From: Nitrososphaerota archaeon
GTDB taxonomy: Archaea > Thermoproteota > Nitrososphaeria_A > Caldarchaeales > Wolframiiraptoraceae
Reading direction: 5' to 3'
Assembly (NCBI GenBank): GCA_021159365.1
Contig: JAGGRY010000043.1
Location: 6,418-70,417 of the forward strand
DNA: 64,000 nt
In this document: piece after piece, positions 1-64,000 of the stretch
Layout: every line of letters starts with the position of its first letter
Numbering within the stretch: position 1 is the first letter of the stretch
The notes under the pieces: model-generated
Databases searched by the model: none
Told to the model about the DNA's origin: nothing
Seen by the model: only the letters and a program-made list of their open reading frames with translations
Translations under genes and position numbers: made by a program

Positions 1-2
1 TG

Positions 3-1385
3 AGTAGTGAGGAGCCCCCCACGATACTTGAAGTCTCTTCCACTCTTAAGAGAATAGCCGAGATAAGCGGGCCGAGTTCGAGGAGCAGGAAGATGGCTTT
101 ACTCAGATCTCTGATCATGAGGATGAGTGAACTTGAGAGAAAATGGCTCTTCAAACAGATAATCGGGGAGATGCAGCATGGAGTTAATGAAGGCGTTTTG
201 CTTGAAGCTTTAGCGGAGCTTACGGGAGCGAATCTAAAATCCGTTCAAAGAGCTTACATGCTTTTAGGCAGACTCGATGAACTAGTTAAGATAGCCAAGG
301 AGGGTGGGAGAGAAGCGCTTGAGAAGGTTAAGCTCAAGATCTTTAATCCGCTAAGACCTATGCTCGCGGAGATCTGTAACGATGTGGATGAACTTTTGAA
401 GGATATCGGTGGGTCCGTTGCCTTCGAATATAAGTTTGATGGAGCGAGAGTTCAAATACACATGAAAGATGGAGTCGTTAAGATCTATTCGAGGAGATTA
501 AATGAAGTGACTGAGAGCATTCCAGACGTAGTTAAGCAGGTGAAGGATGGAGTCAAAGGTGTCAAGGAGATAGTCTTGGATGGAGAGGTTATAGCGGTCG
601 ATAGGGATGGAAAGCCTCTACCATTCCAAGAACTTTTGCGGAGATTTAGAAGAGTTAGGGGGGTTTCCGAGAAAATCGAGGAGATCCCCCTAAAGCTTCA
701 AGTCTTCGACATCCTATACTTAGATGGAGTCGAGCTATTGGATAAGCCATATGAGGAGAGGTGGAAGATCTTAAGCGAGAAGGTTGATGCAAAGCTCCTA
801 GCCCCAAGAATAATAACATCGGATCCAAAGATGGTTAAGAATTTCCTCGAAAAAGCCATCGAAGAAGGACATGAAGGATTGATGGCGAAGAGGTTGGATT
901 CTCCATATAGACCTGGGAGGAGGGAGAAGCTTTGGCTCAAGATAAAGCCCGCTGAGAACCTAGACTTAGTCATAGTTGCCGCTGACTGGGGCTATGGAAG
1001 GAGAACCGGATGGCTCAGTAACTATCATCTCGCAGCTTATAATCCTAGAACCGACGGCTTCGAGGTCGTTGGTAAGACGTTTAAGGGATTGACCGATGAG
1101 GAATTTGAGCTCATGACTAAGAAGCTTCTTCAACTTAAGCTGAGCGATGATGGATACACGGTCAGAGTTAAGCCTGAGATAGTAGTCGAAGTTGCCTATA
1201 ATGAGATTCAGAGAAGCCCGAAATACCGGTCAGGCTATGCTCTAAGGTTCGCCAGGATAACTAGAATTAGATCGGATAAGAGTCCTAGAGAAGCCGATAC
1301 CATCGATAAGATTCGAGAACTATATCTTAAACAGTTTAGGAGGAAGGGGTCTCTAACCGAAGACTTCTTATCAAGTCGCCGTTAA
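3..1385 (+). CDS. lig: ATP-dependent DNA ligase (5' end lies upstream of the window)
   Basis: The frame is open from nt 3 with no stop before the ATG at 93, so the 430-aa ORF is only the C-terminal part. It has the adenylation motif EYKFDGARVQIH (KxDG), then LDGEVIA, EGLMAK and WLKIKP motifs and an OB-fold tail. Confidence 0.9.
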   Translation, partial: SSEEPPTILEVSSTLKRIAEISGPSSRSRKMALLRSLIMRMSELERKWLFKQIIGEMQHGVNEGVLLEALAELTGANLKSVQRAYMLLGRLDELVKIAKEGGREALEKVKLKIFNPLRPMLAEICNDVDELLKDIGGSVAFEYKFDGARVQIHMKDGVVKIYSRRLNEVTESIPDVVKQVKDGVKGVKEIVLDGEVIAVDRDGKPLPFQELLRRFRRVRGVSEKIEEIPLKLQVFDILYLDGVELLDKPYEERWKILSEKVDAKLLAPRIITSDPKMVKNFLEKAIEEGHEGLMAKRLDSPYRPGRREKLWLKIKPAENLDLVIVAADWGYGRRTGWLSNYHLAAYNPRTDGFEVVGKTFKGLTDEEFELMTKKLLQLKLSDDGYTVRVKPEIVVEVAYNEIQRSPKYRSGYALRFARITRIRSDKSPREADTIDKIRELYLKQFRRKGSLTEDFLSSRR

Positions 1386-1647
1386 GTTGTAGGAATACTT
1401 TAGTTGGATCGAGCTCTCCTGGTAAACCTTTCCTAAATCTGACCCTGACCTTTCCTCTAATGCCATGAGCCGCTATGATACTACCCTTAATCTTGAGGTC
1501 GCCATCTCTATACTCAACCTGCTTTCCGACGAGAAGCTTGGCTTTATCGATGCTATCTATTCCCGGAAACGATACAATGTATTCTCTCACAGCCTTATTC
1601 TTTGCACTCGTCTTATATCTCTTTGAAGATATGAATCCCCTAAGCAT
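1336..1647 (-). CDS. rpl35ae: 50S ribosomal protein L35Ae (eL33)
   Basis: About 100 aa. GKQVEYRDGDLKIKGSIIAAHGIRGKVRVRFRKGLPGE matches the eL33 pattern (..HGNSGVVRAKF..LP). Its 3' end overlaps the ligase 3' end convergently. Confidence 0.75.
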   Translation of the reverse strand: MLRGFISSKRYKTSAKNKAVREYIVSFPGIDSIDKAKLLVGKQVEYRDGDLKIKGSIIAAHGIRGKVRVRFRKGLPGELDPTKVFLQLNGDLIRSLRLETPSS

Positions 1648-1773
1648 TCTCAGACCCCATTAAGGCTTGAATTAATCTCCAACTTATTACCATTAAGGGA
1701 TTTTCAGGGTAATTAGCCGAGAGTCTCGCGTTAAGATGATACCGTCCCCGGATGGAAAGCCTTATCCTATAAG

Positions 1774-2334
1774 GTGGGGGAGCTGATGTTGAGAATGAGG
1801 AACATAGTCGTAGGCTTAATGATCGGACTCGGAATCCTAACCCTTGGAGGCGCCTTAATCACGCCATATTCTATAAGCTCCCAGACCCCAACCCAATACA
1901 ACATCTTCAGGATCATCTTGGCGACCTACACGCCCCTCCTAACACCTATTTCCTCAGCGGCTGGGGTGAGGATGGTTGGAGGCGGAGGATCGCAGGGAAT
2001 AGTTCCTATTCTAATATGGCTGATAGCTGCTTTTGCAACCGGGATGACTCTTAGAGATCCTGGGAAGAGCGGTAAAGCCATGTTCGCATCAGCTTCGATA
2101 ATCCTACTTCTCTGGATAGCGTCGGTCTTCCTATCTGCTCCAACTTGGCCAGATCTAAACTCATGGTTGGTTGAGGTGGATCTGTTGACATCCGATTTGA
2201 TCTCTAGACCTATAGATATGATCTCACTCTTCATCATACCAACAGGGTTAGCGATCTTAACCGCTCAGATAACTCAGCTTAAGAGAAGACCCATAAAGAC
2301 CGAAGCAAGCATGGATGAGGATTACTACTTTTAA
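1774..2334 (+). CDS. hypothetical multi-pass membrane protein
   Basis: 186-aa ORF with several hydrophobic segments. I recognise no family motif. Confidence 0.4.
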   Translation: MGELMLRMRNIVVGLMIGLGILTLGGALITPYSISSQTPTQYNIFRIILATYTPLLTPISSAAGVRMVGGGGSQGIVPILIWLIAAFATGMTLRDPGKSGKAMFASASIILLLWIASVFLSAPTWPDLNSWLVEVDLLTSDLISRPIDMISLFIIPTGLAILTAQITQLKRRPIKTEASMDEDYYF

Positions 2335-2380
2335 TCGTCATCAAAATAGAAAAATGGGGATTTTAGGCAGGTAAACTCCT

Positions 2381-2590
2381 TTAGGTTACTTCAACTTTTT
2401 CCTCAGGCGCGGGCGCAGGTGCAGCTTTTGGCTTAGCCCTCTTAGCCCTCGCCCTTCCCCTCTTCCTCGTGGTCCTCTTCTTTCTCGTCGTTTTCTTCTT
2501 TCTCGTCTTTCTCTTAGCTGCCTTCTTCCTTCTCGTCGTCTTCTTCTTCCTTGTCGTCTTCCTCTTTCTCGAAGCCTTCTTACGCGGCAT
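2381..2590 (-). CDS. small extremely basic K/R/T-rich low-complexity protein
   Basis: ATG-initiated 69-aa ORF (MPRKKASRKRKTTRKKKTTRRKK...APAPAPEEKVEVT). Upstream on the coding strand there is a TTTTTATATAA box about 40 nt before the ATG and a GGTGA about 10 nt before it. Confidence 0.55.
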   Translation of the reverse strand: MPRKKASRKRKTTRKKKTTRRKKAAKRKTRKKKTTRKKRTTRKRGRARAKRAKPKAAPAPAPEEKVEVT

Positions 2591-2732
2591 TTTCTTCTTT
2601 CACCAGCGATTTTTAGATGTTTTAAGTTATATAAAAAATTTTCGGAAAAAATTACACATCAATCCGTGCGAAAGATTTTCGGAACGAATAATAATGAGCA
2701 GGTCTCATTAGATTTCGTGTTGGTGATGCGGT

Positions 2733-3062
2733 GTGGTTGAGGTTGAGTTTTCCGAGTTTCAAAAACTTGACATAAGAGTTGGGAAGGTGATCTCGGCTGA
2801 AAGAGTTGCGGGAGCAACTAAGCTCCTAAGATTCACAGTTGATTTCGGTGAGTTCAAGAGACAATCCGTCGCGGGGCTTGGCCATATCTATGATCCGGAG
2901 CACTTCATTGGAAAGCAATATGTATTTGTCGTAAACCTAAAGCCAAGGAAGATAAGAGGAATAGTCTCAGAATGCATGATCCTCGCGGCGGTTCCAAGCG
3001 AGGAAGAAGTGGTTCCGATAAAGCCTGAGAAAGATGTCCCGTTAGGGTCGAAGGTTCTCTGA
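2733..3062 (+). CDS. stand-alone tRNA-binding domain protein (Trbp111/CsaA/MetRS C-terminal-like OB fold)
   Basis: LDIRVGKVISAE...GKQYVFVVNLKPRKIRGIVSECMILAA...DVPLGSKV is the classic tRNA-binding-domain pattern. GTG start. Confidence 0.8.
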   Translation: MVEVEFSEFQKLDIRVGKVISAERVAGATKLLRFTVDFGEFKRQSVAGLGHIYDPEHFIGKQYVFVVNLKPRKIRGIVSECMILAAVPSEEEVVPIKPEKDVPLGSKVL

Positions 3063-3104
3063 CACCCGATGATAAAGGAAAAATGGAGGCTGGATTAGGG
3101 ATCA

Positions 3105-4415
3105 ATGGGTCGGGAATGGATGCTGAAGAGGTTCTTCGTCGAGGACGCGCTTAAGGCTGAAGAGGATGATGAGATAGAGCTAGTGGGCTGGGTTAGGAAT
3201 AAGAGAACTCATGGAGGTCTCATCTTCCTAGATCTCAGAGACTCCACAGGAGTCATTCAAGTTGCATTAAAGAAGGGTATAGCCGATGAAGAGAGCTTTA
3301 GGACCGCTGAGGAGATTAGATTAGAGTCTGCTGTCAGGGTTAAGGGGATAATAAAACATGATCCGAGAGCTCCTAGTGGAGTTGAACTTAGATGTAAGAG
3401 CTTGGAGGTTTTAGGCCCCAGCCTAGACGAGTTTCCAATAAAGAAGAATGCGGGCTTAAGATTCTTACTTGATCACCGCCATCTCCACATTCGAAGCCCT
3501 AAGATCGCCGCGGTGATGAAGATAAGGGCGATCTTAGTTGACTCAGCTAGGAATTGGTTGAGGGATCATGGGTTCATCGAGATCCACTGCCCAAGCTTCA
3601 TAACGGCCGCGGTTGAGGGTGGAGCAACCCTCTTCAAGGTTGATTACTTTAATCGAACAGTCTATCTAACTCAGAGCGTCCAACTCTATCAAGAGGCCGC
3701 GATCTATGGACTCGAAAGGGTGTATAGTCTTCAACCGAGCTTCAGAGCTGAACTCAGTAGAACTAGGAGACATTTAACCGAGTTTTGGCATCTTGAAGTC
3801 GAGGTGGCTTACGCTGAACTGGAGGACATAATGAAGATCATTGAAGAGTTATTCTACTCGATGGTCTTAGGAGTTTATGATAGAGGGAGAAAGGAGCTGG
3901 AATTTCTGGGAATTGAACTAGACCCTAAGGTCGCTGAACCACCCTATCCCAAGATAAGATATTCTGAAGCCCTAGACATCTTATTGAGCAAAGGGTTCGA
4001 TATTAAGTGGGGAGACGACTTCGGAGCAGATGAAGAAAGAGAATTATCAAAGGAGTTTGAGAAACCCTTCTTTGTAACCCATTGGCCCAGGGAGGCCAAG
4101 GCATTCTATCATCTTCCAGATCCAGTCGATCCAAGGGTTTGTAGGAACGCCGATCTCTTAGCTCCTGGAGGATATGGAGAGGTCGTTGGAGGGGGTCAAA
4201 GAATCCACGATTACAATCAGCTGATCGAGAGGTTAAGGGAGAATGGTCTCAATCCAGAGGATTATCAATGGTATCTAGATCTTAGAAAATATGGTTCAAT
4301 CCCTCATAGCGGATTTGGCTTAGGAATTGAGAGGATGCTTTGGTGGCTCCTAAAACTTCCACATATAAGGGATGCATGCCTCTTCCCAAGGACTCCTGCG
4401 AGAGTCTATCCATGA
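3105..4415 (+). CDS. asnS: asparaginyl-tRNA synthetase
   Basis: Class IIb aaRS with an N-terminal OB domain. Motif 2 is FRAELSRTRRHLTEFWHLEVEVAY. The AsnRS-type C-terminus is GGGQRIHDY...WYLDLRKYGSIPHSGFGLGIERML..FPRTP. Confidence 0.85.
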   Translation: MGREWMLKRFFVEDALKAEEDDEIELVGWVRNKRTHGGLIFLDLRDSTGVIQVALKKGIADEESFRTAEEIRLESAVRVKGIIKHDPRAPSGVELRCKSLEVLGPSLDEFPIKKNAGLRFLLDHRHLHIRSPKIAAVMKIRAILVDSARNWLRDHGFIEIHCPSFITAAVEGGATLFKVDYFNRTVYLTQSVQLYQEAAIYGLERVYSLQPSFRAELSRTRRHLTEFWHLEVEVAYAELEDIMKIIEELFYSMVLGVYDRGRKELEFLGIELDPKVAEPPYPKIRYSEALDILLSKGFDIKWGDDFGADEERELSKEFEKPFFVTHWPREAKAFYHLPDPVDPRVCRNADLLAPGGYGEVVGGGQRIHDYNQLIERLRENGLNPEDYQWYLDLRKYGSIPHSGFGLGIERMLWWLLKLPHIRDACLFPRTPARVYP

Positions 4416-4960
4416 GCGATGAAGTTTACCAACCTTCAGAAGATACATTGCTACTCTTAAGAGCTGTTGAAGGCCTTGGAAAACGGTTTAAGAGATCTAT
4501 TGAGATAGGCTCAGGCTCTGGAGTGGTCTCGGCTAGGCTCGGCGAATTCTCAGATGAGATCCATGCAGTGGATATCTCACTTGATGCCGTGAGGAGGACT
4601 AGAGATCTATTGAAGAGACGTGGAATGTGGGGTAGAGCGCATCTCCTATGCGGAGATCTTCTAACGGCTTATAGAAGCTCGGAGCTATTCGACTTAATAG
4701 TCTCAAATCCACCCTATCTCGAACCCGAAGTTGGGGATCAAGCGATAGAAGGTGGCTGGAAGCTCATCGATAGACTCGTAGAAGACGCTTCTAAGAAGAT
4801 TAAACGTGGAGGAGTTCTTCTAATCGTGGTCTCAAGCCTTACATCTAATCTCGAATTCATATTCAACAAGTTACGGAGAAGAGGCTTCTCAATAGAGATA
4901 GTGGGTAAGGCTAAGCTATTCTTTGAGGAGCTATTGGCGGTTAAATGCGTTAAAGAATGA
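4412..4960 (+). CDS. HemK/Mtq2-type N5-glutamine (release factor) methyltransferase family protein
   Basis: SAM motif IEIGSGSGVV and catalytic NPPY (VSNPPYLEPE). The ATG at 4412 overlaps the asnS stop (ATGA). The upstream part of the listed ORF is just the asnS overlap. Confidence 0.75.
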   Translation: MSDEVYQPSEDTLLLLRAVEGLGKRFKRSIEIGSGSGVVSARLGEFSDEIHAVDISLDAVRRTRDLLKRRGMWGRAHLLCGDLLTAYRSSELFDLIVSNPPYLEPEVGDQAIEGGWKLIDRLVEDASKKIKRGGVLLIVVSSLTSNLEFIFNKLRRRGFSIEIVGKAKLFFEELLAVKCVKE

Positions 4961-4992
4961 AAAATATTTTTGGGTTTTTGATTTAGCGGCGT

Positions 4993-5088
4993 CTAGAACT
5001 CTTCCTCCTCTTCCCACTCTTCCTCTTCCTCGAATTCCTCCCATTCTTCCTCGTCTTCGAGTTCAAAGAATAGATCTTCGAGCCTCAT
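4993..5088 (-). CDS. 31-aa hyper-acidic micro-ORF (MRLEDLFFELEDEEEWEEFEEEEEWEEEEEF)
   Basis: ATG..TAG ORF below the ORF-track cutoff. A TTTAAAA box lies about 31 nt upstream on its strand. Expression is unproven. Confidence 0.3.
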   Translation of the reverse strand: MRLEDLFFELEDEEEWEEFEEEEEWEEEEEF

Positions 5089-5173
5089 AGCCGCCCTACT
5101 ACTCGGATTCAATCCCGCATTTTAAAGGTTCCTTCCTTTAAGTTTAAAAGCGTCGGCCACCATTCAAACTTGA

Positions 5174-5797
5174 ATGCCTTATAGGTTCACATTCGACTTG
5201 AGGAAGCTTCCAAGGGAGTTCTTCGAGGAGCTTATGAGAGTCGCCTATGAATCCAGACTTCATAAGAGGTTTGGCGACATCGCGCGCACCTTAGTCAAGA
5301 AGTTTAGGATCCAAGAATTTACTGGGCTAAACGTGAACGAGGCCATATCCCTACTCGAAGACTTCCTGGAGATTCAAGCGCTAAACGTGGTGAATAGAGA
5401 GAGATTTAATGGAGCTAAGAAGAGTGGAAGAAAAGTTCTCCTCCTACCTCACTGCTCGAGGAAATATATGGATAGTAGGTGTAAGGCGACCTTTGATCCA
5501 TCAATCCCAACCTATATCTGTCAGCACTGTTCTCCTGACTGCTTGATAAATCAAGCCGTAACCCTGGCCGAGGAGCGGGGATATGATGTCTACATAATCC
5601 CCGGCGGATCTTGCGTCCCAAAGATCCTGGCCTCAAAACATTATGAGGCAGTTGTGGGGGTGGCGTGTGGAATGGAGCTTATGCTGGGCTATCAGGTTAC
5701 AAGGCAGTTTGGGATCCCCGCTCAAGGTCTTCCACTTCTGAAGAATGGATGCGCAAACACCTGGTTTGATATCAAGGCTCTTGAGAAGATTCTTTAG
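5174..5797 (+). CDS. DUF116 family protein
   Basis: LLLPHCSRKYMDSRCKA...YICQHCSPDC...YIIPGGSCV is the cysteine pattern typical of DUF116. A TTTAAAAG box lies about 25 nt upstream of the ATG. Confidence 0.6.
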   Translation: MPYRFTFDLRKLPREFFEELMRVAYESRLHKRFGDIARTLVKKFRIQEFTGLNVNEAISLLEDFLEIQALNVVNRERFNGAKKSGRKVLLLPHCSRKYMDSRCKATFDPSIPTYICQHCSPDCLINQAVTLAEERGYDVYIIPGGSCVPKILASKHYEAVVGVACGMELMLGYQVTRQFGIPAQGLPLLKNGCANTWFDIKALEKIL

Positions 5798-7187
5798 CGG
5801 CGCCATGCTTGGTGAGAAGATATCCTATCCCGACCCCGAGGATCACTAACACCGCGCCAACGATTATGCCGTAGATAAGCCATTCGAATAAGCGTCCAAC
5901 TATCCAAGCATGGCCTTGACCCACATTTATCACGCATTCAGCCTCAGTCTCAAGCCTCTCCCCATTAAACCATGAACTCGCCTTAATCCTATAGGTTCCT
6001 GGCTTATCCGGGATCCAGTAAACCACTTTAAGCAGATCTTTATTCGTCTTCCAACTCCAATGTTTCACCAGCTCGTCATCTCTAAAGATCTCCAATCTAA
6101 TCTCATGAACGTGAACGACTTGTATTTCATAGCAGCCAGGCGCTAGATGAGTGAAGTGGATTATTATCTTGACAGGTTCGCTCAGGTCGTAGCTCAGCTT
6201 ATTGGTCGAGACCTCGATAAATCTACATCCCTTATCCTTCACCTCTATGTCTTCCTTCAGATCTTCGAGATCTCCACTATAAGTGACTGCGGTGAACCAT
6301 GCCCAGCCGTCGAACATCTCAGCTATTCCAGAACTTATCTTCTCAAGCTCTTTATCGGTTAATGGAAAGCTCAGGCGCGTATTGGTTCCCCTATACTCCG
6401 CGATCTTGAATCCTGTTGGCAGGCTCCCCTCGCTGATCATATGCTTCGTTATGGCATAGACTATTATCTTAGTCTCTCCCTTAGCGGCCCTCGAAACCTT
6501 GAGCGGATAGTATAGTTCATTGGATCTGAAGGTGTAGATTATCGGATCTATGCTTCTAACTTTTCCGCCGACTTCGACTAGGTCTAGGACCCAGTAGTTG
6601 AATCCTCTCTGAAGATAGTCTTTAACGATCTCCTCAATCTTCTCTGTTATCCTTAGGCTTTCAAGTCCTTCCCTCGACGCATAATCCCTTAAGAAGCTTA
6701 TGAGCTCCTCAACTCCATGCGCTTTAACCACCATGATGTCATGCGCTCCAATTCTTTCATGGAAGATTATTTCAGGCCCGCGTTCTCCACCTTTCCCGAG
6801 TGCAAGCGGTGGAGCATGTCCATAGATAATCCTTTGAATCGCCGTGAATATCTTGTAGTCTCCTTTCTTGACATCAGGCCTCGATGGCAGCGGAATTATC
6901 TCGAGAACCCTGCTTTCCTTGGATGAGTAAAGGTCTGTTGATAGGATGAGCTTCTCAACGGTTCCATTCCAAGCCACGATGACCTTTTGGCCAGGGTTAT
7001 AAATATCGGCCTCAGATCCAGGAATCACGCATCTATCGGCCATCACCTGAAGAAGACAGCTCATAATCACCGCCATGGATAGAATGATGATTGAAGTTAT
7101 CACAACGAGTTTACCGCCATTCATCTCGCCAATAATTGGTTCAGCCCTCCTTATCATGCTACCTTTTAGAACAGCTCCACGAATCAT
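5772..7187 (-). CDS. hypothetical membrane-anchored extracytoplasmic protein
   Basis: 471 aa with an N-terminal signal-anchor helix (VVITSIIILSMAVIMSCLL) and a C-terminal TM helix. No family is confidently recognised. Confidence 0.45.
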   Translation of the reverse strand: MIRGAVLKGSMIRRAEPIIGEMNGGKLVVITSIIILSMAVIMSCLLQVMADRCVIPGSEADIYNPGQKVIVAWNGTVEKLILSTDLYSSKESRVLEIIPLPSRPDVKKGDYKIFTAIQRIIYGHAPPLALGKGGERGPEIIFHERIGAHDIMVVKAHGVEELISFLRDYASREGLESLRITEKIEEIVKDYLQRGFNYWVLDLVEVGGKVRSIDPIIYTFRSNELYYPLKVSRAAKGETKIIVYAITKHMISEGSLPTGFKIAEYRGTNTRLSFPLTDKELEKISSGIAEMFDGWAWFTAVTYSGDLEDLKEDIEVKDKGCRFIEVSTNKLSYDLSEPVKIIIHFTHLAPGCYEIQVVHVHEIRLEIFRDDELVKHWSWKTNKDLLKVVYWIPDKPGTYRIKASSWFNGERLETEAECVINVGQGHAWIVGRLFEWLIYGIIVGAVLVILGVGIGYLLTKHGAAKESSQEP

Positions 7188-7232
7188 CTAGAGATTGAAG
7201 ACTAATATGTTGGCATGTTTAGAAATTGACGG

Positions 7233-7580
7233 ATGCCACGAACTAAGGGTAAGAGGAGATTAGAACTCCCTGGAGAGGATTTAGAACTCGTTGAGGATTT
7301 TGGAGAACTCGTCAGGAAGGCTAGGGTCAAACTCGGTTTAACCCAGCAAGATCTGGCGGCTCAGCTCAATGAGAAGCTCACGGTGATAAAGAAGATCGAG
7401 GCTGGACAATTTAGGCCATCGATCCAGCTTGCTAGAAAACTTGAGAAGTTCCTTAAGATCCAACTACTCGTTCCGGTGGAAGAGGAATCTATTGAACTTG
7501 GAAAGCTTTCCAGTAGGCATGAACTCAAGGGGGTAAGCTTAGGAGAATTGCTAAAGGAGAGCAGAGAGAAGTCTAGGTAG
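7233..7580 (+). CDS. MBF1-like XRE-type helix-turn-helix protein (no N-terminal zinc ribbon)
   Basis: ELVEDFGELVRKARVKLGLTQQDLAAQLNEKLTVIKKIEAGQFRPSIQLARKLEKFLKIQL matches the aMBF1 linker plus HTH. Confidence 0.7.
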   Translation: MPRTKGKRRLELPGEDLELVEDFGELVRKARVKLGLTQQDLAAQLNEKLTVIKKIEAGQFRPSIQLARKLEKFLKIQLLVPVEEESIELGKLSSRHELKGVSLGELLKESREKSR

Positions 7581-7616
7581 GGTTTTAAGCAAGTTCAGAT
7601 AACTTGGTGTCGAAGC

Positions 7617-8870
7617 TTGAGAGTCGCAATAGTTCACAGAGTGCTGAGGGGAGAGCGGGATAATCTAACAGAACTTAGGGAACTCTGTAAAACCGCCGGC
7701 TATGAAGTGGTTTATCAGCTTAAGCAGGAAAGACCTCCACATCCAAAATACAATATTGGGCCTGGCAAGGTTGAAGAACTCCGAGAGATAGTTAAGAGGT
7801 TTAAGATAGAGAAAGTCGTCTTCGAGAACGATCTAAAACCTGTTCAAGAGTATAATCTCGCCAAAGCCCTAAAGGTTCCGATAATCACGAGAACTCAACT
7901 AATCTTGGAGATCTTTAGCATGCATGCGAGCAACATTGAGGCGAAACTTCAGATAAAGTTAGCTGAGCTTAAGTACGAGCTCCCTAGGGCTAAGGAGAAA
8001 GTTAGATTGGCGAAGAAGGGCGAGCAGCCTGGATTCCATGGACTTGGAGCATATGAAGCCGACGTCTACTACGATGAGATCAATAGAAGAATCGTCTCGA
8101 TCAATAGAAAACTTGAGGCGATTAAGAAACATATGGACCTATTGAGAATGAAGAGGAGGAAGTATGGGCTTCCATTGATCTCCCTCGCTGGATACACTAA
8201 TGCCGGCAAATCCACCTTGTTCAAGGCTTTGACATCCGAGGATGTTAAGATAAGTGAGCAGCTGTTTACAACCCTGACCCCGACGACGAGAATTACGAGG
8301 ATGGATGGTAAACCGGTCTTCATCTCGGACACGGTCGGATTCATCAGGAATCTTCCAACACTCTTAGTCGAAGCATTCTATGCGACTCTTCGAGAGATAG
8401 TTCTCTCAGATATGATTCTTCTCGTCGCAGACTTGTCCGATCCGATAGATGAATTGAGGGAGAAGATAGATACATCTCTTGAGATCTTAAGTAAGATCGG
8501 AGCTCATAATGTTCCAACCTTGATAGTGCTGAATAAACTCGATTTAGTGGATCCCGATGAAGCCTCAAGAAAGATTGAGGAACTTGACCTAGAACTCCCA
8601 TATGCGTTGATCTCAGCCAAATTTAGATGTGGACTAGGGAATCTTGAGAAGATGGTTTCGGAGATGCTCAGCGGATTCATAAGAGTTGAGGCGTCCCTAC
8701 CATATAATGGTGATGGAATGAAGATTCTTGAGGAGATCTACAGTAAGTCAAAGATCTTCAACGTGGACTTCGACAACAAATCCATCAAGCTCAAGATCGA
8801 AGCTCCAATCTACTTAGCTGAGAAGCTTAGGAGGTATGCTGTTGACGGAAGCTTCAAGGTCATCGAATAG
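7617..8870 (+). CDS. hflX: GTPase HflX
   Basis: HflX N-terminal domain, coiled linker, G1 GYTNAGKSTLFKALT, G3 DTVGF and G4 NKLD. TTG start. Confidence 0.9.
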   Translation: MRVAIVHRVLRGERDNLTELRELCKTAGYEVVYQLKQERPPHPKYNIGPGKVEELREIVKRFKIEKVVFENDLKPVQEYNLAKALKVPIITRTQLILEIFSMHASNIEAKLQIKLAELKYELPRAKEKVRLAKKGEQPGFHGLGAYEADVYYDEINRRIVSINRKLEAIKKHMDLLRMKRRKYGLPLISLAGYTNAGKSTLFKALTSEDVKISEQLFTTLTPTTRITRMDGKPVFISDTVGFIRNLPTLLVEAFYATLREIVLSDMILLVADLSDPIDELREKIDTSLEILSKIGAHNVPTLIVLNKLDLVDPDEASRKIEELDLELPYALISAKFRCGLGNLEKMVSEMLSGFIRVEASLPYNGDGMKILEEIYSKSKIFNVDFDNKSIKLKIEAPIYLAEKLRRYAVDGSFKVIE

Positions 8871-9333
8871 AGATCTCTTAAGAATCGTTAGGGCAATAGC
8901 GGATTACCAATTTGGGGGAGGAATCGGCGAAAAATTATTCGACGATGGATGCATCGTTAAGATCTCCAAGAGGACTGGTAGGCCGAAGTATGTTTATGAG
9001 GGAGAGGAAGTTTTGGCCACGGTTAGATATCCTGACAATCTCCTCGCCTTAACGCTTAAGGGCGCTGAGAAGCTCTCAATGATCCTTCCAAGACCTAGAT
9101 TTAGAGTGGTGATAAAGCCTAAGGCGCTGAATAAGATCTTAAAGGGAATGAATCCAACAGCGAGAGACATCTTAAATGTAGATGAGAAGATCCTTCCAGG
9201 CGAAGAGGTCTTAATCGAAGATTTGAAAGGTGAGTTGATCGGGGTTGGAAGAGCGGTGGTTTCAGGATCCCTAATGAAGGATCTAGCTTCAGGCGTTGTC
9301 GTAAAGCTTAGAAAGATCCGCAAAAAACATTAG
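8836..9333 (+). CDS. pre-PUA/PUA domain RNA-binding protein
   Basis: LRIVRAIADYQFGGGIGEKLF at the N-terminus and a C-terminal PUA-like GEEVLIEDLKGELIGVGRAVVSG. The start overlaps the hflX end. Confidence 0.7.
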   Translation: MLLTEASRSSNRDLLRIVRAIADYQFGGGIGEKLFDDGCIVKISKRTGRPKYVYEGEEVLATVRYPDNLLALTLKGAEKLSMILPRPRFRVVIKPKALNKILKGMNPTARDILNVDEKILPGEEVLIEDLKGELIGVGRAVVSGSLMKDLASGVVVKLRKIRKKH

Positions 9334-9372
9334 ACAAACCTATATCTATCTGAAAACGACTGTTATAGATGG

Positions 9373-9753
9373 GTGTGTGGATTGAAGAAGATTTCTCCAA
9401 GAAGGCTTAGGAGGATGCAGGCGAGAATGCTCAGCGGACTCGGCTTAGACTTGAAAGAGCTTGGAACCGCCGATGAGATCTTGATAAGATTTCCTGATAA
9501 ACAGCTTATCCTAAGAGGCGCAAGCGTTATTCAGGTGAATCTTGAGGGTGAGAGAGTATTTCAGCTTATTGGAGGAGAGGTTGAAGAGAAAGCTGTTGAG
9601 GAAATGATAGAGGAGTATGTGCCGCCGGATGAAGATGTGGCCTTAGTTGCCGCCCAAGCCGGCGTGGACGAAGATCTGGCGAGAGAAGTTTTGAAGGAAG
9701 TTAAAGGGGATCTGGCGAAGGCCATACTATTATTGAAGTCTAGGAAATCCTAA
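9373..9753 (+). CDS. nac: nascent polypeptide-associated complex protein (aNAC)
   Basis: NAC domain (ADEILIRFPDKQLILRGASVIQVNLEGERVFQLIG) plus a C-terminal UBA-like VALVAAQAGVDEDLAREVLKEVKGDLAKAILLL. GTG start. Confidence 0.85.
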   Translation: MCGLKKISPRRLRRMQARMLSGLGLDLKELGTADEILIRFPDKQLILRGASVIQVNLEGERVFQLIGGEVEEKAVEEMIEEYVPPDEDVALVAAQAGVDEDLAREVLKEVKGDLAKAILLLKSRKS

Positions 9754-11516
9754 GTCAAGACTAAACCCGTATTTGGATTCACTTTTCCAAGCCTCTCAAG
9801 ATGGCTGAAGATCTCTTTATAGATCCTTAATCCTTTCCTAAAACTTAACGAGACAATGTATCCAGATCTCATCAGTGGCGCTAGTTCCAGATCTGCCTCA
9901 AATCTATCTCCAATACTCTTAAACCTCTCCCTTCCAGATATCGGAAGATAACTATACATATCTGACCCAACGAGTTTCGCTAAGAGATCTTCTCCAAACC
10001 TGTATGAATCTATTCTTAGAAATCTCTTGGCAGCTGATCGAGGACATCTTCCAGCAACGCCGATTTTTCCATCGCTAACTTTATTCACGCAATCATCTAA
10101 GTTCCTCAAGATGACCTTAGCGGTTGAGACAACGTCTTCCGAGATGAAGGAAGTGGATCCGGCGAGATATCTTGAAGCCTCCATGAGCCCGGCGAAAGAT
10201 ATGATTGATCGCACTCTATTCTTCCCATAGATCTCCTCCATGAGCTTCAGTCCATCGAGTAGGGCCGAGGCCAAATTGGTCACACGTTCACTAATCCTCT
10301 CAAGCATTTCGTCCAAATCCCTCCTAGATTCTAGGGCTGCTCCAAGCAAGTTTACGGTCCCGATCGAGTGAATTAATGGAGATTTATCCCAAACTCTATA
10401 TCCGCTTAGGAGGATGCTTCCATCGAAGGTGTAGATATGCGGTATTCCAAGTCTATGGATCTTCTCCTCAAGATCCCTAAATCTCTTGGATGAAAACTCG
10501 CCTAAATCTATGATCAGCCCAAGCCTTTTCCTTAGAGACGCTTGAATCCCTTGAATAAGCTTATCAAAGACATGGTTCTCTAATTTTATCGATAGGATTC
10601 TACCTATCGGAAAGTTCGAGACAGCCGTTGACAATATCTTCGCAAGGGCGTCAGGCTTGATCTCGGTATGAAGTTCTATCATGGTCTCTCTTCTAACGGA
10701 TAGTGAATTACGCAGTATCTCGGCGAATAATTCAATGATCTCCCCGCTCTCAAATCCATATCTCCTAGCGAAGAGTCCTATAAGCCAAGATGATATCGGA
10801 TATATGTCTATTCTTCCAGATAGATGCTCTTCCGCGACATCTCTGGGAAGCATGTTCAAGATCGTGTATTCTCTTATTATCGATCCTGATGACTTCTCTA
10901 GGAAGAATCTATGATCCTTTAGCTCTAAGAATCTCTTCAAGATCCTTGAGACGTCGTAGACAGGCATTCCAACCCTGGTCAACATATGCCTATATCTCTC
11001 CAATCCTCTATCGAGGAGAATTGAATTTACCAGCTCTCTGATCAGCGGAGCTGTGAGATAATCTATCTTTAGGTCTAGGAGCTTCCGTTCAGCTATCGAG
11101 GCGATTTCTCCAGCGATCTTCGGGGTCAGCTTCGCTTCCCTGATTAAAGCCTTGGCTATCTTCGCCTTATCGAACGGCTCTATCAGCTGATCGCTTCTCC
11201 TAACTATCAGCATCCTCCTTTCGCCAAGATCTCTCTCCAACTTTCTAAGATATTCTAGGATTATCTCACCCTTCTTTGAAAGGCTGTACTTCCTGCTCCT
11301 TTGATCTACTTCGATTAATTCAGCGGTCAGAAGTTTCTTTAGGTGATAAGAGAATTTTCCGGCGTCCCTATCCCTTTCAAGTCCCAGCGTCTCCATCAGC
11401 TCCGAATAATTCATTTCTTTCTTTGAGAGGTTTCTTAAAATTTGGAGCCTAATCGGAGAGGAGATCGAGTCGAGGACAACTTCCATGGATGATTTATCCT
11501 TAGATTCGCCGCTCAT
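9750..11516 (-). CDS. ArsR-type wHTH + ATP-cone + degenerate NrdD-like domain protein (putative nucleotide-sensing regulator)
   Basis: N-terminal wHTH: SSPIRLQILRNLSKKEMNYSELMETLGL...KYSLSKKGE. ATP-cone: LIVRRSDQLIEPFDKAKIAKALIREA...LIRELVNSIL. Then NMLPRDVAEEHLSGRIDIYP, which resembles the NrdD segment LLPRDVVQAHERGDIHYHDL. No glycyl-radical C-terminus is present. Confidence 0.6.
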   Translation of the reverse strand: MSGESKDKSSMEVVLDSISSPIRLQILRNLSKKEMNYSELMETLGLERDRDAGKFSYHLKKLLTAELIEVDQRSRKYSLSKKGEIILEYLRKLERDLGERRMLIVRRSDQLIEPFDKAKIAKALIREAKLTPKIAGEIASIAERKLLDLKIDYLTAPLIRELVNSILLDRGLERYRHMLTRVGMPVYDVSRILKRFLELKDHRFFLEKSSGSIIREYTILNMLPRDVAEEHLSGRIDIYPISSWLIGLFARRYGFESGEIIELFAEILRNSLSVRRETMIELHTEIKPDALAKILSTAVSNFPIGRILSIKLENHVFDKLIQGIQASLRKRLGLIIDLGEFSSKRFRDLEEKIHRLGIPHIYTFDGSILLSGYRVWDKSPLIHSIGTVNLLGAALESRRDLDEMLERISERVTNLASALLDGLKLMEEIYGKNRVRSIISFAGLMEASRYLAGSTSFISEDVVSTAKVILRNLDDCVNKVSDGKIGVAGRCPRSAAKRFLRIDSYRFGEDLLAKLVGSDMYSYLPISGRERFKSIGDRFEADLELAPLMRSGYIVSLSFRKGLRIYKEIFSHLERLGKVNPNTGLVLT

Positions 11517-11642
11517 CCCAACCTAAAATCATAACTGCTTTTCAGTAAAAGTATTCGTATTACCATTAGGCTTGTTCCAGAGATCAAGTATTTTCCAGCG
11601 CCGTTAAATGTATAAATGGTGATTATCTGGGCTTTTAGTGGG

Positions 11643-11813
11643 ATGGGGCTTAAGGAATTCTTTAAGTCGGCTTGGGTCACCTTCAAGCTTGCACGAAAAC
11701 CTAATAGGAAGGAGTTTCTCCTAGCGCTCAGAATCACTTTGATAGGGGTTGCGGCGATAGGGGCGATAACCTTCATCATAAGATTTGTGGCCATAGCTAT
11801 TCAGGGGGCTTAG
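11643..11813 (+). CDS. secE: preprotein translocase subunit SecE (Sec61 gamma)
   Basis: MGLKEFFKSAWVTFKLARKPNRKEFLLALRITLIGVAAIGAITFIIRF. Conserved position upstream of spt5-L11. Confidence 0.85.
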   Translation: MGLKEFFKSAWVTFKLARKPNRKEFLLALRITLIGVAAIGAITFIIRFVAIAIQGA

Positions 11814-11819
11814 AATAAT

Positions 11820-12284
11820 ATGAGCGTGTCAGGCCCTAGGTTTTTCGCGGTGAAGGTGACGGTTGGACAGGAGAGAAATGTTGCGAGAATAGTTGAGGGT
11901 AGGATAACTCCAGATTTTAAGGGAATTTACACGATCCTAGTTCTCCCAGATATCAGGGGATATATCTTCATCGAGGCTGAGAGTAAGGAGAAGGTATCCA
12001 TGATAACTCAAGGAATTAGGCATGTTAAGGGTAGACCGATAATGGTCGTGAAGAAGGATGAGCTGATGCCCCACTTGATTGAGAAGCCCGTTATCGAGAC
12101 GATCTCACTCGGAGACATAGTTGAGATAATCTCAGGTCCCCTCCAGGGAATTAGTGGAAAAGTTGTGAGAGTCGATAAGCCTAAGAATGAGGTTACGATA
12201 GAGCCCTCGGACGCCGCATTCCCCTTACCGATCTCGGTTCCAGCAGATCAGGTTAGGGTAACAAAATCCAAGGAGGTGAGATAA
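11820..12284 (+). CDS. spt5: transcription elongation factor Spt5 (NusG)
   Basis: NGN domain (FFAVKVTVGQERNVA) and KOW motif GDIVEIISGPLQGISGKVVRVD. Confidence 0.9.
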   Translation: MSVSGPRFFAVKVTVGQERNVARIVEGRITPDFKGIYTILVLPDIRGYIFIEAESKEKVSMITQGIRHVKGRPIMVVKKDELMPHLIEKPVIETISLGDIVEIISGPLQGISGKVVRVDKPKNEVTIEPSDAAFPLPISVPADQVRVTKSKEVR

Positions 12285-12287
12285 ATT

Positions 12288-12779
12288 ATGCCTGAGAAGA
12301 CCATGAGATTTCTGGTTCAAGGCGGTGAGGCAACCGCAGGTCCTCCAATAGGTCCAGCTCTCGGACCGCTTGGAGTCAACGTCCTTCAGATCGTCGAGGA
12401 GATCAATAGGCAGACGAAAGAGTTTAAGGGTATGAGGGTTCCAGTCGAGGTCACAGTTGACACGGAGACAAAGGAGTTTAAGATTAAAGTTGGAACCCCA
12501 ACCACCGCCGCGCTCATAGTTAAGGAGAGCGGAATCGAGAAGGGGTCGAGTGAACCTGGTAGAAATCCTGTTGGAAACCTGAGTTTTGAGCAGGTCGTTA
12601 AGATCGCGAGGATGAAGTGGCCTGACATGAGAGCTAAGACGCTTAAAGCCGCGGTTAAGCAAGTTCTGGGAACCTGTCTCAGCATGGGGGTAACGGTTGA
12701 TGGAAAGAATCCAAAGGAAGTCGTCAGAGAAGTTGACTCTGGAGCTTATGATGAAATGCTTAAGGAATCTGAAGGATAG
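12288..12779 (+). CDS. rpl11: 50S ribosomal protein L11 (uL11)
   Basis: [21 protein letters not shown] signature. GGAGGTGA lies 7 nt upstream of the ATG. Confidence 0.95.
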
Positions 12780-12828
12780 TTACGGAATATTTAAATTTCC
12801 GGCGTGGATTCCGAAGGCAGGCGATAGG

Positions 12829-13494
12829 ATGCTTAGGTCTTTGACCGAGAACTTGGTTGAGGCGATCGAGAAGGCGAAGAAGGAAGGTAAGAAGAGGAAC
12901 TTCAAGCAATCCATAGAACTTGTCATAAATATCAAGGACATAGATCTTAGAAAGCCTGAGAACAGATTCGTCGAGGTCATCCCATTACCTCATGGCCTAG
13001 GAGAGAAGGCTAGAAAGGTCTGCGTAATAGCTGGACCAGCTCTAGCATCTGAGGCCAAGAAGATCGAAGGAGTTGACAGAGTTATTGGCCGCGAAGAGAT
13101 TGAGGCCCTGATAGGTAATAAGAGGCTCGCCAAAAAACTCGCTTCTGAATATGATTACTTCCTAGTTGAACCTCAATTGATGGGGCTCACGGCTAGAGCG
13201 CTTGGAGCAGCTCTAGGGGGCAGGGGGAAGAGGCCTCAGCCCATCACTCCTGGAACGAACCTAGCTGAGCTTGTGAAGAATATTAAGCGAAGTGTTACCG
13301 TCAATGTCAGGAAGAATCCTCAAGCCATGTGCATCATAGGAACTGAGGACATGGATTCCAGGGAACTCGCGGAGAACGCGGCCACGGTGATCTCAAGGGT
13401 TGTTGATAAGCTTGAGAAGAGGTTTAGGAACGTTAAATCCATCTATGTTAAGAAGAGCATGGGCAAGCCCATCGAGGTCCCATTTAAGGAATAG
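12829..13494 (+). CDS. rpl1: 50S ribosomal protein L1 (uL1)
   Basis: NFKQSIELVINIKDIDLRKPENRF... is the L1 pattern. I chose the internal ATG at 12829; the 12697 start would overlap the L11 coding region. Confidence 0.9.
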   Translation: MLRSLTENLVEAIEKAKKEGKKRNFKQSIELVINIKDIDLRKPENRFVEVIPLPHGLGEKARKVCVIAGPALASEAKKIEGVDRVIGREEIEALIGNKRLAKKLASEYDYFLVEPQLMGLTARALGAALGGRGKRPQPITPGTNLAELVKNIKRSVTVNVRKNPQAMCIIGTEDMDSRELAENAATVISRVVDKLEKRFRNVKSIYVKKSMGKPIEVPFKE

Positions 13495-13556
13495 ATCCCC
13501 TCATCCACTCGATCAAAGGGTTAAATTCTAGGATAAATCCTCTAAGCTGAGTAAAT

Positions 13557-14429
13557 TTGACCGCTCAAGCGATTGCGAGGCCTGCCAGGAAGGTTGCAAA
13601 GTGGAAGCTTGAAGAAGTCGATGAGCTAGCTAAGCTTATACAGGATTATCCGGTTGTAGCCGTCTTCAAGCTCGTGGGACTTAGGGCGAATCTACTTCAC
13701 GAGATTAGGAAGATTCTAAGAGATAAGGCGATTCTAAGAGTAGCTAAGAAGACCCTATTCTGTAAAGCAGCTGAAAAAGCCGGGAAGCCTGGGCTTAAGC
13801 AGCTATTAGAGGATATCAAAGAACCCGTTGGATTCATCTTCTCCAAAATAGATGCATTCAAGCTCAAACTAATCTTGGACAAAAACAGGATACCTATGCA
13901 TGCCAAGGCTGGCGAGAGAGCAGATATGGATGTGATCGTTCCTGAGATGAATACAGGTTTACCACCAGGTCCGATTCTCGGAGACTTTGGAAAGCTTAAG
14001 ATTCCGACGAAAATCGAGGGAGGTCAGATCTGGATCGCTAAAGACACTTTGGTCGCAAAGAAGGGTGATGTGATATCCCCGCTCCTGGCATCGCTTCTAG
14101 CTAGACTCGATATTAAGGCTGTCTTAAAGGGAGTTGAGATCGTGAAAGCCTATGTCGACGGAGTGATCTTAACGAGTGAAGATCTGACGATAGATCTTGA
14201 GAAGATTAAGGAAGATCTTCGATCCGCTTACACCGACGCCGTGAATCTCGCAACCGAGATAGGATACACCGTTAGGGAGACAATCATCCCGCTCCTAGTT
14301 AAGGCAGAAGCTCAGGCAAGGGCGTTAGCAATAGAGGCTGAGATCCCGGCAAGAGATGTGATAACGGAGATAATATTGAGAGCCGAGAGGATGGCGGTTG
14401 CTCTCAAGCAAGCCATTAAAGAATCCTAA
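13557..14429 (+). CDS. rplP0: 50S ribosomal stalk protein P0 (uL10), short form without the acidic C-terminal tail
   Basis: KWKLEEVDELAKLIQDYPVVAVFKLVGLRANLLHEIRKILR is the uL10 N-terminus. TTG start. It ends ...ALKQAIKES at 290 aa. Confidence 0.85.
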   Translation: MTAQAIARPARKVAKWKLEEVDELAKLIQDYPVVAVFKLVGLRANLLHEIRKILRDKAILRVAKKTLFCKAAEKAGKPGLKQLLEDIKEPVGFIFSKIDAFKLKLILDKNRIPMHAKAGERADMDVIVPEMNTGLPPGPILGDFGKLKIPTKIEGGQIWIAKDTLVAKKGDVISPLLASLLARLDIKAVLKGVEIVKAYVDGVILTSEDLTIDLEKIKEDLRSAYTDAVNLATEIGYTVRETIIPLLVKAEAQARALAIEAEIPARDVITEIILRAERMAVALKQAIKES

Positions 14430-14460
14430 ATAGGATTCTTGACAATCCATTTAATGTAAA

Positions 14461-15345
14461 TTGAGTGATGGTGTTAATTATCGTAGGATCTTGATCTTCC
14501 TCGTCGTCGCATATACTCCCGCGTATCTAATGGATTCGATGATCTATTTCATAGGCTCTGAAAAAGCCTTGATGAATCCAATCTATCAATCTCTACTAGT
14601 GGGTAGGATGTATTTCCCCATGCTCGGCGTAATCCTATCACTATTCATCACCAAAGCGGAGATCAAGAACGGTTTAAAGAAGTATGGACTTAGAATTGGA
14701 AAAAGATTCCCACAACTCCTTTTACTCGGAATATCGATACCATATCTCATTTACGTCATCGGGATTGCCTATGGATATCTCGCAGGACTCCCGATAGCGA
14801 ATCCCGTTGAGAATATCTACTCGACGCTGCCTGAAGAAGCTAAACATCTCCTAAGTCCGTCGACCTTGCTTGCCATCACATTAATCTCAACCTTGATTTC
14901 GGGCATCTCGCTCAATACGCTATTCGCGATCGGAGAAGAGATCGGATGGAGGGGATTGATGCTGGATGAACTTGGAAAGAGGTTCAGCCTTCCTATAATC
15001 TCGATCATAATCGGGCTGATTTGGTCTCTATGGCATGCCCCTCTAATAATCCTCTTCGGATACAATTACCCGACGAATAGATTCCTCGGAATATTGCTCT
15101 ACACAGTGATATGCATTATCTGGACATACATCTTATCAATACTCAAAATCTTGGGAGGAAGCATAATCCCAGCAGCGGCAATGCATGGCACTATAAACGC
15201 CATCGCCGCTTTGATGTTATTCACGATCCCCATTCAGAGAGTCCTCGGCATGCCGGTTGGACTTTTATCGATAATCTCATCGATTACGATTTTGATTCCG
15301 ATGATAGTCTTGGAGAAAGCCGCTCGCTCACTTCAATCTGAGTAA
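14461..15345 (+). CDS. CPBP family intramembrane glutamic endopeptidase (CAAX protease/Abi)
   Basis: Motifs GEEIGWRG, WSLWHAP and MHGTINA in a polytopic membrane protein. Confidence 0.8.
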   Translation: MSDGVNYRRILIFLVVAYTPAYLMDSMIYFIGSEKALMNPIYQSLLVGRMYFPMLGVILSLFITKAEIKNGLKKYGLRIGKRFPQLLLLGISIPYLIYVIGIAYGYLAGLPIANPVENIYSTLPEEAKHLLSPSTLLAITLISTLISGISLNTLFAIGEEIGWRGLMLDELGKRFSLPIISIIIGLIWSLWHAPLIILFGYNYPTNRFLGILLYTVICIIWTYILSILKILGGSIIPAAAMHGTINAIAALMLFTIPIQRVLGMPVGLLSIISSITILIPMIVLEKAARSLQSE

Positions 15346-18096
15346 TTTTTCCAACTCACCCACGGCCACGTCCCTCAACTCATCGTAAGTTATCTTTCTC
15401 CCAAATCCTCCCTGCCCAAGCCTCTCATTTCCACCGCCCTTACCCATGAAATTTGAGGCTATAGCCGACGCCAATCTCCCTGCATGTACTCCACTTTCCC
15501 TAGCTCTCTTATTCGCTAAGATCAATAGTGATGGCCTCTTTTCTCCATAGGATGCTATAAGACATGAAGGCTCATCAACATTCAGCAACTCATCTGCGAT
15601 GGTCAAGACATATTCTCTGTCATGTTCGGGCTCATGAACGACATACAATTTAATCTTTTGAACTTGTATCGGAGAAGATTTCAGTTCCATGGCCTTAATC
15701 TTCGCGGCTACACTCGTCAACTTCCTAACGGTCTTCCTAAGCTCCCTGACCTCGAACAATATCTCATCCAACCTCTTCTCAACAGCTTCTGGAGGAGCTC
15801 CAAGCTTCTCCGTAAACGATCTAATTAACCGCCAATCCTCTTGGATATATGGTAAAGCTGCTGGACCGGCGGCGAAGATTAGTCTCTCAACGCCTTCTTG
15901 AATTCTCTCAGTCTTCAGGATCTTTATGAATCCGACGTCCTCCGTGTTCTCTACATGTAGCCCACAGCATGCCTCAGCATCCCATCCAGGTATCTCCACG
16001 ACCCTGATCTTGGCCGATGGAATCTCTCCACCCTGATATAGGGAGAAGCCGTATCTCTTCTCAGCATCATTTCTATCCATCCACATGATTCTCAGCGGAA
16101 TCCTCATCCCAACAATCTTATTCGCCTCATTCTCTAATCTCCTAATATCTTCCAGAGTCAATCTCTTGTGATGGCTTATATCCAATCTTCCATGGCTAGG
16201 CTCCTTCCTAGCTCCAGCCTGCCAAGCATGTTTTCCGAATATCTTTCTTGCAGCGCCTATCAGGATGTGGGTTGCCGTGTGATGTCTCATGACCGCGTAT
16301 CTCCTCTCCATGTCGATGAAGCCCTCAACCACTTCTCCGACCTCTGGAAGAGAACCTTCAACCTTGTGAACTATTATTCCACCGCCTAATAGCTGAACAT
16401 CTAAGACCTTACATTCCCCTTTAGAGTGCTTAATCCTACCAGTATCTGAGATTGCTCCACCGCCTTCCGGATAGAATAGGGTTTTATCCAGGACTATGTA
16501 TTCTCCATGAACTCCTAGAACTTTTGCGGTGAACCTAGATTCAAATGGTTTTTCATAATAGGTTTGCTCGGTTGCAGGCAGATCTTTGAAGACCTCCTCC
16601 AATAACTTCATCCAATCCTTCTCAACTCCTGCTCTCTCAGCGCTTAGATGTCTTGAGGCCACGAGGCCATAAAAGTTCTCCGGAGCCCTTGCCTTCATCC
16701 CAACTTTTTCCGCTATTGACTCAACTATATCGGGAGTTATTCCCCTCTCATCATAGACTCTTATCATGAAGTCTACAGGAACCTCAATGATTCCATTCTT
16801 CTTCATCGACGAGAGTTCTCTCTCAACATAACTTGAACCCTTGGAGATTGTCTCCCTAAACTTCTCCACCTCGGTCTCGACTAAATCCAATACCTCATCT
16901 CTCATCTCCCTTAGATTCGGATACTCTCCGCCCCAGTAATTGAGTTGGAGATCTAATAGATCTAGGAGCTTATCTTCATGGCCGATCGACATGAGAAGCC
17001 TATATGTCTTCCTGATTAAGAGCCTCGCTAAATATCCAACCCTAACATTCGATGGAACAACGCCCTCGCTCATTATGAATGCTATGGATTTGGTGAAGTC
17101 TAGGAGAGCGTAAATCTTCTCAAGAGGCTCGATCTCCTTGATAATGACATCCAGTGGAATTTTAGATAGCTCCGAGATCTTTCTCCTAATATCCATGATG
17201 CCCATCTCGGCCTTCGGGACCACCAAAGCAGTATATGGAGAATATTTCTCTAAGAGACTCTTCTCTACTTTCGGGAACCCTATCAACTTCTCAAGCTTTG
17301 GATATAATTCTCCATAGACCGCGTCGAAGCAGCTTGGAGTTCCCTGACTCAGCCAAGCAAATCTCTCCATCCCATAACCAGTGTCGACCGTCCTTATCGG
17401 AAGCTCAATCAATTTATCGTTAAGCGTCTTGTATTGCATGAAGACGAGGGTTGCGAGCTCCAATCCATACGATATTGTTTCGAGACAGGGGCCGGCGTTT
17501 CCTCCACCGCTCCAAACAGCTTCCTTGTAGATCAGCTCTTCTTCAGGGATCCCGAACTCCTTCATTATGAACTCATGATAATATTCTACGGTCTTCTCTT
17601 TCCAGTAAACCTCCTTATCGGGGTAATTGAATGCATGATGACCTCCCATGGAGAAGCATGTTAGATGTCTTCCAAAGGTCAAGCCAACCTTATCAACATC
17701 CTCTAATCTAATACAGGGCTGAATTATGACGAGTGGATTCGCCGGCGGAGGAGAGATTCCAGATGTAACATGAGGTTGGAAGACCGCGATGCTCGCTGGA
17801 ACTAGGAAGAGGTCATTTCTCCACCTCGCCACGACTGGATATGGTGCTATGATCTCATGGCCTCTCTTCTCGAAGAATTTTAAGAAGACCTCCTTAACTT
17901 CCTTGAAGCTGAATCTAGCCTTAGTTAAAGATTTTCCGACGAAGCTGTATGGAACGCATGGAGATTCTCCGCATACATCTCTATCCGGGTCCAAGGTCCA
18001 AAAATAGCTTCCACAATACTTGCAGCGTCTCCTAACATATCCTCTCTCCTTTAGGAAGTTTATCTCATATGCGGCTGGAGGAAAGCTTGATTTCAT
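15328..18096 (-). CDS. alaS: alanyl-tRNA synthetase
   Basis: 922 aa. Archaeal AlaRS N-terminal zinc motif (RRCKYCGSYFW), catalytic core, editing domain HHTATH...CCGLHV, and a C-terminal DHHA1-like domain. Confidence 0.95.
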   Translation of the reverse strand: MKSSFPPAAYEINFLKERGYVRRRCKYCGSYFWTLDPDRDVCGESPCVPYSFVGKSLTKARFSFKEVKEVFLKFFEKRGHEIIAPYPVVARWRNDLFLVPASIAVFQPHVTSGISPPPANPLVIIQPCIRLEDVDKVGLTFGRHLTCFSMGGHHAFNYPDKEVYWKEKTVEYYHEFIMKEFGIPEEELIYKEAVWSGGGNAGPCLETISYGLELATLVFMQYKTLNDKLIELPIRTVDTGYGMERFAWLSQGTPSCFDAVYGELYPKLEKLIGFPKVEKSLLEKYSPYTALVVPKAEMGIMDIRRKISELSKIPLDVIIKEIEPLEKIYALLDFTKSIAFIMSEGVVPSNVRVGYLARLLIRKTYRLLMSIGHEDKLLDLLDLQLNYWGGEYPNLREMRDEVLDLVETEVEKFRETISKGSSYVERELSSMKKNGIIEVPVDFMIRVYDERGITPDIVESIAEKVGMKARAPENFYGLVASRHLSAERAGVEKDWMKLLEEVFKDLPATEQTYYEKPFESRFTAKVLGVHGEYIVLDKTLFYPEGGGAISDTGRIKHSKGECKVLDVQLLGGGIIVHKVEGSLPEVGEVVEGFIDMERRYAVMRHHTATHILIGAARKIFGKHAWQAGARKEPSHGRLDISHHKRLTLEDIRRLENEANKIVGMRIPLRIMWMDRNDAEKRYGFSLYQGGEIPSAKIRVVEIPGWDAEACCGLHVENTEDVGFIKILKTERIQEGVERLIFAAGPAALPYIQEDWRLIRSFTEKLGAPPEAVEKRLDEILFEVRELRKTVRKLTSVAAKIKAMELKSSPIQVQKIKLYVVHEPEHDREYVLTIADELLNVDEPSCLIASYGEKRPSLLILANKRARESGVHAGRLASAIASNFMGKGGGNERLGQGGFGRKITYDELRDVAVGELEKLLRLK

Positions 18097-18186
18097 CTAT
18101 CGTCAAGAATCCTTGTTAAGGAGAGTTATATAACCCTTGATTCAAGCGAGATAATCTTTCATCGAAGAGACCGTGAAAGATGTTGA

Positions 18187-18501
18187 TTAGCCGAATAATG
18201 CGCTCAGCCCAGCTAACGCCTCTTCCTTCTCCTCTTCCTTCTTCTCCTCTTTCTTCTTTTCTTCCTTCTTTTCAGGCTTCTTCTCGGCTTCAGGAGCTGG
18301 CGCTGGGGCCGCCACGGCAGGCATTGCAGTCGCGCTCTTCAAGACCTCATCTATATTCACTTCTGAGAGAGCAGCTACGAGGGATTTAACTCTGGCCTCA
18401 TCTGGATTTACTCCAGCCGCTGACAACACTTTCTTCACATTCTCCTCATCGACAGGCTTTCCAGCCCTATGGAGTAGGAGGGCGGCGTAAATGTATTCCA
18501 T
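18187..18501 (-). CDS. rpl12: 50S ribosomal stalk protein P1 (L12e)
   Basis: [30 protein letters not shown]..., an Ala/Pro hinge, a K/E-rich linker and the conserved tail [12 protein letters not shown]. Confidence 0.9.
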
Positions 18502-18540
18502 GGTTCTCATGGAAGTTGTTAAGATGCTTACTCTTAAATA

Positions 18541-18755
18541 TTCCCCGCGTCGATAGCCTTAAATCCACCAAACATGAATCCCCCAAAGCACGGTGACCTC
18601 GTCGGGAAGCAGGTAATAGCTGTCGCAAATCTTCTGTCGAAGCAAATAGCGAACTTCATCTCCGAACGCCTCGTTTTAGGGGTTGTTTTGATGGAAATGA
18701 GGTAGTCCTAATAAGGCTTGATAGAAACGTTCCAAATGGCTCCCGAATAGCTTGA
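18541..18755 (+). pseudogene. truncated, frameshifted remnant of a tRNA-binding-domain gene (paralog of 2733..3062)
   Basis: Frame 1 reads ..GDLVGKQVIAVANLLSKQIANFISERLVLGVV and stops at 18703. The -1 frame continues DGNEVVLIRLDRNVPNGSRIA*. Together these equal the C-terminal half of a Trbp111-like domain. The N-terminal half is absent. Confidence 0.6.
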
Positions 18756-18794
18756 GTCAACACTTAAAGATCTTTTAAGCCTAAAAATCGGTGA

Positions 18795-19892
18795 ATGAAA
18801 TACATAGAGTTTAAACCGATCTGGTTTGATTCGCTTGGAGCGAAATCCGCCTGCATCCTAGTCAGAACACCTGATACCTCCATCTTGATCGATCCTGGAG
18901 TTGCTGTCATGCAACCAAGTTTTCCAGCTCCTGAGAAGATGAAGGTCGAATGGGCGAGAAGGGCTAGGAGGATGATTAAGCGTGCAAGCAAGGAGGCGGA
19001 GGTGATCGTGATCTCACATTATCACTATGATCACTTCACGGACTTCGATGAAAGAATTTATCAAGGGAAATTAATCCTCGCAAAAGATCCGAATGAATAC
19101 ATCAACGACTCCCAAAGAAGGAGAGCCGAAGAATTCTACGACCACCTCTCGACGAAATTCGGCGGGAAGAAATTAGAAGAACTTATGAAACCGAGGAAGG
19201 AGAAGACGTATCCAGATCCCATGGAGAATTTGCCGCTCGCCAAATCCAAGAGATATGGAGAATATGAGAAGAGAAAGAAAGAGTTGCTTAAACTGGGCGA
19301 GAAGTGGTTTAGGAAGAGAGTTGAGAAGTGGAATAAAATGCGGTTAATTCCAGAGATGAAATTCAAGAGATGTGAAGTTAGGTTCGCGGATGGAAAGAGC
19401 TTCAGATTTGGTGGAACAGAGATAAGATTCACAAAGCCACAGTTCCATGGAATAGAGTATGCAAGAGTTGGATGGGTCGTTTCAACCATGATAACCTATA
19501 AAGATGAGAAGCTAATCCACACCTCAGATCTCGAAGGACCCGTCATAGAAGACCAAGCTCAATGGATAATAGATGAGAATCCAGACATACTAATAGTCGA
19601 CGGCCCAAGCACTTACCTAATTCCATATATGCTCAATTTAATTAATTTGAGAAGAGCCGTGGAGAATATGTGCAGAATCGTGAATCAAGTTGACGCCGAA
19701 CTCATCATCTACGATCACCATCTACCCAGGGAGCCAAGATATAGGGAAAGAGTAAAGGAGGTCTATGATGTTGCTGAAAAGAAGAATAAGAGGGTTCTAA
19801 CTGCCGCAGAGTACATGAATAAGAAGCCAGCCGTCCTACTCTATACCAAACCTGAACATGCTAAAACTTTGAAAAAAAGAAGAATGATGTAG
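18795..19892 (+). CDS. MBL-fold metallo-hydrolase, UPF0282-like
   Basis: FDSLGAKSACILVRTPDTSILIDPGVA...VIVISHYHYDHF is a metallo-beta-lactamase motif arranged as in archaeal UPF0282 proteins. Confidence 0.7.
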   Translation: MKYIEFKPIWFDSLGAKSACILVRTPDTSILIDPGVAVMQPSFPAPEKMKVEWARRARRMIKRASKEAEVIVISHYHYDHFTDFDERIYQGKLILAKDPNEYINDSQRRRAEEFYDHLSTKFGGKKLEELMKPRKEKTYPDPMENLPLAKSKRYGEYEKRKKELLKLGEKWFRKRVEKWNKMRLIPEMKFKRCEVRFADGKSFRFGGTEIRFTKPQFHGIEYARVGWVVSTMITYKDEKLIHTSDLEGPVIEDQAQWIIDENPDILIVDGPSTYLIPYMLNLINLRRAVENMCRIVNQVDAELIIYDHHLPREPRYRERVKEVYDVAEKKNKRVLTAAEYMNKKPAVLLYTKPEHAKTLKKRRMM

Positions 19893-20008
19893 CCCGGCTG
19901 GGATTCGAACCCAGGTCCCCGGGTGTCTTCTCCGCGGCCAAGGATCCAAAGCCCGGGATCCGTGGCCCATTTTCTGACCAGCTTGTTTGGCCGCTAGACT
20001 ACCGGGCT
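19890..20008 (-). tRNA. tRNA-Gln (anticodon UUG) with two introns (25 nt at 21/22, 21 nt at 37/38); no encoded CCA
   Basis: Manual fold of the mature 72 nt: AGCCCGG UA GUCU AGCGGCCAA GGAU C CCGGG CUUUGGA CCCGG GGAC CUGGG UUCGAAU CCCAG CCGGGCU, plus discriminator A. It has the A1-U72 pair typical of archaeal tRNA-Gln. Intron 2 forms a perfect bulge-helix-bulge. Confidence 0.85.
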
Positions 20009-20056
20009 TCCATTGATATATGCTCTTCTGGATGTTTTTGTGTTTTCCGCTGAAGG

Positions 20057-20314
20057 TTGAAATCCAAGCTTACCTCTTTTTCGCTGGATTTGAGTAGATT
20101 GTATAAGATCGTCAGGTGCTCTAATTGCGGGAACCTTCAGATTACTTCGGCTAGGAAGAGGTTTAGATGTGTTAGATGTGGGGCTATTCAAGACATGAAC
20201 TCTGTTAAGCCGTTGTATGTTACCGAGGATTCGAGGAGGGCGAGGGAGATGCTGGCCGAGCTTAAAAGCCGCGGAAGGACTTCAGGGTTCAGGAAGCCCG
20301 CTGGTATGAAGTAG
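20057..20314 (+). CDS. small zinc-ribbon protein, DUF1922-like
   Basis: YKIVRCSNCGNLQITSARKRFRCVRCGAIQDMN matches the DUF1922 CxxC..CxxC pattern. The real start is probably the TTG at 20099 (MYKIVRC). Confidence 0.55.
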   Translation: MKSKLTSFSLDLSRLYKIVRCSNCGNLQITSARKRFRCVRCGAIQDMNSVKPLYVTEDSRRAREMLAELKSRGRTSGFRKPAGMK

Positions 20315-20388
20315 GGATAATTTAGGGATATAAATCCGCTATTAAGCCGGTTAATAGTTATAGGCTGAGAAAAACCAAATACCTTGAG

Positions 20389-21231
20389 ATGCTATTAGGT
20401 GCTCACGTCTCGATATCTGGATCCGTGGATAAGGCGGTAGACAGAGCTAAAGATCTCGGATGCACGACTTTCCAAATCTTCACGAGAAATCCCAGGGGAT
20501 GGACCGCTAAGCCGTTTAAGAAGGGTGAGGTTGAGGAGTTTAGGAGAAAACTTGAAGAATATGGGTTTAAGATCGCCGTCGCTCACATGCCCTATCTCCC
20601 GAACCTCGCAACGCCTGATAAAAGCGTGTATAAGAAGTCTGTGAAGTCCTTGATGGAAGAGCTTAAGCGAACTGAGAGGCTTGGACTTCCCTACCTTGTC
20701 TTACATGTTGGAAGCCATCTCGGAAAGGGAATCGAGGGAGGAATTAAGAGGGTTGCTGAAGGAATCAACACAGCCTTCTCAAAAGTGGATAATGATGTGA
20801 TGCTGTTGTTGGAGAATATGGCTGGCCAGAAGAATAGCGTTGGATCGAGATTTGAGGACATTAGGAGGATAATAGACCTGATCAACGACAAGAGTAGGAT
20901 TGGAGTATGCTTTGACACATGCCATGCGTTTGCCGCCGGCTATGACTTGAGGACCAAGAAGGCGATAGAAAATACCTTAGAGGACTTTGATAAGATAATA
21001 GGTTTGAAGAGGCTTAAGGTCGTCCACATAAACGATTCTAAAGGTGATTTGGGGAGCTGTATAGATAGACATGAACATCTCGGACTAGGTAAGATAGGGC
21101 TGAGAGGGCTGAGAGAATTTGTTCACCATCCAGCGATCAGACCTCTACCATTGATCTTGGAGACTCCGGTGGATTCCCGCGGGAACTTTAAGACGAATCT
21201 AGCAAAGCTTAAGAAGATCTATCAGACATAG
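20389..21231 (+). CDS. nfo: endonuclease IV (AP endonuclease family 2)
   Basis: LLGAHVSISGS...FQIFTRNPRGW...HMPYLPNLA...LVLHVGSH...LENMAGQKN...FDTCHAFAAGYD...HINDSK are Nfo metal-ligand motifs. Confidence 0.9.
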   Translation: MLLGAHVSISGSVDKAVDRAKDLGCTTFQIFTRNPRGWTAKPFKKGEVEEFRRKLEEYGFKIAVAHMPYLPNLATPDKSVYKKSVKSLMEELKRTERLGLPYLVLHVGSHLGKGIEGGIKRVAEGINTAFSKVDNDVMLLLENMAGQKNSVGSRFEDIRRIIDLINDKSRIGVCFDTCHAFAAGYDLRTKKAIENTLEDFDKIIGLKRLKVVHINDSKGDLGSCIDRHEHLGLGKIGLRGLREFVHHPAIRPLPLILETPVDSRGNFKTNLAKLKKIYQT

Positions 21232-21238
21232 GTTTAGG

Positions 21239-21673
21239 TTGAAGTCCATGGAACGTGTAATGAAGATCCTCCGCTGGATCAAGGGAAAATTTCTCACAAA
21301 GACGTTCTTGAAGTTCGCGGTAGTAGGTGGAAGCGGGATAATCGTGAATATGCTCGTCTTCCTCATCTTAACAAACTATACATCTATCCATCATCTAGTG
21401 GCGAGCGCCATCGCGACGGAGATAGCTATTTTGAATAATTTCACGTGGAATCATATCTGGACTTTTAGGAAGAGGGGTGAGATGAACATACTCATCAGGA
21501 TAGCAGCCTTTCACGGATCTAGGATCTTGGGATTGATCGTAACGGTCGCGGGACTCTACGTGTTATCAGATCTCTTAGGGCTCCCTATGAATCCATCCTA
21601 TCTCGTCGCGATAGGTTTAGGAGTTATAGTGAACTTCCTCACGAGCGATCTCTTCGTCTGGCCTGGATCCTAG
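21239..21673 (+). CDS. GtrA family membrane protein
   Basis: FLKFAVVGGSGIIVNMLVF and WNHIWTFRKRG motifs, four TM helices. Confidence 0.75.
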   Translation: MKSMERVMKILRWIKGKFLTKTFLKFAVVGGSGIIVNMLVFLILTNYTSIHHLVASAIATEIAILNNFTWNHIWTFRKRGEMNILIRIAAFHGSRILGLIVTVAGLYVLSDLLGLPMNPSYLVAIGLGVIVNFLTSDLFVWPGS

Positions 21674-22283
21674 ACTTGACCATATAGACCTTAACCCTGT
21701 CTAAGACTCCGGATCTATCGAGTGCTAGGAGTATCATGTATCCTAGGATTGATCCTGGAACTGAGCTTAAAGACCATCCAAACCAGAATATTGGGAGGAA
21801 TTCAAGGGCGCCTCTCTGCTCAAGGACTCCGAGGATTCTAACATCTCCTATTGCTGGGGCGAAGATGAAGACTGAGAAGGTTCCGCCGATCAATACCGTT
21901 CCAATCGGTTCCATTAAAGCCGCTGAGTATCTGAGAAACCTGTTCCTCGACCTAGACGTTATCATGTATGCGAGGCCTACTACTAATGCTCCTGGAATTC
22001 CCCCTGGAAATGCATAGAGGGTTCCGACTCCGAGCATATTCCTTATTATTCCTATTAGGAGGGCTGTGAGCATTCCCCACCATGGTCCAAGAAGGACTCC
22101 CGTTAACGCGTTTATGAGATGCTGGGTTGGATAAGCTTTGGTTGTGAGGAACTGGAACCAGGTTATGGGCGAGAGAACTACCCCTAGAGCCGTGAAAACC
22201 GTGAGAAGTGTTATCCTCCTTATCTGAAGCCCATTCAACCCAAGCTCTATGGACGAAATCTCCTTATAACCATGCATGTTCAA
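21639..22283 (-). CDS. thiW: ThiW-like thiazole-precursor transporter (ECF S-component type)
   Basis: YPTQHLINALTGVLLGPWWGMLTALLIGIIRNMLGVGTLYAFPGGIPGALVVGL resembles the ThiW core. It sits next to thiDN. The start is uncertain (TTG 22283, ATG 22277 or TTG 22238). Confidence 0.65.
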   Translation of the reverse strand: MNMHGYKEISSIELGLNGLQIRRITLLTVFTALGVVLSPITWFQFLTTKAYPTQHLINALTGVLLGPWWGMLTALLIGIIRNMLGVGTLYAFPGGIPGALVVGLAYMITSRSRNRFLRYSAALMEPIGTVLIGGTFSVFIFAPAIGDVRILGVLEQRGALEFLPIFWFGWSLSSVPGSILGYMILLALDRSGVLDRVKVYMVKSRIQARRRDRS

Positions 22284-22294
22284 GACTTGCTGGG

Positions 22295-22846
22295 ATGAGC
22301 GGTCTATTCGAGAGATTTATTGGAAGGAAGATAATCATCGTCGGAGAGATCGGATCTGGGAAAACCCTCCTATTGAGTAGATTCCTCGACCAATTGGTGA
22401 GAAGCGGGCTTAAGGATAAGGTCACGGTCATCGAGATGGCCCCGAACATGGGAGAAGTGGGTGGAACGATCGAGAACTATACGAGGAACGTCTCAAGCGT
22501 CAGATATCTTAAGCCCTGGAAGATAATCCCGCCTAGAATGATGGGGGAGAGCCGCGAGGAAGTACTCAAGTATGCGAGGTTGAATGTGCTAGCGTTGAAG
22601 CCCTTGATAGAGGAATATCTTAGGAATCCAACTGAAATCCTCCTCATAAACGATTTAACGATCTATCTCCACGCAGGGGATGTCGAGGACATAATCCAAC
22701 TCATCAATATCTCTAAGACCTTCACTGCCACCGCCTATGAAGGCAAGAGACTCGCGGATGATAAAGGCTCCGGGATCACAGATAGGGAGAGAGAATCCTT
22801 GAATAGGTTAAAGGGGCTTGTAGACGAAGTCCTGACGCTCGGCTAG
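22295..22846 (+). CDS. small P-loop NTPase/kinase of unknown function
   Basis: Walker [13 protein letters not shown] and Walker B-like [24 protein letters not shown] recalls the Clp1/Grc3-type P-loop arrangement. I chose the ATG at 22295. Confidence 0.55.
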
Positions 22847-22872
22847 CTTTAGGTTTTTTACATGATTTCCTA

Positions 22873-24237
22873 ATGGAGATCTTGATGAGAATACCTAGAG
22901 CGTTAACTATAGCTGGATCGGATTCGGGAGGTGGAGCTGGAATCCAAGCGGATCTGAAGACCTTCGCGGCTCTCGGAGTTCATGGAATGAGCGCATTAAC
23001 CGCGATAACCGCTCAAAACACTCGTGAGGTAACCATGGTACATGATATTCCAATCGAGATGATTAAGGAGCAGATTAGAGTCGTGGTGGAGGATATTGGA
23101 GTTGACGCGGTTAAGACTGGAATGCTTCATACGAGCGAGATCATTGAAGCCGTGGCCTCGGAGCTTAGAAAGATAGATGCTCCTCTGGTTGTCGATCCAG
23201 TGATGGTTGCGAAGAGTGGAGCAAGGCTTCTAAGAGAAGATGCCGTTAAATCTCTGATCGAGGAACTGATCCCATTAGCTACCGTCTTAACCCCGAATGC
23301 AGGTGAAGCGGAAGCCTTAACAGGATTCAAGATTAAGAATCTAGAAGATCAGAAGCGGGCTGCGGAGAAGATCTCAGAGCTTGGTGTTAAGGCGGTGGTG
23401 GTTAAGGGCGGACACATCCCTGGAGAAAAAGTCATCGACGTCCTCTACTTCGATGGAGAGTTCAAGACTTATGAGTCGAGGAGAATTAAGAGCAAGAATA
23501 CTCATGGAACTGGATGCTGCTTCGCGTCAGCGATAGCCGCCGAACTCGCGAAGAATATTCCTATACCTGAAGCCGTTGAGGTCGCTAAGAGATTTGTTGA
23601 GGACGCGATCAGATATGGTTTTCCGGTTGGGGGAGGCCATGGCCCAATAAATCCCGTTGGAAGATTGATTGAAGACGCTGATAGATTCAGGGTTTTAGAT
23701 TCTATGAGAAGGGCCGTGAAGATCCTCGAATCTATGAACCTCTCCGAATATATTCCAGAATCTCAATCGAATCTCGTCATGGCGATCGAGGGAGCGGATG
23801 ATTTATCCGATGTCGCCGCGATACCGGGAAGAATCGTGAGAATCTATGATAGGGTTAAGGCCTCGGAAGCACCTTGGTTTGGAGCGTCGAGGCATGTGGC
23901 AAACGCCGTCTTAACGGCCATGAAATTTGATCCTAGAATTAGATCGGCGATAAATCTAAGATATGATGACAGGCTGATCGAGGCCGCGAAGAATCTTGGA
24001 TGGGTCGTAAGCTTTTATGATAGGAGAGAGGAACCTGAGGAGATTAAGAAGCTTGAGGGAAGAACCGTTCCATGGGGTATAGAGACCGCTGTGAAGAGAG
24101 CCGGTGGAAGAGTTCCAGACCTAGTCTATCATCTAGGAGATTGGGGGAAGGAGCCGATGGTCCTAGTCTTCGGTAGAGATTCCATGGATGTCGTGGAGAA
24201 GATTGAGAGATTGATCGCCGAATTATCGAGATTATGA
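22873..24237 (+). CDS. thiDN: bifunctional HMP/HMP-P kinase + thiamine-phosphate synthase (ThiD-ThiN fusion)
   Basis: N-terminal ThiD: [21 protein letters not shown]..., [17 protein letters not shown]. The C-terminal ~180 aa are a ThiN-type domain, as in archaeal ThiDN. Confidence 0.85.
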
Positions 24238-24319
24238 TCAGCGGTATTCCCACCTCATCATAGCTCAGAGGCGGATTCACATCATCCAAAGACTACTATC
24301 AATATGGAGATATTTGGGT

Positions 24320-25855
24320 TTAGCTTGGTAAGGCTTCTAGGGTTAAGCTATATTTCCTCGCTATCTTCAAGAGCTTGTTCTGAACCTTCCTGACATAGAC
24401 TCGATAGTAGCGGCCTGGAATATAGATTCTTATCAAATTTCCCTCTTCCTCGATCCTGAAGTCTGGAATATGTTTCTGAAGCGTGTTCATTATCTGCCTG
24501 ATCGGAGCTCTCGGCTTCTTCCTCTCTTCAAGCTTCTTTATTGGGACGACGAAGGTCCTCTCTCCGAAGACGTATAGCTCGTATAATGGTTCATCGGTTA
24601 AGAGATCCTTGACTATGACGGTTGGCCTCGCTAGATCCGCCTTCTTTAATCCAGCTGGAACTTTAACGGTCATCTCCAAGACATAGATGGATTGAATTTC
24701 ACCCTTATCCATGAAGATCACCGTGTCGATTATCGATGGAAGCAGTCCGACGTCAACCCTGTTTGCAACTCTTTGAATAGCATCTATCGGAGAGGTCGCG
24801 TGAATAACCCCGACCATTCCTATTCCGGCAAGTCTAAGATCTATGAAGAGATCGAAGTCGCTTGAATCCCTTATCTCATCAAAGATAGTGTAGTCGGGTC
24901 TACTCAAGAGGAGAACGTCGTGTAGCTCACTTTGCTTCGCGGCGGTCTTGGAGTATTGGGTTATGTCAGGTGAAACTCTTAGATCTCTTGGGCTCTCGAT
25001 GGTTTTAACGACCTTATTTAAGGAACGGTAGTATTCTGCTAAGGCTTGAGCAAAAGTCGATTTGCCCATTCCAGGAGGGCCTGCTATCAAGATTCCCTCA
25101 GCCCTATTCTCAAGTCTATCAACGACCTGTGGTGGAAGATAATAGTCTCTTAGATCTCTTCTTATGACGGGTTTAACGACGGTTAGCTCGAATCCATCTG
25201 AGAACGGCGGCCTCGTGATCACGACCCTATAATCCTTTAATTGGAAGATCTTAACCCCAGGCTTATCTATCTCTAGGAAGGCGTCCACTCCAAAGCTCTT
25301 ATAAGCCTCCCTCATTAGATGAGCTATCAATAATTCAAGTTCATGCCTTGAAACGGGCTTCTCAGATACCTCAACAAATCTCCATCTACCTGGAATTCCC
25401 CGCTTAACCCTCGGCGGAAGCCCCTCCTTGACGTGGATGCTCATAACGCCTTCCTCGAAGAGCTGGGCTATCGAGAATGGAGGTGGAGGAAGCTCGTAAA
25501 GAAGCCTTAAACCCGTTGACTCGGCGAGCTGAGCCATTACCGGATCGCATGTCAAGATCTTCGCATTTAGCCTCGCGGCTTCCTCAACTATCAATAATCT
25601 ATCACTTCTCTCCCTATCTCTCAGATCTCCGACGTAATCCAGCTTAACCTTCATCTCTTCACATGCCTCGACCAGGTCTCTAAGCCCATCCATGGCCATG
25701 GTATCTCCTTGAGATGCTTGATCCTCAATCTTCTTCAACAAAACCCTATGAATGAGAAACCTACCTCTCACTCGCCCTTCCCTAACGAGATGGGAAGCGG
25801 CCTTCAGCTGGATAGCCGATAGATCCGGTAGGATTATTTCCTCCATTCCCACCAC
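24320..25855 (-). CDS. PIN-domain + PilT-like ATPase + KH-domain protein (COG1855 type)
   Basis: Walker A IAGPPGMGKSTFAQALAEYY, an N-terminal PIN-like region, and a C-terminal KH-like segment. Confidence 0.7.
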   Translation of the reverse strand: MVGMEEIILPDLSAIQLKAASHLVREGRVRGRFLIHRVLLKKIEDQASQGDTMAMDGLRDLVEACEEMKVKLDYVGDLRDRERSDRLLIVEEAARLNAKILTCDPVMAQLAESTGLRLLYELPPPPFSIAQLFEEGVMSIHVKEGLPPRVKRGIPGRWRFVEVSEKPVSRHELELLIAHLMREAYKSFGVDAFLEIDKPGVKIFQLKDYRVVITRPPFSDGFELTVVKPVIRRDLRDYYLPPQVVDRLENRAEGILIAGPPGMGKSTFAQALAEYYRSLNKVVKTIESPRDLRVSPDITQYSKTAAKQSELHDVLLLSRPDYTIFDEIRDSSDFDLFIDLRLAGIGMVGVIHATSPIDAIQRVANRVDVGLLPSIIDTVIFMDKGEIQSIYVLEMTVKVPAGLKKADLARPTVIVKDLLTDEPLYELYVFGERTFVVPIKKLEERKKPRAPIRQIMNTLQKHIPDFRIEEEGNLIRIYIPGRYYRVYVRKVQNKLLKIARKYSLTLEALPS

Positions 25856-25953
25856 TCAACTTTCTCGCTTACGCCTCGGCAGCCGAATTAATAAACTATA
25901 ACTTATCATCCGGCTTCAACACGATCTCTAAATCCTAAGAAGTTCAGCAATCT

Positions 25954-27024
25954 TTGGAGAGTTTGGATAGAAGGATCAGGTGCCGGGCGGCGAGAGTTGA
26001 GAAAAATAGGGCTGAAGAGATCAGGAGAAGGCTTCTAAAAATCGGCGTCCTGAATCCAAGGTTGAAACCTTTCGAGGAAGATGGATTCATCTACTTTCCC
26101 TTAAAGGAGGAAGCAAGAATTAGTGACCTTCTCAGGGAGCTTAAGGCGTCTATAGTGGTCGCGGACTTCGAGGAGAGGATAAAGAGGCCTAAAAGCTTAG
26201 AGGAGATTCTCTCGAAGAAGCTTCCAAAAGAATTGCTTAATCTCCTTCCATCGTCCTATGATTTAATCGGGGACATAATCTTGGTGGAGATCCCTCCGGA
26301 GCTTAAGCCCTATGAGAAGATGGTGGCCGAGGGGCTGATGAAGCTCTATCCGAGCGTTAAAACAGTCTTATCGAAGGAAGGCGTAACCAAGGGAGCATAT
26401 AGATTAAGAGAGTATAGGGTTATCGCGGGCTTAAATAAATTCGAGACAATCCATCGAGAACATGGATGCATCTATCGAATAGATTTGAGGAGAGCATTCT
26501 TCAATCCTAGAATGTCTGGTGAGAGGATCAGGGTCGCGCGATTGGTCTCTGAGGGCGAGAAGGTTTTAGATATGTTCGCTGGAATAGGGTCGTTCTCGAT
26601 AATCATAGCGAAGAAGCAGCCCACCGCAACGATAATCGCGATAGAGTTGAATCCGGATGCTTATAGGCTCATGTTAGAGAACATTAGGTTGAATAAGGTC
26701 GAGGATAGGGTAAAGCCTATTCTAGGAGACTGCAGAGAAGTTCTCAAAGACATACATGAAAAATTCGATAGAATAATAATGGATCTTCCACATAGCTCGA
26801 TAGACTATCTCGATCTAGCATTAGAGAAGACGAAGCGAAACGGCATAATACATCTCTACTTGGTGGGCGGCGGAGAAGAACCGACTAAAGATGCATGTGA
26901 AAAAGCTTTGGAAAAAATTCAAGACCTAGGATTCCATGTAGATCTAGTCTATGCGAGGAGAGTCATGGAGATAGCTCCACGAAGATCCACCATAGTCTTA
27001 GATCTCAGAGTCAAAGATAGATGA
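25954..27024 (+). CDS. trm5: Trm5/Taw2-family tRNA methyltransferase (Met-10+ domain)
   Basis: FNPRMSGERIRVA, SAM motif VLDMFAGIGSFSI, and IMDLPHSS. TTG start. The motifs alone cannot separate Trm5 from Taw2. Confidence 0.75.
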   Translation: MESLDRRIRCRAARVEKNRAEEIRRRLLKIGVLNPRLKPFEEDGFIYFPLKEEARISDLLRELKASIVVADFEERIKRPKSLEEILSKKLPKELLNLLPSSYDLIGDIILVEIPPELKPYEKMVAEGLMKLYPSVKTVLSKEGVTKGAYRLREYRVIAGLNKFETIHREHGCIYRIDLRRAFFNPRMSGERIRVARLVSEGEKVLDMFAGIGSFSIIIAKKQPTATIIAIELNPDAYRLMLENIRLNKVEDRVKPILGDCREVLKDIHEKFDRIIMDLPHSSIDYLDLALEKTKRNGIIHLYLVGGGEEPTKDACEKALEKIQDLGFHVDLVYARRVMEIAPRRSTIVLDLRVKDR

Positions 27025-27068
27025 ATTAGCTTTTTATTTGATGCGATACACGGCTGAACGGGATCATT

Positions 27069-28208
27069 ATGAATTGGGGTACAATCACAGCCTCGACAAT
27101 AGCTTGCGTTTTAGCGATACTTCTTCTCTTCTCATGCTTTCAATACAATATCCTTAACTCAGAATACATGAGTTTGTATAACCGCTATCACGATCTCAAG
27201 AGCAAGTATGAAGGGCTCCGAGAAGATTATCAGAAAGCCGTGTCAAAGTTGAAGACTATCTCGGAGGAGAATGCCGGGTTAAGGGAGAATTACACCAGAC
27301 TTATTGAGAGTTATGAGAAACTTAGGCTCCAATACGATGACGTGGAGAGCAGATATGAAGACTTGAAGGAGAAATACAGTAATCTAGTGTCAAAGTATTC
27401 TGAGATAAATGTAAGCCTTCCAAAGATTAAGAAGGGATTGGAGGAGATCTCGGATAGGATCCTCACTCCAAGCGATCGAATACCTGACATGTTGAAGCAG
27501 GCAAGTCCAGCGATGGTCAAAGACATAGTTTATAGAGAGCTTGAGTTAAGAGCCGAAACCCCTCCCGAAATCAAGGCCAAGAAGGTTCTCGAATGGATCA
27601 TGCTAAATTTGCACTATTCAGATGATGATTTCCACCAATACTTAATCGATAATAGATTGGAGTCATATCAAGACTTTCTTTCACTTCCAAATGAGACCCT
27701 CGTTAGAGGTGGTGGAGATTGCGAGGATCTGGCAGTCCTGGTGTACACGATGCTTAAGGCCGTCCTCAAGAAAGGTGAGCAGATCTACATAGTTCAGATA
27801 ACCGGTAGGGGATTGCGGCACGTGGGCGTTATATACGAACTCGAGGATAAGTTTATGATATTAGATCCAGCTGGAGGCTATGTAACCGATGCAAAAATAT
27901 CGTTGGAGATGTCCGTGAAGAGAGGATTAAAGGCCTATAAGATCTGGTTGAATCCGCTTGCAATAAGACGAGAGGGGAAGAAATTTTTGATGGAGAGTGG
28001 ATTTGCCAAGTTGATTTATATGAAGCCTTCGAGCGTCGAAGAAGGAGAGGCTTATAAATTTCTTGAAGCCGATGATGCCGTGACTCTATGGCTTAACTAC
28101 TGGAGGGAAGAGATGATTCATCCGAGCATCAGCATGGTGGCGAACGACACGTTCGTCAAAACCTTCACCTCAACTCAAGAATTCTTAGATTGGATGGAGA
28201 AATCTTAG
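27069..28208 (+). CDS. membrane-anchored coiled-coil protein with transglutaminase-like cysteine-protease core
   Basis: N-terminal TM helix, an ~85-aa Tyr/Leu heptad coiled coil, then GGGDCEDLAVLVYTMLKA (Cys), RHVGVIY (His) and ILDPAGG (Asp). Confidence 0.6.
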   Translation: MNWGTITASTIACVLAILLLFSCFQYNILNSEYMSLYNRYHDLKSKYEGLREDYQKAVSKLKTISEENAGLRENYTRLIESYEKLRLQYDDVESRYEDLKEKYSNLVSKYSEINVSLPKIKKGLEEISDRILTPSDRIPDMLKQASPAMVKDIVYRELELRAETPPEIKAKKVLEWIMLNLHYSDDDFHQYLIDNRLESYQDFLSLPNETLVRGGGDCEDLAVLVYTMLKAVLKKGEQIYIVQITGRGLRHVGVIYELEDKFMILDPAGGYVTDAKISLEMSVKRGLKAYKIWLNPLAIRREGKKFLMESGFAKLIYMKPSSVEEGEAYKFLEADDAVTLWLNYWREEMIHPSISMVANDTFVKTFTSTQEFLDWMEKS

Positions 28209-28273
28209 ATTAATCCCTTAACCGCCGATCAGAGTATTTATACATGACATGAAGTTTACTTAGTTGAGGGAGA

Positions 28274-29308
28274 ATGGGGGTTAAGCTTAGAGACATAATT
28301 CCTCCTGAGGCCATGGAGAAGATAAGCCTAGAAGCCTTAGCCGGTAGGGCGATCGCGCTCGATGCCTATAATATCCTCTACCAGTTCATCACGATAATTA
28401 GGGGACCTGATGGGAGGCCTCTCATGGATAGGAGAGGTAGGATTACGAGTCATTTAAGCGGGATCTTCTTCAGGACGATAAACTTCATGAAGCTTGGAAT
28501 CAAGCCCATATTTGTCTATGATGGAAGACCTCCGGAACTCAAGAGAGAAACCGTTGAAAAGAGGGAGGAGAGAAGAGCTGAGGCTGCAAAACTCTACGAG
28601 ATGGCGTTGGCCGAGGGGAGAATTGAGGAAGCTCAGAAATATGCCAAGCAAGCGGCAACCCTAAATGAGTTCATAGTCGAGAGTTCGAAGAAGTTATTGA
28701 AGCTCATGGGGATTCCGATAGTTCAGGCTCCAAGCGAGGGTGAGGCTCAGGCAGCATATCTCGTCAAACATGGAGATGCCTACGCCTCTGGATCGCAGGA
28801 CTTCGACTCCCTCCTCTTCGGATCTCCAAGACTTGTCAGGAATCTCTCAATAGTTGGAAGGAGGAAGCTTCCGGGTAGGAAGGAGTATGTTGAGGTCGAG
28901 CCTGAGATAATATACTTGGATAAACTCTTAGACTCTCTAAAGATCACGAGAGAACAGTTGATAGATATCGGAATCTTAATTGGAACGGATTATTGTGATG
29001 GAGTTAAGGGAGTTGGACCCAAAACCGCGTTAAAGCTTGTTAGAGAATATGGTTCCGCCGAGAAGGCTTTGAAGGCTTTGGGAAAGAGCTTGGAGAGAGA
29101 TCCAGCGGAGATCAGAGAATTGTTCCTAAACCCAAACATCACGGAAGAGTTTGAGGTGGCGTGGAGTGAACCCGATTATGATGGAATTAAAAGCATGCTC
29201 TGCTATGAGCACGACTTCTCCGAAAACAGGGTTGAAAAAGCTTTAGATGAGCTTAGATCTGCGTTGAAAAAGAGTAAGGGGGTCACAAGTCTAGATCAAT
29301 GGCTTTAA
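28274..29308 (+). CDS. fen: flap endonuclease 1
   Basis: MGVKLRDIIP...AIALDAYNILYQFI...VYDGRPPELK...APSEGEAQAAYL...SQDFDSLLFG...GTDYC..GVKGVGPKTA, with a C-terminal PIP-like SLDQWL. Confidence 0.95.
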   Translation: MGVKLRDIIPPEAMEKISLEALAGRAIALDAYNILYQFITIIRGPDGRPLMDRRGRITSHLSGIFFRTINFMKLGIKPIFVYDGRPPELKRETVEKREERRAEAAKLYEMALAEGRIEEAQKYAKQAATLNEFIVESSKKLLKLMGIPIVQAPSEGEAQAAYLVKHGDAYASGSQDFDSLLFGSPRLVRNLSIVGRRKLPGRKEYVEVEPEIIYLDKLLDSLKITREQLIDIGILIGTDYCDGVKGVGPKTALKLVREYGSAEKALKALGKSLERDPAEIRELFLNPNITEEFEVAWSEPDYDGIKSMLCYEHDFSENRVEKALDELRSALKKSKGVTSLDQWL

Positions 29309-29313
29309 CCAGC

Positions 29314-29595
29314 CTAGTGTTCCATCTCTTCCCTCTTAATGAGCTCGACGATCTTTCGCTCAGCATCTAAGCTTAGGACTCTCACCTTATCTCTTATCTC
29401 GAGTCTCATTAACATGTGCCTAAGCTCCGGCAAGGTTAAATCTATTCCACGTTTCCTGAGCTCTTCGAGTAGATTTAACTCTAGAGATTTTCCCCCAAGC
29501 TTATCCAGAACCTCTACTATTCTTGAGTAAGCTTCGCTTCCAGGTCTCGAAATATGTTTTACAGCCTTCTTACCAGCTCTCTTCATGTTCTTCAA
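29314..29595 (-). CDS. small hypothetical protein (wHTH-like), translationally coupled to cdc48
   Basis: 93 aa. Its ATG overlaps the cdc48 stop (ATGA). [49 protein letters not shown] looks winged-helix-like. Confidence 0.45.
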
Positions 29596-31766
29596 CCTAT
29601 CATAGTCAGCTGTCTCTCATGATATCTCAATAACTCTCCAACCCTCTCATACTCCTTAACCATCTGTGGAGAGATGCTGGGCTTAACCATCTTCAACGCC
29701 TCTTCGAAGTCCATCTTTGAGACATACTCCGCATCGAGGCTTCTTCTAAGAGCGTTCATGGCCGCTTCCCTACAGAGAGCTGCTAGATCTGCTCCTGAAT
29801 ATCCCTCGGTTCTAGAGGCGAGCTCCTTTAAAGATACATTTGGCGATAGAGGCATCTTCCTCGTATAGATCTTCAGGATCTCATATCTTCCCTTCTCATC
29901 TGGAGGTGGAACATAGATTAGCCTATCAAATCTTCCAGGCCTCAAGGCGGCTGGATCCATCAAATCCGGCCTATTCGTCGCCCCAATAACTATAACATCC
30001 GAAAGCTCCTCTATTCCGTCTATCTCGGCCAAGAACTGGCTTGCAACTCTATTCGCAACTCCAGATGAGTCATCAATCATATCTTTTCTCGATATTATTG
30101 ACTCGACTTCATCGAAGAAGACTACACATGGTGAGGCTTGCCTCGCTTTTCTGAATATCTCTCTTATCGCCTTCTCAGATTCCCCAACCCACTTATTGAA
30201 TATCTCAGGTCCTTTGATGGAGATGAAGTTCGCCTCGCTTTCAGTGGCTATAGCTCTTGCGAGCAACGTCTTACCACATCCAGGAGGACCATACAGTAAT
30301 ATGCCCTTCGGAGGCTTGATTCCAAGTTTCTCGAATTTCTCTGGATACTTTAGAGGCCATTCAACGGCTTCTATTAGCCTCCGCTTAACTTGTTCAAGTC
30401 CTCCGACATCTTCCCATCTAACGTTTGGGACCTCTATCTCAACTTCTCTTAGAGCTGTCGGGGTTATCTCCTTGAACGCGTTCATGAAGTCCTTCATAGT
30501 TACAACCAGATTATCTAAGATCTCCGGTGGAATCTTCTCCTCACTGAAATCTATGTTCGGCAGAATTCTCCTAATCGCCTTCATCGCCGCCTCTCTACAT
30601 AACGCAGCTAGATCTGCTCCAGTGTATCCTCTGGTTATTTCGGCGAGTTTATCGAGGTTCACGTCCTCTGCTAAGGGCATGCCCCTGGTGTGGATTTGGA
30701 GGATCTCCTTTCTCCCATTTCTATCAGGTATACCTATCTCAATTTCTCGGTCGAATCTTCCAGGTCTTCTGAGAGCTGGGTCGAGGGCGTTAGGTCTATT
30801 CGTCGCTCCAATAACTATGACTTGACCTCTTGATTCAAGTCCATCCATCAGGGCTAATAATTGGGCTACAACTCTCTTCTCAACCTCTCCCGTGACTTCG
30901 CTTCTCTTCGGAGCGATTGCGTCGAGCTCGTCGATGAATATTATTGATGGAGCTTCTTCCTCAGCCTTCCTAAAGATCTCTCTAAGCCTCGCCTCGGTCT
31001 CGCCATAATACTTGTTCATGATCTCAGGTCCATTTATCAGGATGAAATTCGCCTCGGCCTCGGTTGCTACCGCCTTCGCCAATAACGTCTTACCGCATCC
31101 AGGAGGACCGTATAGCAAGACCCCTTTTGGAGGATCTATTCCGAGCTTCTGGAATAGTTCTGGATATCTTAATGGAAGCTCTATCATCTCCCTGATTCTC
31201 TGGATCTGTTCCTGCAGTCCTCCAATATCCTCATAGGTTACACTCGTTCTAAACGCTCTCTCTTGAACCACCTTGCTGTGAATCACGAGCTTCGTCTTCG
31301 GGGTTATCTTAACTATTCCAGATGGCCTAGTCTGAATAACTGCGAAGGTGAATAAGTTTCCGAAGAATAGGACTGGAACGATATTCTTCTGAACAAGTGG
31401 ATATTCTATCAATCTGCTCTTAACAAGCCTCGTGAAGTTTTCATCAGGTCTTATCGAAGAACTCACCGGAGCCAATACGACTAATTGGGCTTCCTTCACA
31501 TTCGCCTTCCTAACGGTCACCCAATCGTTTAGGGAGACTCCAGCATTACTTCTGATATAACCATCTATTCTAATTACATCTTTCTCATCTTCAAGGTATC
31601 CTAGCCAGAGGGTTGCGGCTGCAATTTTTCTACCCCTAATCTCAACCATATCTCCGGTCTGGAATCCAGCTGAGGCTCCGACTTCTCTATCTATTCTCGC
31701 TATACCATATCCGACGTCTCTTTGACGAGCTTCAGCGACCCTCAACCTCAGCTCCCTAACTTTCAT
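29592..31766 (-). CDS. cdc48: CDC48/VCP-like AAA+ ATPase (paralog 1)
   Basis: N-domain [19 protein letters not shown]. Two AAA modules, each with [13 protein letters not shown] / [13 protein letters not shown] Walker A, DELD/DEVE Walker B, and SRH motifs. Confidence 0.95.
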
Positions 31767-31844
31767 CTGAATAATCCTTTACGAGGCTACTATTTAAGCC
31801 AAAGCTGTTCAAAAATTAGCTATGCCTGATTCAGGTTTATTAGG

Positions 31845-32111
31845 TTAAAGTCTCGTGCTCATTAAAACATTTATCTCCTGAATATCTTCGAATCCCTTAA
31901 GATATTCTTCAAGTCTCGCCGACGCCCTCTCCTCTTCTGGTAGAGTGAACATCGCCTCGATGACGGACATCCCGAAGGCAAATGGCTTAATCTTCACATC
32001 CTTTAACTCGAATCCGCTTGGAAGATCCTCTCTAATCCTCTGGACTAGATTGTTTAGGTCGACGTCCTGATCCGCAGGCATTATTCTCAAAACCATGGCT
32101 ATTCTGGCCAT
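31845..32111 (-). CDS. ef1b: translation elongation factor aEF-1 beta
   Basis: MARIAMVLRIMPADQDVDLNNLVQRIREDLPSGFELKDVKIKPFAFGMSVIEAMF is the typical aEF-1beta sequence. Confidence 0.85.
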   Translation of the reverse strand: MARIAMVLRIMPADQDVDLNNLVQRIREDLPSGFELKDVKIKPFAFGMSVIEAMFTLPEEERASARLEEYLKGFEDIQEINVLMSTRL

Positions 32112-32116
32112 TCCTT

Positions 32117-32296
32117 TCACGGCCCCCTAAAACCACAGGATGGGCAGACATATGGTCTCGCGAGCTCTCTACACTTCTCGCATCTCCATATTCTAACCCT
32201 ACCGCAATTTGGACACGGGAAGTTTACGGCTCGTTCATGCGGATCTATCGGCCTCCTACACGACGTGCATAGCGGTAAAACTATCTGTTCGCTCAT
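32117..32296 (-). CDS. Zn-ribbon RNA-binding protein (COG2888-type), missed by the ORF track
   Basis: My translation gives a 59-aa ORF: MSEQIVLPLCTSCRRPIDPHERAVNFPCPNCGRVRIWRCEKCRELARPYVCPSCGFRGP. It has four CxxC pairs and the conserved position directly upstream of ef1b. Confidence 0.8.
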   Translation of the reverse strand: MSEQIVLPLCTSCRRPIDPHERAVNFPCPNCGRVRIWRCEKCRELARPYVCPSCGFRGP

Positions 32297-32329
32297 CTCC
32301 TAGATTACCGGCTTAGACCACAATATAAG

Positions 32330-33478
32330 TTATTTGAGAAAGTTTCCGAGAACAGATGAGATGAGCTTCACGATCATCTTCGGAGAATAAATGATCCTCT
32401 TCAAGGAAGTTGCTTGGAAATCCATATCTCCAAGTCTTCTCAAATCATCCCCGATCGACGTGTCCTCGGCGAGCTTGAAGATTTTATCATAAAGTCTTAT
32501 AGGGACATTCTCGATGAATCTCCTCAGGTGGAAGATCTGCTTGAGCTCTCGATAAATCCTTCTCGCTTCCCTTACATAGCTATTCGGATCGTTTCCTAAT
32601 TCGAGTTCGGATAGGGCTGAGGCCATATTGATCGATATTAGACCTCCCATTACCACTCCGCCTCCGGTCGTCGCCTTAACATGGCCAGCCGCATCTCCAA
32701 CAGGTATGAATCTCTCATTCAGTTCCGTCCAAGTAGGTCTCCCAACATATATCACGTATGATATCTTTTTGAGGACCTTTATCCTCGGAAACTCCTCTGA
32801 GATGAATTTACGCATCCTAGGTTCTAATCCTTTAAGCTTGGTTGCAACTCCAAGTCTTCCAATCTCTTCATTTAATGGAATAAGGTATGCGAAGAAATCT
32901 GGGAGATATTCTTTGAAGTATAGGTGAACGAATTCCGGATCGAGTCCATGTTCCTCAATGGTTAGCTGGACTATCGGAATCCATCTCCTTTTATCCGGAG
33001 ACTTTCCGAGAATCTTTTTCATGAGATGAGAACTCATTCCCTCAGCATCTATAATCCAGTCTGCGGAAAATCTCTTCTCGCCGAGATTTAGATCGAAATT
33101 GTTTCCAATTCTCCTCACATCTCTTACCCTCACTCCACATGAGATCTCTCCACCCATCTCCTCAACCTCTTCACTAAGCATTCGATCGAATCTTTTCCTG
33201 CTTATCACTGCGGCGACCCATCTCTTAGCATCAAGCTTGAATTCATAGCCTGAAGGTGAATGGAATATGGCTCCTCTAATGAGGTTTAAGACGTATTTCA
33301 TGGGCTTTGGAGCGGAGATCATGCTTAAGCCCTTTAAACTCAATAGTCCTCCACATCTCTCGGGTAAGCCGATCTCGGAATCCTCTTCAAAGACATGGAC
33401 ATTTAACTCCCGCCTACATATCTCTCTAGCGGCGAGTAATCCGGCTGGCCCACCTCCTATTACAGCGACTTTAGCCAT
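32330..33478 (-). CDS. geranylgeranyl reductase family flavoprotein
   Basis: FAD motif VAVIGGGPAGLLAA and GDAAGHVKATTGGG. Size and layout match archaeal digeranylgeranylglycerophospholipid reductases. Confidence 0.8.
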   Translation of the reverse strand: MAKVAVIGGGPAGLLAAREICRRELNVHVFEEDSEIGLPERCGGLLSLKGLSMISAPKPMKYVLNLIRGAIFHSPSGYEFKLDAKRWVAAVISRKRFDRMLSEEVEEMGGEISCGVRVRDVRRIGNNFDLNLGEKRFSADWIIDAEGMSSHLMKKILGKSPDKRRWIPIVQLTIEEHGLDPEFVHLYFKEYLPDFFAYLIPLNEEIGRLGVATKLKGLEPRMRKFISEEFPRIKVLKKISYVIYVGRPTWTELNERFIPVGDAAGHVKATTGGGVVMGGLISINMASALSELELGNDPNSYVREARRIYRELKQIFHLRRFIENVPIRLYDKIFKLAEDTSIGDDLRRLGDMDFQATSLKRIIYSPKMIVKLISSVLGNFLK

Positions 33479-33548
33479 CGTCTAAGACTTGTTTAAAGCC
33501 TAAAAATATGAGCATATCTCTATTTGATGCTGGAGGCGGTGGAGCGGC

Positions 33549-33827
33549 TTGAAGAAGGTTAGGGCTCATGTGATAATCTCCGGCAGAGTTCAGGGCGTAT
33601 TCTATAGGGTTAACGCGAAGCGGATGGCGGACAAGATTGGGGTTAAGGGCTGGATAAGAAATCTTCCGGATGGCAGGGTTGAGGCCGTATTTGAGGGAGA
33701 TGAGGAAGCTGTTAAGAGAATGTTATCATGGTGTTGGGTTGGACCAGCTGGAGCGAGGGTTACGAATATAGATGTTGAGTGGGAGGAATATCTCGGAGAA
33801 TATGATAACTTTAAGGTTCTCTATTAA
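33549..33827 (+). CDS. acyP: acylphosphatase
   Basis: VIISGRVQGVFYRVNAKRMADKIGVKGWIRNLPDGRVEAVFEG signature. TTG start. Confidence 0.9.
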   Translation: MKKVRAHVIISGRVQGVFYRVNAKRMADKIGVKGWIRNLPDGRVEAVFEGDEEAVKRMLSWCWVGPAGARVTNIDVEWEEYLGEYDNFKVLY

Positions 33828-35235
33828 GACTATCGGCCAAGACCTTCCTCCCACTCTCGGTCAAGTGATACTTCCTAACCATCCTTCTACCCAATCCTCT
33901 CTCGGGGGGCTTCGATACTATTAATCCCATCCGAAGGAGTTCCGAGAGATGTTGATAGATCGTCGGAAGCTTGAACTCTAATCCATAAGTGATTTTAAGG
34001 GCCTTCCACAACTCATATCCATACATGCTCCTCTCAGACAATAGCTTGAGTATCTTGAGCTTGGTTCCAGAAACCCTAACATGTTTAGGATAACTGAGCT
34101 TAAACAACTCCCTTATCGACGCCGGATCCTTAAGCCCAGAACCCGTTATCATGCAGACGACCTTCTCAGATCTATCGATTAAACCATCGTTCACGGCGAT
34201 CCTTAAGGCGGCGATCGAAGCCGCTGCAGCCGGCTCCGCCAAGATTCCTTCAGTCTTTGCTAGGAGTTTTATTGATTCTAAGATCTCATCTTCCTCTACC
34301 ATTATCGCCGAGCCGCCGGAGCTTCTGATCGCTTTCAAGACTATCGATCCTAAAATCGGGCTCGGCTCCGATATGTCTGGAAATATCATCTTACAGTCTT
34401 TCTTGGGCTCAATTTCGTCCAAACCCTTCTTAAAGGCCTCCACAATTGGAGCGCATCCAGAAGCTTGAACTCCATAAAGTCTTGGAAGATTTCCCTTGAT
34501 TAGCCCAAGTGATTCAGCTTCATTCAACGCTTTCCACGTCGCTGTTAAGTTGCTTCCAGTACCCATGGTTATGAAGATGGCGTCCGGAGGATTCCAGTCT
34601 AATTGTTCAAGGATCTCAAGGGTCGAGGTCTTAAGCCCATCTAAGAAGAATGGATTGTATGGCTCGACGAGATGCCCATCCCCAAGATGATTGAATCTTC
34701 TAGAGGAATAGATGAGTTCAGCGTCATAGGCCAAGGCTTGGAGAATCTTCGCCTGCTCAGCTCCAGGTAAGACGTAAACCCTGCATGGGATTCCGGCCTT
34801 AACAGCGTAAGCGGCGAGCGATGCAGCCAAGTTTCCTCTAGAAATGCATTCCAAACATCTTACATCGGAGTGGAGGGCCATGGTGACTTCGATCGTTGAA
34901 CCCCTATCCAAGAAGGATCCAGTCGGATTCATGGTCTCATTCTTCAGGTAAAGATTCCTCAATCCAAGTTCTCGGCCAAGCCTCTCAGCCCGTTGAAGAT
35001 ACGTTCCACCTTCTCCCAAGCTCACGGGCTCCCCAACAGCTTTAGGCAGGAGTTCGAGGTATCTCCAGACTCCAAGAGGTCTAGACTCTATAATCGTCCT
35101 GAGCTCACTTCCTCTCATTCTCAAGCCCTCAATTTGATGAGCTAAGAGTAGTGGGGAGCCGCATTCACAGAGCCTTAACCGGATGTCTGGAGGGTAAATT
35201 TTTCCGCATTGGATGCATTTTAGCTGGGAGTTCAT
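33811..35235 (-). CDS. threonine-synthase-fold protein lacking the PLP lysine, fused to a C-terminal PadR-type wHTH
   Basis: N-terminal Cys4 ribbon (CIQCG..CECG). ThrC motifs SLGEGGT, NPTGSF-L-DRG (Leu where the Schiff-base Lys belongs), SRGN, GTGSN and ITGSGLKD. C-terminus: KILKLLSERSMYGYELWKAL...TIYQHLSELLRMGLIVS...RKYHLTESGRKVL. Confidence 0.8.
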   Translation of the reverse strand: MNSQLKCIQCGKIYPPDIRLRLCECGSPLLLAHQIEGLRMRGSELRTIIESRPLGVWRYLELLPKAVGEPVSLGEGGTYLQRAERLGRELGLRNLYLKNETMNPTGSFLDRGSTIEVTMALHSDVRCLECISRGNLAASLAAYAVKAGIPCRVYVLPGAEQAKILQALAYDAELIYSSRRFNHLGDGHLVEPYNPFFLDGLKTSTLEILEQLDWNPPDAIFITMGTGSNLTATWKALNEAESLGLIKGNLPRLYGVQASGCAPIVEAFKKGLDEIEPKKDCKMIFPDISEPSPILGSIVLKAIRSSGGSAIMVEEDEILESIKLLAKTEGILAEPAAAASIAALRIAVNDGLIDRSEKVVCMITGSGLKDPASIRELFKLSYPKHVRVSGTKLKILKLLSERSMYGYELWKALKITYGLEFKLPTIYQHLSELLRMGLIVSKPPERGLGRRMVRKYHLTESGRKVLADSLNREP

Positions 35236-35238
35236 TTA

Positions 35239-35250
35239 CCTATATATAGG
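35239..35250. promoter_or_regulatory. palindromic TATA element CCTATATATAGG in a divergent promoter region
   Basis: Perfect 12-nt palindrome 4 nt from the ThrC-like gene start codon. A second TATA-like CTTATATC lies at 35257-35264, facing the + strand gene. Confidence 0.4.
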
Positions 35251-35271
35251 CAATCCCTTATATCTCCCTAT

Positions 35272-35285
35272 CGCTCAGCTGAGCG
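35272..35285. promoter_or_regulatory. perfect 14-nt palindrome CGCTCAGCTGAGCG (operator-like)
   Basis: Read directly from the sequence. It lies between the TATA-like box (35257-35264) and the ATG at 35289, which is where an archaeal repressor would block initiation. Confidence 0.4.
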
Positions 35286-35288
35286 CAG

Positions 35289-35993
35289 ATGAATAGATCT
35301 AAGTCCTTGATAGCCGCTAAGCTCGCGCTCTCAACGGCCTTAGTTATGGCCTCGACCATGGCGATAAATGTCTATGTTCCAGCGACCCGCGGATACTTCA
35401 ATTTAGGCGAATGCATGATCTATTTGGTGGCCCTTCTCTTCGACCCGGTCACCGCCGCCTTTGCAGGTGGAATTGGATCTGCATTAGCGGATATAGCTTT
35501 AGGATACTTGATCTATGCTCCAGCGACTTTAGTGATTAAGGCAGCTGAGGGTGCTGTTGCCTCGAAACTTGCAAAGAAGATTAAAGCTAGAGGTGAATCC
35601 ATCCTTCTACCGATAGCTTTCCTGGTCGTGGCAGGATACTTCACCCTCATCCTCATAATCGGATACACGATCTTCGCGGGAGAAGTTGAGTTCACCCTCG
35701 CAAACTTTTTCGTTGTTAAAGGATTTCTAAGTCCGGTGACGTGGATTCCGATAGCCTTTGCCGCAACTCTCATTCCATTCTATCTAACTCTTAGAAGAAG
35801 AGGCGAGGGACTACTCATCGCCGCTCTCCTTTTATCAGGTCTCATCATGATCTCCGGATACTTCATCTACGAACAATTGATCTTAGGCTATTATGCGTTG
35901 GCGGAAGTTCCTGTGAATTTTGGGCAGGCGGTTCTTGGAACAGCTATCGCAATCCCGCTCTATAAGGCGGTTCAGAAAATTAGGGGCGCATAA
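35289..35993 (+). CDS. ECF-transporter S-component-like membrane protein (substrate unknown)
   Basis: Six or so TM helices. [52 protein letters not shown] resembles RibU/ThiW-type S components. No ECF A/T genes are in the window. Confidence 0.5.
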
Positions 35994-36030
35994 ATGTCTG
36001 AGCTTATTTAATGTTCTCGGAAACCGTTAT

Positions 36031-38241
36031 ATGGACGGCTATCCAAGATATGTCTCGAAGTTCGAAATGGTTCGGAGAGAACGTAGGAAGGAAGTTCAGC
36101 TCAGGGTTGCCGAGGCTCGTCAAAGAGATATTGGGAGGAAGATCGCTAGACTCGACAGTAGGGCGATTAGAGAGCTTGGCCTAAGCCCAGGAGATCTAGT
36201 CGAGATAATTGGAAAGAGATCTACTCTCGCAATAGTATGGCCACCATATAAGGAAGACGACGGAATGGGGTTGATCAGGATAGATGGAGAAGTTCGGAGA
36301 AATGCGGGAGTCTCTGTGGGAGACTATGTTAGGGTTGCGAAGGCGAATGCGAAGCCCGCTACAAAGATCGTTTTAGCCCCATTCGAGTCTCTTCCATTCG
36401 TTGGAGATTTCGCGAGAATAGTTCGCAGTCAGCTCCTAAATCTCCCCGTGATGAAGGGTGACATAATAGTCATCCCAGTCTTGGGAATGGGCGTTGAGCT
36501 TAAAGTTACATCAACGAGTCCAACCAACGCCGTCATAGTCACGGAGAACACGATCGTCGAGGTAAGCACGACGCCTGTGAGAAGGGTTGAGGAAGTAGGC
36601 GGAGTAACCTATGAAGATATTGGAGGACTTCATGAAGAGCTTCAAAGGATTAGAGAGATGGTCGAACTTCCTCTAAAACATCCAGAACTCTTCAGGCATC
36701 TTGGAATAGATCCTCCGAAAGGAGTCATCCTATATGGTCCACCTGGATGCGGTAAGACCTTGATAGCTAAGGCAATAGCGAATGAGACTGGAGCCCACTT
36801 CATCTCGATAAATGGACCTGAGATAATGAGCAAGTTTTATGGTGAGAGCGAGGCAAGGCTTAGAGAGGTATTCCAAGAAGCTGAGCAAAACGCTCCAAGC
36901 ATAATATTCATCGATGAGCTTGATGCGATCGCCCCGAAGCGTGGAGAAGTTACGGGAGAAGTTGAGCGGAGAGTCGTCTCCCAGCTCCTAACCCTAATGG
37001 ATGGATTGAAGACCCGCGGCCAAGTCATAGTCATAGGTGCAACGAATAGAATTGAAGCCGTTGATCCAGCTCTCAGGAGACCTGGAAGATTCGACCGAGA
37101 GATCAGGATAGGTGTTCCTGATAGAAATGGGAGAAAGGAGATATTCCAAATACACACCAGGAGGATGCCCCTCGCGGAGGATGTCGACTTGGATGAATTG
37201 GCGGATATAACTCATGGATTCACCGGAGCCGACATAGCGGCTCTTTGTAGGGAAGCTGCGATGAGCGCGCTTAGAAGATTTTTGCCGAAGATAGATTTGG
37301 AGAGGGAGACTATTCCAGCTGAGATTCTTGAGCAGATAAAGGTTACAAGAGAAGACTTCACGAATGCGTTGAGAATAGTTCAGCCCTCAGCTCTGAGGGA
37401 AGTTATCTTGGAGATACCGAATGTTAGATGGGAAGATATAGGAGACCTTGAACAAGTTAAGCAGGAGTTGAAGGAAGCCGTTGAATGGCCTCTAAAGTAT
37501 CCGGATGTCTTTAAGAGGCTTGGAATAAGGCCTCCGCGGGGAATCCTACTCTATGGCCCACCTGGAACGGGTAAGACTCTACTTGCAAAGGCCGTTGCGA
37601 CTGAGAGCGAGGCGAACTTCATCTCCGTTAAAGGGCCAGAAGTGTTAAGCAAGTGGGTTGGGGAATCTGAGAAGGCGATAAGGGAAATATTTAGAAAAGC
37701 GAGAGAAACCGCTCCATGCATAATCTTCTTCGATGAGCTCGACGCAATCGCCCCTAGAAGAGGGATGCATACTGATGCCGGCGTAACTGATAGAATTGTT
37801 AACCAGATCTTGACGGAGATGGATGGAATTCAGATCCTTAAGGGAGTCGTCGTGATCGGGGCCACGAATAGACCTGACATCTTAGATCCAGCTCTACTTA
37901 GACCTGGAAGATTCGATAGAGTGATCTACGTCCCGCCGCCAGATGTTGAAGGAAGATATCAGATATTCCAAATACACACTAGGGAGATGCCGTTAGACGA
38001 TGATGTCGATTTGAGGAGACTTGCCGAAATGACTGAGGGATATACCGGAGCCGACATAGAGGCGGTATGTAGGGAAGCAGCGTTAACGGCTGCGAGAGAA
38101 GACTTGAATATCAAGAAAGTCTCGATGAGACACTTCGTCGCCGCCTTGGAGAAGGTGAAGCCTAGCATAACTCCTGAGCAGAGACGCGAGTATGAGAAGA
38201 TCTTGACGGACTTCAGGAGATCGATGGCCTACATATCCTAG
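36031..38241 (+). CDS. cdc48: CDC48/VCP-like AAA+ ATPase (paralog 2)
   Basis: [20 protein letters not shown]-domain. Walker [14 protein letters not shown] and [13 protein letters not shown]. The start is either ATG 36031 or ATG 36067; the ORF-track start at 35920 overlaps the upstream gene. Confidence 0.95.
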
Positions 38242-39020
38242 CCGGGCTTAACCGGAGATAATCCCGAACCTTCCAACAATTTCACAAATCGTAGGGCATC
38301 ATCTCTCATCGAGATATTGTTGAATAATATGTAGATCTTCTCAGCGCCGTCATCGATGAAATCCTTAACAATCTTCGACAACTTCTCCAGATCATCATCA
38401 GTATACTTGTATCTATAATTCACCTCTCTTCCACCTATCCCATGAAGTCTTAGATAAATTATTGGGCTGCTTGAGACCGGTTTACATCTAAATGGATCAA
38501 CGATGTGGATCAAGTTTAATTCATCACATATCTTCTTCACCTCATCAAGATGTTCCCTCCAATTCCCTCTTGGCTCCCATCCGATAATCACGTCATCCCT
38601 CTTAATTGAGGAGAGAAACATTCGCATATTTCCCACGTTTTCCTCAGAATACTTGAATGATGCAGGGGTCTGAATCACGCAGATCTTCGCTTTCATCGCT
38701 CTACAGATCTCCAAGGTCTTCTCCCAAGCCTCAAGATTCTCCTTCGTCGGCCTCAGAAAACCATAGCGATTATACTTTGATCTAGGAACCTCTATTCCAG
38801 CTCTCCTCCAAGTTGGACTCGTCGGCGGATGGGTTATGGCTTGCCAAGCCTTCATCGTGAACTCGAAGTTTTCAGGAGCTTCCTCAACCCATTTACTCAC
38901 GGTCTTCGCCCTCGGAAGCTTATAGAATGTCTCCTGAACCTCGACTACACTGAACTCCTTGAAATACGCCTTCTTCCCGCCCCTAACGCACCATCCACAG
39001 CATCCAACCCTGATCTCCAT
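38238..39020 (-). CDS. DUF72 (UPF0759) family protein
   Basis: [34 protein letters not shown]... and LRLHG motifs typical of DUF72. Confidence 0.75.
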
Positions 39021-39104
39021 CTCAAAGAGTGCATGTGTTCGATGATTTATGAGCTTAGCCTTGAAAATTCTCCGAGAGTATAACAGGGTTCATCTCAGGC
39101 TATA

Positions 39105-40199
39105 TCATTTAATCTTCCATGGAACGAATGGCGTCAGCTTGACTTCAGACATCCTCTTTCTTCCATGAATCTCGATTAGTATTTCTTCGCCTTCTTTCGC
39201 TAAACTTGATTTGATGTAGCCCAAGCCTACTCCGACTCCCAGACTATATGATAGGGTTCCACTCGTTAATTCTCCCACAACCTCATCTCCATGAAATATT
39301 CTATAACCTCTTCTCAGAACTCCTCTCTCCCTCATTAAGACCCCGACTAAAAGTTTCTCGGCGCCGAGCCTCATCCTCTCTTCTATCGCTTCTCTTCCTA
39401 TGAAGTTTGGTTTTGAGAGATCCACCGCGTGCATGAGTCTCGCTTCAACCGGTGTGACGTTCTCATCCATGTCTTGACCATATAGTGGATATCCTGCCTC
39501 TATTCTTAAGCTATCTCTGGTCGCTAATCCACATGGAATTGCCCCGAGATCTATTATCTCTTTCCAGATCTTCTTTAAGAGATCTTCATCCCAGCTCCAG
39601 ATCATCAGCTCATATCCATTCTCACCCGTGTATCCACTTCTAGTTAAGATGGTCTTCAATCCATTAAGCTTAAGCTCGAATCCTGAAAACCATTTCATAT
39701 CCGATACATCGGCCTCAACAAGCTTTGAAATTAGTTGGCTCGACTTCGGGCCTTGAACTGCGAAGAGCGAGGTCTTGAACGTTAAATCCTCTATCTCAAC
39801 ATCCATATTCCTAGAGTTTGATTCAAGCCAATGTATTATCTTGTCGTGGGTTATGGCGTTGGCGACCATGATGAATCCCTCACCTTCCTCGGGATGTCTG
39901 AAAACGGTTACATCGTCCATTATCCCGCCGTCATCCCTGCAGATGAGACAATACTTCATCCTCCCAGGCTTGATCTTCTCAACCTTCTTAGTCAATATTC
40001 TTTGAAGCATTTTCTCCGAATCATTTCCAGTTATCCTTATTCTGGTCATATGGGTTATGTCGAATAATCCCGCCTCGGATCTAACCTTCAGATGCTCATC
40101 CCTATTGCCCGTGAACCAGAGTGGTGAAGACCATCCGGCGAACTCCCCTATCTCCGCTCCTATTTCCCTGTAATAATCGAGTAAGGGTATCTTCCTCAA
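39105..40199 (-). CDS. gcvT: glycine cleavage system T protein (aminomethyltransferase)
   Basis: PLLDYYREIGAEIGEFAGWSSPLWF...GLFDITHMTRIRITG...RSGYTGENGYEL pattern. Start overlaps the gcvPB stop by 4 nt. Confidence 0.9.
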   Translation of the reverse strand: MRKIPLLDYYREIGAEIGEFAGWSSPLWFTGNRDEHLKVRSEAGLFDITHMTRIRITGNDSEKMLQRILTKKVEKIKPGRMKYCLICRDDGGIMDDVTVFRHPEEGEGFIMVANAITHDKIIHWLESNSRNMDVEIEDLTFKTSLFAVQGPKSSQLISKLVEADVSDMKWFSGFELKLNGLKTILTRSGYTGENGYELMIWSWDEDLLKKIWKEIIDLGAIPCGLATRDSLRIEAGYPLYGQDMDENVTPVEARLMHAVDLSKPNFIGREAIEERMRLGAEKLLVGVLMRERGVLRRGYRIFHGDEVVGELTSGTLSYSLGVGVGLGYIKSSLAKEGEEILIEIHGRKRMSEVKLTPFVPWKIK

Positions 40200-41719
40200 C
40201 TCTTCATCCTCCTCCTATAGATTCTCCAGCTTGGAATCATTGTTCTTGGATGAGATGCTCTGACTTCATCTACTCTTCCGATAGCGGTGTTATATGGAGC
40301 GTTCTTAACCTTCTCCGGATCTCTATAAGCTTCATTCAAGACGTTCTTAAGAGCTTCATAGAATCCGTCGATCTCCCTCTTCGACTCGGTCTCGGTGGGC
40401 TCAATCATGAATGCCTCGTCAACTATTAATGGGAAGTAGATGGTTGGAGCGTGATAACCGTAATCGAGTAAGCGCTTCGCGACGTCAACCGCTCTAACTC
40501 CCGTCTCCTTATAGAGTGGTTGAAGACTCACGACAAATTCATGTTTCCTAGGTCTCTTTGGATCGAATGGAACGTTTATGCCTCTGAGCTTCTCAAGCTT
40601 TCTTAGGAGATAGTTTGAGGCTAAGACGCTCGTCTCGGCGACCTTTTTCAATCCATCTCCACCCATCCTCAATAGATAGGCATAGGTCTTGACTAGGACT
40701 GAGAAGTTTCCGTGAAACATCTTTATCCTGCCGACGGACTTCGGCCTATCATAATCAAGATAGTATCTATCATTTTCCTCATCATATTCGACTAGAGGAG
40801 GTGGAAGGAAGTCGACAAGCCTCTTGACAACTCCTATTGGCCCGGATCCAGGTCCTCCGCCTCCATGTGGGGTTGAGAAGGTTTTGTGGAGATTTAGGTG
40901 GATTATGTCGAATCCCATGTCTCCGGGTCTAACCTTTCCAAGTAAGGCATTTAGGTTCGCTCCATCATAATATAGTAGTCCATCTACTCCATGAATTATC
41001 TCAACGATTTTCTCGATATCCTTCTCGAAGATCCCCAACGTATTCGGATTTGTGAGCATGATCCCAGCCACATCCTCATCAACCATCTTCTCAAGTTCAT
41101 CGACGTCAACACATCCATACTCATTGCTCTTAACAACCCTTACCTCGAATCCTGCCATGGTCGCGCTCGCTGGATTAGTTCCATGAGCTGAATCCGGTAT
41201 TATCATTATCCTCCTATCCCTGCCCTTGGATCTATGATATTCTCGTATGATTAGGCATCCGAGGAATTCTCCGTGAGCTCCAGCCGAGGGTTGGAATGAG
41301 AATCTATCCATTCCAGTGAGCCTCTTCAATAATTGCTCTAAATCGTAGAGAAGCTTTAGGCATCCCTGAACAGTTTCTTCGGGCTGAAGTGGATGAACTT
41401 GGAGAACTTTTGAACTTGATGCAATCTCCTCATTCAATATAGGATTGTATTTCATCGTGCAGCTTCCAAGCGGATACATGCCTGTTGTTATCGAATAGTT
41501 CATCTCACTTAGCCTCGTGAAGTGTCTGACAACATCCAATTCGGAGAGTTCGGGTAGATTAAGATCCCTTCTTCTGAGCTCTTCGGGAATCTCGTTTAAA
41601 GCCTCTTCAAGCGACCTCTTTAATTCTGGTTCAAGTCTCGGAAACTCGAATCCATGCGCTCCCGATCTGCTCAGCTCGAATATTAGAGGCTCTTCAAACC
41701 TCGCTTGCCTAAACTTCAT
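40196..41719 (-). CDS. gcvPB: glycine dehydrogenase (decarboxylating) subunit 2
   Basis: GSCTMKYNP, HLNLHKTFSTPHGGGGPG (PLP lysine region). Start overlaps the gcvPA stop by 4 nt. Confidence 0.9.
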   Translation of the reverse strand: MKFRQARFEEPLIFELSRSGAHGFEFPRLEPELKRSLEEALNEIPEELRRRDLNLPELSELDVVRHFTRLSEMNYSITTGMYPLGSCTMKYNPILNEEIASSSKVLQVHPLQPEETVQGCLKLLYDLEQLLKRLTGMDRFSFQPSAGAHGEFLGCLIIREYHRSKGRDRRIMIIPDSAHGTNPASATMAGFEVRVVKSNEYGCVDVDELEKMVDEDVAGIMLTNPNTLGIFEKDIEKIVEIIHGVDGLLYYDGANLNALLGKVRPGDMGFDIIHLNLHKTFSTPHGGGGPGSGPIGVVKRLVDFLPPPLVEYDEENDRYYLDYDRPKSVGRIKMFHGNFSVLVKTYAYLLRMGGDGLKKVAETSVLASNYLLRKLEKLRGINVPFDPKRPRKHEFVVSLQPLYKETGVRAVDVAKRLLDYGYHAPTIYFPLIVDEAFMIEPTETESKREIDGFYEALKNVLNEAYRDPEKVKNAPYNTAIGRVDEVRASHPRTMIPSWRIYRRRMKS

Positions 41720-43092
41720 CTCTCCACAACCTCCTTAACGGTGTTCACGTATTGATCGATGTCCTGCTTCGAGTGGATCTCGGTCACACATGTTAAGATG
41801 CTGTTACCCAATTCTTCGAACTCTCTACTCAGATCTATTCCCCCAACGATTCCTCTTTCGAGAAGTTTTCTCAGCAATTCATTGGATGGATATCCGTCAA
41901 CTCTGTAGGCGAACTCCTTAAAGTGAGGCGCATCAAATAATGGGACGTTCACACCACTTATCTCAGAGAGCTTCTTAATCATGTAATTGGTCCTCGCTAA
42001 GATCTGTCTTCCAAGCTCGATGAAACCATTCTTACCCAAGAGGCTTAGATACGCGGCGACCGTGACCGCGCATAAAGCCTGATTTGTGCAGATATTGCTG
42101 GTCGCCTTCTCTCTCTTGATGTGCTGCTCTCTGGATTGGAGGATCATGCAGTAGGCTCTCTCATCATCTCTGAGAGTTTTAGTCATTCCTATCAATCTTC
42201 CCGGAAGCGAGTGAAGCAGCCTTGGCTCGAGTCTGCATCCGAGAATTCCGAGTAATGGTCCACCGAAGCTCATGGGTAATCCAAGCGGCTGGCCCTCTCC
42301 AACAACTATATCTGCTCCAAGTCTTCCCGGGGCTTCGAGTATTCCCAGAGCCGATGGATCTACTCCCACTATGAATAATGCGCCTGATTCATGGGCCAAT
42401 TCTCCAACCGTTTTAATGTTCTTTGTGATGAACCCCAAATATGATGGATACTCTATGTAGATGGCCGCGACATCTCGATCAAGCTTATTCTGGAGATCCT
42501 CGACATCAACGGATCCATCTTCAAGATGCATATAATCCTCCAACCTCAACCCCATCCCAGACGAATAGGTTGACGCAACCTCTCTTCGCTGAGGTGAGAT
42601 GTGATGAGGATAGAGGATCTTCTTACGCCCAGTCACTCTAGCCGCCATCCTGAAGGCTTCTCCCAAAGCCGTCGCCCAATCATACATCGAGGCATTAACG
42701 ACATCTATCTCAAGAAGTTCTGCTAGGAGGCTTTGATACTCGAAGAGAGCTTGGAGGATTCCTTGAGAGACTTCAGGCTGATATGGAGTATAGGATGTGA
42801 GGAACTCGCTTCTCGAAGCTATCTCTTTAACCGCGGATGGAATATAATGTGGCCAAGCCCCTCCACCTATAAACAGCTTCAGTTCATCCATGCATTTATT
42901 CTTTGAGAGAATCTTTTTGATGATCTCCTTAACCTCGATCTCAGACTTTGAGGGTGGAAAATCGAATCTTTCCAAGAGATACTTCGATGGAATATCGCTG
43001 TAGAGCTCGTCTACGTCTTTGACGCCGATCTCTTTCAGCATTTCCTTAACCTCATCCTCGGTTGGAACGACGTATGGAATCTCCCTCCCCAT
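41716..43092 (-). CDS. gcvPA: glycine dehydrogenase (decarboxylating) subunit 1
   Basis: FIGGGAWPHYIPSAV...SYTPYQPEVSQGILQALFEYQSL... is the P-protein alpha-subunit pattern. Confidence 0.9.
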   Translation of the reverse strand: MGREIPYVVPTEDEVKEMLKEIGVKDVDELYSDIPSKYLLERFDFPPSKSEIEVKEIIKKILSKNKCMDELKLFIGGGAWPHYIPSAVKEIASRSEFLTSYTPYQPEVSQGILQALFEYQSLLAELLEIDVVNASMYDWATALGEAFRMAARVTGRKKILYPHHISPQRREVASTYSSGMGLRLEDYMHLEDGSVDVEDLQNKLDRDVAAIYIEYPSYLGFITKNIKTVGELAHESGALFIVGVDPSALGILEAPGRLGADIVVGEGQPLGLPMSFGGPLLGILGCRLEPRLLHSLPGRLIGMTKTLRDDERAYCMILQSREQHIKREKATSNICTNQALCAVTVAAYLSLLGKNGFIELGRQILARTNYMIKKLSEISGVNVPLFDAPHFKEFAYRVDGYPSNELLRKLLERGIVGGIDLSREFEELGNSILTCVTEIHSKQDIDQYVNTVKEVVER

Positions 43093-43183
43093 AGTTCTCG
43101 CAGTAACTTAGCTTTGAGACCGTATAATCATTTCCAGAGAATTGAAGCAAATAGATAATAAGATCCATGAATAAGCTATTCGC

Positions 43184-43630
43184 ATGTTGAAGGCGATCTG
43201 TCTCATAAGGAAGAAGCCTGAGCTAAGCTTTCAAGACTTTAGAGAGTATCTGCTCAAAACCCATGCCCCAAACTATGGGAAGAAGCTGCCCGGACTCAAG
43301 AGATACGTGGTAAACATCGTTACTGGAGGATATATGCTTGAGGAGAGGCCATGTGATGGAATAGCGGAGCTGGAATTCGCTGATGAAGAATCGTTTCTAA
43401 AGGCGATGGAGAGTCCTGAGGGAAGAGCTGCAGCTGAAGACTTAATGAATGTAGCGGAGAAGGTTGACGTCGTCTTCCTTGAGGAGAAGGTGGTGAAGAA
43501 GCCTAGGCCGAAGCCCGCTAAGAAGAAAGTTGCGAAAAAGGCGAAGAAGGTGAAGCGTAAAAAGGCCGCTAAGAGGAAGGTGAAGGCCAAGAGAAAGGCG
43601 AAGAAGAGAACGCGTAAAAAGAAGAGATGA
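43184..43630 (+). CDS. EthD-domain protein with a ~45-aa lysine-rich C-terminal tail
   Basis: EthD-like N-terminus (LIRKKPELSFQDFREYLLKTHAP...LKRYVVN...DGIAELEF). Tail: KKPRPKPAKKKVAKKAKKVKRKKAAKRKVKAKRKAKKRTRKKKR. Confidence 0.65.
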   Translation: MLKAICLIRKKPELSFQDFREYLLKTHAPNYGKKLPGLKRYVVNIVTGGYMLEERPCDGIAELEFADEESFLKAMESPEGRAAAEDLMNVAEKVDVVFLEEKVVKKPRPKPAKKKVAKKAKKVKRKKAAKRKVKAKRKAKKRTRKKKR

Positions 43631-43802
43631 CGCCGACATCAAAACCCCTTTAAACCTAAATAGTTTTTATTCCTCGGTGGGTTGACACTTCTCTCCAAGG
43701 AATCCTTCCCTTAAATCGGTTAGGCTGAGGTTTCTTAAGAGCTGGTCGGCGACTCCTACTAAAACTTAAAGCAACCTTCACGAGTGATATAGCAGGTGGA
43801 TT

Positions 43803-45257
43803 ATGTCGAGAGTTCCCTTAGAGAAGGTCGATGAATGCATCTGGAGGATACCGAAGCATAGACCTGATATGAGGGTTCCGGTTCTAATCTTCGCTTCCGA
43901 GGAATTACTCGGAAAGATGAAGGAAGACAGAACTCTTTGGCAAGCAGCGAACGTCTCAACCCTACCGGGAATAGTGAAACACGTCGCGGTGTTGCCTGAT
44001 GCTCACGAGGGCTATGGCTTCCCGATTGGAGGCGTGGCGGCGACAGATTACGAAGAGGGCGTTATCACTCCAGGTGGAATTGGATTCGACATAAACTGTG
44101 GGGTTAGGTTGATGGTCACAAATCTTGATGTAAAGGACGTTAAACCCAGATTGAATGAATTGATCGAGACCATCTTCAGAAACGTTCCATGCGGATTGGG
44201 ATCCAGGAGAAAGGATTTCAGAGTCACTAAGAGCGAGTTGGATAGAATATCCGTTGAGGGAGCGAGATATATAATCGAGAAGTTCGGGCTCGGATGGCCT
44301 GAAGATCTAAAGCATATCGAGGAAGAAGGGTGCTTAGAGGGAGCGGATCCAAGCTATGTCAGCGCAACCGCGAAACAGAGGGGATTCCCACAGATAGGAA
44401 CTCTTGGAAGTGGAAACCATTTCCTAGAGGTTCAGAAGGTCGATAAGATATTTGATGAAAGAGCTGCGAAGAGGATGGGAATAACTCATGAAGGACAGGT
44501 CACCGTCATGATTCATACGGGTAGCAGAGGATTCGGCCACCAGATCTGCAGCGATTATCTAAGGGTTATGGAGAGAGCTGCGGCGAAATATGGAATAAAG
44601 CTTCCGGATAGAGAGTTGGCATGCGCTCCTGCGAAGAGCAAGGAAGCTGAGAGCTACTTGAAGGCATTCAGATGCGCTGTTAACTTCGCCTTCGCGAATC
44701 GTCAAGCCATAACGCATTGGGTTAGGCAGAGCTTTGAGCAGGTGTTTAAGAGACCTGCCGAGACCATGGATCTTAGATTGATCTATGACGTCGCCCACAA
44801 TATCGTGAAACTCGAAGAGCATGTGATCGACGGCGTTAAGAGAAAGCTTTGGGTTCATAGAAAGGGCGCCACGCGAAGCTTTCCAGCAGGCCATCCATTG
44901 GTTCCACAGGATTACAGAGATATTGGTCAGCCGGTCATCTTACCTGGATCCATGGGAACGTCGAGCTGGCTTCTGCTTGGAAATGAGAGAGCTATGGAGA
45001 TGACGTTTGGGAGCACTGCTCATGGAGCTGGGAGGATGATGAGTAGAGCTGCGGCCAAGAGGAAGTTCAGGGCGAGTCAGGTGATAGACCAGCTTCATAG
45101 AAAGGGGATAGTGATTAGAAGCGATAGCATGAGAACCGTGGCAGAAGAGGTGGACGCGGCGTATAAGAACGTGGATATAGTCGCGGAGGTCAGCGATAGA
45201 GTTGGAATTGGGACGAAGGTGGCGAGACTCCTGCCCCTAGGAGTTGTTAAGGGTTGA
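43803..45257 (+). CDS. rtcB: RNA-splicing ligase RtcB
   Basis: LPDAHEGYGFPIGGVAA, GFDINCGVR, GSGNHFLEVQ, HTGSRGFGHQ and HGAGR motifs. No intein. Confidence 0.95.
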   Translation: MSRVPLEKVDECIWRIPKHRPDMRVPVLIFASEELLGKMKEDRTLWQAANVSTLPGIVKHVAVLPDAHEGYGFPIGGVAATDYEEGVITPGGIGFDINCGVRLMVTNLDVKDVKPRLNELIETIFRNVPCGLGSRRKDFRVTKSELDRISVEGARYIIEKFGLGWPEDLKHIEEEGCLEGADPSYVSATAKQRGFPQIGTLGSGNHFLEVQKVDKIFDERAAKRMGITHEGQVTVMIHTGSRGFGHQICSDYLRVMERAAAKYGIKLPDRELACAPAKSKEAESYLKAFRCAVNFAFANRQAITHWVRQSFEQVFKRPAETMDLRLIYDVAHNIVKLEEHVIDGVKRKLWVHRKGATRSFPAGHPLVPQDYRDIGQPVILPGSMGTSSWLLLGNERAMEMTFGSTAHGAGRMMSRAAAKRKFRASQVIDQLHRKGIVIRSDSMRTVAEEVDAAYKNVDIVAEVSDRVGIGTKVARLLPLGVVKG

Positions 45258-45264
45258 AGATCTC

Positions 45265-45501
45265 ATGGAAGAGAAGGGCTTCATCCTCTCAACTCTAACA
45301 TTTATGGGAGTAATCCTCATAATCATAGGGATCATTCTGGTTCTCCTTCCGACGATCTTAAAGCTTGGGCTAAGAGTTGAGAAACTTCATCCACTGCTCT
45401 TTATAGGTAAAAGGATTGATGGAATTTATATTGGAACATCTCCGATTATCATCATGATCCTAGCCATAATCTACTTAGCCCTGATCCTACTTAGGAGATA
45501 A
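45265..45501 (+). CDS. small two-TM hypothetical membrane protein
   Basis: MEEKGFILSTLTFMGVILIIIGIILVLLP... and a second helix IIIMILAIIYLALILL. No family recognised. Confidence 0.35.
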   Translation: MEEKGFILSTLTFMGVILIIIGIILVLLPTILKLGLRVEKLHPLLFIGKRIDGIYIGTSPIIIMILAIIYLALILLRR

Positions 45502-46140
45502 AAGCCTCCTACTTCTTGAGAGATAATCCATGACCTCAACGTCACTGACCTGCGCGAAGTTCATGTAAAATTGCCCTATCGCGTAGAATGGGACTGGGGT
45601 CTCCAGGCATCTGACCTCATCAGCCTCAGCTCTAAGCTTCGGCAAGACTTCTGGAGGTGCGACTGGAATCGCGATGATCACCTTCCTTGACTTGAGCTTC
45701 TTCAAGAATCTGACTGTGGCTATCATGGTCGCTCCAGTAGCAACCCCATCGTCAACCACTATGACGATGTAGCCGTCAAGCTTCGGAAGCTCAGCTCCTC
45801 CCCTATACAACTCAATCCTCCTCTTTACTTCTTCAAGTTCCTCCTCAGCAGCAGCCTTTATCCAATCCATGTCTACGCCGACGACTCTAGCTACCTCTTC
45901 TTCAACGTAGATCGTTCCATCCTCTGCGACAGCTCCGACGGCGAGTTCAGGCTGATATGGCGCTCCAATCTTCCTCGGAACCACCACTTCTAGAGGCCAT
46001 CCAAATCTCTCAGCGACATAGTATCCCACGACGACTCCCCCTCTTGGGATTGCGGCGACGAGGCACTTCTCATCTTTTAGATCTGTTAAGACGTCGGCCA
46101 GTCTTTCCCCAGCATCTCTCCTATCCTTAAAAGCCATCAC
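45487..46140 (-). CDS. type I phosphoribosyltransferase family protein
   Basis: PRPP-binding loop YIVIVVDDGVATGATM. RDAGERLA...IPRGGVVVG is the N-terminal pattern of stand-alone PRTases. Confidence 0.7.
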   Translation of the reverse strand: MMAFKDRRDAGERLADVLTDLKDEKCLVAAIPRGGVVVGYYVAERFGWPLEVVVPRKIGAPYQPELAVGAVAEDGTIYVEEEVARVVGVDMDWIKAAAEEELEEVKRRIELYRGGAELPKLDGYIVIVVDDGVATGATMIATVRFLKKLKSRKVIIAIPVAPPEVLPKLRAEADEVRCLETPVPFYAIGQFYMNFAQVSDVEVMDYLSRSRRLLSPK

Positions 46141-46242
46141 ATGAAATTATCGAACTTAGATCGATTTATCAGTTTCTAAGCTTTTGGGAAAACGCACTTG
46201 GCCGATAATCTTAATAGGTGGTCTTTCAAGTGATGAGCTGGA

Positions 46243-46452
46243 ATGGGGTCTCAGCCAAGTCCTGAAGAGAAGATCCTCTATCAATGTGTTTGGTGTGGAA
46301 GGATCTTCGAGAAGAGCATGCTGTCTAGGATTAATGAAACTAGGTGTCCGTTTTGTGGATTTAATGTGATCAAGAAGGCGAAGCCATTAACAGCTAAGCT
46401 AATAGTTACCTCAAAGCTCACCGAAGAGCAGAGGCTCTTAACCGAGACCTAG
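46243..46452 (+). CDS. rpoP: DNA-directed RNA polymerase subunit Rpo12 (RpoP)
   Basis: [10 protein letters not shown]...[16 protein letters not shown] matches the RpoP zinc ribbon (YRC..CG...VRCPYCG..ILYK.RP). The N- and C-terminal extensions make the exact ends uncertain. Confidence 0.65.
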
Positions 46453-46841
46453 CTCGAAGTCTTTCCGCCTCTAATCTCGGTAATCTTCTTAACGATTTCA
46501 TCCATGAAGTCCTTGGCCGCGCCCGGGTCTATTATCGAGACGCTGCTGGCCGAGACGTTCAGCCCAGCTGCTTCTCCTAAATCTTTCTTCGAGGCCACGA
46601 ATATGTATGGTATCTTACGCTCATCGCATAGGGTTGGGAGAAATGCGACTATTTCAGGTGGATCGACGTCCATCGCTATGACGACGAATCGAGCTTGACC
46701 TCGCTCAATAGATTTTATCACCTCATTGACTCCCTTCCTGATCCTTCCACTCTCCCTAGCCATTCTAACTACTTCTAAGGTAGCTTTCATAAGCTCTTCA
46801 GGGACTTCAAAATTCACATAATACGGCTTCGGATTAGGCAT
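46449..46841 (-). CDS. rpl7ae: 50S ribosomal protein L7Ae (kink-turn binding)
   Basis: [10 protein letters not shown]...[59 protein letters not shown]. Confidence 0.95.
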
Positions 46842-47226
46842 CAGCCCTCATCTCCAGAATTTGAGGAATATGTTAACTTAAAAATGTTATCTTCACGGTT
46901 CAATCGGCTTCTTGATAACCAATGCCATCCTTGGTAGTAACTCTTTGAAGTCTTCCAATATGAAGAATCGTGATAAAAATTTGCGTGAAGTCCTTTCAGC
47001 ATCCCGGAATGATCTACGGATTTCAGGATCGGAAAGCTCTACTGAAAATTGTCTGGCGAAAGACCTTAATTCTTGATAACTTGTCAAATGCTTTCTAATG
47101 GTTGCCGCTCTTCCTCATCATCTCCGAAAACTTCTCGATAGCTTGTTCGGCGTTTATTAAAGGCATCTACTTCGCCGACCGATAGATATCAAATCAATCT
47201 TAAAAAGTTAATCTATTCATGATCGT

Positions 47227-48948
47227 ATGTCGATGGAGCTCGAAAAGATCGTGTTGAAGTGGGCTTTGAAGAACGCCGTTGACCACGATGGAAAGGCGAT
47301 GACCGGGCCGGTTATAGCAAAGGTGATTGGAGAGAATCCTGAGCTAAAGAAGGATGTTAGGAGGATTAAGGAAATTGTCGAGGAAGTAGTTGAGATGGTG
47401 AATTCGATGAAACTTGAAGAGCAGCGGGAGATGCTCATGGAGATCGCTCCAGAACTATTGGAGAGGAAGAAGGTTGAGGAGAAGAAGCTTCCACCCTTGC
47501 CCAATGCTGAGAAGGGAAAGGTCGTCACGAGACTTCCACCTGAGCCGAGCGGATACATGCATATAGGCCATGGAATGAGCGGTCTGCTGAATTATCTCTA
47601 CGCTAAGATGTATGATGGATTTGTTTGGCTTAGATTCGAGGATACAGATCCCAGGAAAGTTAAGCCTGAATACTATGAAAGCTTCAGACGCGGGTATAGA
47701 TGGCTTGGAATAGAATGGGATGACGAGAAGAATAACAGCGATGACCTTGAATTGTTTTACAAATATGCTGAGAAGTTGATCAAGCTCGGCAAAGCATATG
47801 TCTGTAGGTGTCCGATTGAGAGGATCAGGAGATTTAGGAGAGAGATGAAGGAATGTGAGCATAGATCTCAAGGAGTTGACGAAAACCTAGATTTATGGAA
47901 TAGAATGCTTGGAGGAGAATTTGGAGAGGGTGAGGCGATTCTCAGACTTAAGGGAGATATGAGGAGCAAGAATACTGTGATGAGAGATCCAGCTCTCTTC
48001 AGGATAATAGATCATCCACATCCATTAACTGGTAAGAGATATAAGGTCTGGCCTCTTTACGATTTCGCGGTCTCGATCGAGGATCATGTATGCGGTGTAA
48101 CCCATGTTCTCAGAACGAGCGAGTTCGCTCTAAGAGATGAACTACAGAACTATATTAGAGAACTTCTCGGAATGAGCAACCCAATCTATGTCGAGTATTC
48201 TAGATTTGAGTTTAAGGGGACTCCTGTGTCGAAGAGAAAACTCAGGGCATTAATCGAGACCGGGATCGCTTCACGCTGGGATGATCCAAGGTTTCCCACA
48301 ATCGATGGAATTAGGAGGAGGGGAATTCTACCAGAGGCGATAAAGGAGTTCACGATAACCCAAACAGGATTCTCCTATGCGAAGAGAGAATATGATTGGA
48401 GCCTATTATTCGCGATAAATAGAAGACTTCTCGATCCCAAGGCTAGAAGACTCTTCTTCACGCCGAATCCCGTGAAGCTGCTCGTGGAAGGATCTCCTAA
48501 GATCTCCGTCGACGTTCCATACCATCCAGATAATAGGGAGCTTGGATCTAGGAAGATCGAAGCTGATGGAGAGTTCTATATCTCCGGCGGGGATTTTGAG
48601 GAGATGAAGGTAGGTGACGTCCTTAGATTGAAGTATCTTATGAACTTGAAGATACTCGAAAAGAAAAGAGAACATGTTAGAGCGGAGTTTCTAAGCAGAG
48701 AACCGATGAAGAATATCAAGATAATTCAGTGGGTTCCGGTTGACGAGGCCGTCAGGGTCAGGGTTATGGTTCCAGACATATTATACATAAATGACGAGGT
48801 AAATCCAAACAGTCTGAAAATCATTAATGGATTCGGAGAGAGGGCGGTCGAGGACGTGAAGGTTGATGAGATAGTTCAATTCGAGCGATTTGGATTCTGT
48901 AGAAGGGATCTGGAGCCTGAGCCTCTATTCATTAAGGCACATGATTAG
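47227..48948 (+). CDS. gltX: glutamyl-tRNA synthetase (archaeal type)
   Basis: RLPPEPSGYMHIGH (HIGH), class I core, VSKRKL (KMSKS-like), and a C-terminal beta-barrel anticodon-binding region. Confidence 0.9.
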   Translation: MSMELEKIVLKWALKNAVDHDGKAMTGPVIAKVIGENPELKKDVRRIKEIVEEVVEMVNSMKLEEQREMLMEIAPELLERKKVEEKKLPPLPNAEKGKVVTRLPPEPSGYMHIGHGMSGLLNYLYAKMYDGFVWLRFEDTDPRKVKPEYYESFRRGYRWLGIEWDDEKNNSDDLELFYKYAEKLIKLGKAYVCRCPIERIRRFRREMKECEHRSQGVDENLDLWNRMLGGEFGEGEAILRLKGDMRSKNTVMRDPALFRIIDHPHPLTGKRYKVWPLYDFAVSIEDHVCGVTHVLRTSEFALRDELQNYIRELLGMSNPIYVEYSRFEFKGTPVSKRKLRALIETGIASRWDDPRFPTIDGIRRRGILPEAIKEFTITQTGFSYAKREYDWSLLFAINRRLLDPKARRLFFTPNPVKLLVEGSPKISVDVPYHPDNRELGSRKIEADGEFYISGGDFEEMKVGDVLRLKYLMNLKILEKKREHVRAEFLSREPMKNIKIIQWVPVDEAVRVRVMVPDILYINDEVNPNSLKIINGFGERAVEDVKVDEIVQFERFGFCRRDLEPEPLFIKAHD

Positions 48949-48974
48949 GCTTGGGCGTGATCAGTATCTCCACC

Positions 48975-49562
48975 CTAACGCTTAACGCAGTTTTCCAACA
49001 ACTTTCTAATCTTAACTAACTCGTCTAGGATTCTCTGATCTAGCTCTTCTTCCTCGAAGACCTCGACCGCCGCGGGCTTCCTCTTCTTAACGAAGCTCAT
49101 TATCAGGTCTCTAAGCTCTTCGAATCTCTCTATTCCATCGAGCCTAAGCTCCGCCCTCGCCTTTCCCGCAGAATATCCAGCCGTTTGTATCTTCAGCGAC
49201 GCTATTCCAAGCCTCCTTGAGATCGGGCCTTGAGCTACGTCTATATTCGTTATCCTATTGTATGGCACTATCCCCGTATACTTGAACCAAACTCCCCTCC
49301 TCCAAATTATCTCATGCTCCGTGAGCTTGTAGGCTATCGAGTTATAGTATTTTGGAATCCATGCTCCAGCAAAGATGATCATCGGAATAAATACGAGTGA
49401 TATGGGGACCGAGGCTACAGGTGGAGCAAGGATCACCATGGGAATATACCATGGAAGGAACCCGATGATTATCGTGAAGAGATAATATATGAAGTAAAGT
49501 TTCATGAACTTCGGAGACGGCTTAAACTCTTCTCCGATTCTTATCTCATGTAATTCACCCAT
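48975..49562 (-). CDS. bPH_2 (YdbS/YdbT-like, DUF304) membrane protein
   Basis: Two TM helices followed by YKLTEHEIIWRRGVWFKYTGIVPYNRITNIDVAQGPISRRLGIASLKIQTAG. The ATG at 49562 avoids overlap with fni. Confidence 0.7.
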   Translation of the reverse strand: MGELHEIRIGEEFKPSPKFMKLYFIYYLFTIIIGFLPWYIPMVILAPPVASVPISLVFIPMIIFAGAWIPKYYNSIAYKLTEHEIIWRRGVWFKYTGIVPYNRITNIDVAQGPISRRLGIASLKIQTAGYSAGKARAELRLDGIERFEELRDLIMSFVKKRKPAAVEVFEEEELDQRILDELVKIRKLLENCVKR

Positions 49563-49593
49563 AATTCTCCATCCAGTATGCTCTTCGCCCTTT

Positions 49594-50652
49594 TTAAACC
49601 TTTGAAGCTCTCTGCTTCTTCCACTCGGATAATGGTCCAAGTATAACGTGAGGAGAATTCTTCAATTCATCTATATTTTTGCAGCCCGTTAAGAACATGG
49701 CCGCCTTCAACTCGGATCGCAATCTCCTCAAAATCTTCTCCACACTTTCAACGTTTTCAGTTGCAGGTCTCAGCAACGGGTGAGCCGCGCCCGCCATATC
49801 CGCTCCTATCGACAATGCTTTTGCTACATCGAGCCCGCTTCTAATTCCTCCTGATCCTATCACCTCTATCTTGACTACTGAGGATACCTCGATTATGGAT
49901 GCAGCCGTTGGTATTCCCCATTCTAGAAACGTCTTCGCCACGTCCTTTCTCTCGTCATCTTCTTCTCTCAGTCTAAGCATCTCGATTTTCGCCCAACATG
50001 TTCCACCAGCGCCCGCCACATCTATCGCTCTAACACCGGCGCCTTCAAGTAATTTTGCAACCTCTGAGGATATTCCGCATCCGACTTCCTTCACGATCAC
50101 GGGAACATCCAGTCTCTCACATGCTTTCTCAATCATCTTCAACACATCTCTAAACTCTGTTGACCCCTCGGGTTGGATTAATTCTTGAAGTGGATTTAGA
50201 TGTATTGAGATGGCGTTCGCTTCTATCATCTCAACAGCTTTTTCAGCGACCTCAACTCCATCCTTGACGAGCTGAACACCGCTGAGATTCGCTATTAGGA
50301 AGAGGTTTGGAGCCCTTTCACGAGCAACCTTAAACGTGTATTCAAACTTCTCATCTTCTATAGCTGCTCTCTGGCTCCCGACCTCCATGGGGATCGAGAA
50401 CCTCTCAGCCGCCTCCGCCAAGTTTCCATTTATCTTAGCTGCTTCGGGGATTCCCCCCGTCATGGCCTCTATTAGAAATGGCATTCCAAATGTCTTCCCA
50501 AGAAAACTTGTCTCGGTTGAGATTTCATCCAGATTTAATTCAGGCAACGCTCTATGTATGAGCTCCACATATTCAAGCCAAGTGGTCTTCTCCTCAAAGC
50601 TCACATCAAGCTCTAAGCTCAGCTTCAAGTGATCTCTTTTCCTCAAGTTCAT
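49594..50652 (-). CDS. fni: isopentenyl-diphosphate delta-isomerase, type 2 (FMN-dependent)
   Basis: LEYVELIHRALPE..., MTGG, NLSG, VIVKEVGCGIS, IDVAGAGGTCWA and GSGGIRSGLDVAKALSIGA. Confidence 0.9.
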   Translation of the reverse strand: MNLRKRDHLKLSLELDVSFEEKTTWLEYVELIHRALPELNLDEISTETSFLGKTFGMPFLIEAMTGGIPEAAKINGNLAEAAERFSIPMEVGSQRAAIEDEKFEYTFKVARERAPNLFLIANLSGVQLVKDGVEVAEKAVEMIEANAISIHLNPLQELIQPEGSTEFRDVLKMIEKACERLDVPVIVKEVGCGISSEVAKLLEGAGVRAIDVAGAGGTCWAKIEMLRLREEDDERKDVAKTFLEWGIPTAASIIEVSSVVKIEVIGSGGIRSGLDVAKALSIGADMAGAAHPLLRPATENVESVEKILRRLRSELKAAMFLTGCKNIDELKNSPHVILGPLSEWKKQRASKV

Positions 50653-50718
50653 GATTCTTCCGATAAAGGAGGATGAAGAATGATAAATATTTGCGGATCC
50701 AATACTCGATGTGGAAGT

Positions 50719-51567
50719 ATGGGTAGGAGGATGCCAGCGGTAGCTGGAGCATTTTATCCGTCATCGGCTGAGAGTCTTAGGATGGAGATAGAGAACTGCT
50801 TCCAACATAGGATTGGACCTGGGAGGCTGCCAAAGCACGTTATGGGTGAGCGTAAGCCGCCGTCCCTGATCTCTCCGCATGCTGGTTACATCTATTCCGG
50901 CCCTGTTGCGGCTCATAGCTATCTCCAGCTTGAGGATAGGATGAGACCCGAGGTGGTCGTGGTTTTGGGGCCAAATCATTATGGAGTTGGGTCAGCCGTC
51001 TCGATTTATCCTGAGGGAGAATGGATCACGCCTTTTGGAAGCGTTAAGATCGATGAAAAGCTTGCGTTGAGGCTCGCCGAACTCTCAGATATATTCACTC
51101 TTGATGAAGTTTCACATCTCAGAGAGCATTCGATAGAGGTTCAGATACCGTTTCTCCAATATGTTCTCGGAGGATTCAAGCTTCTCCCAATATGTCTATT
51201 GGATCAAGGACTTAAGACCTGTCTTGAGGTGGGTAGATGCCTTGCAGAGGCCTTGAGAGATTATGAGAGCTTTTTACTAGTCGCTTCAACAGATCTAACC
51301 CACTATGAACCTGATGAGATCGCAAAAGAGAAGGATTCACTAGCTCTGGAGAAGGTTCGAGAACTAGATATCGAGGGACTCTATCAAGTAATCCGTGAAA
51401 ACGACATCTCCATGTGCGGATACGGCGCAGTCGCCGCAGTCCTCGAAGCATCTAAAAGACTTGGAGCAAAGAAGGCTGAGATCTTAAAGTATGCGACGAG
51501 TGGGGATGTAACTGGTGATAGGAGCGCCGTCGTCGGCTATGCGGCGGTCAAGATAGAGCTTGAATGA
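50719..51567 (+). CDS. MEMO1 family protein (AmmeMemoRadiSam system protein B-like)
   Basis: PAVAGAFYP, SPHAGYIYSGPVAAHSY, GPNHYG, EHSIEVQIPFLQY and STDLTHYEP motifs. The partner AMMECR1 and radical SAM genes are not adjacent. Confidence 0.8.
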   Translation: MGRRMPAVAGAFYPSSAESLRMEIENCFQHRIGPGRLPKHVMGERKPPSLISPHAGYIYSGPVAAHSYLQLEDRMRPEVVVVLGPNHYGVGSAVSIYPEGEWITPFGSVKIDEKLALRLAELSDIFTLDEVSHLREHSIEVQIPFLQYVLGGFKLLPICLLDQGLKTCLEVGRCLAEALRDYESFLLVASTDLTHYEPDEIAKEKDSLALEKVRELDIEGLYQVIRENDISMCGYGAVAAVLEASKRLGAKKAEILKYATSGDVTGDRSAVVGYAAVKIELE

Positions 51568-51614
51568 TAGAAATAGTTAAGAGTTATTAGGTGATTCTCC
51601 ACGATGGATTCAGG

Positions 51615-51854
51615 ATGAGCAAAAGAGCGAGAGAAAGGGCCAGAGCTGAAAGAGAGGAACAGCCTGTTCCAGCGGTGGTCGAGCAGATAGTTGGTAGAAC
51701 TGGGGTAACCGGCGAAGTCACTCAGGTCAGGGTCAGGATCCTTGAGGGAAGGGATGCTGGGAGAGTTATATCGAGAAATGTTAAGGGACCTGTTAGAGTC
51801 GGAGACATCTTAATACTCTTGGATACGGAGAGAGAGGCTGAAAAGATAAAGTGA
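51615..51854 (+). CDS. rps28e: 30S ribosomal protein S28e
   Basis: [59 protein letters not shown]. Confidence 0.9.
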
Positions 51855-51914
51855 GCATTGAGAATCTTCATTAGATAGATTATTTTTGGTGGTTTGAGGT
51901 TAGGGGAATAAGCC

Positions 51915-52109
51915 ATGCCGACCAAGCATAGATGTGCATTCTGTGGCCGAGATTTCCTCCATGGAAAGGGAATACTCTACGTTAAACGTGATGGAACTCA
52001 GCTCTGGTTCTGCTCAAGAAAATGTAAGGTTAGTATGATAGATTTTAAGCGTGATCCAAGGAAGTTTAAGTGGACGAAGTATTACGGGACTGAGCGAAGA
52101 GGGGGATAG
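51915..52109 (+). CDS. rpl24e: 50S ribosomal protein L24e
   Basis: [33 protein letters not shown] zinc-finger pattern. Confidence 0.9.
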
Positions 52110-52140
52110 GCTAAAATTCACCCCTCACATTTAGATCGGC

Positions 52141-52566
52141 ATGGAAGTTGAGAGAACATTCGTTATGCTTAAGCCGAGTTGTATACAGAGGGGATTCATA
52201 GGAGAAGTCATATCGAGGTTTGAGAAGAAGGGGCTAAAGATAATTCAATTGAAGGTTGAGAAGCTTAGCAGAGAAAAGGCCGAAAAACTGTATGAAGTTC
52301 ATCGGGGAAAACCATTCTATGAAAACCTGATAAACACAGTCGCGGGAAAAACCGTGGTCCTGATGATTCTGGAGGGCAGGAAGGCGATAAGCGTCGTCAG
52401 AAAACTCGTTGGAGCAACTGATCCAGCGGAAGCAGAGGCTGGAACCATTAGAGGAGATCTAGCGATAGAGCTTACCGACAATCTTATCCATGCAGCCGAT
52501 AGTCCAGAATCTTATCAAAGGGAGCATAGGATATTCTTCTCCGAGGACGAGCTTGAGACCTATTAA
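52141..52566 (+). CDS. ndk: nucleoside diphosphate kinase
   Basis: ERTFVMLKPSCIQRGFIGEVISRFEKKGLKI...GATDPAEAEAGTIRGD...NLIHAADS (active-site His). Confidence 0.9.
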   Translation: MEVERTFVMLKPSCIQRGFIGEVISRFEKKGLKIIQLKVEKLSREKAEKLYEVHRGKPFYENLINTVAGKTVVLMILEGRKAISVVRKLVGATDPAEAEAGTIRGDLAIELTDNLIHAADSPESYQREHRIFFSEDELETY

Positions 52567-52656
52567 ATGGTTGGGAGCAGGGAGTTAACGTTCGACCTGC
52601 ATATCAATAGGTTTATATGAATGCTCATCGAGGCCGAAGCTCTCGCACACTCCATT

Positions 52657-52694
52657 CTCAGCCTAGTGGTTGCTTCCCTCGCCTAAAGGCTGAG
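52657..52694. other. intergenic stem-loop (8-bp perfect stem CTCAGCCT/AGGCTGAG, 22-nt loop)
   Basis: Read directly. It lies in the 180-nt ndk-to-ICMT spacer, downstream of a TTTATATG box at about 52611. Function unknown. Confidence 0.3.
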
Positions 52695-52747
52695 AAAATC
52701 TAATCTATAATAATTGCGAGGGCCACCACGGTCAGGGATAGGATCGT

Positions 52748-53227
52748 TTGAAGGATGAGAAGAATCTTCATCTAATTGGCCACATAATCTACATCACGTT
52801 GTATATCTCGTTAATCGCGTCCTCAATCATCTTCTATAACTCTGCAAATTTAGCTACATTATTATATGCTGGTTGGATCATCCTTGCCTGTGGTTTAGCC
52901 ATCCTGATAATCTCGAGCCAAACGCGGAGAAGAGCTCATAGGGTAAGTGAGACTCTCATTCAGAGCGGGATATATGCTTATGTGCGGCATCCAGAGTTCC
53001 TAGGCCATATGCTGATGATCATATCGTTAACCTTTATGGCGCAGCATCCTATCAGCGCGGCCATAGGGCTCGTGTTGCTTCTCCTATTATGCATCGAAAT
53101 TGTGGAAGAGGATAAGAGGAATATGGAGAAATTCGGCGATGCATACAAAGATTATATGAAAAAGGTTCCGAGAATAAATCTATTGGCTGGGATCATCAAG
53201 AGCATATGTGAGAGAAGATCTGAGTAA
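52748..53227 (+). CDS. isoprenylcysteine carboxyl / phospholipid methyltransferase-like membrane protein
   Basis: LIQSGIYAYVRHPEFLGHMLMIISL and EEDKRNMEKFGDAYKDYMKKVP match the ICMT/PEMT family C-terminal motif. TTG start. Confidence 0.7.
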   Translation: MKDEKNLHLIGHIIYITLYISLIASSIIFYNSANLATLLYAGWIILACGLAILIISSQTRRRAHRVSETLIQSGIYAYVRHPEFLGHMLMIISLTFMAQHPISAAIGLVLLLLLCIEIVEEDKRNMEKFGDAYKDYMKKVPRINLLAGIIKSICERRSE

Positions 53228-54542
53228 AGGAGTCGGGAAAGTGAGGAGAAGCGAGCATCGAAAACTCATTCTCCCCGTATTGCTGAAGGATGGGAAATTA
53301 ACTTTGAAGGAATTAGAGGAGAGAACCTTCACGTACACTTATCATTTCCATGCGTTTGGATATACTTTCCATAATAAACTGATAGGAAAACTATACAATC
53401 TCATTCCATGGCTTAAACATCCAGCGAAATGGCGTGAGACAGCCGAGGAAAAGGTAAACATCGAGATGGAGTGTAAACGCTTAATTGAGGATGGCCTGAT
53501 CAGATTAGGCGAAGATGGCAGGTATGAGCTGACCGAAAGCGGGAAGATGGAGGCGGAGAAAGTCGCAAGGGAAATGGCGGGGAAGGTGACCCTGCTTGAG
53601 AAACAGGTTTTAAGTTCGACTGCCGCGGCAAGGAACACCGTTATCACCAATGCATGTTTAGCGGTAATGAAGCTTTTAACGGGTCTACTTAGCGGTAGCG
53701 CTGGTTTAATCGCCGATGGAGCAGATGCTGCAATCGACACGATCTCCGCATCCGTAGTCTGGGTGGGAGAGAAGATTAGGAAAGAGGCTCTAGGGATGCT
53801 CGTAATAATCTTCATGATGTTCATAACCGCCATCAGTATAGGCTATGAATCTATCATGAGAATTGTGGGCATCATGACAGCGTCAGTCTCCCCGATTTCC
53901 TCTCCCTACTTAGTGATCTTAGTGGAAGGAGCGGCGCTTCTGATAGCCTGCTTTCTTTACCTTTACCAACGTTATGTTGGAGTGAGGAACGGAAGCCTAG
54001 TTCTAATATCTCAATCGATCGATTCCCGAAACCACATCTACATAGCCGTCGCAGTCATAGTGGGCGCCGCCTTCTCGACCTTTAACATAAATTTCGTTGA
54101 CGCTCTTGTTGGAGCATTCATTAGCATCAGAATCTTTAGAGACGGCGTTGAGCTATCAAGGGAAGTGGCCACATTTATTAAAGGAGAGGCCGTCGATCTC
54201 TCAAGATACGAAATACCGTTTCAAAAGCATTGGAAGTTAAGCAAGCTTGAGACATTTAGGATCTGGATCTTATACTCAATCGAGAACCGTCTAAACACGA
54301 AGGAAGCCTTAATCGAATCCTTGGAAAGGGTTTTCAGGCGGAGGTACTTTCCCACGTTAAGTGAATCTAGATATGCTATTGGCGAGGAAATCAACTTCGA
54401 GGAAGAATTCAATAACTTGATTAAACCATTGTTGGAGAATCGGCTCGTCGATGAGGAAGATGGAAAATTTATTCTAACGGAAACAGGTAAGAGACGGATT
54501 AGTGGCATATTTAGAAGCCTTAGATACCGTGAAATTGGATAA
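53208..54542 (+). CDS. cation-diffusion-facilitator-like membrane core flanked by wHTH-like soluble domains
   Basis: CDF TM1-2 pattern: NACLAVMKLLTGLLSGSAGLIADGADAAIDTIS. N-terminal KLTLKELEERT...LIEDGLIRLGEDGRYELTESGK and C-terminal LENRLVDEEDGKFILTETGKR look like winged-helix wings. Confidence 0.5.
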   Translation: MREDLSKGVGKVRRSEHRKLILPVLLKDGKLTLKELEERTFTYTYHFHAFGYTFHNKLIGKLYNLIPWLKHPAKWRETAEEKVNIEMECKRLIEDGLIRLGEDGRYELTESGKMEAEKVAREMAGKVTLLEKQVLSSTAAARNTVITNACLAVMKLLTGLLSGSAGLIADGADAAIDTISASVVWVGEKIRKEALGMLVIIFMMFITAISIGYESIMRIVGIMTASVSPISSPYLVILVEGAALLIACFLYLYQRYVGVRNGSLVLISQSIDSRNHIYIAVAVIVGAAFSTFNINFVDALVGAFISIRIFRDGVELSREVATFIKGEAVDLSRYEIPFQKHWKLSKLETFRIWILYSIENRLNTKEALIESLERVFRRRYFPTLSESRYAIGEEINFEEEFNNLIKPLLENRLVDEEDGKFILTETGKRRISGIFRSLRYREIG

Positions 54543-54961
54543 ACAAAGTGAAAGCACGGACTAGAGAACCTGAGAGGATATCAGGACAACTATAAAGTGG
54601 AAGTCTGAAACCAAGACCTAAGGAAAATTGAGATCAGAGTCTTGAGACATACCATAATATTCTTTAAGTTCTCCCAGATACAACTTACGTGAAGATGTCG
54701 TGATAGAAGGTAACAAGCTGCGGAAAATCGTCGTTTGCACTCTTTCGGCAATAGTAACGATAAGCGTGATAGCATATCTAAATACGCTACCGAAGCCAGT
54801 TTTCGAAAAACCATACTGGATTAGCATTATCGCATTGCCAGCTCATCGAGGCCTGGACTGCGCTTATAGGGAATGCCTTGAGTAATGTAGGATGAAGAAT
54901 GTTTTACCGAGTTGGTAGTTAATTTTATATACTATTTTTCATATCTTACCTCAGATGTAGT

Positions 54962-55189
54962 ATGGGGTTTGTGACCGTTTCTGCGAAGGTTCGGAGGGAG
55001 CTTTGGGAGAAGTTGAAGAGCTATGGGGTGAATATCAGCGAGGTGATCAGGCGTTCCCTCGAAGAAGAGATTAGGAGGAGGGAGGAAGAGGAGGCCAAAA
55101 GGCTTCTAGGAGAGGCATCTAAACATTTGAGGAAACTAAAGGAAGAAGAGATCATCGAGTCCATCAGGAAGAGCAGGGAGGAGCGATGA
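54962..55189 (+). CDS. vapB: VapB-type antitoxin
   Basis: 75 aa. MGFVTVSAKVRRELWEKLKSYGVNISEVIRRSLEEEI followed by a charged helix. Its stop overlaps the vapC ATG (ATGA). Confidence 0.7.
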   Translation: MGFVTVSAKVRRELWEKLKSYGVNISEVIRRSLEEEIRRREEEEAKRLLGEASKHLRKLKEEEIIESIRKSREER

Positions 55190-55617
55190 AGTATCTATTT
55201 GACGCGAGCGCTATCCTAAACCTAGTGAGGAGGCTTGGAGAGAGGTCGCTGAAGATCTTGAGAGGAAACTACATCCTCACGCTAACGATCTACGAGATTG
55301 GTAACGCATTATGGAGAGAGACGAAGCTATTGAAGAAGCTGACGGCGGATGAGGCGGAGGAGATAATGAGAGCAATCATAACATTAACAAACTTCATGCA
55401 GGTAATCGCGTTGGAGGACCCCGTAGAAGTGCTCAGAACATCTAACGAGATCGAGACGACATTCTATGACGCGGCATATGTAGTTACAGCGTTGAGAAAA
55501 GGTCTAACCCTTGTGACCGACGATAAGAGGCTGGCGGCGAAAATAGAAAGACATCGGGACATAATCCTAGAAGAATATGAAGGAGAATTGCATGTGATTG
55601 AATCGGCTGAACTATGA
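55186..55617 (+). CDS. vapC: VapC PIN-domain toxin
   Basis: PIN acidic residues: MKYLFDASAI (Asp), TIYEIGNALWRE (Glu), FYDAAYV (Asp), LVTDDKRL (Asp). Confidence 0.8.
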   Translation: MKYLFDASAILNLVRRLGERSLKILRGNYILTLTIYEIGNALWRETKLLKKLTADEAEEIMRAIITLTNFMQVIALEDPVEVLRTSNEIETTFYDAAYVVTALRKGLTLVTDDKRLAAKIERHRDIILEEYEGELHVIESAEL

Positions 55618-55789
55618 CGAGCCAAATACTAGCTAGGTAGTTCTCTAAGTTTTCACATATGACTGGAATAATTCTAAGACCTTCCGGTATGCGTATTTGT
55701 CTGGATTTCCACTTTCTCTCCAGGCCAGAGCTGTAGATGGCGGCCGACAAATGTTTATAGACTGAGAAAGTTTATGTAAGCTGAGAAAG

Positions 55790-57031
55790 TTGTCCGCACC
55801 AAAACCCTTGCCGAGACAACCTGAAGTCAACATAGGAACACTTGGCCATGTCGATAATGGTAAGAGCACGATCGTCCAAGCGATCACGGGAATCTGGCCC
55901 GCTAGGCACTCCGAGGAGCTTAAACGAGGAATAACGATTAGGATAGGTTATGCAGATGCAGCGATCTATAGATGTCCAAGCTGTGAGGAGCCCTTCAACT
56001 ACACGACTGAAGAGAAGTGTCCTAGATGCGGCTCGAAGACCGAGTTCGTTAGAGCGGTCTCATTCATAGATTGTCCAGGCCATCATTCGCTCATGGTGAC
56101 CATGCTCTCCGGAGCAGCTCTATTCGATGGAGCAATATTCGTCGCAGATGTTAGGCATAAGTTCCCACAACCTCAGGATAGAGAGCATCTACAAGCAGCC
56201 TTCATCATGGGCGTCAAGAACATGATCTTCGCCCAGAATAAGATTGATCTCGTGGATAAGGAGAGAGCCTTAGAGAACTATGAGGAGATAAAATCTTACA
56301 TCAAGGGGACGATAGTCGAGGATGCCCCGATAATCCCTATCTCAGGTCAACATGCGGTTGGAGTCGAGCCTCTTCTATGGGCCATGGAGAAATTTATCCC
56401 AACACCACCTCATGATTTGACGAAGCCGTTTAGAATGCCTATTCTGAGATCATTCGACGTGAATCCGCCTGGAACTCCTGGGGATAAGATTAGGGGTGGA
56501 GTAATCGGGGGAGCGATCATCCAAGGAGTTGTGAGAGTTGGAGATGAGATCGAGATAGCTCCAGGAGTCAAGGTCGAGGAAACCGGAAAATATGAGTCAT
56601 TGGTAACCGAGGTCGTCAATATTAGAGCTGGCGGGAGAAATGTTGAAGAGGCGAAAAGCGGAGGATTAACTGGGATAGAGACAAAGCTCGATCCAGCCTT
56701 AACGAAATCGGATGGCATGATCGGAAATATGGCTGGATCACCTGGAACGCTTCCACCTACAAGATATACGCTGAGCTTAGAGTATGATCTCTTTGAGTAT
56801 GTCGTGGGAGTTCAAGAGAGGATAAAGGTGAACCCAATAAGCGTTAAGGAGCCCTTGGTCTTAAACGTCTATTCAGCTGTAACGAGTGGAGTCGTGACCA
56901 AGAGGAGTGGAGATAGAATTGAGGTCGCCTTGAGGAGACCGGTCGTGGCCATGGATGGAGACAAGGTCTCGATATCTAGGATGATTGGATCCGCTTGGAG
57001 ATTGATAGGTTATGGGAGGATAGTGAGCTGA
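55790..57031 (+). CDS. eif2g: translation initiation factor aIF2 gamma
   Basis: NIGTLGHVDNGKSTIVQAITG, zinc knuckle CPSCEE..CPRCG, DCPGH and QNKIDL. TTG start. Confidence 0.9.
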   Translation: MSAPKPLPRQPEVNIGTLGHVDNGKSTIVQAITGIWPARHSEELKRGITIRIGYADAAIYRCPSCEEPFNYTTEEKCPRCGSKTEFVRAVSFIDCPGHHSLMVTMLSGAALFDGAIFVADVRHKFPQPQDREHLQAAFIMGVKNMIFAQNKIDLVDKERALENYEEIKSYIKGTIVEDAPIIPISGQHAVGVEPLLWAMEKFIPTPPHDLTKPFRMPILRSFDVNPPGTPGDKIRGGVIGGAIIQGVVRVGDEIEIAPGVKVEETGKYESLVTEVVNIRAGGRNVEEAKSGGLTGIETKLDPALTKSDGMIGNMAGSPGTLPPTRYTLSLEYDLFEYVVGVQERIKVNPISVKEPLVLNVYSAVTSGVVTKRSGDRIEVALRRPVVAMDGDKVSISRMIGSAWRLIGYGRIVS

Positions 57032-57040
57032 GAAAAATCC

Positions 57041-57433
57041 ATGAAAGTATTATTCGATACGAGCTTCCTAATGCTTTCAGCAGAACTTGGAAAAGACTTG
57101 ATAAGCTTGGCTGAAGATGCCGTCGGCGAAAAGATAGAGCCATACATTTTATCCGATAGTTTAGAAGAGCTTAAGGCGATCTCGAGACATACGGGGAAGA
57201 GAGCGTCTCTAGCGAAGGTGGCATTAAAGCTTGCCGAGAAGATGACATTAATCAAGCTTGATCTTGAGGAAGCTTTGGAGGTTGATGAAAAATTGCTGAG
57301 GGCATCGAGAATACATGGACTAGTCCTCGCAACCATAGATTCTAAATTGATGAAGAGGGCGAGGGAGATAGGGGTTCCTGTTCTCAGCGTTGGAAGAGGA
57401 CTTAAGATAAGGCTTGAGGGAATCGTTCCCTAA
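57041..57433 (+). CDS. PIN-domain protein (Fcf1/Utp24-like, COG1412 type)
   Basis: MKVLFDTSFLM...SDSLEELKAIS...LATIDSKLMKRA. It occupies the conserved archaeal position after aIF2 gamma. Confidence 0.7.
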   Translation: MKVLFDTSFLMLSAELGKDLISLAEDAVGEKIEPYILSDSLEELKAISRHTGKRASLAKVALKLAEKMTLIKLDLEEALEVDEKLLRASRIHGLVLATIDSKLMKRAREIGVPVLSVGRGLKIRLEGIVP

Positions 57434-57563
57434 ATCATGCTTTGAGTGAAGGAACGTTGTTCATCCTTTTATAGGGGGCTTCCCAAGAGCAATAAACATA
57501 TATTCTGCTAAGTGTTGATCATTTGGGCGTAAGAGTGCTTGATAGTGTTGGATGTGTTGGGTT

Positions 57564-58151
57564 ATGTTCAACCTTATAGAGGTTGAAGATACTATAGGAA
57601 TAGTTCCGAAAGATTTTGGGAAGCCCCTTAAACAGGTTGCTCTAGAAGAACTTAGAAGCCTCTATGAGGGAAAGATCGTGGAGGGGCTCGGATACGTAAT
57701 CATGGTCACCGATGTCGAGGTTGATCCGATGGGCATACTCCTCCCCAGGGATGGATCAACCTATCATAGGGTTAAGGCTAAGCTCCTAACCTTCCAGCCG
57801 AGAGTTCAGGAGGTTGGAGAGGGAGAGGTCGTGGAGATAACTGAGTTTGGAGCATTCATAAGAGTTGGACCATTAGACGCCTTACTCCATATCTCCCAAA
57901 TAATAGATGATTATATCACCTATGATGAGAGACACTCGATCCTAACCGGCAAGAAGACTGGGAAGAGGCTTGAAGTCGGAGATGACGTGAGATTCAGAGT
58001 GGTTGCGGTCTCATTAACCCATGGAACTGTTGGAAAAGTTGGAGTCACGACCAGACAACCATACCTCGGAAAGCTCGAATGGATCAAGGAGAGCTTGGAG
58101 AAGCTCAAGCCGGCTGAAGAAAAGGCGAAGGCGGTTGCCGGTGAAGGCTGA
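57564..58151 (+). CDS. rpo7: DNA-directed RNA polymerase subunit Rpo7 (E')
   Basis: MFNLIEVEDTIGIVPKDFG...LGYVIMVTDVEV, then an S1 domain GEVVEITEFGAFIRVGPLDALLHISQI. Confidence 0.9.
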   Translation: MFNLIEVEDTIGIVPKDFGKPLKQVALEELRSLYEGKIVEGLGYVIMVTDVEVDPMGILLPRDGSTYHRVKAKLLTFQPRVQEVGEGEVVEITEFGAFIRVGPLDALLHISQIIDDYITYDERHSILTGKKTGKRLEVGDDVRFRVVAVSLTHGTVGKVGVTTRQPYLGKLEWIKESLEKLKPAEEKAKAVAGEG

Positions 58152-58342
58152 TGCCTGCTAGAGAGAAGGCTTGCAGAGAATGTAAGTGGATTACGACTAA
58201 GAGCGTTTGCGAAAACTGCGGATCATCAAATCTAACCACAAACTTCGCTGGATTAATAATAGTTGTGGACCCTGAAGGATCTGAGATAGCGAAGGAGCTT
58301 GGATTGAGGAAGCCTGGAGCCTATGCAATCAGAGTCGCTTAG
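58151..58342 (+). CDS. spt4: transcription elongation factor Spt4 (RpoE'')
   Basis: KACRECKWITTKSVCENCGS...GLIIVVDPEGSEIAKELGLRKPGAYAIRV. Its ATG overlaps the rpo7 stop. Confidence 0.9.
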   Translation: MPAREKACRECKWITTKSVCENCGSSNLTTNFAGLIIVVDPEGSEIAKELGLRKPGAYAIRVA

Positions 58343-58880
58343 ATGGCCTCCCAAGAAGAAGATATTCTTCCCAGAAGAGGCTAGAAGAATTCTTAAGAGA
58401 CCCGCTGGGAAGCTGATCACAGGAGATCCCGATGATGTTGCGAGACGTGTGAATTCCATTATAGAGTTTGATGAGCCTAAGCTCGTCGTGGCGGTCGGAG
58501 ACTACACTTCAAAGAAACTTAGAGAAGTCGGCGCGAGGGTAAACCTCTACATAGTTGATGGAAGAGTGGAGAGAAGAGCCGCCGAATTATTCAAGCCTGA
58601 AAACCTAAAGGTGGTGAAGGTCGTTAATGAAGCTGGAACTTTAAACCCAGACGCCGTCAAAACATTACACAAACTCTTGAGGAGAAAAGAGTTGAAGAAC
58701 ACGGTTTTGATTGTTGATGGTGAAGAAGACTTATTGACTCTCGCCGCTATTTTATCTGCACCTGATCAAACGATCATCGTTTATGGTCAGCCTGGAAAAG
58801 GAAGCGTTGTCGTGAGAGTTGATGACCGCGTTAGAGATTTGGCTTTGAATATTCTTAAGCTCGCAAGATATGTGGATTGA
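58323..58880 (+). CDS. DUF359 family protein (GTP-dependent dephospho-CoA kinase type)
   Basis: LVVAVGDYTSKKL...LYIVDGRVERR...LIVDGEEDLLTLAAIL are DUF359 hallmarks. Conserved position after spt4. Confidence 0.75.
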   Translation: MQSESLRWPPKKKIFFPEEARRILKRPAGKLITGDPDDVARRVNSIIEFDEPKLVVAVGDYTSKKLREVGARVNLYIVDGRVERRAAELFKPENLKVVKVVNEAGTLNPDAVKTLHKLLRRKELKNTVLIVDGEEDLLTLAAILSAPDQTIIVYGQPGKGSVVVRVDDRVRDLALNILKLARYVD

Positions 58881-59051
58881 TCACTTTTTCTCGGTCTTGA
58901 ATTGCGTGTAGTGGCAGTGGCCGCAATAGTATCTGTCTCCGTGATCGGCCATTATGTATCCTTCACCGCATCTTGGACAAAAGATCACGTTTTTAACTAT
59001 CTTACCGTCTTGAACCTTGTATTTCTTCCAAAGCTGAGCTTGCTTACCCAG
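58881..59051 (-). CDS. rps27ae: 30S ribosomal protein S27ae (eS31), apparent non-canonical CTG start
   Basis: My translation: (CTG)[55 protein letters not shown]. It matches archaeal S27ae from its second residue. There is no in-frame ATG/GTG/TTG before the conserved N-terminal strand. GGAGGTGA lies 6 nt upstream of the CTG. Confidence 0.75.
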   Translation of the reverse strand: MGKQAQLWKKYKVQDGKIVKNVIFCPRCGEGYIMADHGDRYYCGHCHYTQFKTEKK

Positions 59052-59343
59052 TCTTCTTCACCTCCTCCAATAATCCATGCCTTCTTAGGATGTGTTTTCT
59101 CTCAATTCTCTTAGCATCTTCAACCGTGTCATAGATGTGTATGTGGGCCTTCGCCTTTAATGTCCCGAACATGGATTCGAGCTTCTCAACTATCACTCTC
59201 TCGATTTCAACTCCATACTTCTCGGCGATGAGCTTCCTAACTTCATCTCTCCTAGGCGTTCCTGATTCATAGGATATTATCAAATCGAGTTCCCGCCTAT
59301 TCAACAACTTATTCATCCAATCTCTCCTAACCTCTATGTTCAA
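59044..59343 (-). CDS. rps24e: 30S ribosomal protein S24e
   Basis: [42 protein letters not shown]...[15 protein letters not shown]. Its TTG start overlaps the S6e stop (TTGA). Confidence 0.9.
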
Positions 59344-59771
59344 GCAACCACCTCCTCCTTCTCCTTCTTAACTGGAACTAGAACCGCGTTTATCTGGACT
59401 ATCTCCGGGCTTATTACGTTGCCTCTAACCATCTTCCTCCTCCTCAAGCCCTTCTTTCTCCTAAGCTGTCTACGCTTCTTTTTCTTGGATGGAGGCTTCT
59501 CCTTTGGATGAAATCCAACTCCACCGGATAACAGTATTCTAACTCTTCTGGGTCCACCTACATCCGGCCTCATGGGAAATCCGTCTTTATCCGTTCCACC
59601 AGTTATCCTGATCCTATAACCTTTCAAACCTATGACGGATCCATCTAACTCGTCTCCAATCTTCTTTCCAACAAATAGGGAGAATACTCTTGGATCTAGG
59701 GTTATGGTTTTGGCGGTTCCATCCTCCGGATTCGATAAGACCAGTCTCGGGCCACCGGCTTTCTCCGACAT
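59340..59771 (-). CDS. rps6e: 30S ribosomal protein S6e
   Basis: [17 protein letters not shown]...[32 protein letters not shown]. Confidence 0.9.
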
Positions 59772-59835
59772 CTTCGCAAAAGATCTTAAAATGCCACTAT
59801 AAATAACCTAAGTAATCCCATACTTATATAGACGA

Positions 59836-61620
59836 TTATCTAGCCCAAAGCGGGTTCTGCGCTCTCTTAATCTTCACAATCTCCTCTAAGACTTGCTTCG
59901 ACTCTTCATCCAACATGTCATTATACTCTTTGAGGAGGAGCCTTGCATCGTTCTCCGGTATCGCGACGTAGAGGGTTTCTCCTTCATGGATATGTCTTCC
60001 CATCACCGGTTCTCTCATCGAGATCGCAACCTTCATTCCACTCTTTGCCTCAGATATGCTTTGACCTCTGTCCTGGATCTGAGCTATCGTTCCCACGATC
60101 TTTCCCTTCGAGTTCATCATGGAGTATTTTGGCTTCACTATTCCGCCTAATACCTCGATCCCGAAGATCGCCGGCTTACTCCTTCTGAAAACGTATCCTT
60201 CGAGGACTTTTATCTTCCCAGGTTTGATCAAGGATTCGAACGCTCTGAGCTTCCTCCTAGTCGTTTCTTCTCTAACCCAATCCAAGTATTCCTCGACGAT
60301 CTTGAATAGGACTGGGCCCTTAAACACTCTTATGCCTCTATTGTTCGCATCTATTTCGAGTTGATGCGAGATCTTCACGTTGAATGCGAGGATCACTCCC
60401 TTAAACTCGTCCTTCGATCTAACTATCTCCGCCTCCACCACATCCCTCTTACTCACATCACCTATTCCAGCTCTTCTAACGGGTATTCCACGCTCCCTCA
60501 GGAATAGGATCGCGGCTTCAAGAGTCCCAAGCGTATCTGCCTTGAGAACCACTCCAACCTTATCCGTGCTCAGTAGGATTTCTCCAACATCACTTCTGAC
60601 TTTTTCAAGGATTTCTTGTTCTTGTTTCGGTGATGGAATCACGTAGAGCGGTGATCCTGCTATGGCCTTACTCAAGCCCTCTGCAACTATCTTGACTCCA
60701 ACCGCTGCCTCGACAGAATCCACTCGCTTGAACTTGTCTCTTGGATCTCTCATCTCGTCAAGTGGTTTCGGCATGAGCAGCGCTCTAACTTTTGTGGTGA
60801 ATGGACCGTCGAATCCCATTAAAGCTATTCTATCTCCGACCCTGAGTATTCCATCATTGATTATTGCATTTATTGTGGTTCCAATTCCCTCTTCTTCGAG
60901 AACTTCTAAGACCGCTCCTTCAGCCGGCCCTTCATGCAGGGTTAGCTGCTCCTTCATGAATGCTTGAGCTAATCCTAGGAGGACTAGGAGGAGGTCTGGG
61001 ACTCCTTCACCGGTTTTCCCGCTCACTGGAACTATCGCCAGGGTTCTCGTGAAGTCCTTGATCCTAGAGTAGAGATCTGCCTTGAAGCCGTAGAATGAGA
61101 GATCTCCTATCAGGCTATAGATTCTGTTCTCCAGATCTTCTTGAACAGATCTTGATTGCGCTTGGAAGGTCTTCGGGAATGGGGCGAGTTCCTGAGGCTT
61201 CCAGCCCGGGATTAAGTCGATCTTATTCGCGGCGATTATGAATGGAGTCTTTCTGGCCTTCAATAATTGGATACTCTCTCTAGTCTGCTCCTGAACGCCT
61301 TTCATGACATCTATCACGAGGATTGCGAGATCCGCGAGTGATCCTCCTCTCCTCCTGAGATTCGCGAACGCCGCGTGGCCAGGAGTATCTATGAAGAGTA
61401 GTCCAGGTATCTCAAGCTTCTTGATCTTAATCTCCCCTAGAAGAGATCTACAGGTCTCGACGACCGCGTCGAGCGGGAAGAGGCTTGCGCCGATATGCTG
61501 GGTCATCCCTCCGGCTTCTCTAGCGGCGACCAGGGTTCCCCTCATTCGGTCGAGTAATGTTGTCTTGCCATGATCGACGTGGCCTAGGACCGCTACTATT
61601 GGGGATCTAAGCTTGGACAA
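59836..61620 (-). CDS. infB: translation initiation factor aIF5B (IF-2)
   Basis: LRSPIVAVLGHVDHGKTTLLD, DTPGH, NKIDL, and domain II-IV architecture. 594 aa, no intein. Confidence 0.95.
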   Translation of the reverse strand: MSKLRSPIVAVLGHVDHGKTTLLDRMRGTLVAAREAGGMTQHIGASLFPLDAVVETCRSLLGEIKIKKLEIPGLLFIDTPGHAAFANLRRRGGSLADLAILVIDVMKGVQEQTRESIQLLKARKTPFIIAANKIDLIPGWKPQELAPFPKTFQAQSRSVQEDLENRIYSLIGDLSFYGFKADLYSRIKDFTRTLAIVPVSGKTGEGVPDLLLVLLGLAQAFMKEQLTLHEGPAEGAVLEVLEEEGIGTTINAIINDGILRVGDRIALMGFDGPFTTKVRALLMPKPLDEMRDPRDKFKRVDSVEAAVGVKIVAEGLSKAIAGSPLYVIPSPKQEQEILEKVRSDVGEILLSTDKVGVVLKADTLGTLEAAILFLRERGIPVRRAGIGDVSKRDVVEAEIVRSKDEFKGVILAFNVKISHQLEIDANNRGIRVFKGPVLFKIVEEYLDWVREETTRRKLRAFESLIKPGKIKVLEGYVFRRSKPAIFGIEVLGGIVKPKYSMMNSKGKIVGTIAQIQDRGQSISEAKSGMKVAISMREPVMGRHIHEGETLYVAIPENDARLLLKEYNDMLDEESKQVLEEIVKIKRAQNPLWAR

Positions 61621-61676
61621 GGTTTTTCGCCACTATCAAGTCTCTCTAGATCACTTTAAAACCTATTTCTCCCCCT

Positions 61677-62453
61677 TTATGAAAGGTATAGGATTGGGGT
61701 TCCGTTATAATGGGGATCTGGACCCAGCTCTTCTTTAACTTGGTTGAACGCTTCTCGGATTGAGAGGTTTTCAGCATATATTTTTCGGAGGAGTTTTATG
61801 GTGAACGTGTCTCCATATGTCGGCGAGATCTCCCCCTTGAATCCTATGTATGCTTTTGCTCCTCGCTTGAAGAATGCCATGGCCATCACCTCATCATCTC
61901 CTGTAAAGCATGACATGGCTATGACTATGGCTTTCTTGAATCTTCCATGGAGCTTATCGATTATGTAATGGGGTGGGGCGACGCAGTAGGTTTCATTCGA
62001 GAAGAATGGTCTTCCGAGGAGAAGATATCCCGCCTCGACCTCCCTTTTATGGGATTCTGGGCCACATCTCTCTATGAAGAGCCCCCCGCCTATGAATAGT
62101 CCTATCGGCTGCCTTATCCTGCCACCATGAACCCTGAAGATTATGAGCCCATAATCTTTTGATGGAAGTTCTTTTAGGAGGTTTAGGGTCGTGTTTTCTG
62201 GGCCATAGACGTCTACCGTGAATCCAGCTTGCTCCAGGATCTTCTTCGCGGACTCTATGAACGTCTTATTCGGGTAGTCTATTGATAGGCCGTCTAGGAT
62301 TGCGGCTTTTTTGGGAATTTCTTCTCCCGGTCCTTGGCTTAGATAGGCTGTGAATGAGATCAGGGCTATCGCTATGATTAGGATTAGTAGGATCCATGGC
62401 CATCTCCGCTTCCTTTTAGAGAAGTAGATCCCCTTCCTTCGACGAGACACCAT
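61677..62453 (-). CDS. membrane-anchored hypothetical protein with clan-CD-like (caspase/legumain/gingipain-type) His-Gly...Cys arrangement
   Basis: N-terminal TM anchor. Hydrophobic strand + HG (GLIIFRVHGG) and hydrophobic strand + SC (AIVIAMSCFTG). The family assignment is tentative. Confidence 0.35.
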   Translation of the reverse strand: MVSRRRKGIYFSKRKRRWPWILLILIIAIALISFTAYLSQGPGEEIPKKAAILDGLSIDYPNKTFIESAKKILEQAGFTVDVYGPENTTLNLLKELPSKDYGLIIFRVHGGRIRQPIGLFIGGGLFIERCGPESHKREVEAGYLLLGRPFFSNETYCVAPPHYIIDKLHGRFKKAIVIAMSCFTGDDEVMAMAFFKRGAKAYIGFKGEISPTYGDTFTIKLLRKIYAENLSIREAFNQVKEELGPDPHYNGTPILYLS

Positions 62454-62741
62454 TCATCTATGGATTTGGGTCGGCTTCTATAAACACTTTTATACGCTAT
62501 CGGATCAATATTTTGTCGAGTTCAGAGGGATTTGAGTGAAGAAAATCTTATCATCAGTTTTTATTCTTCTCTTCCCTTCAGCTCTCTCATTATTTCTGGT
62601 CCCGCCCAAACAATTCTCTGGGAGCAAATGACCCTGGCCGTGGTCTCGTTGGCCTCGATCCTGACGATGCTCGTGACGACAGTTACATGAAGAGATAAGG
62701 GAGAGCAAATTCATTGAAGACTTCATTCAAGCCTTAAAAAC

Positions 62742-63752
62742 CTAGTGATCACTCCAAGATATGTCCGGCCTAGGTTTAATGCTTGGAGGCTTATAGTATG
62801 GCTCCCTAAGATAGACCGCTTTCAAGAACAGCTTCTCCAATTCTTCATCACTTGCCCCAGACCTCATCGCATTCAAGAAATCAACATGATTATCATTTCT
62901 CATTAAGCATGGCTTAAACTTCCCATCATGGGTTATCCTAATCCTATTATCATTCATGCAGAAGACATAGTTGTTAACAGGTCTAACGAATTCAACCCAA
63001 ACTCCATTTGGCAAAAGGTATTGATGTCTTAGATGAAGTCTCCTAATAATCTTCTTGACGGCGATCTCGCTGAACCTCTCCTCAACCTCTCCAAGATCAT
63101 AATGATATCTCTCATAAAATTCACCCTTAAATGGTCCAAGAGGTATGAGCTCGATGAGCTGTAAGATCACCTTCCCCGAAGAATCTAGCTTCTCAATAAA
63201 TGAGACGAAATTATCTATCTCATCGTCATTAACATCTCTCATCACAACGACGTTCAGCTTTATGGGATTCAATCCAGCATCAAGCGAAGCCTTAATCGCC
63301 TCCAAAGTATACCGATAGACTTTTTCGCCAACATCCTCCCTATGCCCAGTTATCCAACAGTATCTCTTCGGGTTTAAAGAGTGAAGACTTATGTTCACCC
63401 TCTTCAAGCCTTTCTCTCTAAGCTCTGAGGCAAGTTCAGGTATCCTGGTCCCATTCGTAGTCATGGAAAGATCTCTTAAACCAAGTCTCCCAAGCCTCTC
63501 AACTATCTCAAGTATATCAGATCTAAGCATGGGTTCTCCGCCCGTGAGCTTGACGGAATCTATTCCAAATCTCATCAATATCCTAACTATTCTCTCAATC
63601 TCATCAGGAGTCATGATGACTTCCGGGTTTTCATGAATTCCCTCGTGATGACAAAATATACAGTTGAAGTTGCATCTACTGCTCGGCATAACCGAGATCC
63701 TAACGCCCTTAACCGGTCTACCATATCTATCGACTAAGGTCATCTTCACCAA
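62742..63752 (-). CDS. moaA: GTP 3',8-cyclase MoaA (radical SAM, molybdenum cofactor biosynthesis)
   Basis: Radical SAM CNFNCIFCH cluster motif, KLTGGEP, NISLHSL, and a C-terminal Cys motif FCMNDNRIRITHDGKFKPCL. Confidence 0.85.
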   Translation of the reverse strand: MVKMTLVDRYGRPVKGVRISVMPSSRCNFNCIFCHHEGIHENPEVIMTPDEIERIVRILMRFGIDSVKLTGGEPMLRSDILEIVERLGRLGLRDLSMTTNGTRIPELASELREKGLKRVNISLHSLNPKRYCWITGHREDVGEKVYRYTLEAIKASLDAGLNPIKLNVVVMRDVNDDEIDNFVSFIEKLDSSGKVILQLIELIPLGPFKGEFYERYHYDLGEVEERFSEIAVKKIIRRLHLRHQYLLPNGVWVEFVRPVNNYVFCMNDNRIRITHDGKFKPCLMRNDNHVDFLNAMRSGASDEELEKLFLKAVYLREPYYKPPSIKPRPDISWSDH

Positions 63753-64000
63753 GACTATCGGATTACCTAAGAATTAAATATTTCACCTTAAAATTTTGAA
63801 AACATCATGGACATCGAGCATGATGAGCCGCAAGGAAGCTGAAAATTTTAGCGATCCTCTAATTTCTTCCCGTGTTAAAACTCATCGTGTCTTATTGAAT
63901 TATTTTTCATTAATGAAAGCCATGGAAATCGTGAAATTTCGATAAGATCTACTCCCTAAGTGATGGCGGTGAAGACTACTCTAGATCGATCTCTTAACGA

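Follow-up and report, generated by a model that had tools for sequence, protein, structure and literature searches.

A winged-helix protein with an ATP-cone and an inactivated class III ribonucleotide reductase barrel: a candidate nucleotide-sensing regulator in archaea

Introduction

What is the role of a protein that joins a DNA-binding domain to the remains of a ribonucleotide reductase (RNR)? The question is raised by a 588-aa protein encoded in the window, by which we mean the whole 64,000-nucleotide stretch of Nitrososphaerota DNA analyzed here. An initial annotation read it as an ArsR-type winged helix-turn-helix (wHTH) followed by an ATP-cone and a truncated NrdD-like domain, and proposed a dNTP/ATP-sensing regulator, possibly the archaeal counterpart of NrdR. 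NrdR is the bacterial RNR-specific repressor of about 150 aa that consists of a zinc ribbon and an ATP-cone (NCBIfam TIGR00244). To our knowledge, the control of RNR transcription in archaea is largely unknown.

A section of one study of NrdR has its nucleotide load controlling DNA binding and calls the repressor 'rare in archaea' (PMC9110341), and a passage of a preprint gives it no archaeal orthologues (bioRxiv 10.1101/2025.03.28.645925). We found no description of a wHTH-ATP-cone-NrdD-like protein in the full-text literature outside subscription journals and supplements.

Results

An intact gene for a three-domain protein

The ORF for the 588-aa protein is intact and starts with ATG (ORF listing), and all of the peptides quoted in the initial annotation are contained in it. 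The gene and its parts are as follows.

9750..11516, minus strand: whole gene, wHTH + ATP-cone + dead NrdD-like body (ORF listing, homologue lengths)
9750-9752, minus strand: stop codon
11226..11489, minus strand: ArsR/SmtB-type wHTH, aa ~10-97 (Pfam, family profile against PDB, AlphaFold2 model)
10977..11207, minus strand: ATP-cone, aa 104-180 (Pfam PF03477, model, invariant residues, hhalign)
9753..10976, minus strand: shortened dead class III RNR (NrdD) barrel, aa 181-588 (profiles, hhalign, Foldseek, alignment)
10377..10427, minus strand: finger-loop remnant, aa ~364-380, with Tyr373 at the Cys site (alignment of LSGYR with SMCCR)
11517..11615, no strand assigned: 99-bp intergenic region, presumed promoter region of the gene (ORF map, Pfam names of the neighbors)

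The source genome has a single copy of the gene, and homologues 84-98% identical to its product are 588-589 aa long. The AlphaFold2 model has a pLDDT of 89.3 and a pTM of 0.79.

The N-terminal domain is an ArsR-type winged helix

The N-terminal ArsR/SmtB-like wHTH was confirmed by three models above Pfam's own cut-offs: DUF7347 (aa 15-87, E 7.3e-10, 39.4 bits, cut-off 27.6), HTH_20 (aa 19-70, E 1.6e-8, 34.8 bits, cut-off 27) and HTH_5 (ArsR; aa 20-69, E 7.2e-7, 29.4 bits, cut-off 22). In profile searches the region matched the PDB chains of NolR, ArsR and NmtR, the first two also with the family profile. The model contains helices at residues 10-17, 21-32, 37-43, 48-64 and 81-97 and wing strands at 68-71 and 76-79; the recognition helix lies around DAGKFSYHLKKL. 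Across 81 family sequences H58, Y77 and G83 are invariant, and conservation is highest in the recognition helix, in the ATP-cone and in the helix after the cone. The recognition helix reads FSYHLKK in the 588-aa protein as opposed to FAYHLRK in relatives linked to nrdJ.

In fold and sequence the DNA-binding domain is like that of the ArsR/SmtB metalloregulators. These are proteins of ~100 aa, however, whereas ours has several domains, and its presumed sensor would be the ATP-cone and the dead enzyme body rather than a metal site. The NCBIfam metalloregulator model NF033788 gave 34.9 bits with the 588-aa protein, below its cut-off of 55.

The ATP-cone resembles that of NrdD

The ATP-cone also held up, with a PF03477 match above the Pfam cut-off (aa 104-173, E 2.6e-7, 31.5 bits, cut-off 25.8). 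It is modeled as a beta-hairpin and four helices, and V105, R106, F115, I120, L124, E127 and I159-R160-E161 are invariant in the 81 family sequences. In hhalign it aligns with the cone of the source genome's own NrdD, and it derives from the cone of the NrdD enzyme itself.

The nucleotide-contacting cone residues given for Streptomyces coelicolor NrdR in a section of PMC9110341 are K50, R51, E56, F58 and K62. Those listed there as E56, F58 and K62 are matched by E113, F115 and K119 of the 588-aa protein, all conserved. The canonical K-R pair of the hairpin is R107-S108 here, with the invariant R106 one position before it. Because the K-R pair is replaced by R-S, nucleotide binding by the cone is plausible but not assured.

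The barrel descends from NrdD but has lost the radical machinery

The initial annotation asked for profile matches to both the ATP-cone and NRDD. The former passed its cut-off, but NRDD did not on the single sequence: PF13597 gave only a weak match (aa 386-439, E 0.0085, 15.2 bits, cut-off 26.2). The protein also missed the cut-off of 326 for TIGR02487, scoring 11.7 bits. A profile of 34 close members matched solved NrdDs (9d3x, E 2.2e-5; 4coi, E 4e-4), and a profile that included longer members of the family matched 8p23 (1.8e-34), 9d3x (5.3e-34), 4coi (1.8e-29) and the T4 enzyme 1h78 (1.3e-17). Against the source genome's true NrdD, the 34-member profile aligned aa 105-560 with NrdD residues 18-632 (hhalign, E 9.7e-5, probability 58%). 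The top PDB matches of the AlphaFold2 model in Foldseek were class III RNRs (9dca, 2.6e-15; 4col, 2.5e-14; 1h78, 9.6e-10), with TM values of about 0.5. By Foldseek, profiles and hhalign, then, the protein has an ATP-cone and a ten-stranded alpha/beta barrel fold homologous to NrdD, and the ancestry of the truncated NrdD-like domain is supported by profiles and fold alike. Both the protein and NrdD begin their common part with the ATP-cone and continue with the barrel, and NrdD structures are its best fold matches; the wHTH at the N-terminus is an addition that NrdD lacks.

In a MAFFT alignment the barrel is collinear with the genome's own NrdD. The altered HYHDL segment of the initial annotation is IDIYP, where the genome's NrdD has HIHDL, and the finger-loop sequence SMCCR of that enzyme is LSGYR, so that Tyr373 replaces the thiyl-radical Cys. 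Neither the finger loop nor the 46-residue segment before the conserved Asn389 contains a Cys. As had been claimed, the glycyl-radical C-terminus and the zinc site are missing: the chain stops before the SRIVGY region of the genome's NrdD, the four aligned Cys columns are all gaps, and the last 95 aa contain no CxxC...CxxC. With a Tyr for the thiyl-radical Cys, no zinc ribbon and no glycyl-radical tail, the 588-aa protein cannot be an RNR.

Could it nevertheless be an active RNR or another radical enzyme, one that relies on non-canonical residues or obtains its radical domain in trans? It retains the barrel fold, modeled with high confidence, the NrdD motifs that remain are the Asn of LNxPR, R...D, YS and GG, and positions of the NrdD pocket are conserved (Asn389 in 194/200 proteins, R498, D503, Y521 and G552). 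The genome also encodes an NrdG activase. Yet NrdG adjoins the real nrdD, and HxHDL and NFDTYLAP are lost together with ~160 aa of internal NrdD sequence, in addition to the finger-loop Cys, the Gly-radical domain and the zinc ribbon. The family is moreover universal in aerobic ammonia oxidizers that use nrdJ. We consider such activity very improbable.

The genome encodes complete RNRs elsewhere

A complete nrdD with NrdG is present on contig C29 (NRDD E 3e-201), and contig C15 encodes NrdJ (TIGR02504, 745 bits, cut-off 400). The initial annotation had named a glycyl-radical domain encoded in frame elsewhere as the mark of a split active enzyme. We reject the split enzyme: the C29 NrdD has cone, Cys, zinc ribbon and Gly motif in one full-length chain and is a complete enzyme in itself rather than a missing half. 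Neither of the two outcomes that the initial annotation had named as refuting its reading was thus observed. No NrdR was detected: TIGR00244 had no match at E <= 0.01 in the genome, which is 89% complete, and none for the 588-aa protein.

A large archaeal family without radical residues

Matches to the family were found in 30/31 relatives of the order, almost always in single copy, and in 243/401 sampled genomes of the phylum, where presence is all-or-none by family. In the tree the family is one clade against the true NrdDs (SH-aLRT 100) and the short forms are a derived branch; this large archaeal family reaches its most reduced state in the 588-aa protein. Longer members, of about 640-780 aa, occur in Nitrosopumilales, Nitrososphaerales/Conexivisphaerales, Bathyarchaeia, Methanomethylicia and Nezhaarchaeales. 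In the wHTH, the ATP-cone and the first NrdD helices (aa ~10-246) they are 35-50% identical to the 588-aa protein, and like it they lack the radical residues; unlike it, some still have the tail, with another residue in place of the radical Gly. Public annotation calls them 'ArsR family transcriptional regulator' or 'anaerobic ribonucleoside-triphosphate reductase'.

The two radical residues occur together in no member examined. Among 200 family proteins of at least 540 aa, the finger-loop window was without any Cys in 136, and the Cys motif was combined with an RxxG[YFW] tail in none (0/200). A CxxC...CxxC zinc ribbon is present in 99 of the 131 proteins longer than 625 aa and in 3 of the 69 at or below that length. 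A stand-alone wHTH + ATP-cone form was not found among short proteins (<=322 aa), which gave eight matches, mostly marked as partial; this points to a requirement for the dead body.

Truncation, internal deletions and lost catalytic residues could also mark a functionless, decaying remnant of a duplicated nrdD. This is contradicted by conservation: the ORF is intact, its orthologues are of equal length and show no frameshifts or internal stops in the order relatives or the phylum sample, and the fold is confidently predicted. Contigs from two RNA-seq libraries of one sample cover portions of the gene with 90-99% likeness; this is no proof of transcription, since DNA carry-over is possible, and portions without contig cover carry no meaning. 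The presence of the gene in 30/31 and 243/401 genomes, together with the conserved recognition helix, ATP-cone and next helix, argues that it is maintained by selection, and we give the decaying remnant next to no credence.

Longer relatives adjoin RNR genes

An RNR gene is the immediate neighbor in 31 of the 46 loci of longer members, in 27 cases class II nrdJ and in four, all from Bathyarchaeia, a true nrdD. The adjoining nrdJ is convergent in Nitrososphaerales/Conexivisphaerales and lies downstream on the same strand in Nitrosopumilales. In Conexivisphaerales it sits between the family gene and the NAC-PUA genes that also flank the gene in the window. The prediction that homologues sit next to nrd genes was thus borne out for the longer homologues, but the alternative sign, a promoter motif shared with nrd genes, was not found in the source genome (see below). 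Most longer members adjoin nrdJ or nrdD; the short form in the window does not, and no short-form gene in the source genome and its clade has an RNR gene beside it (0/34 loci). Nor does the 588-aa gene, unlike nrdD, adjoin an NrdG gene; its neighbors are a NAC-like gene and secE. The neighborhood shows a functional link, not a mechanism.

Adjacency to RNR genes would also suit a non-catalytic RNR partner, a pseudo-subunit lending an ATP-cone or specificity site to NrdD or NrdJ, in which the wHTH would count for little or serve some purpose other than DNA binding. The NrdD body is always kept, with no minimal wHTH + ATP-cone form; NrdD acts as a dimer, going by the titles of solved dimeric structures; and in one of the adjacent Bathyarchaeia NrdDs (L038) no ATP-cone is detected at E <= 1e-5. 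The rest of these NrdDs, however, align from the cone onward, and the family is kept beside NrdJ proteins with ATP-cones of their own and in 25/26 order relatives without a detected full-length true NrdD. The wHTH belongs to the best conserved parts, its recognition helix most of all, and such conservation would be difficult to account for if the protein did not bind DNA. We regard a pseudo-subunit as quite unlikely.

A candidate operator in relatives and a different setting in the window

The palindrome GTCAA-N5-7-TTGAC (<=1 mismatch) occurs upstream of nrdJ in 18/52 regions, where shuffled sequences averaged 1.05 and reached 4 at most. It is present at 8/8 Nitrososphaerales-type and 9/10 Nitrosopumilus loci, with conserved arms and variable spacers, and a second box often lies beside the TATA box. 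We take it as a candidate operator in these relatives. GTCAA-N6-TTGAC is missing from 27/27 nrdJ upstream regions of Caldarchaeales and occurs in the source genome at chance level (128 matches, about 111 expected). No 6- or 7-mer was enriched above shuffled controls in the 52 nrdJ upstream regions (13 clades), and 5-mer dyad enumeration in the 27 Caldarchaeales regions gave none above null. The nrdJ-upstream palindrome of the source genome, AATCGCTAAGYGATT, was not found at its other promoters, and the genome yielded no motif common to the promoter of the 588-aa gene and those of nrdJ or nrdD. Inverted repeats in four Bathyarchaeia spacers between the family gene and nrdD showed nothing notable.

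Separately, the words CGATCA/GATCAT recur only in Nitrosopumilus, Cenarchaeum and the source genus, a weak lead.

In the nrdD promoter of the source genome two 17-bp palindromes, TTGGACACCGTGTCCAA and TTGGATACGGCGTCCAA, are separated by 49 bp, with the TATA box between them. With up to 3 mismatches allowed they recur nowhere else in the genome, and the sister genome has kept them; a looser pattern, TTGGAY-N3-11-RTCCAA, has only one further intergenic match (C12:1603). A gene for a wHTH-DUF4443 protein diverges from the same spot, so the palindromes may belong to that protein, and they are not assignable as an operator of the 588-aa protein.

The 588-aa gene itself lies head-to-head with secE-spt5-rpl11-rpl1-rpl10 (ORF map, Pfam names), and the 99-bp region common to both contains CTTTTA-NN-GAAAAG at about -38 to -25, which is kept in two same-genus genomes. 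The protein might accordingly be a nucleotide- or energy-sensing transcription factor with non-RNR targets, either this cluster or a broader growth regulon. About 10/16 short-form loci have upstream ORFs of secE-cluster size (judged by ORF sizes only), adjacency to nrdJ has been lost in the clade, no RNR-promoter motif is tied to the protein, and nrdJ-linked relatives have a different recognition-helix sequence. But the neighbors are housekeeping genes whose order may simply be inherited, the other short-form loci among the 16 carry a different upstream gene, and the 99-bp region holds no operator-like repeat beyond the promoter-like element. Its family, taken together, has links to two different classes of RNR gene. 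We judge non-RNR targets unlikely.

Discussion

The protein in the window has three domains and has lost the radical residues, is single copy almost throughout its order, and belongs to a monophyletic family in which the longer members are physically linked to RNR genes. We think it probable that it is a nucleotide-sensing transcription factor exapted from a class III RNR and a functional analogue of NrdR. The dNTP/ATP-sensing regulator of the initial annotation is thereby favored by architecture, catalytic loss and the nrd linkage of relatives, but its function, including DNA binding, the ligand or ligands, the regulon in the source genome and the sign of regulation, is what we infer.

The N-terminal ArsR-type wHTH would bind DNA, probably as a dimer formed through the NrdD-like body, and the ATP-cone would sense ATP/dATP. 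The dead barrel, in which several positions of the NrdD nucleotide pocket are kept, may sense (d)NTPs as well. Nucleotide load would then alter the DNA affinity or oligomeric state of the protein and so tune transcription of the RNR genes, nrdJ and, in genomes that have it, nrdDG, and perhaps of further genes of nucleotide metabolism.

A wider proposal is that the family is a dedicated regulator of dNTP supply in much of Archaea, reaching across Nitrososphaeria including the marine ammonia oxidizers, Bathyarchaeia and Methanomethylicia, and that it has two inputs: the cone would read ATP/dATP and the dead barrel would bind an NTP or dNTP at the old substrate or specificity site. The pared-down Caldarchaeales form in the window no longer has a zinc ribbon or a place beside nrdJ, and its regulon may have been extended, for example to the secE-spt5-ribosomal cluster, which would tie the machinery of gene expression to nucleotide status. 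Taken as a whole, this proposal is distinctly doubtful.

As a counterpart of NrdR, the 588-aa protein qualifies by probable function and not by kinship. Both join an ATP-cone to a DNA-binding domain, and family members, like NrdR, are encoded beside RNR genes, although the 588-aa gene itself is not. Paired palindromic boxes near linked RNR promoters, as for NrdR, were found in relatives of the 588-aa protein only. By analogy with the control described in the section of the NrdR study cited above, nucleotide load would be expected to govern DNA binding here too. In contrast, the DNA-binding domain is an ArsR-type wHTH where NrdR has a zinc ribbon, and the 588-aa protein, with its dead NrdD barrel, has four times the length of NrdR. 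Since it has no zinc ribbon and the genome no TIGR00244 match, the protein is an analogue and not a relative of NrdR.

The label 'anaerobic ribonucleoside-triphosphate reductase' on family members is misleading when metabolism is reconstructed: in aerobes, for instance, it would imply that dNTPs are made anaerobically. The series of forms, from those with zinc ribbon and mutated Gly tail through those with the zinc ribbon only to the protein in the window, which has neither, is a natural dissection of the regulator. If the preferred reading of a nucleotide-sensing transcription factor is true, the family would show clearly how an enzyme can become a transcription factor while its allosteric domain stays on as the sensor, and it would fill a gap in RNR regulation in lineages of large ecological weight, among them the ammonia-oxidizing archaea and Bathyarchaeia.

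A winged helix, an ATP-cone and a class III reductase body

The ORF containing every peptide quoted in the initial annotation lies on the reverse strand:

9750..11516 (-), whole gene, ORF of 588 aa, ATG start

In Pfam searches with this single sequence, residues 15–87 matched DUF7347, an ArsR-type winged helix (wHTH), above the cut-off (E = 7.3e-10), HTH_20 and HTH_5 scored 34.8 and 29.4 bits (cut-offs 27 and 22), and the ATP-cone model matched residues 104–173 (E = 2.6e-7; 31.5 bits, cut-off 25.8). The proposed wHTH and ATP-cone both exceed Pfam's own cut-offs, whereas NRDD, the third predicted domain, stayed below its own (E = 0.0085; 15.2 bits, cut-off 26.2), so that a single-sequence test is insufficient for the NrdD part. 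NCBIfam matches to ArsR and NrdD were all sub-threshold, and this search returned no NrdR match.

A class III RNR barrel makes up the C-terminal 400 aa. Built from 34 close homologues, profile A2 matched the solved NrdDs 9d3x (E = 2.2e-5) and 4coi (4e-4), and hhalign placed residues 105–560 on residues 18–632 of the genome's true NrdD (E = 9.7e-5, probability 58%). With longer members added (A1, 81 sequences), the profile matched 8p23 (1.8e-34), 9d3x (5.3e-34), 4coi (1.8e-29) and T4 NrdD 1h78 (1.3e-17). Among intermediate family members, P0045 reached Pfam NRDD unaided at 4.5e-15, and P0062, P0066 and P0068 matched it at ~1e-65 to 1e-70. The AlphaFold2 model built on A1 was confident (pLDDT 89.3, pTM 0.79) except in the wHTH–cone linker (residues 98–103, low confidence). 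Class III RNRs were its top Foldseek matches in the PDB (9dca, 2.6e-15; 4col, 2.5e-14; 8p2c, 6e-14; 1h78, 9.6e-10; TM ~0.5), followed by class I RNRs, starting at E ~5e-7.

Loss of catalytic residues and partial retention of ligand positions

We judged the catalytic residues by aligning the protein with the genome's own NrdD. HIHDL of NrdD is replaced by IDIYP, the NFDTYLAP segment is absent, and the finger loop (SMCCRLRL...GGGLFG in NrdD) is shortened to LSGYRVWDKSP, which has no Cys and places Tyr373 at the radical-Cys position. By the hhalign ranges, internal deletions remove ~160 aa of NrdD sequence, and the C-terminus falls just ahead of both the Zn ribbon and the glycyl-radical motif SRIVGY. 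The radical Cys is gone, as are the Zn ribbon and the glycyl-radical motif, both reported missing in the initial annotation, and on this alignment the protein cannot function as a reductase. We regard its three-domain architecture and catalytic death as close to certain.

The Asn of LNxPR (Asn389) is kept in 194 of 200 family proteins; H383, G443, E446, R498, D503, Y521 and G552 are also kept and match conserved NrdD motifs. These barrel positions may still form a nucleotide pocket. For the ATP-cone, the account of ligand contacts in S. coelicolor NrdR in PMC9110341 has hairpin residues K50 and R51 binding phosphates, E56 bonding the adenine amino group, F58 in the same loop, and K62 needed for nucleotide binding. 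Mapped through the register with the genome's NrdD cone (VRKRDGRIVEFDKTKI versus VRRSDQLIEPFDKAKI), these five correspond to R107, S108, E113, F115 and K119. Family-wide, R106, one residue before R107, does not vary, and conservation reaches at least 90% at S108 and E113. In the model the cone is thus intact in its fold, with its ligand positions mostly kept and its hairpin changed.

Complete reductases elsewhere in the genome

Contig C29 encodes a 722-aa NrdD (ATP-cone 1.1e-24, NRDD 3e-201) with HIHDL, CCR, the Zn site and SRIVGY, followed by the radical-SAM NrdG, and contig C15 a class II NrdJ (TIGR02504, 745 bits; cut-off 400). Because both are complete, the window gene is a third, non-catalytic paralogue. 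A split active enzyme, the alternative that the initial annotation attached to a glycyl-radical domain encoded elsewhere, is ruled out by the C29 NrdD, which is complete in itself. NrdR (TIGR00244) was not found in this genome, which is 89% complete.

Four ORFs carry an ATP-cone: NrdD, NrdJ, the window protein and a 277-aa ATP-cone + AF1548-like_C protein (contig C6, L160:1489-2322 (+), ATP-cone 28.5 bits), another use of the cone outside RNRs. On C15, topoisomerase VI subunit A (L083:3-1100 (-)) lies 46 bases downstream of nrdJ on the same strand, and the two may be a replication-related gene pair.

A widespread family of reduced NrdD relatives

A word-index search found 91 relatives; exhaustive phmmer recovered 995 cluster representatives at E ≤ 1e-3, 437 at ≤ 1e-10 and 128 at ≤ 1e-30, most of them 640–780 aa long. 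Conservation was strongest from the wHTH through the cone to the first NrdD helices (residues ~10–246). Among the best 80 of 115 confirmed stretches, taking one genome per species, were Caldarchaeales (Wolframiiraptor, Geocrenenecus, Terraquivivens, Pelearchaeum, Benthortus, Caldarchaeum), Conexivisphaerales, Nitrososphaerales, Nitrosopumilales (Nitrosopumilus, Nitrosopelagicus, Cenarchaeum), Bathyarchaeia, Hecatellales, Methanomethylicia and Nezhaarchaeales. Within the order, a single-copy family gene was matched in 30 of 31 genomes, NrdJ in 28 and full-length true NrdD in only 5, so its presence does not depend on class III RNR. In the phylum as a whole, 243/401 sampled genomes (one of them flagged unpublished) and 239/396 high-quality genomes had a match at E ≤ 1e-20, all-or-none by family (e.g. 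19/19, 11/11, 69/69 and 30/32 versus 0/19, 0/24, 0/14 and 0/20).

In a census of 200 family proteins of at least 540 aa, the finger-loop window of 136 lacked Cys, 8 had one there in a [GSAM]C[RVLIKQ] context, 12 had a loose RxxG[YFW] within the last 95 aa, and none combined the Cys motif with that tail. A CxxC...CxxC Zn ribbon was present in 99/131 proteins longer than 625 aa versus only 3/69 shorter ones; Nitrosopumilus proteins end straight after it. The radical Gly is replaced in the long forms (~640–780 aa) of loci L043 (RSSPLY), L038 (RMSAKY) and L037 (RQSTVY). On these motifs this is a pseudo-enzyme family, with the window form its most reduced member. L044 and P0081 keep both Cys and Gly in non-canonical contexts, so residual chemistry is possible in a few basal members; for the window protein, homologous to NrdD yet failing every catalytic criterion, we consider residual enzyme activity very improbable.

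We placed the family in a maximum-likelihood tree (IQ-TREE 'quick', 49 rows, seven true NrdDs as assumed outgroup), in which it forms one clade against the true NrdDs (SH-aLRT 100), a result to be read with the odd composition of many rows, one long branch and the assumed root. Methanomethylicia/Nezhaarchaeales and Bathyarchaeia forms branch earliest, followed by a Nitrososphaeria clade (99) that splits into ribbon-keeping Nitrososphaerales and Nitrosopumilales and another clade (100), where the ribbon-less Caldarchaeales forms (short forms), including the window protein, have the 620-aa ribbon-bearing L036 as their sister. This position indicates a derived truncation, and inheritance within the family looks vertical. 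We found no stand-alone wHTH + ATP-cone protein, the short matches (n = 8) being mostly 'partial'; the dead body thus seems needed. The chance that the protein is a remnant without function is practically negligible.

Six Nitrosopumilales proteins, from marine ammonia oxidisers (L066, L072, L078, L067, L070, L073), have variable, strongly acidic N-terminal extensions before the wHTH, made of runs of D, E and L and absent in the window protein. The window stretch is present in 18 DNA runs from hydrothermal-vent and sediment metagenomes of many studies. RNA-seq contigs from two libraries of one sample contain parts of the gene at 90–99% likeness, which is no proof of transcription.

Linkage to RNR genes

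Using Pfam on 70 neighbour ORFs of 12 long-form loci and tblastn with NrdJ, NrdD and NrdG against 80 loci, we found a true RNR gene immediately adjoining the family gene in 31 of 46 long-form loci:

Nitrososphaerales/Conexivisphaerales-type, 9 loci: nrdJ (class II), convergent
Nitrosopumilales, 18 loci: nrdJ (class II), same strand, ~200 bp downstream
Bathyarchaeia, 4 loci: true nrdD, same strand, 60–325 bp downstream

Of the 15 other loci, at least 4 are too short to judge. Evidence for an RNR-related role comes mainly from this linkage, which spans orders and involves two RNR classes and two orientations. No RNR gene was found in the flanks of the 34 short-form loci. The Conexivisphaerales order is family gene, nrdJ, NAC, PUA, and the window order is family gene, NAC-like, PUA, HflX-type GTPase, HTH_3; by ORF size alone, the latter recurs in all 16 short-form loci examined of 34 available. 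In Caldarchaeales, nrdJ thus appears to have departed from its position beside the family gene.

The window gene stands head-to-head with a secE-spt5-ribosomal protein cluster. At 9750-9753 its stop codon and the last bases of the convergent NAC-like gene (9373-9753, UBA_HYPK match) overlap by 4 bases, which leaves no room for separate terminators. In three Bathyarchaeia-type loci, aspartate carbamoyltransferase genes lie within 1–3 genes of the family gene (pyrB in L038, L044 and L048; pyrI in L038), which hints at a wider nucleotide-metabolism neighbourhood.

Candidate operators

GTCAA-N5-7-TTGAC palindromes (≤ 1 mismatch) occurred in 18 of 52 nrdJ upstream regions (100 shuffles averaged 1.05 and never exceeded 4), although the relatedness of the genomes means that these counts overstate independence. 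They were present in 8/8 Nitrososphaerales-type, 9/10 Nitrosopumilus and 1/6 Nitrosopelagicus regions, and in none from Caldarchaeales (0/27) or Cenarchaeum (0/1). In Nitrososphaerales-type loci the arms (T)GTCAA/TTGAC(A) are constant while the spacer varies, and a second, less perfect box lies ~75 bp downstream beside a TATA-like element. We regard these boxes as candidate operators upstream of nrdJ in the relatives. The pattern is rare upstream of the family gene itself (4/114) and at chance in the window's genome (128 matches versus ~111 expected). The family gene–nrdJ spacer of Nitrosopumilus (L069:8023-8227 and aligned loci) has conserved CGATCAT words, a ACGATCATTTT-N-AAAA-N-TGATCAG arrangement upstream of the GTCAA palindrome, and 13–14 GATC per kb versus 3.8 in the rest of the loci; among related genomes, these words are only a lead.

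No motif common to Caldarchaeales nrdJ promoters emerged from unbiased k-mer or dyad searches. The recognition helix is DAGKFSYHLKKLL in the short clade versus ESGKFAYHLRKLL in the nrdJ-linked clades, so a different operator in the short clade would be unsurprising. Outside the window, the nrdD promoter region contains:

C29:12305-12370 (L001:1065-1130): nrdD-nrdG promoter palindromes TTGGACACCGTGTCCAA and TTGGATACGGCGTCCAA, 17 bp each
L001:411-1061 (-), C29: 216-aa PH0730-like_N wHTH + DUF4443 protein, divergent from nrdD

The palindromes are 49 bp apart on either side of the TATA box, unique in the genome up to 3 mismatches, and kept in a sister genome (L084) though the DNA between them has diverged; in another genus (L085), TTGGATGGATAATCCATCCAA abuts the start codon as an echo of them. 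The wHTH-DUF4443 gene, which belongs to no NCBIfam family, is also kept beside nrdD in the sister genome, and its product is another candidate regulator for nrdDG. Because the gene diverges from the nrdD promoter, the palindromes may belong to its product rather than to the window protein. A transcription factor with a different regulon, compatible with the absence of RNR neighbours from short-form loci but set against the linkage in long forms, is in our estimate unlikely.

The only other intergenic TTGGAY-N3-11-RTCCAA match, TTGGATGGTTCATCCAA at C12:1603, immediately precedes a TATA-like element and the gene for a 505-aa protein with a signal-peptide-like N-terminus, possibly under the same regulator as nrdDG.

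Comparison with known regulators

The protein resembles NrdR in design, with a DNA-binding domain, an ATP-cone and, in the family, linkage to RNR genes, but it lacks the Zn ribbon and a TIGR00244 match. Its DNA-binding domain is like that of ArsR, but scores under the metalloregulator cut-off. NrdR is described as rare in archaea in PMC9110341 and as without archaeal orthologues in bioRxiv 10.1101/2025.03.28.645925; the RNRdb table of PMC2795772 has six archaeal NrdR entries, and those in the tables of PMC3019208 belong to haloarchaeal class I RNR operons. The archaeal NrdR entries of these two tabulations do not mention such a protein, and our full-text searches found no description of a wHTH + ATP-cone + NrdD-like protein. 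The family is large and, in the papers searched, undescribed.

We consider it fairly probable that the protein is, as first proposed, a transcription factor that senses nucleotides, with RNR or dNTP-supply genes as its targets. It could instead be a regulatory partner at the protein level, with its reductase-like body on one side of that question and its wHTH on the other; this we hold to be quite improbable. To the picture of the family the window adds a minimal, ribbon-less form placed head-to-head with the secE-spt5-ribosomal protein genes, and its genome adds a case in which the family gene coexists with both nrdJ and nrdDG, yet apart from the RNR genes.

Follow-up and report, generated by a model that had tools for sequence, protein, structure and literature searches.

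Introduction

The bacterial vitamin B6 regulator PdxR is encoded divergently from pdxST, represses its own expression and responds to PLP (PMC10450172). Its N-terminal GntR-type wHTH is followed by a fold-type I aminotransferase domain in which the PLP lysine is kept, and its operators are made up of multiple direct and inverted repeats. MocR/PdxR proteins are missing from Archaea (PMC5320631), and our literature search turned up no B6 regulator described for Archaea. Reviews of PLP metabolism name regulators and transporters as open gaps (PMC9997740).

For other vitamins, archaeal one-component regulators that join a vitamin-pathway enzyme domain to an HTH have been described, namely ThiR for B1 (PMC10746257) and RbkR for B2 (PMC8305020). 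Both sense the product of their pathway and control transport or biosynthesis genes (PMC10746257; PMC8305020). Their enzyme folds are ThiN and riboflavin kinase, respectively, and in both the HTH is N-terminal. The ThiN domain of ThiR is presumably catalytically inactive. In classical PadR proteins (PF03551) the wHTH is also N-terminal, and the ligand is sensed at the dimer interface or by a small C-terminal domain.

The window analysed here, a 64-kb stretch of archaeal DNA, encodes a protein in which a threonine synthase (ThrC) fold is fused to a C-terminal PadR-type wHTH. Its domain architecture, its loss of catalytic residues, the conservation of a candidate operator and its gene associations are established below. 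On the strength of these sequence features we think it rather probable that the fusion is an autoregulated pseudoenzyme regulator sensing PLP or B6, analogous and not homologous to bacterial PdxR. We found no publication on such a regulator when searching for ThrC with PadR, threonine-synthase-like DNA-binding proteins and archaeal B6 regulons, and the regulator type would be new for Archaea.

Domain architecture and homologs

The fusion gene (33811..35235, minus strand) is a 474-aa ORF with Pfam matches to PALP and PadR. Residues 71-365 (34141..35025, minus strand) form a fold-type II PLP domain, recognised by its PALP match (E 1.5e-58), motif comparison, an AlphaFold2 model and Foldseek. The best solved relatives are the threonine synthases 2d1f and 2zsj (E about 1e-52), and the model, with a mean pLDDT of 89.4, has ThrC structures as its top Foldseek matches. 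With ThrC of known structure (2D1F, 2ZSJ, 1V7C) the protein shares the fold, about 35% identity and the PLP-site motifs. The ThrC layout described in the original prediction, with a Cys ribbon followed by SLGEGGT, SRGN, GTGSN and ITGSGLKD, is present in full. The ribbon is an N-terminal Cys4 zinc ribbon (residues 5-29, with C7, C10, C23 and C25; 35149..35223, minus strand) like that of PRK08197-type ThrC. Alignment A1 shows no variation at C7, C10 and C25 and at least 90% conservation at C23, and canonical zinc-ribbon ThrC align to the fusion from residue 3-5 onward; the ribbon is inherited from the ThrC ancestor.

At the other end of the protein, the PadR-type wHTH (residues 395-467; 33835..34053, minus strand; recognition helix PTIYQHLSEL) matches PF03551 with an E-value of 6.5e-11 and 42.5 bits against a gathering cutoff of 27, which bears out the PadR domain that had been claimed for the C terminus. 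HTH_5 also matches this region (1.8e-6), and its PDB matches are the PadR-like 3elk and 3l7w. Further likenesses to the PadR family are a palindromic target, here a candidate, and a predicted C-terminal helix after the wing. Unlike in classical PadR proteins, the wHTH of the fusion lies C-terminal to a 370-aa enzyme-derived sensor. Between the two lies a flexible linker (residues 370-384; 34084..34128, minus strand), the sole segment of the AlphaFold2 model with a pLDDT below 50, whose length varies in alignment A1.

The same fused architecture was found in 120 homologs, with the wHTH signature kept in all fusion clades; it is widespread in Archaea and no one-off. Sequence sources name these homologs threonine synthase. 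The window protein itself falls below every NCBIfam threonine-synthase cutoff (287.8 vs 303 for PRK08197, 164.7 vs 167.1 for TIGR00260). It aligns to the equivalog PRK05638 over residues 5-466 and, with 269 bits, stays below the cutoff of 421. The Thermococcales-type proteins of PRK05638, two of which, from Thermococci (L072 and L080), score 804 bits, have the same ThrC-wHTH architecture. Unlike the window protein, they have Arg at the lysine position and are without the CCTATATATAGG operator described below; for this clade too the equivalog name threonine synthase is probably wrong.

Loss of the Schiff-base lysine and of the substrate site

The codons around residue 109 read GGA TCC TTC TTG GAT AGG. 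The TTG codon (34909..34911, minus strand, thus read from 34911 to 34909) places Leu109 where ThrC have the Schiff-base lysine, and this direct reading confirms what the original prediction had reported. Leu109 aligns with the lysine of the solved structures 2d1f, 2zsj and 6cgq. No compensating or shifted lysine was found in the fusion by structure alignment, in alignment A1 or by comparison with canonical ThrC; K98, K163, K202 and K369 are invariant in the fusion family, but are likewise conserved in canonical ThrC.

Among the close homologs the position is readable in 114, being I, L, T, M, V, A or E in 110 (strict motif) and L or V in four more (relaxed motif), and none has K. The six divergent homologs that the motif pattern could not read have L there in alignment A1. 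Since the lysine is absent from every close homolog too, a sequencing error is excluded, and judging by the alignments its loss is a family trait. Across 80 genome loci the lysine is retained in 33/33 plain ThrC vs 8/46 fusions (p = 5e-15), so that its loss co-occurs with the wHTH fusion. The substrate-phosphate Arg is retained in 30/33 canonical ThrC vs 0/48 fusions in the same set. Canonical ThrC have an S-T-G-N-T loop and N-S...R...G-Q-K-T, which, from ThrC structures, we take to bind the phosphate and carboxylate of O-phosphohomoserine, whereas the window protein has SRGNL and E-P..F..G-L-K-T. It thus differs from ThrC in the replacement of Lys by Leu, in the loss of the substrate-phosphate Arg, Asn-Ser and Thr, in its extra wHTH and in its gene neighbourhood.

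Not all fusions have gone equally far. In clade-B fusions the Schiff-base lysine is replaced by Arg, and other fused relatives still have Lys. Because certain fused relatives retain the lysine or have Arg, the fusion preceded lysine loss; the order read from the family is fusion first, then loss of the substrate site, then loss of the lysine at least twice. A canonical, lysine-bearing ThrC and a fusion occur within one MAG (L008 and L048), and a canonical lysine-bearing ThrC adjoins a clade-B fusion in L034 and L037. As far as sequences can tell, the combined loss of the lysine and of the residues for the O-phosphohomoserine phosphate is family-wide and tied to the wHTH fusion, and the window protein is best read as a threonine-synthase fold without remaining catalysis.

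The residues that hold PLP are retained. They comprise the phosphate loop, rich in Gly, together with an Asn that contacts O3', a Thr that contacts N1 and a Phe for stacking. In alignment A1, G225, G227, G134, T364, G367 and K369 are invariant in the fusion family, and conservation reaches at least 90% at N135, F108 and G365. The sensor domain is likely to bind PLP, or a B6 vitamer close to it, in a reversible and non-covalent way. Affinity for PLP may be low without the lysine, and the pocket, whose substrate site has become hydrophobic (GNL, FF), could be retuned to another ligand.

The divergent S component and B6 gene neighbourhood

Divergent from the fusion gene, at 35289..35993 on the plus strand, lies the gene of a 234-aa ECF-type S component of the PdxU/HmpT family (PF07155, 4.3e-28). 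Its only significant PDB sequence match is 4HZU_S (HmpT/PdxU2; E 2.8e-7). PdxU and PdxU2/HmpT both belong to PF07155 (PMC9997740), and HmpT, originally predicted as a hydroxymethylpyrimidine carrier, has pyridoxamine as its substrate (PMC4860826). A PF07155 S component lies no more than two genes from the fusion in 57/77 neighbourhoods, counted over about 13 kb around each locus, and a PurM/ThiL-like gene is frequently found beside the pair. In four loci only, from three lineages (L011, L012, L033 and L122), pdxS and the fusion diverge from a region that contains operators, and pdxT follows pdxS where the flank is readable (L012, L033 and L122). The operator also precedes an S-component gene with no fusion gene nearby (L121, L130 and L170).

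We propose, from sequence and gene position, that the window S component is a B6-vitamer importer and a member of the regulon. Counted against B6 specificity are that it scores below all NCBIfam cutoffs and that PF07155 is functionally mixed, riboflavin transporters included. No EcfA/EcfT module or ABC ATPase was seen in the window; such a module may have its genes elsewhere, or the S component may function without one.

A candidate operator beside a shared TATA element

The candidate operator is the 12-bp palindrome CCTATATATAGG (35239..35250), which is separated by 7 nt from a TATA box, occupies the stretch 4-15 nt ahead of the regulator ATG and has no second copy in the window. Its conservation among orthologs and across phyla and a metagenome scan speak for it; palindromes were located by eye and by pattern search. 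The TATA element (35258..35263; TTATAT on the plus strand, ATATAA on the minus strand) is shared by the two divergent genes; its centre is some 26 nt away from the ATG of the regulator and some 28 nt away from that of the S component. S-component start codons cluster 24-26 nt past the edge of the TATA element. The putative promoter function of this element follows from archaeal promoter geometry, and it recurs in an ATATAA-N7-palindrome layout.

This unit, as ATATAA-N7-CCTATATATAGG or variants with 1-3 mismatches, is found upstream of 16/21 clade-A genes, from Nitrososphaerota, Thorarchaeota, Bathyarchaeia and Thermoplasmata. Two of the five clade-A genes without it have an altered recognition helix. 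In the metagenome scan, 45/77 matches with a 7-nt spacer lie directly upstream of a fusion gene, compared with 0/43 for an 8-nt spacer (p = 4e-12). A stand-alone wHTH homolog with 36% identity (L099), in a restriction-modification locus, adjoins a TATA-operator unit of this kind. The candidate operator is tightly linked to genes bearing the fusion-type wHTH.

Counted against this operator is its absence from five clade-A loci and from all clade-B and clade-C fusions; neither it nor any shared palindrome was found upstream of the Lys- or Arg-type fusions of Bathyarchaeia, Asgard and Thermococci. The AT-rich palindrome is also TATA-like, and a basal promoter role could account for some of its conservation. 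Another perfect palindrome, CGCTCAGCTGAGCG, lies at 35272-35285, shortly before the S-component start codon. It was rejected as operator because it is unconserved even in 88%-identical orthologs (L081 and L082), and the window has near-matches to it only as often as expected by chance.

Proposed mechanism and alternative explanations

ThrC and PadR proteins are normally dimeric. The fusion would be a one-component transcription factor built on a threonine-synthase fold, a dimer whose two C-terminal PadR-type wHTH domains would sit on the palindrome within the 53-bp divergent promoter region (35236-35288). As the palindrome lies between the TATA box of the fusion gene and its transcription start, autorepression is predicted. 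For the divergent gene the palindrome borders this TATA box on its BRE side, a position at the S-component or pdxST promoter from which the factor would also control B6 uptake or synthesis. Occupancy by the ligand would alter DNA binding via the flexible linker, and the supply of B6 would thereby be matched to the PLP pool. We infer DNA binding by the fusion protein, PLP as its ligand and the direction of regulation; the idea put forward in the original prediction, of a dead ThrC derivative serving as the small-molecule sensor that drives a PadR domain, with PLP or B6 vitamers among the ligands to be considered, gains support from the loss of the lysine and phosphate-binding residues, from the operator and from the B6 neighbours.

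The most serious alternative is that the protein is a ligand-sensing regulator whose ligand lies outside B6, such as an amino or phospho-amino acid akin to the ThrC substrate or a thiamine precursor (e.g. HMP), imported by the S component. The ancestor bound O-phosphohomoserine, HmpT was at first predicted for hydroxymethylpyrimidine, PF07155 is of mixed function, the PurM/ThiL-like gene commonly accompanies the pair, and at one operator-bearing locus (L190) a ThiT-type thiamine S component lies 168 nt away, which counts against the B6 reading. However, the loop residues for the substrate phosphate and carboxylate are unconserved while the PLP-contact motifs are conserved, four loci of three lineages have as divergent partner pdxS, whose only role is in B6 metabolism, and the sole solved S-component homolog binds pyridoxamine. 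We therefore regard a ligand outside B6 as unlikely.

It is more doubtful still that the ThrC-like domain is effector-free and serves as the dimerisation scaffold of a constitutive PadR-type repressor. The dimeric nature of ThrC would suit such a role, and loss of the lysine could mean complete loss of the cofactor. Against this, G-x-G-G/S-H/N, GN, TG-GLKD and NPTGSF-DRG are invariant or nearly so across sequences of about 40% identity from several phyla, and retention of cofactor-site motifs would be surprising in a mere scaffold.

We give very little weight to a bifunctional ‘trigger enzyme’, in which transcription regulation would be combined with a new, lysine-independent activity on a B6-related substrate. 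RbkR provides an archaeal precedent for a bifunctional enzyme and regulator (PMC8305020), and certain fused relatives of the window protein retain the lysine, but fold-type II chemistry needs the internal aldimine lysine and its hydrophobic replacement is conserved clade-wide. Least credible of all is a genuine threonine synthase as annotated, merely with an extra C-terminal domain, for which the strong similarity to solved ThrC, the names given to homologs and the span of PRK05638 over the whole fused architecture would speak, but not the lack of the Schiff-base lysine in the whole clade, the lack of the substrate-phosphate Arg in 48/48 fusions with loss of the STGNT and N-S motifs, the scores below every ThrC cutoff, the canonical ThrC present in the same genomes, or the conserved operator and non-threonine neighbours.

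An autoregulated B6-sensing pseudoenzyme would resemble PdxR in several respects. Both have a wHTH, a flexible linker and a sensor domain derived from a PLP enzyme (PMC5320631), and both are encoded divergently from pdxST or adjoining a pdxU transporter. PdxR autoregulates and responds to PLP (PMC10450172), and for the fusion both are proposed. The two are not homologous, and the MocR/PdxR-type regulon of pdxST, pdxU or pdxK with a divergent regulator is matched by the fusion only as a functional analogy. Unlike PdxR, the fusion has an N-terminal fold-type II ThrC domain without the lysine and a C-terminal PadR wHTH, and its candidate operator is a single palindrome beside an archaeal TATA box. 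It is also like ThiR and RbkR in being an archaeal one-component protein of a vitamin-pathway enzyme domain and an HTH, and differs from them in enzyme fold, in the position of the HTH and in the vitamin concerned; RbkR is still an active enzyme, unlike the proposed dead fusion.

Significance for archaeal B6 biology

We see about an even chance that the window protein is the founding example of an archaea-wide family of B6 regulators that sense PLP, repress their own genes and control B6 importer and PLP synthase genes. In such a family free PLP would be sensed non-covalently, as the Schiff-base lysine is replaced. The fusion family offers a concrete candidate for an archaeal B6 regulator, with a defined operator and a regulon core made up of the S component, pdxST and the regulator itself. 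The PF07155 S component and the PurM-like gene linked to the fusion may belong to the poorly known archaeal B6 salvage route.

The family also exemplifies a route from enzyme to sensor, by fusion, then loss of the substrate site, then loss of the lysine. If the proposed function is true, bacterial PdxR would have been reinvented convergently, with one regulatory logic realised in two PLP folds, and hundreds of archaeal ‘threonine synthase’ annotations would be wrong, the PRK05638 equivalog included. The systematic naming of these proteins as threonine synthase inflates threonine-pathway calls in MAG-based reconstructions, and this concerns Thaumarchaeota, Asgard, Bathyarchaeia and Thermococci.

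Domain architecture and loss of the PLP lysine

The fusion gene (33811-35235, minus strand) encodes a protein of 474 aa, in which Pfam searches place a full-length PALP domain (residues 71-365, E 1.5e-58) ahead of a PadR wHTH (residues 395-467, E 6.5e-11, over the gathering score). Its top sequence matches among solved structures are the threonine synthases 2d1f and 2zsj (E about 1e-52), in both of which the Schiff-base Lys of NPTGSFKDRG pairs with Leu109; codon 109, read directly, is TTG (34911-34909; minus-strand read GGA TCC TTC TTG GAT AGG). An AlphaFold2 model from 96 homologs has high confidence (mean pLDDT 89.4), the inter-domain linker (residues 370-384) being its sole disordered segment, and Foldseek ranks ThrC structures first. 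The original prediction of a ThrC-derived fold with Leu at the lysine position and a C-terminal PadR wHTH is borne out on all three points. The protein scores under the cutoff of every NCBIfam threonine-synthase model and fails three tested defining features of that enzyme; it qualifies as a PadR wHTH protein and is not a MocR.

All of the 120 best homologs in a collection of 5.8 billion proteins are archaeal, and PALP plus PadR is recorded for 119, the remaining one being labelled partial. Where names are given they are mostly 'threonine synthase', with two cases of 'pyridoxal-phosphate dependent enzyme'. The lysine position could be read with a strict motif in 110 homologs (I 48, L 40, T 12, M 4, V 4, A 1, E 1) and with a relaxed pattern in four more (L or V), and none of these 114 has K. 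The six matching neither pattern have L at this position in an alignment of close homologs.

A genome scan with one genome per GTDB species gave 80 loci, with 48 fusion proteins and 33 plain ThrC. In this survey, proposed earlier, lysine loss and wHTH fusion co-occur: Lys is kept in 33/33 plain ThrC vs 8/46 fusions (p = 5e-15). The substrate-phosphate Arg is kept in 30/33 plain ThrC and in 0/48 fusions, and the STGNT loop and Asn-Ser pair are likewise replaced; we take all three to bind substrate from established knowledge of ThrC structures. In contrast to these catalytic and substrate residues, the cofactor-contact motifs of the fusions are invariant or nearly so, namely the Gly-rich phosphate loop (G225, G227), G134-N135, F108 and T364-G365-x-G367-x-K369. 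Lysine loss is a conserved family trait, tied to the wHTH fusion.

Phylogeny and coexisting threonine synthases

A rough neighbour-joining tree places all fusions in a single clade, with archaeal canonical ThrC as its sister group. The window protein belongs to clade A, which has hydrophobic residues at the lysine position; clade B is mixed, with Lys in some Bathyarchaeia and Asgard, and Arg in other Bathyarchaeia and Thermococci. This picture suggests a single wHTH fusion, early loss of substrate binding, and later loss of the lysine more than once. One MAG has both a canonical Lys-bearing ThrC and a fusion (L008 and L048), and such a ThrC adjoins a clade-B (Lys to Arg) fusion at L034 and L037; the fusion is therefore very probably not the threonine synthase of the cell.

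The family is large: searched with phmmer against 1.8 billion cluster representatives, the wHTH by itself gave 150 matches, mostly of 430-500 aa with the domain C-terminal. One match, P0121 (2867 aa, no Pfam match), has 16 stretches matching the window wHTH and seems to be a tandem-wHTH protein of an unusual kind. The NCBIfam 'equivalog' PRK05638 (threonine synthase) reaches 804 bits on fused Thermococci proteins (L072:5992-7329 and L080:5992-7329) in which Arg replaces the PLP Lys and the substrate-phosphate Arg is absent, so this model probably propagates a wrong enzyme name.

A conserved putative operator

The 53 bp between the fusion gene and its divergent neighbour were aligned with orthologs (L081-L083, 88-56% protein identity) and distant clade-A loci. 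The alignment contains a fixed unit: a TATA element ATATA(T)AA, a 7-nt spacer, a 12-bp palindrome proposed as the operator (35239-35250 in the window), and then, 3-24 nt past the palindrome end, the start codon of the fusion gene. The palindrome is CCTATATATAGG, with variants CCTACATATAGG, CCTATATATCGG and CCTAAATATAGG. With up to three mismatches (mostly 0 or 1) it is found at 16 of the 21 clade-A loci (20 genome loci and the window), which span Nitrososphaerota, Thorarchaeota, Bathyarchaeia and Thermoplasmata-like MAGs; each of the two Thermoplasmata-like loci carries it twice, at a spacing of 20 bp. Among the exceptions, L010 has only 57 nt of upstream sequence covered, L052 and L060 have an altered recognition helix (YVAL replacing YQHL), and L021 and L035 lack the palindrome with no obvious explanation. 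None was found upstream of clade-B fusion, Thermococci fusion or canonical thrC genes. Exact copies of the 12-mer are limited to one in the window and one apiece in 7/83 loci, always in the same position. As the palindrome is conserved at about 40% protein identity, this non-coding conservation cannot be inheritance alone.

In an independent test, a metagenome collection was scanned for ATATAA-N{7,8}-CCTATATATAGG, the 8-nt spacer being a built-in control. A ThrC-wHTH gene starts immediately downstream in 45/77 of the 7-nt matches vs 0/43 of the 8-nt matches (p = 4e-12), and a divergent S component is present in 42/77 vs 0/43.

At one locus the DNA-binding domain stands apart from the enzyme domain. 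At L099 (3263-6157) a 77-aa stand-alone wHTH shares its operon with a BanI-like restriction enzyme; two DNA methylases are encoded divergently, and a TATA-N7-CCTATATATAGG unit lies between the two transcription units. This wHTH is 36% identical to the window C-terminal domain, both having the signature TK-KILK...GYE...TIYQHL-EL...YHLT, and looks like a controller (C) protein using the same DNA site as the fusions.

A second palindrome, CGCTCAGCTGAGCG (35272-35285), is a perfect 14 bp and lies 3 nt upstream of the S-component ATG, but is unconserved in close orthologs and is probably due to chance.

The window TATA element (35258-35263) is centred about 26 nt from the regulator ATG and about 28 nt from the S-component ATG; across loci, S-component start codons lie mostly 19-47 nt past the outer TATA edge (mode 24-26 nt). 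The spacing fits one bidirectional TATA from which two transcripts start, both leaderless or with short leaders. On the regulator side the operator falls between TATA and start, the classical position for an archaeal repressor. On the divergent side it directly adjoins the TATA at its BRE flank, a placement found for activators and repressors alike in Archaea. We infer these promoter assignments in the window from known archaeal promoter geometry.

Association with vitamin B6 genes

Divergent to the fusion gene lies a gene for an ECF-type S component (35289-35993; PF07155, E 4.3e-28). The S components known for B6 vitamers, PdxU and PdxU2/HmpT, belong to this family (PF07155/COG4720; PMC9997740). 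Among solved structures the S component of the window has one significant match, 4HZU chain S (E 2.8e-7), which is HmpT/PdxU2 with pyridoxamine as bound substrate (PMC4860826). PF07155 also takes in riboflavin carriers, and the S component of the window reaches no curated cutoff. A PF07155 gene lies within two genes of 57/77 full-length fusion genes across all loci. Clade-A loci have it divergent and upstream, most Bathyarchaeia immediately downstream in the same orientation, and Asgard loci convergent. At L121, L130 and L170 the TATA-operator unit precedes an S-component gene without an adjacent fusion gene, which suggests that the S component is itself a target.

In four loci from three lineages (L011, L012, L033, L122) it is pdxS that diverges from the fusion gene, and the operator(s) lie between them; pdxT comes next in L012, L033 and L122, where the pdxS flank is readable. 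Representative Pfam matches are SOR_SNZ for PdxS of L122 (1.5e-99) and SNO for PdxT of L012 (5e-48). The pdxST linkage is based on these four loci.

Other genes occur in these neighbourhoods. An AIR-synthase-related (PurM/HypE/ThiL-like) gene accompanies the fusion and S component in 14/77 neighbourhoods from two phyla (L013:4080-5540, L027:2563-3579, L170:2599-3720, L040:8220-9230 and other Bathyarchaeia loci). It scores under all NCBIfam cutoffs and may encode a B6 salvage enzyme so far overlooked; alternative B6 kinases are noted as still to be discovered (PMC9997740). GNAT acetyltransferases of one family, at L122:1209-1763 (after pdxS-pdxT) and L152:2851-3276 (50 nt from a TATA-operator unit), may be additional regulon members. 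At L190 an operator facing a PF07155 gene also has a ThiT (Thia_YuaJ) thiamine S-component gene (L190:100-618) 168 nt away, possibly a cross-link to thiamine or a coincidence.

Within the window, a second solitary ECF-type S component, of the ThiW type for thiazole or thiamine precursors (21639-22283, minus strand), is near a ThiD-ThiN fusion (ThiDN; 22873-24237, plus strand), separated from it by a Walker-motif ORF (22208-22846). No EcfA/EcfT genes were found in the 64 kb. CDC48/VCP-type double-AAA ATPase paralogs flank the fusion locus (29592-31766, minus strand; about 36000-38241, plus strand); the ORF listed for the second (35920-38241, from a TTG) runs into the S-component gene, but orthologs point to a start further in. 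The fusion gene and a convergent acylphosphatase gene (33549-33827) overlap by 17 nt at their 3′ ends (33811-33827), an arrangement kept in L081-L083.

Proposed mechanism

With its catalytic and substrate residues lost and its cofactor-site motifs retained, the fusion is very probably a non-enzymatic DNA-binding regulator. It would dimerise, its paired wHTH domains binding the palindrome. Autoregulation through 35239-35250 is likely, although the AT-rich palindrome may also contribute to basal promoter function. The conserved association of fusion and operator with B6 transport and synthesis genes makes control of B6 uptake or synthesis a fairly good prospect.

The ThrC-derived pocket would take up PLP, or a vitamer close to it, without a covalent bond. 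The former substrate site has become hydrophobic (GNL, FF), so that the ligand may be something else than PLP as such, e.g. a PLP adduct; PLP is slightly favoured as the ligand. With PLP bound, the hydrophobic residue replacing Lys would make binding reversible and allow readout of the free pool, and occupancy would change DNA binding via the flexible linker. The fusion would thereby repress its own gene and control the import and synthesis of B6.

Comparison with known vitamin regulators

The proposed mechanism works in the same way as that of bacterial PdxR, with which the fusion has no homologous domain in common. In bacteria, pdxR and pdxST are transcribed divergently; PdxR with PLP bound represses pdxR, and the apo form activates pdxST (PMC10450172). 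MocR/PdxR regulators are reported absent from Archaea (PMC5320631), where the vitamin regulators mentioned are RbkR (B2), ThiR (B1) and a predicted CblR (B12) (PMC10746257; PMC8305020). Our literature search found no description of a ThrC-PadR fusion or an archaeal B6 regulator. The fusion would therefore be new among enzyme-derived one-component vitamin regulators, differing from those known in its PLP fold, its wHTH family and the removal of its catalytic Lys.

Follow-up and report, generated by a model that had tools for sequence, protein, structure and literature searches.

In the window, i.e. the whole stretch of 64,000 nucleotides that was analysed here and that corresponds to contig C3:6418-70417 of the archaeal MAG G000 (1.25 Mb, 58 contigs, 89% complete), two divergent genes have their start codons separated by a spacer of only 53 nt (35236-35288). 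One of them encodes a ThrC-like protein with a fused winged helix-turn-helix (wHTH) domain, in the following termed the regulator, the other one encodes a membrane protein that is a candidate importer. The public genomes nearest to G000 carry the labels Aigarchaeota, Thaumarchaeota and Nitrososphaeria and include genera such as Geocrenenecus, Terraquivivens and Pelearchaeum. All coordinates of the two genes, of the spacer and of the three spacer elements that had been given in a preliminary description of the locus were found to be correct on re-reading, and they are compiled in Table 1 together with the 6-nt stretch between two of these elements. The locus is flanked by two full-length CDC48/VCP paralogs (window positions 29592-31766 and about 36031-38241). 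The CDC48 gene that follows the importer gene is syntenic in the genera g1 (the genus of G000), g2, g3 and g5, and it was not detected beside the importer gene in g4 and g8; in g4 this synteny is lost and yet the pair of regulator and importer is kept. The CDC48 paralogs and the other neighbours, which are genes for EF-1beta, an FAD oxidoreductase, a DUF72 protein and glycine cleavage, were considered as parts of the system and rejected, as there is no functional tie.

Table 1. Coordinates of the genes and spacer elements in the window, and of homologous loci with other partner genes (own locus coordinates)
Feature	Position	Strand	Remark
Regulator gene (ThrC-like + wHTH)	33811-35235	minus	474 aa
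Membrane-protein gene (importer candidate)	35289-35993	plus	234 aa
12-nt palindrome CCTATATATAGG (candidate operator)	35239-35250		3 nt from regulator start codon; 6 nt upstream of TATA
6-nt spacer CAATCC	35251-35256	plus	putative BRE position of the rightward importer promoter
TATA box CTTATATC (candidate)	35257-35264		consensus (C)TTATATAT
Perfect 14-nt palindrome CGCTCAGCTGAGCG	35272-35285		between TATA and importer start; ends 3 nt before ATG
Loci with GNAT/EamA partners	L082:2727-3886; L063:2754-4081; L061:2289-3904; L059:89-1060

When 40 relatives of the same order were surveyed, the divergent pair was found in four genera of the same family, namely in g1 (3/3, G000 and both congeners), g3 (1/3), g4 (6/6) and g5 (6/6), and in addition in g11 (1/1). 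A search of public genomes with a profile of the regulator yielded 80 loci, about 70 of which encode full-length fused proteins, and these fused loci belong to Aigarchaeota, Bathyarchaeia, Thor-, Hermod-, Prometh-, Njord-, Sif- and Brockarchaeota as well as Methanomethylicia. In about 60 of the roughly 70 fused loci, a homolog of the membrane protein is encoded just upstream on the opposite strand (one of them was added by Pfam). The two genes had been regarded as a unit of a regulator and its target already in the preliminary description, and this idea is supported by a divergent pairing that recurs in so many loci of several archaeal phyla. Some regulator orthologs face other genes, the products of which are GNAT, EamA, AIR-synthase-like, DHPS-like or DeoC-like proteins. 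In several Thorarchaeota, a gene for a GNAT acetyltransferase is found next to the candidate operator and is followed by the gene of a PF07155 S component; a Bathyarchaeota MAG has the gene of an EamA transporter behind the GNAT gene, and at another locus the EamA gene stands alone. These GNAT and EamA genes are possible extra members of the regulon or alternative B6 carriers.

The regulator combines a Pfam PALP match of 198.9 bits with a PadR match (PF03551, residues 395-467) of 42.5 bits, which exceeds the cut-off of 27 and establishes family membership. An N-terminal Cys4 ribbon, which begins at residue 7 and is invariant in the orthologs, is followed by a ThrC-like fold-type II PLP domain and by a C-terminal PadR-type wHTH (residues ~390-470), whose PDB matches are the PadR-like proteins 3ELK and 3L7W. 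The top Foldseek match of the AF2 model (pLDDT 89.1) is the Aquifex ThrC 2ZSJ with a TM-score of 0.85, and the wHTH is separate in this model. The protein stays below all curated equivalog cut-offs for ThrC (TIGR00260, 164.7 vs 167.1; NF006050, 287.8 vs 303; NF004170, 269 vs 421). The whole fused architecture is spanned by the NCBIfam model PRK05638, which is named 'threonine synthase'; the regulator of G000 does not reach the cut-off of that model, and as this cut-off was exceeded in none of 14 control genomes, no model organism could be identified via PRK05638.

In ThrC, the lysine of the SFKDRG motif is the residue that forms the Schiff base with PLP. HMMER alignments with the solved ThrC structures 2D1F and 2ZSJ place Leu109 of the regulator at this position (SFLDRG vs SFKDRG), and in the 70 fused orthologs the position is occupied by Ile (41), Leu (19), Thr (7), Val (2) or Ala (1) and in no case by Lys (0/70). 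The loss of the Schiff-base lysine in all orthologs argues against a catalysis by the regulator. Fourteen other positions are invariant in the 70 orthologs (N103, P104, G106, D110, R111, G112, N135, S139, G225, G227, T364, G365, G367 and K369), and the segments that are kept, NPTG-F-DRG, the GN of the STGN segment, the Gly-rich loop with G225 and G227, and TG-G-LK (364-369), are those which we take to stack on the PLP ring, to hold its O3' and N1, and to bind the PLP phosphate in ThrC. In the same alignments, the segments STGNTSAS and NPxRxEGQKT, which presumably hold the substrate phosphate in the ThrC structures, are changed to SRGNLAAS and NPFFLDGLKT. Judged from these residues, the ThrC-derived domain looks like a ligand-binding pseudoenzyme that holds PLP only non-covalently, and a non-covalent holding would suit a protein that senses how much free cofactor is available.

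Most relatives have a canonical ThrC (>290 bits) alongside the fused copy, and both congeners also carry a 422-aa ThrC above the cut-off (G001:C2:40440-41444 and G002:C1:56516-57520). In the 89% complete genome of G000, neither tblastn nor TIGR00260 detected a canonical ThrC besides the fused copy without the lysine; either the ThrC gene lies in the unassembled 11%, or the organism is unable to make threonine this way. Bacterial homologs of the regulator are unfused and have no membrane-protein neighbour, and in one of them (L110), in which the position was read directly, the catalytic lysine is present.

The membrane protein had been described as resembling vitamin-type ECF S components, with a search against S-component families by HMMs as the proposed check, and this assignment has been substantiated in sequence and fold. 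The protein belongs to PF07155, the PdxU/HmpT transport family (98.9 bits vs a gathering cut-off of 26.7), and no other S-component family was matched at E<=1. Its sole PDB sequence match is 4HZU_S with an identity of about 17%, and 4HZU_S is also the first Foldseek match of its AF2 model (pLDDT 89.8; prob 1.00, TMt 0.80), followed by TmRibU, ThiT, PanT, RibU and BioY, which shows that the model has the S-component fold with its six-helix core. PF07155/COG4720 includes PdxU and HmpT/PdxU2, and the verified substrate of HmpT/PdxU2 is pyridoxamine (PMC9997740, PMC4860826). The membership in PF07155 alone does not fix the substrate, as HmpT was first predicted to be a carrier of hydroxymethylpyrimidine (HMP; PMC4860826). 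According to the alignment, the protein contains an insertion of ~85 aa at residues ~100-185, which is modelled as two helices and two beta hairpins. The insertion is found in the Aigarchaeal, some bathyarchaeal, and the Methanomethylicia, Njord- and Brockarchaeota orthologs, and is absent from the 160-206-aa Asgard orthologs and from bacterial HmpT. As no energizing components are encoded nearby, it had been reasoned that the protein acts alone or with modules encoded elsewhere, and the latter is borne out by a solitary EcfA-EcfA'-EcfT operon (ABC-ABC-CbiQ/EcfT) on contig C23 of G000.

As to the DNA elements, a module of the palindrome CCTATATATAGG and a TATA box was found with at most two mismatches in 64 of 66 homologous loci of several archaeal phyla, the lineages being Aigarchaeota, Bathyarchaeia, Thor-, Hermod-, Njord- and Brockarchaeota. 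The module rows were found by the palindrome match, which inflates the information content of the palindrome itself; the TATA box and the spacing were no part of the row selection. The TATA positions are nearly invariant across the 63 unique modules (consensus in Table 1), and the spacer between palindrome and TATA box has a length of 6 nt in nearly all loci, with 5 nt in L104. In most lineages this spacer is A-rich (TCAAAG, TTGAAA), module positions 16-17 are mostly A, and the 12-nt palindrome is often longer in the homologous loci, with the sequence GCCTATATATAGGC. The distance from the palindrome to the regulator start codon ranges from 3 to 17 nt and that from the TATA box to the importer start codon from 22 to >100 nt. 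In importer loci of close relatives, the palindrome is present in all 17 cases with a regulator gene and in none of the 10 cases without it. In its perfect form, the 12-mer is found at a single place in the 1.25-Mb genome, and a search for further regulon members in G000 detected none, as 0 of 53 sites with one or two mismatches carry the TATA module. The conserved 12-14-nt dyad that covaries with the regulator gene is a candidate site of the PadR wHTH dimer.

With this, the roles of the spacer elements shift. The palindrome CCTATATATAGG, which had been taken for merely a bidirectional TATA box, is by its footprint instead the candidate operator of the regulator (35239-35250), and the element CTTATATC at 35257-35264 is the candidate for the real TATA box. 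As the Cys ribbon is invariant from residue 7 on, the start codon of the regulator gene is fixed, and the palindrome is thus too close to it for a TATA box. Measured from the centre of CTTATATC, the importer ATG is 28.5 nt and the regulator ATG 25.5 nt away; at such distances, a single near-symmetric TATA box could give rise to leaderless transcripts of both genes, and CTTATATC may have this shared use. At the locus of Ca. Geocrenenecus dongiae (L047; also in L027), the module is doubled in a spacer of 146 nt (L047:3840-4000), one copy abutting the regulator gene and the other one lying before the importer gene, an arrangement that looks like a division of the shared promoter into two.

A circuit for the uptake of vitamin B6 or of an amino-acid derivative was one concrete hypothesis of the preliminary description, and its B6 version has gained support from several independent lines, among them the PF07155 family, the complementarity with PdxS, and the pdxST partners of some regulators. 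All genomes considered here are MAGs, many of them incomplete, and each absence therefore means 'not found'; the genomes are also related and no independent samples, and the following counts are suggestive rather than statistical. In G000 (89% complete), no PdxS and no PdxJ could be detected. A candidate for PdxT in this genome, which was a partial match of only 27 bits, was rejected as probably being another amidotransferase. A strong importer ortholog is present in 26 of 41 related genomes, and 25 of these 26 have no PdxS; conversely, 10 of the 11 PdxS-positive genomes have no importer ortholog. The switch occurs even within one genus (g2). The sole related genome with a strong importer ortholog and PdxS is G021 (contigs C3 and C49), where PdxS lies at a contig start; salvage and synthesis may truly overlap here, or the co-occurrence may be due to a binning artefact. 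In other phyla, PdxS was found in only 4 of 45 regulator-bearing genomes. None of these four loci has an importer gene next to the regulator; in two of them, L088 (Borrarchaeum) and L104 (a Nitrososphaerales MAG), it is pdxS, followed by pdxT, that is faced by the regulator behind similar palindromes. By its family and its genomic distribution, the 234-aa protein is a candidate for the binding and import of a B6 vitamer.

A dedicated pyridoxal kinase was not found in G000, in which the Phos_pyr_kin domain occurs only in ThiDN; a weak Phos_pyr_kin match on C8 belongs to an NAD(P)HX dehydratase and was rejected. The ThiDN-type gene is located in the window (22921-23652, i.e. G000:C3:29338-30069) and gives a Phos_pyr_kin match of 338.8 bits in a 476-aa frame. 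ThiD2-type enzymes double as pyridoxal kinase in some bacteria, and also ThiDN, the sole candidate for a B6 kinase that was found, could have this second function.

The 14-nt palindrome CGCTCAGCTGAGCG had been proposed to be the operator of the fused regulator, with CCTATATATAGG serving just as a bidirectional TATA box, and it indeed is a perfect dyad between TATA box and start codon, which is the classic position of an archaeal repressor. The footprinting in relatives that had been suggested as a check upholds the divergent pair and the 12-nt palindrome and disproves the conservation of the 14-nt palindrome: both same-genus genomes have CCCCCAACTGAGCC in place of CGCTCAGCTGAGCG, with 4 changes in 14 nt, although the 36 nt to the left of it differ at one position only and although their regulators are 88% and their importers 90% identical, and CGCTCAGCTGAGCG is absent from all homologous loci of other lineages that were compared. 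As there are 92 perfect 14-nt palindromes in G000, three of them within the window, vs about 76 that are naively expected, the presence of CGCTCAGCTGAGCG is unremarkable. Moreover, the 12-mer lies too near to the regulator start codon to be the TATA box of that gene, the conservation extends to its G/C flanks, and its presence varies together with that of the regulator. It is thus extremely improbable that CGCTCAGCTGAGCG is the operator; it is probably a chance feature that is private to G000 and has no conserved role. Improbable is also that the 12-nt palindrome is a strong promoter element, such as a second TATA box or BRE, of a shared divergent promoter, with the ThrC-wHTH protein acting elsewhere or being a moonlighting enzyme. 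The core TATATATA is TATA-like, so that a competition with TBP or a use as a promoter element is conceivable, and compact promoters are often common to divergent archaeal genes, but importer promoters lack the palindrome precisely at those loci that have no regulator gene, and its outer C/G pairs form a strict dyad that is no requirement of TBP. An enzymatic function does not fit the loss of the Schiff-base lysine in 70 of 70 orthologs, and the recognition-helix residues Y427 and H429 of the wHTH are kept in at least 95% of these orthologs, in parallel to the DNA motif.

A further reading, which is conceivable, albeit unlikely, accepts the circuit and the 12-nt palindrome, but assumes that ligand and cargo are not B6. 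Candidates would be a metabolite that derives from an amino acid and is related to the substrate of ThrC, or the thiamine precursor HMP. The sensor descends from ThrC, the HmpT-type proteins were initially predicted to carry HMP (PMC4860826), one regulator ortholog (L094) has an AIR-synthase-like gene and ThiDN as neighbours, and ThiC was not found in G000. What speaks against the thiamine precursor is the distribution of the biosynthetic genes: the importer complements PdxS, but among the relatives there is no complementarity with ThiC, and the six genomes of f2 have PdxS, but neither ThiC nor the importer. The HMP/thiamine alternative is weakened by this distribution and was rejected. Further arguments against a ligand other than B6 are the alteration of the segments that presumably hold the substrate phosphate in ThrC, the invariance of the PLP-contacting positions, and the pairing of the regulator with pdxS-pdxT in two lineages.

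We thus consider it likely, with a probability of about 0.7, that the regulator is a one-component B6 sensor and not an enzyme, and that it controls a PdxU/HmpT-type importer via CCTATATATAGG; the locus is then most likely a PLP-sensing, autoregulated switch for B6 uptake. The ThrC-derived domain would keep the PLP pocket and report the free pool by binding PLP or another B6 vitamer phosphate, and as the Schiff-base lysine is absent, this binding would be reversible rather than covalent. The PadR-type wHTH, presumably as a dimer, would bind CCTATATATAGG, as is suggested by the phylogenetic footprinting and by the covariation with the regulator. For the importer gene, the palindrome would be positioned immediately upstream of BRE and TATA box, for the regulator gene it would be positioned between TATA box and start. 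Its occupancy can thus be expected to shut off the regulator's own gene, i.e. a negative autoregulation from a repressor position, and to modulate the importer gene in a ligand-dependent manner. As to the sign of the latter control, we lean slightly to an activation, in which the ligand-free form would position TFB and TBP, over a PLP-dependent co-repression, because the constant 6-nt spacing to the TATA box, with the palindrome just upstream of the BRE position, is reminiscent of predicted archaeal activators such as RbkR. The S component would dock on the solitary EcfA-EcfA'-EcfT module of C23, and the imported B6 vitamer would supply an organism for which the search gave no PLP synthase. 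A farther-reaching and rather doubtful idea is that these proteins constitute an ancient archaeal family of PLP-sensing transcription factors that has been misannotated as ThrC, and whose operator (G)CCTATATATAGG(C) and 6-nt TATA spacing have been kept from Thermoproteota to Asgard archaea. Such a factor might act as a directional switch on a shared near-symmetric TATA box, blocking the pre-initiation complex toward its own gene and positioning TFB and TBP for the importer gene or pdxST.

A similar solution is known from the bacterial MocR-subfamily regulator PdxR, in which a GntR wHTH is joined to a PLP-fold domain, and whose regulons include pdxST, pdxK and pdxU; MocR regulators have been stated to be absent from Archaea (PMC5320631). 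Like in PdxR/MocR, a PLP-fold sensor is joined to a winged helix, the arrangement is divergent and autoregulation is expected, and the targets include pdxST and a transporter, which is pdxU in the PdxR/MocR regulons (PMC5320631). In contrast, the sensor domain of the archaeal regulator is of fold-type II (ThrC) and not a fold-type I aminotransferase-like domain, its wHTH is of the PadR type and C-terminal instead of GntR and N-terminal, and the Schiff-base lysine is absent. The archaeal regulator is therefore an analogue of PdxR/MocR, and neither a member nor a homolog of that group. With RbkR, the riboflavin kinase/regulator of archaea, it shares the combination of an archaeal enzyme-derived domain with a wHTH; RbkR controls vitamin biosynthesis and transport genes, and its operators have been predicted a few nt upstream of TATA boxes or promoter elements (PMC5397151). 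However, RbkR is bifunctional and has kept its enzyme activity, whereas the regulator described here is without the catalytic lysine, and vitamin, fold and operator differ. The importer shares PF07155 and an EcfAA'T module encoded elsewhere with HmpT/PdxU2 (4HZU chain S) and PdxU, from the former of which it differs by the low identity of ~17%, by the ~85-aa insertion with its two extra helices, and by a B6 substrate that is only predicted. The regulator resembles ThrC in its fold, in an identity of ~35%, and in the N-terminal Zn ribbon of the archaeal-type ThrC, and it is distinguished from ThrC by the exchange of the catalytic Lys for Leu, by its scores below the equivalog cut-offs, and by the extra DNA-binding domain.

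A literature search, the scope of which was limited to journals outside subscription, gave nothing relevant on an archaeal ThrC-HTH protein or on an archaeal B6 regulator. If the B6-sensor reading is true, the family fills the gap of the missing archaeal counterpart to PdxR/MocR. Which proteins transport B6 is acknowledged to be an open question (PMC9997740), and the pairing with the regulator offers a concrete candidate for a B6 importer. Proteins that pass the cut-off of PRK05638 would be named as working enzymes, and for Aigarchaeota, Bathyarchaeia and Asgard archaea this can lead to distorted metabolic reconstructions. As most carriers have no detectable PLP synthase, a B6 auxotrophy is suggested, which would be useful to know for the design of cultivation media. 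The compact and deeply conserved module of candidate operator, BRE and TATA box is an attractive model for archaeal regulation at a shared promoter.

Besides the solitary operon on C23, G000 has a second ECF operon on contig C25, with the gene order QueT-EcfT-EcfA-EcfA'. The QueT-like S component at this locus (G000:C25:13614-17261; L002) bears an N-terminal extension of about 100 aa, and the linkage with QueT suggests that this second operon functions in the salvage of queuosine or archaeosine precursors.
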